Below are positions 1 through 5,331 of a stretch of DNA of 5,331 bases, in pieces (position 1 is the stretch's first letter; the number at the start of each line of letters is the position of its first letter). The stretch is from Candidatus Wukongarchaeum yapensis (GTDB lineage: Archaea; Asgardarchaeota; Wukongarchaeia; Wukongarchaeales; Wukongarchaeaceae). The notes under the pieces were generated by a model. The model worked only from the letters and a program-made list of their open reading frames with translations, searched no databases and was not told the origin of the DNA. The translations under genes and the position numbers were made by a program. The DNA lies in contig JAEOSI010000165.1 of the NCBI GenBank assembly GCA_016840425.1, positions 1 to 5,331 of the forward strand, written 5' to 3'.

Positions 1-899
1 ATTTCATCGATGGTTTTAATCCCCATTTGTTCCATATAGTTTGCTAAACCTTTAATTATTTCATCAAAGATTTTGAAGTTATTCATGCTCAAAGCTGACC
101 CAATTTGGAACGCTTCAGCCCCTGAAAGTATGAATTCTAAAGCGTCTTCCCATCTTGTTATTCCCCCAACACCTATTATTGGGATCTCTACCTTTTCAAA
201 GATTTCATAGATACATCTAACCGCTATTGGACGGATCGCTGGCCCGGATAAGCCTCCAAATTTATTCCCTAACACTGGTTTTTTTGCGTAAATATCTATA
301 ACCATAGCTTTAAGCGTGTTAATCGCCGTAATCGCGTCGGCTTCCGCCTTTTCTGCTGCCATAGCAATGTTTGAGATATCTGTTACATTAGGAGTAAGTT
401 TAACAAAAACAGGACGATCGACCACATCTTTTACAGCCTTAACGACCTTAGTGAGGATGGAAGGATCAGAGCCTATAACGGCGCCATATCTGCCTCCATG
501 AGGGCATGAGACATTCAACTCGTAACCGTCAGGCTTTGCTTCAGAAATCCCTGAGGCTACCTTTTGAAACTCTTCGGCATCAGATCCGAAAATGCTTACG
601 ATTAACGGAACTCCGCACCGTTTTTTATAAAGAATTAAATCCTCTTTAAACGCTTCAAACCCAGGGTTCGGTAACCCCATCGCGTTTACGAAACCTACCC
701 CTTTCCCTACCTCGACTAAAGTAGGACCAGGGTATCCTTCTTTAGGCTCCACGCCTATGGATTTTGTAACAACACCTCCAGCCCCTGCTTCAGCAACCCT
801 GACAAGAGTGGAAACAGAAACTCCCAAGATCCCAGAAGCCAACATAGAGGGATTTTTCATTCTTATTCCTGAGATTTCAACAGATAGATCTACCTGCAA
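1..899 (-). CDS. pyrD: Dihydroorotate dehydrogenase, family 1 (probably 1B catalytic subunit); 3' end truncated by the window edge
   Basis: Manual translation from TTG 899: MQVDLSVEISGIRMKNPSMLASGILG...GGVVTKSIGVEPKEGYPGP...NAMGLPNPG...YELNVSCPHGG (catalytic Cys, codon 506-504)...VFVKLTPNVTDI...AINTLKAM...GGLSGPAIRPIAVRCIYE...PIIGVGGI...AFQIGSA. About 299 codons with no stop before base 1. GGGG (908-911) lies 8 nt upstream; an alternative in-frame TTG is at 905. Confidence 0.96.
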   Translation of the reverse strand, partial: MQVDLSVEISGIRMKNPSMLASGILGVSVSTLVRVAEAGAGGVVTKSIGVEPKEGYPGPTLVEVGKGVGFVNAMGLPNPGFEAFKEDLILYKKRCGVPLIVSIFGSDAEEFQKVASGISEAKPDGYELNVSCPHGGRYGAVIGSDPSILTKVVKAVKDVVDRPVFVKLTPNVTDISNIAMAAEKAEADAITAINTLKAMVIDIYAKKPVLGNKFGGLSGPAIRPIAVRCIYEIFEKVEIPIIGVGGITRWEDALEFILSGAEAFQIGSALSMNNFKIFDEIIKGLANYMEQMGIKTIDE

Positions 900-929
900 A
901 AACAATTCCCCTTTCTTATGATGCTTAGT

Positions 930-1065
930 TTATTGGACACTTAAGAAACGTGAACTACCCTCAGATTTCGGAGAGGGTTTCCTCCCTCGCACTCTGATAC
1001 GCTAATGGGTCTCCTTTCGGAGCGGCGTACTCTGGGGAGGTTTGGGGCGTGTTCACGGCCGCCTT
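930..1065 (-). ncRNA. Putative omega-RNA (reRNA) of TnpB #1: scaffold overlapping the tnpB 3' end, guide from flanking DNA (GTTTCTTAAGTGTCCAATAA, 949-930); 5' boundary approximate
   Basis: Minus-strand hairpin CTCC-GAAA-GGAG (1022-1011, GNRA loop on this strand only); imperfect stem TCAGA..GAGGG-AGGAAA-CCCTC..TCTGA (997-961); GGCG/CGCC stem (1063-1046). The location matches known TnpB omega-RNA architecture. Boundaries are inferred. Confidence 0.6.
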
Positions 1066-2186
1066 GCTATTAAGCATGTAGCTTAAGAGCATGTTGCCTA
1101 TGTTGATGGCTCCGTTTAAGTCTCGGTTATATTCTAACCCGCAATCCTTACATCTGAAAGATCTTTTTTTGATTTCGGTGTTTAGGGTTCCGCATCTCCA
1201 ACACAGTTTGGAGGTGTAGGCTTCGTTTAAAGGTATTACTGGAACTTCTTCCCATAAGGCTTTGTAGGTTAGCATTTGTTTTATTTTGTAGGAGGGCATT
1301 GTGTGTATTTTTCGGTTGTTTTTTCTACACCTTGCTTCTCCTTTAATTCTCGACTGTCTAACGTTTTTAAGGCCACCGAAAACGATAACGGGTTCATACC
1401 CACATCTCTTAAGTATCTTAGCTCTATTCACTATTTTCCTTGTGGCTTTATGTAGGATGTCGTTTACTTTTCTACTTTCCTTGTTTGCTAAGTGTTCTTT
1501 AATCCAATTAATTGCGTGTTTTATCTTCTTTCGACCTACTCCTTTCTTTAGGTTGTTGTAATGTGCCCTAACACTCCTCACATCCCTTCCTTGAAACTGG
1601 ACATTTTTTCGCTTTTTCCCTTGATTCCATAACTCTACAGAAACGACAGGGTTTGCTTCTCCGATATCGCATACTATTATGATGGTTTTGTTAGTTATTG
1701 GTTGTGGTTTAGGGATTTCCGCCTCTTTTTGAACAGTTATATAGAGGAAAAACTCTCCGTTCTTTTTGAATAGTTTGGATTCACAGATTTCCATGTCCGG
1801 TTCTATTGGGCAGTGGGGTTTAACGGCAACCCATACTCCACCTCTTCTTCCAGCAACAGGGATTTTGGTCCAATATTCCGCTATTTTCGTGTTCCGCTTT
1901 TCCACTTTTAAAAGGTCTTTTCTGATTGATATCGGATACTCTTTGTTAGGTTTAATCTTTTTGTAAAACCGTTTAGCTTGCTGTTTGTTAGCTGAGTACA
2001 GTTTCACCTTTTCACCATGTAGGAAACGTTGAAGATTATAGTATTCTTCTTCAAGAAGTCTTTGTTTAACTTTAGTCAAATACACAATTTTTGTTTTGAT
2101 TGTCTTTTTAATTTTCAAAGGTCACAGACCTCAACATTTAATAGTTCAGCTTCTAATTTAAGCTCACCGCAAATTATTACATATAA
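950..2186 (-). mobile_element. Solo-tnpB IS200/IS605-family element (IS1341-like, no tnpA); right end at about 950, left end uncertain (about 2165-2190)
   Basis: The minus strand after tnpB reads CCCTC-TCCGAAATCT-GAGGG-TAGTTCAC, a subterminal hairpin followed by a TCAC terminus, typical of tnpB right ends. Only 122 bp separate the tnpB start from the nop5 ATG, leaving no room for tnpA. A weak hairpin AGCTT-N7-AAGCT (2148-2164) is a left-end candidate. Confidence 0.72.
961..2118 (-). CDS. tnpB: TnpB, IS200/IS605-family RNA-guided endonuclease, 385 aa, non-canonical RuvC-II
   Basis: RuvC-I IIIVCDIG (D151), RuvC-II region VIVFGGL (G248 where Glu is usual), NEAYTSKLC (E299), zinc finger CWRC...CKDC (C306/C309/C323/C326), RuvC-III NRDLNGAINI (D333). 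TTG start with GAGGT 9 nt upstream (2128-2132). Confidence 0.93.
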   Translation of the reverse strand: MKIKKTIKTKIVYLTKVKQRLLEEEYYNLQRFLHGEKVKLYSANKQQAKRFYKKIKPNKEYPISIRKDLLKVEKRNTKIAEYWTKIPVAGRRGGVWVAVKPHCPIEPDMEICESKLFKKNGEFFLYITVQKEAEIPKPQPITNKTIIIVCDIGEANPVVSVELWNQGKKRKNVQFQGRDVRSVRAHYNNLKKGVGRKKIKHAINWIKEHLANKESRKVNDILHKATRKIVNRAKILKRCGYEPVIVFGGLKNVRQSRIKGEARCRKNNRKIHTMPSYKIKQMLTYKALWEEVPVIPLNEAYTSKLCWRCGTLNTEIKKRSFRCKDCGLEYNRDLNGAINIGNMLLSYMLNSKAAVNTPQTSPEYAAPKGDPLAYQSAREETLSEI

Positions 2187-2211
2187 TCGCAGAGAATCTT
2201 CTAGTGGAGAT

Positions 2212-2224
2212 GAAAATATTTATG
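2212..2224 (+). promoter_or_regulatory. Candidate BRE/TATA promoter of nop5-flpA
   Basis: GAAAA (2212-2216) followed by TATTTATG (2217-2224), upstream of the SD and TTG 2256. ATATAA at 2181-2186 is an alternative. Confidence 0.3.
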
Positions 2225-2240
2225 GGGATATGAGACCAAC

Positions 2241-3500
2241 ATGAGGGACTTGATATTGGAAAAAGTGTACGTGGCAGTAAATTGTGCAGGCGTGTTTTTA
2301 CTGGATTCAAATGGTGCGATAATTGATTTAAAAGCCTTTCCAGAAGATGTTGAGGAGAGAGCTGAGATATTTTGGCAGATACAAGAAGACATTATTTCAG
2401 AGGAGATTGTAGAGTTTCTTGAAAAACATTTAAAAGAGGGAGTAAACGCGGTTTTTGAAGACAAGAAACTTGCGGAGAGAATGAGTAAAAGAATAAAAGT
2501 AAATGTTCTAGTAGAACGAGGCGCAGAACCCTTTCTCACTTTTAGATCCGCGATTCCTTGGAATCTTATTGATCAAGGAGTTGTTAATGATGCGGAGACA
2601 TACATAAAGCAGGTAAGAGAGATTAGTTTATCGCTTGGTAAGAAGGGTATTACAAAATTTGCTCGGCAGAAAGATAAGGTAGTTATTCAGGTTATAGCTA
2701 CTATTGACGATATAGATAAGACGATAAACTTTTTCGCCGGGAGACTTAGGGATTGGTATAACCTTCATTTTCCAGAAGCTAGCGATTTGTTGGAAGACCA
2801 TCATCAATTTTTCCGTTTTATTTCAGAAATAGAAAGTCGTTTATTAATATCTCGTGGATTACTTGAGGAAAAAGGTTTTGGGAAAATTGCTGAAAAAATG
2901 TTGATGGCTGCAGAAGGCTCTATGGGGGCAGAATTTTCAGAAGAAGATTTGGAACCTTTAAAAAATATGGCTAAAACCATGTTAGAATTAGCTAAAAGAA
3001 GGCAAGAGTTAGCAAAATATTTGGAAAAGATTATGAGCGAAATCACGCCAAACCTTACAGGTTTAATAGGGCCTCTTTTAGGGTCAAGGTTGATACATCT
3101 TGCAGGAGGGTTAAAAGAACTCGCCTTTCTTCCCTCTACTGTCATACAAGTTTTAGGCGCTGAAAAAGCTTTATTTCGATTCTTGAAAACGGGCACTAAA
3201 CCGCCAAAACATGGCGTAATCTTTCAACACGCATATGTACATAACGCGCCCAAATGGCAAAGAGGAAAGATTTCGCGGGTTCTTTCAGGAAAGATCGCTA
3301 TCGCTGCAAGGATAGACGCATTTACAGGCGATATAAGGTACGAAGAATTACAAAAAGACATGGAAGAACGAATAAAAGAGATCAGGAAAAAATATCCCTC
3401 TCCACCGCCTAAAAAACAAGCAAAAACAAAAAGAAAGCTAAAAGAGAAAAAGAAAGGAAAAAAGAGGGTAAAAAAAGAGGCTGGGAAAATTGTCCATTAA
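2241..3500 (+). CDS. nop5: Nop5 (Nop56/58 homolog), box C/D sRNP core protein; true start possibly TTG 2256
   Basis: N-terminal domain KVYVAVNCAGVFLLDSNG, coiled coil IDDIDKTINFFAGRLRDWYNLHFPE, Nop domain PNLTGLIGPLLGSRLIHLAGGLKELAFLPSTVIQVLGAEKALFR...PPKHGVIFQH...RGKISRVLSGKIAIAARIDAF, Lys-rich tail. GAGGG (2243-2247) lies 8 nt upstream of in-frame TTG 2256. Confidence 0.97.
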   Translation: MRDLILEKVYVAVNCAGVFLLDSNGAIIDLKAFPEDVEERAEIFWQIQEDIISEEIVEFLEKHLKEGVNAVFEDKKLAERMSKRIKVNVLVERGAEPFLTFRSAIPWNLIDQGVVNDAETYIKQVREISLSLGKKGITKFARQKDKVVIQVIATIDDIDKTINFFAGRLRDWYNLHFPEASDLLEDHHQFFRFISEIESRLLISRGLLEEKGFGKIAEKMLMAAEGSMGAEFSEEDLEPLKNMAKTMLELAKRRQELAKYLEKIMSEITPNLTGLIGPLLGSRLIHLAGGLKELAFLPSTVIQVLGAEKALFRFLKTGTKPPKHGVIFQHAYVHNAPKWQRGKISRVLSGKIAIAARIDAFTGDIRYEELQKDMEERIKEIRKKYPSPPPKKQAKTKRKLKEKKKGKKRVKKEAGKIVH

Positions 3501-4194
3501 AGTAATAAACGTTGAAGAACATGAAAAGTTCCCAAACATATTCAAAGTAAAGTTTGAAGACGGGTCAGAAAAACTTGCAACAAAAAACCTTTCACCAGGC
3601 TTTGCAGTTTATGAAGAACGCCTCATAAAATCTCAAGGAGAAGAATACCGATTATGGGACCCATACAGAAGCAAATTAGCTGCAGCCATCTTAAAAGGAG
3701 TAAAAAATGTAGCGATAAAACAAGGGGACAAAGTTCTTTATCTTGGCGCTTCGACAGGAACCACTGCAAGCCACGTCTCAGACATAGTAGGAGAGGAAGG
3801 CCTAGTATTTTGCGTGGAAATATCTCCCCATGTAATGAGAAAGCTGTTAGAAGTCTGTGAAAAAAAATATAACATGATACCCATCCTTGGAGATGCAAAA
3901 AAACCTGAGACCTACACCTTCCTAATAGGACAAATAACAAGTATTTATTGCGATGTAGCAACACCAGAACAAGCAAGACTTCTAGCAGATAACGCCGACA
4001 CCTTTCTCATCCACGGGGGGGAGGCAACTATCGCCATCAAAGCTAGGAGCATAGATGTTACAGAAAAACCAGAAAAAATCTTCGCACAAGAGATAAGCAC
4101 AATGGAAAAAAGAGGCTTAAAAATCGTCGAAAAAATTTACCTTGAACCTTTCAGCGAAGATCACGCCATGGTTATCGCAAAACACAACCGATGA
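3490..4194 (+). CDS. flpA: Fibrillarin-like rRNA/tRNA 2'-O-methyltransferase
   Basis: LATKNLSPGFAVYEERL, EYRLWDPYRSKLAAAI, SAM-binding VLYLGASTGTTASHVSD, VEISP, IPILGDA, YCDVA, IKARSIDVT, LEPFSEDHAMV. Overlaps the nop5 stop by 11 bp; TTG start with GAGG 9 nt upstream. Confidence 0.97.
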   Translation: MSIKVINVEEHEKFPNIFKVKFEDGSEKLATKNLSPGFAVYEERLIKSQGEEYRLWDPYRSKLAAAILKGVKNVAIKQGDKVLYLGASTGTTASHVSDIVGEEGLVFCVEISPHVMRKLLEVCEKKYNMIPILGDAKKPETYTFLIGQITSIYCDVATPEQARLLADNADTFLIHGGEATIAIKARSIDVTEKPEKIFAQEISTMEKRGLKIVEKIYLEPFSEDHAMVIAKHNR

Positions 4195-4216
4195 AGTTCG
4201 TTTAAGTACACAAGTA

Positions 4217-4244
4217 TCAAAAAGCCTATAAAACTACTTTTTGA
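4217..4244. terminator. Probable bidirectional oligo-T terminator between the convergent flpA and V4R/Bet3-like genes
   Basis: Perfect 8-bp inverted repeat TCAAAAAG (4217-4224) / CTTTTTGA (4237-4244) with a 12-nt spacer, so each strand presents CTTTTTGA downstream of its gene. Confidence 0.5.
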
Positions 4245-4281
4245 GGCAAATAATTTATTAGCTCTAAATTTCTTTGGCATA

Positions 4282-4800
4282 TTACTCTACCAGGCGCAAT
4301 TTATAGACGCATTTATCATTGCCCCAAGTTTTACATCCTATTTCTTCGCAAATCGCTTCGCCAAACCCCCGCAACCTTGCAACTTCCTGAAAAACACCGC
4401 CCACAAAAAGACAATATTGTAACCCTTTAAGATTCTCAGAAAGGTTGACATCCTTACAAAATGGACAATTTGCATCTTCGTAGTAAATAGCTTTTTCCTC
4501 GGGATCATACCATACTTTCGTCATACTACTACCGGTAAACACTTTATATGCGATGGAAAGCGTATCTTTTAACTCTTCAAACTCTCCTGCATGCTCTTTT
4601 ATCTTTTCTGCATATTCTATTAGAAGTGTTTCCGCCATCTTCCTGCCGAAAACTCTTAAAGACTCATTAATTTTCTTAACATCACCGTTGTTTAGTCCAA
4701 TAAGATGGTCATTTAAAGCGTCTACAAATGCTTGAAAAAGTTCTAAACTAATCTTATGCATCTTTAAATGAAATCCTAACCAACCTTTAACTTTAGGCAA
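4282..4800 (-). CDS. V4R-domain / Bet3 (TRAPPC3)-like protein, 172 aa
   Basis: Strong SD GAGGAGG 7 nt before TTG. V4R-type C-terminal motif YC130...EEIGC156KTWGNDKC164VY plus NC112PFC115. The N-terminal and middle blocks (KISLELF, INESLRVFGRKMAETLLIEY, AYKVFTG, VNLSENLKGLQY..VGGVF) resemble Bet3 as recalled from memory. Confidence 0.8.
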   Translation of the reverse strand: MPKVKGWLGFHLKMHKISLELFQAFVDALNDHLIGLNNGDVKKINESLRVFGRKMAETLLIEYAEKIKEHAGEFEELKDTLSIAYKVFTGSSMTKVWYDPEEKAIYYEDANCPFCKDVNLSENLKGLQYCLFVGGVFQEVARLRGFGEAICEEIGCKTWGNDKCVYKLRLVE

Positions 4801-4835
4801 AGATTTTCCTCCTCTAATATCTTATAATTTGTTAA

Positions 4836-4850
4836 AACATAAATTTTTAG
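4836..4850 (-). promoter_or_regulatory. Candidate BRE/TATA promoter of the V4R/Bet3-like gene
   Basis: Minus strand CTAAAAA-TTTATGTT (4850-4836): an A-rich BRE-like run and TATA-like box about 36-43 nt upstream of TTG 4800. Other AT-rich candidates exist nearby. Confidence 0.3.
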
Positions 4851-5164
4851 AAGACATAAGAACAAAACACTATAACTATCTTCTTTTTTAAAAATAATAA
4901 ATTTATCACTTTTTTTGCTTCCTTTTAGATAAGAGGATCTGTAGACTGTTCTTGACACAACTATACCACCAAGATCCCGCCTAGATAGCGCGATAAGAAA
5001 ATCCACCCATACTCTACACAAATTCTAACAGAACACAATGGCTAGATAATCAAAGAACTATTACCACAACACCGAAAAGACCCCCTCCCACACACCTAAT
5101 TATCCTAAAAAAACCTATAACAAGAAAAAGATATCAGTATCAATAACGTATTGGATTACTACTC

Positions 5165-5184
5165 AGTAACGTAGTAACGTAGTA
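5165..5184. repeat. 8-bp tandem repeat (AGTAACGT) x2.5
   Basis: AGTAACGT 5165-5172, AGTAACGT 5173-5180, AGTA 5181-5184, read directly from the sequence. Confidence 0.85.
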
Positions 5185-5187
5185 TCA

Positions 5188-5331
5188 CTGACATACTCTC
5201 CACCCTAAAGGGTTGGAGGTTCTACGGTTGTTGTTTTAACTTTTACAACCGATGGCTGTGCCACCAGCCAGTTATCCCTATCCCGCCAGTAGGGCTTCGG
5301 GAATATCGGGTTAGCTATGTTCGCTACACCG
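5188..5331 (-). mobile_element. Right end of a second IS200/IS605-family element
   Basis: Minus strand GAAC-CTCC-A-ACCC-TTTA-GGGT-GGAG-AGTATGTCAG: bulged subterminal hairpin (5218-5198) and a ..TGTCA(G) terminus at 5189/5188, the usual tnpB right-end pattern. Confidence 0.8.
5205..5331 (-). CDS. tnpB: C-terminal 41 codons of a second TnpB (5' part outside the window)
   Basis: Manual translation from 5330: GVANIANPIFPKPYWRDRDNWLVAQPSVVKVKTTTVEPPTL*, TAG at 5207-5205. GVANI fits the end of the RuvC-III motif D-x-N-[GA]-x-x-N-I; RDRDNWLVAQP resembles archaeal TnpB tails; a typical right end follows immediately. Confidence 0.75.
   Translation of the reverse strand, partial: GVANIANPIFPKPYWRDRDNWLVAQPSVVKVKTTTVEPPTL

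Follow-up and report, generated by a model that had tools for sequence, protein, structure and literature searches.

The window analysed here, a 5,331-nt stretch of DNA from Candidatus Wukongarchaeum yapensis (contig JAEOSI010000165.1), carries a gene whose product is supported as a genuine Asgard TRAPPC3-like protein, which is homologous to Bet3/TRAPPC3 of eukaryotes and falls in the V4R superfamily. Vesicle traffic in eukaryotes depends centrally on TRAPP, the exchange factor for Rab1 and Rab11; its subunits of the Bet3 and longin folds belong to the eukaryotic signature proteins that have been traced to Asgard archaea. The family assignment draws on direct as well as profile-based matches to solved chains and on a predicted structure. 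The original prediction had described an archaeal Bet3-like protein at this locus. Its identity was borne out by profile and fold comparisons, but the implied novelty was not, because crystal structures of Zn-binding homodimeric Asgard TRAPPC3 proteins, with a comparison to V4R and to TRAPPC3 of eukaryotes, are already available (Tran et al. 2024, PMC10933270). The proposed Asgard host also proved correct: the record of a congener is labelled Candidatus Hodarchaeota, and the named homologues come from Odin-, Jord- and Freyarchaeota MAGs. Taken as a whole, the explanation developed below (the identity, the Zn site and dimer, a longin-like/winged-helix partner and a proto-TRAPP reading) is in our judgement quite probable, its individual parts being graded where they are discussed.

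The open reading frame, which had been described as encoding a standalone 172-aa protein, was confirmed on the minus strand with a TTG start (Table 1), and comparison with homologues indicates that it is genuine and conserved. The TTG codon (4800-4798) is preceded, at a spacing of 7 nt, by a Shine-Dalgarno-like GAGGAGG (4814-4808). An N-terminal K-G-W-L-G-F motif is kept by every close homologue, and the congeneric genome G002 has kept the DNA block immediately 5' of the gene, TTG included; thus, the TTG start is supported. The conserved 5' region, in which a TATA-like A/T-rich block lies at 4849-4839, is the sole upstream portion that is well conserved in comparison to G002, and it may act as the promoter of the gene. 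Scans of the window for tRNAs and Rfam families returned nothing relevant, the one sub-threshold sRNA match lying inside the TnpB end.

Table 1. Features of the window and predicted secondary structure of the TRAPPC3-like protein.
Feature	Position	Strand	Remarks
CDS, 172-aa Bet3/TRAPPC3-like (TRAPP-domain, V4R-superfamily) protein	4282..4800	-	stop codon included
Conserved 5' region of the TRAPPC3-like gene	4801..4862	-	Shine-Dalgarno-like GAGGAGG and TATA-like block
Intergenic stretch	4953..5066	-	~80% identical to the G002 sequence directly downstream of the longin-like/winged-helix stop codon
Right end of multicopy TnpB (IS200/IS605-type) element	5188..5331	-
Predicted helices	residues 4-12, 19-36, 41-66, 74-89, 131-143
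Predicted strands	residues 95-99, 104-109, 149-155, 164-170

Sequence comparison places the protein with TRAPPC3. In phmmer searches it matched the solved chains named 'TRAPPC3 from Thorarchaeota' (7YH3, E 3e-13; 7YH2, E 3e-11) and Naegleria TRAPPC3 (6AQ3, E 2.5e-5), the latter over residues 13-171 against 22-184. A profile built from 17 family members reached E 1e-40 against Thor-TRAPPC3 and E 3e-20 to 1e-12 against eukaryotic Bet3/TRAPPC3 over the full length (profile positions 9-168), with 3e-20 for 6AQ3, 6e-16 for Drosophila, 2e-13 for yeast Bet3, and ~1e-12 to 1e-13 for human and mouse TRAPPC3 (positions 12-167). The same profile gave 2e-5 against TRAPPC6 and 8e-5 against TRAPPC5, while the V4R protein MJ1460 was matched at E 0.084 over the last 38 positions only. 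The colinear similarity to TRAPPC3 that had been read from the sequence is therefore far beyond chance. The block correspondences that the original prediction had listed against human TRAPPC3 are visible in the alignments to Naegleria and Drosophila TRAPPC3. The profile searches, in which a preference for generic V4R or a loss of the N-terminal helices was looked for, favoured TRAPPC3 by many orders of magnitude and covered these helices.

The Pfam models gave a different picture for the single protein. The TRAPP model (PF04051), whose gathering score of 27 bits is a working cut-off for that single model and not a structural criterion, did not match it at E <= 1, nor in a scan of the genome at E <= 10. 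The V4R model (PF02830) matched only its last 41 residues (128-168) with 15.1 bits and E 0.024, below the gathering score of 31 bits. A Pfam scan of this protein taken alone would mislead to the label 'generic V4R'. Across the 17 family members PF04051 was matched at E <= 0.1 by 11 (best E 1.7e-9) and V4R by 15 (best 1.3e-8), and the family-wide V4R matches are consistent with kinship at the level of the superfamily. A SICA_beta match of the protein was dismissed as spurious, and phmmer matches to the designed repeat proteins 6XR1 and 6XR2 as a low-complexity helical artefact. A phmmer search of 1.84 billion cluster representatives returned 18 relatives only, none of them recognisably eukaryotic; five relatives were found by a word-indexed search, and one locus by a related-locus search with a 6-sequence alignment.

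The predicted structure agrees with the profile searches. The AF2 model of the protein (pLDDT 90.3, pTM 0.85) shows a two-layer Bet3 fold, in which a four-helix layer is predicted to lie over a four-stranded sheet. Foldseek comparison, as the original prediction had proposed, superposed this model on Bet3/TRAPPC3 over ~160 residues with TMq 0.80-0.87 and rmsd 1.8-2.2 A (1.8-2.1 A in the PDB search), the matched structures being 1SZ7, 1WC8, 2J3W_D, 3CUE_E, 6AQ3 and 7U05_F from the PDB and, from AFDB, the models for TRAPPC3 of human and Bet3 of yeast. In contrast, PoxR, MopR, DmpR and MJ1460 gave TM 0.50-0.56, and the rmsd for V4R proteins, including methanogen V4R, exceeded 4 A. Within AFDB Swiss-Prot the fold ranking ran from TRAPPC3 through TRAPPC5 and TRAPPC6 to methanogen V4R. 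The closer match to TRAPPC3 than to TRAPPC5 or TRAPPC6 is one of scores, and it may mean no more than that TRAPPC3 has evolved more slowly. The protein may be orthologous to TRAPPC3 itself or instead to the common ancestor of TRAPPC3, TRAPPC5 and TRAPPC6.

We predict that the protein dimerises via its N-terminal helices alpha1 and alpha2 (residues ~14-36 and 51-59). The modelled homodimer scored 0.73 in comparison to 0.01 for the best control, a pass that may reflect likeness to, or recall of, the solved Thor homodimer 7YH3; the score mark is reached by 21 of 30 solved one-chain pairs and by none of 23 solved single chains. The runs agreed on at least 93% of contacts, the partner had a pLDDT of 81, and the predicted interface comprises residues 14-36, 51-59 and 87-91.

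The cysteine pattern separates this protein from its eukaryotic relatives. There are six cysteines, at positions 112, 115, 130, 151, 156 and 164; the original list was right on five of them and overlooked C151. C112, C115, C130 and C164 are invariant in the 17-sequence family alignment, and C156 is ~90% conserved. Drosophila TRAPPC3 has N, T, S and V at the four invariant positions. Its cysteine that we take to be the palmitoylated one (presumably the counterpart of Cys68 in human Bet3/TRAPPC3) aligns with Ala71, which is invariant among close homologues, and residues 1-111 of the archaeal protein contain no cysteine. This accords with the earlier view that the palmitoylated Cys of Bet3 has no equivalent here. 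The invariant four align with the four cysteines of Thor-TRAPPC3, the only ones in the aligned residues 3-158 of that 159-aa protein, in which the Zn has four Cys ligands (PMC10933270). C112, C115, C130 and C164 are thus the predicted Zn ligands of a Cys4 site that would tether the sheet to a helix, and the proposal that a Zn-type site has been kept holds on both the invariance and the match.

The protein belongs to an orthogroup ('type A') that is widespread in Asgard archaea and distinct from the crystallised paralogue ('type B'). Of 301 genomes from this GTDB phylum, 239 contain a match to the family profile. Type B, a paralogue on a long branch, occurs among the loci examined in one GTDB family only, beside a type A copy. 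The backbone of an archaea-only tree was unresolved, and this tree has no bearing on the eukaryotic branch point.

The genomic neighbourhood of type A is conserved as well. For 30 of 35 distinct orthologues the immediately upstream same-strand gene encodes a C-terminal winged helix homologous to that of the neighbour, often together with an N-terminal domain that resembles longin or roadblock, and the pairing spans Asgard families. In the congener G002 this neighbour is a 217-aa longin-like/winged-helix protein. The N-terminal domain of the neighbour was assigned as longin/roadblock-like by a fold search with a model of modest confidence (AF2, pLDDT 64.7), whose matches at E 1e-5 to 1e-3 we treat as a lead only; the top ones were GATOR1-complex chains, presumably NPRL2/3. 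Weak Pfam HTH_47 matches were also seen in the upstream neighbour. A fusion of longin and TRAPPC3-like domains without a winged helix was found in genome G009 (protein P0009). In genome G040, three Ras-family GTPase genes, a longin-winged-helix gene and the type A orthologue are co-directional, the orthologue standing behind the GTPase genes; among the lineages examined, GTPase genes adjoin the pair in this one only. A functional link to the adjacent fibrillarin/Nop5 genes was rejected, as these are convergent with it, and outside the genus the arrangement is not kept.

In the present genome the pair appears to have been split by a multicopy TnpB insertion, which also seems to have broken the assembly. 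Positions 5331-5208 code for the final 41 aa of TnpB (stop at 5207-5205). The whole element end, with which the contig of the window also stops, matches the terminal 144 bp of contig C5 at 100% identity. Contig C5 bears a longin-like/winged-helix gene (C5 positions 850-1521), a 71%-identical orthologue of the G002 neighbour; the repeat in which the junction between C5 and the window sits is found at the end of contig C60 as well. Synteny with G002 halts in C5 at the stop codon of the neighbour and picks up again in the window, where the intergenic stretch of Table 1 is, judging by the alignment, the point at which ancestral synteny resumes past the insertion. The TRAPPC3-like gene retains its own conserved 5' region despite the insertion. 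Since the two genes lie ~450 bp apart in this genus and are split by the insertion in this genome, the pair need not be co-transcribed.

Two other readings of these data were weighed. The protein could be a generic archaeal V4R-domain protein whose resemblance to Bet3 reflects only the superfamily fold, so that the TRAPPC3 label would be over-interpreted. Its only Pfam family match is indeed V4R, with none to TRAPP, and among ESM Atlas language-model neighbours many V4R clusters score equal to the Thor TRAPP cluster. However, the V4R match is sub-threshold and confined to the C-terminal end, the direct and profile searches put TRAPPC3 far above V4R with the N-terminal helices aligned, and the superposition on Bet3 is much the better one; contradicted by both profile and structure searches, this reading is very improbable.

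We give more weight to the possibility that the protein is a V4R-type sensor of hydrophobic ligands which, with the adjacent winged-helix protein, forms a two-protein transcriptional regulator with no GTPase or membrane role, its likeness to Bet3 being a matter of ancestry. The best-conserved part of the upstream gene is the winged helix and not the longin-like domain, which would suit a partner that is a transcription factor no less than a GTPase platform. The V4R domains of XylR, DmpR, PoxR and MopR bind phenolics and control transcription, V4R sensors are the next-best structural matches, and homologues are annotated in IMG as 'predicted hydrocarbon binding protein'. Thor-TRAPPC3 contains internal cavities and, fused to GFP, was not targeted to membranes in HeLa cells; the authors of its structures regard ligand binding as its likely role (PMC10933270). 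However, V4R sensors superpose far worse than Bet3, and the N-terminal domain of the neighbour has a longin/roadblock-like fold tied to GTPase regulation. The fusion P0009 joins the longin and TRAPPC3-like domains directly, leaving out the winged helix, and Ras-family GTPase genes stand in the same cluster in G040. Moreover, winged helices can also mediate contacts between proteins, and the leading fold matches of the neighbour are chains of the GATOR1 complex. On balance the sensor reading is possible but somewhat unlikely.

In the reading that we prefer, the TRAPPC3-like protein would act as the Bet3-like component of a small complex, its partner being encoded by the neighbouring longin-like/winged-helix gene; for this we see roughly even chances. 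That the pair would further serve as a platform regulating Ras/Rab-like small GTPases, i.e., a proto-TRAPP module, is a weaker suggestion which we put forward tentatively and regard as less likely than the complex itself. Still more speculative, and in our opinion rather doubtful, is the notion that the type A protein and the longin-like/winged-helix protein make up an undescribed two-subunit Asgard module acting on Ras/Rab-like GTPases, a minimal ancestral form of the TRAPP core (Bet3 and one longin subunit), in which the N-terminal K-G-W would be a docking or membrane element.

Since earlier work has described the protein class together with its Zn site and dimer, the identification is confirmatory; the gene is a well-supported member of the class, and its lineage has a congener labelled Hodarchaeota. 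What the analysis adds is the comparative result, namely that the widespread orthogroup is not the crystallised one, and that it has a winged-helix gene nearly always directly upstream, a longin link, and GTPases in one lineage. The neighbourhood, the fusion and the GTPases of G040 together offer a concrete partner and candidate GTPases for asking whether a proto-TRAPP preceded eukaryotes.

In comparison to known systems, the protein shares its superfamily and the C-terminal cysteine-bearing beta-alpha-beta part with prokaryotic V4R proteins (PF02830; MJ1460, 2OSO; PoxR, MopR, DmpR, XylR), and possibly an internal ligand cavity. The V4R domain of PoxR has a Zn-Cys4 site, as predicted for the TRAPPC3-like protein (PMC10933270). 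However, the V4R likeness amounts to 15 bits over the C-terminal 41 residues only and to TM ~0.5 with rmsd > 4 A, and the N-terminal helical dimerisation layer is Bet3-like, unlike that of V4R sensors. Thor-TRAPPC3 (7YH3, 7YH2; Tran, Akil, Senju and Robinson 2024, PMC10933270) belongs to the same family, with a fold match of TM 0.80-0.87 and the same four Zn-ligand cysteines, and is likewise a standalone protein of ~160-170 aa from an Asgard archaeon. Its identity to the TRAPPC3-like protein is only ~25%, and type A has in addition ~12 N-terminal residues with a conserved K-G-W-(L/I)-(G/A)-(F/W), as well as the conserved Cys156. The N-terminal helix surface predicted here for dimerisation is the one used by Thor-TRAPPC3 homodimers and Bet3 heterodimers.

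Eukaryotic Bet3/TRAPPC3 (1SZ7, 1WC8, 3CUE chains D/E, 6AQ3) shows full-length colinear homology at 16-25% identity and uses the same dimerisation surface that we predict. The TRAPPC3-like protein keeps the Cys4 Zn site and has Ala71 in place of the palmitoyl Cys, whereas Drosophila TRAPPC3 is the reverse. Within TRAPP, Bet3 touches two longin subunits, Bet5 and Trs23, and this position has its parallel here in a longin-domain gene as genomic neighbour. To the multi-subunit complex and Rab GEF role of TRAPP the TRAPPC3-like protein is linked by genomic association alone (the longin-like/winged-helix gene, the fusion, and the GTPase genes in one lineage). A Heimdall fusion of longin and TRAPPC3 (MBD3190748.1) is known as well (PMC10933270). 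In comparison to this fusion our protein is standalone, its longin-like partner adds a winged helix, and in this genome an insertion element appears to lie between the two genes; the same longin-TRAPPC3 link is nevertheless seen here as a conserved gene pair and as the P0009 fusion.

The protein encoded by the target ORF is a Bet3/TRAPPC3-like protein. In a Pfam scan of the single sequence no TRAPP match was found, and the V4R match (15 bits) was confined to the last 41 residues. Searched exhaustively with phmmer, 1.84 billion representatives yielded just 18 relatives, annotated as 'predicted hydrocarbon binding protein' or hypothetical; their named sources were Odinarchaeota, 'Promethearchaeota', Jordarchaeales and Freyarchaeota MAGs, with Bathyarchaeota for the more distant ones. 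Among the 17 relatives from which we built a family profile, 11 match Pfam TRAPP and 15 match V4R. Compared directly with solved chains, the protein matched 'TRAPPC3 from Thorarchaeota' (7YH3, E 3e-13; 7YH2, E 3e-11; hereafter Thor-TRAPPC3) and Naegleria TRAPPC3 (6AQ3, E 2.5e-5, residues 13-171). The family profile reached E 1e-40 against Thor-TRAPPC3 (positions 13-168) and E 3e-20 to 1e-12 against Bet3/TRAPPC3 of Naegleria, Drosophila, yeast, mouse and human (positions 9-168, N-terminal helices covered), followed by TRAPPC6 (E 2e-5, positions 16-150) and TRAPPC5 (E 8e-5, positions 15-150), whereas the archaeal V4R protein MJ1460 gave E 0.084 over the last 38 positions only.

The AF2 model (pLDDT 90.3, pTM 0.85) was compared by Foldseek with solved structures and with AFDB Swiss-Prot models, with TM normalized by query. 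The TM was 0.80-0.87 for eukaryotic Bet3/TRAPPC3 (about 160 residues, rmsd 1.8-2.2 A) and 0.75-0.80 for Thor-TRAPPC3 (2.6-3.8 A); TRAPPC5 (about 0.72-0.79) and TRAPPC6 (about 0.69-0.73) superposed with higher rmsd, and PoxR, MopR, DmpR, XylR and methanogen V4R proteins gave only about 0.5, with rmsd above 4 A. Since both the profile and the structure searches favour TRAPPC3, the original prediction of a Bet3-like protein holds against that of a generic V4R protein. A homodimer was also predicted, with a score of 0.73 (best control 0.01) which, as the similar homodimer 7YH3 has been solved, indicates likeness and is no proof of binding. No protein solved as a single chain (0 of 23) attained the homodimer mark, and most of those solved as pairs of one chain (21 of 30) did. 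Contacts agreed by at least 93% between runs (partner pLDDT 81), and the predicted interface comprises residues 14-36, 51-59 and 87-91, i.e., helices alpha1 and alpha2.

The protein has cysteines at positions 112, 115, 130, 151, 156 and 164; the five listed originally are all present, and C151 had been overlooked. The 17-sequence family alignment has C112, C115, C130 and C164 in every member and C156 in nearly all. The invariant four pair with the only four cysteines in aligned residues 3-158 of the 159-aa Thor-TRAPPC3, where Zn is held by four cysteines according to anomalous scattering (PMC10933270). Aligned to these positions are N, T, S and V in Drosophila TRAPPC3, and Naegleria TRAPPC3 also lacks the four cysteines. 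Ala71 aligns with a Drosophila TRAPPC3 Cys that we take to be the counterpart of the palmitoylated Cys, and no Cys precedes residue 112 in the target protein. Judging from these alignments, the predicted Zn site is retained and the acylation site is missing, as had been proposed; both features were already reported for Thor-TRAPPC3 (PMC10933270).

The window is the entire contig C172 of a MAG (2.16 Mb in 277 contigs, 92% complete), and its features are collected in the table with those of related loci. The TTG start of the target ORF, 7 nt after GAGGAGG, is supported because K-G-W-L-G-F at the N-terminus is invariant among close homologues and about 60-110 bases of 5' DNA, including the TTG, are kept in the congeneric genome G002. 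The wider motif M-G-(V/L/I)-K-G-(W/R/K)-(L/I)-(A/G)-(W/F), common to the type-A families defined below, lies outside the predicted dimer interface (residues 1-12, pLDDT 52-68); one might guess at a docking peptide or an amphipathic membrane element. In the congeneric orthologues (that of G002 and P0003-P0005) the start codon is directly followed, ahead of K-G-W, by some 20-35 additional residues, repetitive and enriched in K, S, G and E, which the window's protein does not have.

Coordinates of features in the window and in related loci
Feature	Contig or locus	Positions	Strand	Remarks
Dihydroorotate dehydrogenase (pyrD)	window	3-905	minus	
TnpB/Cas12f-like transposase	window	961-2118	minus	385 aa; PF07282, E 8e-22
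Nop5	window	2241-3500	plus	
Fibrillarin	window	3490-4194	plus	
Target ORF	window	4282-4800	minus	172 aa; convergent with fibrillarin
TTG start codon	window	4800-4798	minus	
N-terminal motif	window	4800-4765	minus	
Last 41 aa of C5-type TnpB	window	5331-5208	minus	
Rfam sot0042 match	window	5197-5308	minus	27.7 bits vs gathering score 88; E 2e-4
Neighbour orthologue	C5	850-1521		223 aa
TnpB up to contig end	C5 (L050)	1751-3015		415 aa
pyrD and nop5, adjacent	G002 (L047)	3511-4437, 4515-5783		
TRAPPC3-like orthologue	G002 (L047)	6550-7167	minus	
GTPases, longin-winged helix, type A	G040, C4 (L043)	2244-5864	plus	
Tandem modules, f6	L039; L040; L041	5351-10336; 5472-10459; 4030-9097		
TRAPP/V4R protein	C127 (L001)	3-1226	minus	>408 aa; C-terminal domain: PF04051, E 1.2e-4; V4R, E 4.7e-6
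Ras-family GTPase	C127	1440-1862	plus	PF00071, E 2.7e-35
TRAPPC3-like fusion	C196 (L034)	321-1736	plus	471 aa
Double V4R-like protein	C116 (L037)	1015-2574	minus	about 500 aa; profile E 1e-7
Double V4R-like protein	C123 (L038)	1492-2973	minus	about 500 aa; profile E 5e-3

The closest public genome locus (70% identity) belongs to G002 (contig C79), a MAG from the same GTDB genus that carries the label Candidatus Hodarchaeota. Of the 301 genomes sampled from the phylum, 239 had a match to the family profile at E <= 0.001, and matches of E 1e-40 to 1e-70 occur throughout several GTDB families (genomes with a match, for instance: f6, 73/76; f12, 19/19; f7, 5/5; f13, 3/3; f18, 6/6). Two orthogroups are separable. 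Type A, which includes the window's protein, is about 170 aa long, in most cases with M-G-(V/L/I)-K-G-(W/R/K) at its start. Type B, to which the crystallised Thor protein belongs, is about 157 aa long and has no such N-terminal motif; we saw it in f6 alone, beside a type-A copy. In an archaea-only tree with a poorly supported backbone, the window's protein is sister to that of G002 (100/99), and the two group with a protein from an Odinarchaeia MAG, the longin fusion of G009 and family f16 (84/81).

Directly upstream of the type-A gene, on the same strand and mostly less than 100 bp away, 30 of 35 distinct loci have a gene whose C-terminal winged helix (weak Pfam HTH_47 matches) is homologous to that of the neighbour, a 217-aa protein in G002. 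The N-terminal part differs by lineage: longin-like in the window's genus and f16, roadblock-like by eye, with no Pfam match, in f6, f13 and f18, and a short Cys-containing domain in f12. The model of the window genome's own neighbour (pLDDT only 64.7) follows the order strand-strand-helix-strand-strand-strand-helix-helix, as in longin domains, and then a winged helix. Fold matches of the model were GATOR1-complex chains (presumably NPRL2/3), COPI zeta, VAMP7 longin, AP sigma, the TRAPP chains 2J3T_C and 3CUE_C (Bet5, we assume) and roadblock proteins; we treat this modelled longin-like fold as a lead only. In one lineage, that of G009, a longin-like domain is fused straight to the TRAPPC3-like domain (P0009), and in G040 the longin-winged helix and type-A genes come after a row of three Ras-family GTPase genes (PF00071, E ~1e-40), all co-directional. 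The pair is arranged likewise in the sister genome G057. In the library searched, we found no paper joining Asgard, longin, winged helix and TRAPP; one Heimdall longin-TRAPPC3 fusion has been mentioned (PMC10933270). At three loci of f6 genomes (L039-L041) the module is tandemly duplicated: a 303-aa protein, roadblock-like by eye and with a C-terminal winged helix, precedes a type-A gene (168 aa), and about 1.5 kb on, a similar 320-aa gene is followed by a type-B gene (157 aa) and a 200-aa V4R protein (PF02830, E 1.2e-11).

In the window's genome the neighbour (71% identical to that of G002) lies on another contig, C5, followed by a TnpB gene. Over its final 144 bases C5 overlaps window 5188-5331, in reverse complement and at 100% identity, and the window ends within the 3' end of this multicopy element (at least 8 copies or fragments). 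Aligned with G002, C5 matches as far as the stop codon of the neighbour, and the window picks up 15 bases later, at about 5066. Most economically, we infer, a TnpB element some 1.6 kb long would have inserted just past the stop codon, between neighbour and TRAPPC3-like gene, and the assembly would have broken there on account of its many copies; this junction rests on synteny because the same 144 bases also occur at an end of contig C60. The sot0042 match inside the TnpB 3' end may be a structured element-end or guide-RNA region, or chance. The other TnpB of the window is unrelated (26% identity) and separates pyrD from nop5, which adjoin in G002.

The genome encodes further TRAPP/V4R proteins. 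On C127 one is divergent from a Ras-family GTPase gene, and a second copy of this locus on C269 (L002), roughly 90% similar, suggests strain heterogeneity or duplication. In the C196 protein a central winged helix (weak HTH_47/HTH_24 matches) sits between an N-terminal domain and a TRAPPC3-like C-terminal one (profile E 1.3e-17, positions 4-165), as if the two genes that adjoin elsewhere had been fused; proteins of about 490 aa resembling the C196 protein occur in other Asgard genomes (ESM Atlas). The C116 and C123 proteins have two V4R-like domains with the usual cysteines, and their N-terminus appears thioredoxin-like from a CxxC motif seen by eye.

Conserved adjacency and fusion suggest that the TRAPPC3-like protein would pair with the longin-like/winged-helix protein, a proposal we regard as evenly balanced. 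That such a pair would regulate small GTPases is a weaker and rather doubtful step. The main rival reading makes the protein a ligand sensor in the manner of V4R domains, with a DNA-binding winged-helix protein as its partner. It draws on the winged helix being what is conserved in the neighbour and on the ligand binding favoured by the authors of the Thor-TRAPPC3 study (PMC10933270); we hold it possible, though tentatively.

TRAPP-domain proteins of Asgard archaea are counted among the established eukaryotic signature proteins, the Zn-binding dimeric structure of Asgard TRAPPC3 proteins has been published (PMC10933270), and the V4R-Bet3 link has been known since 2008 (PMC2253512). To this known protein class we make modest additions: a distinct widespread orthogroup, its conserved winged-helix/longin partner and an IS-split locus.
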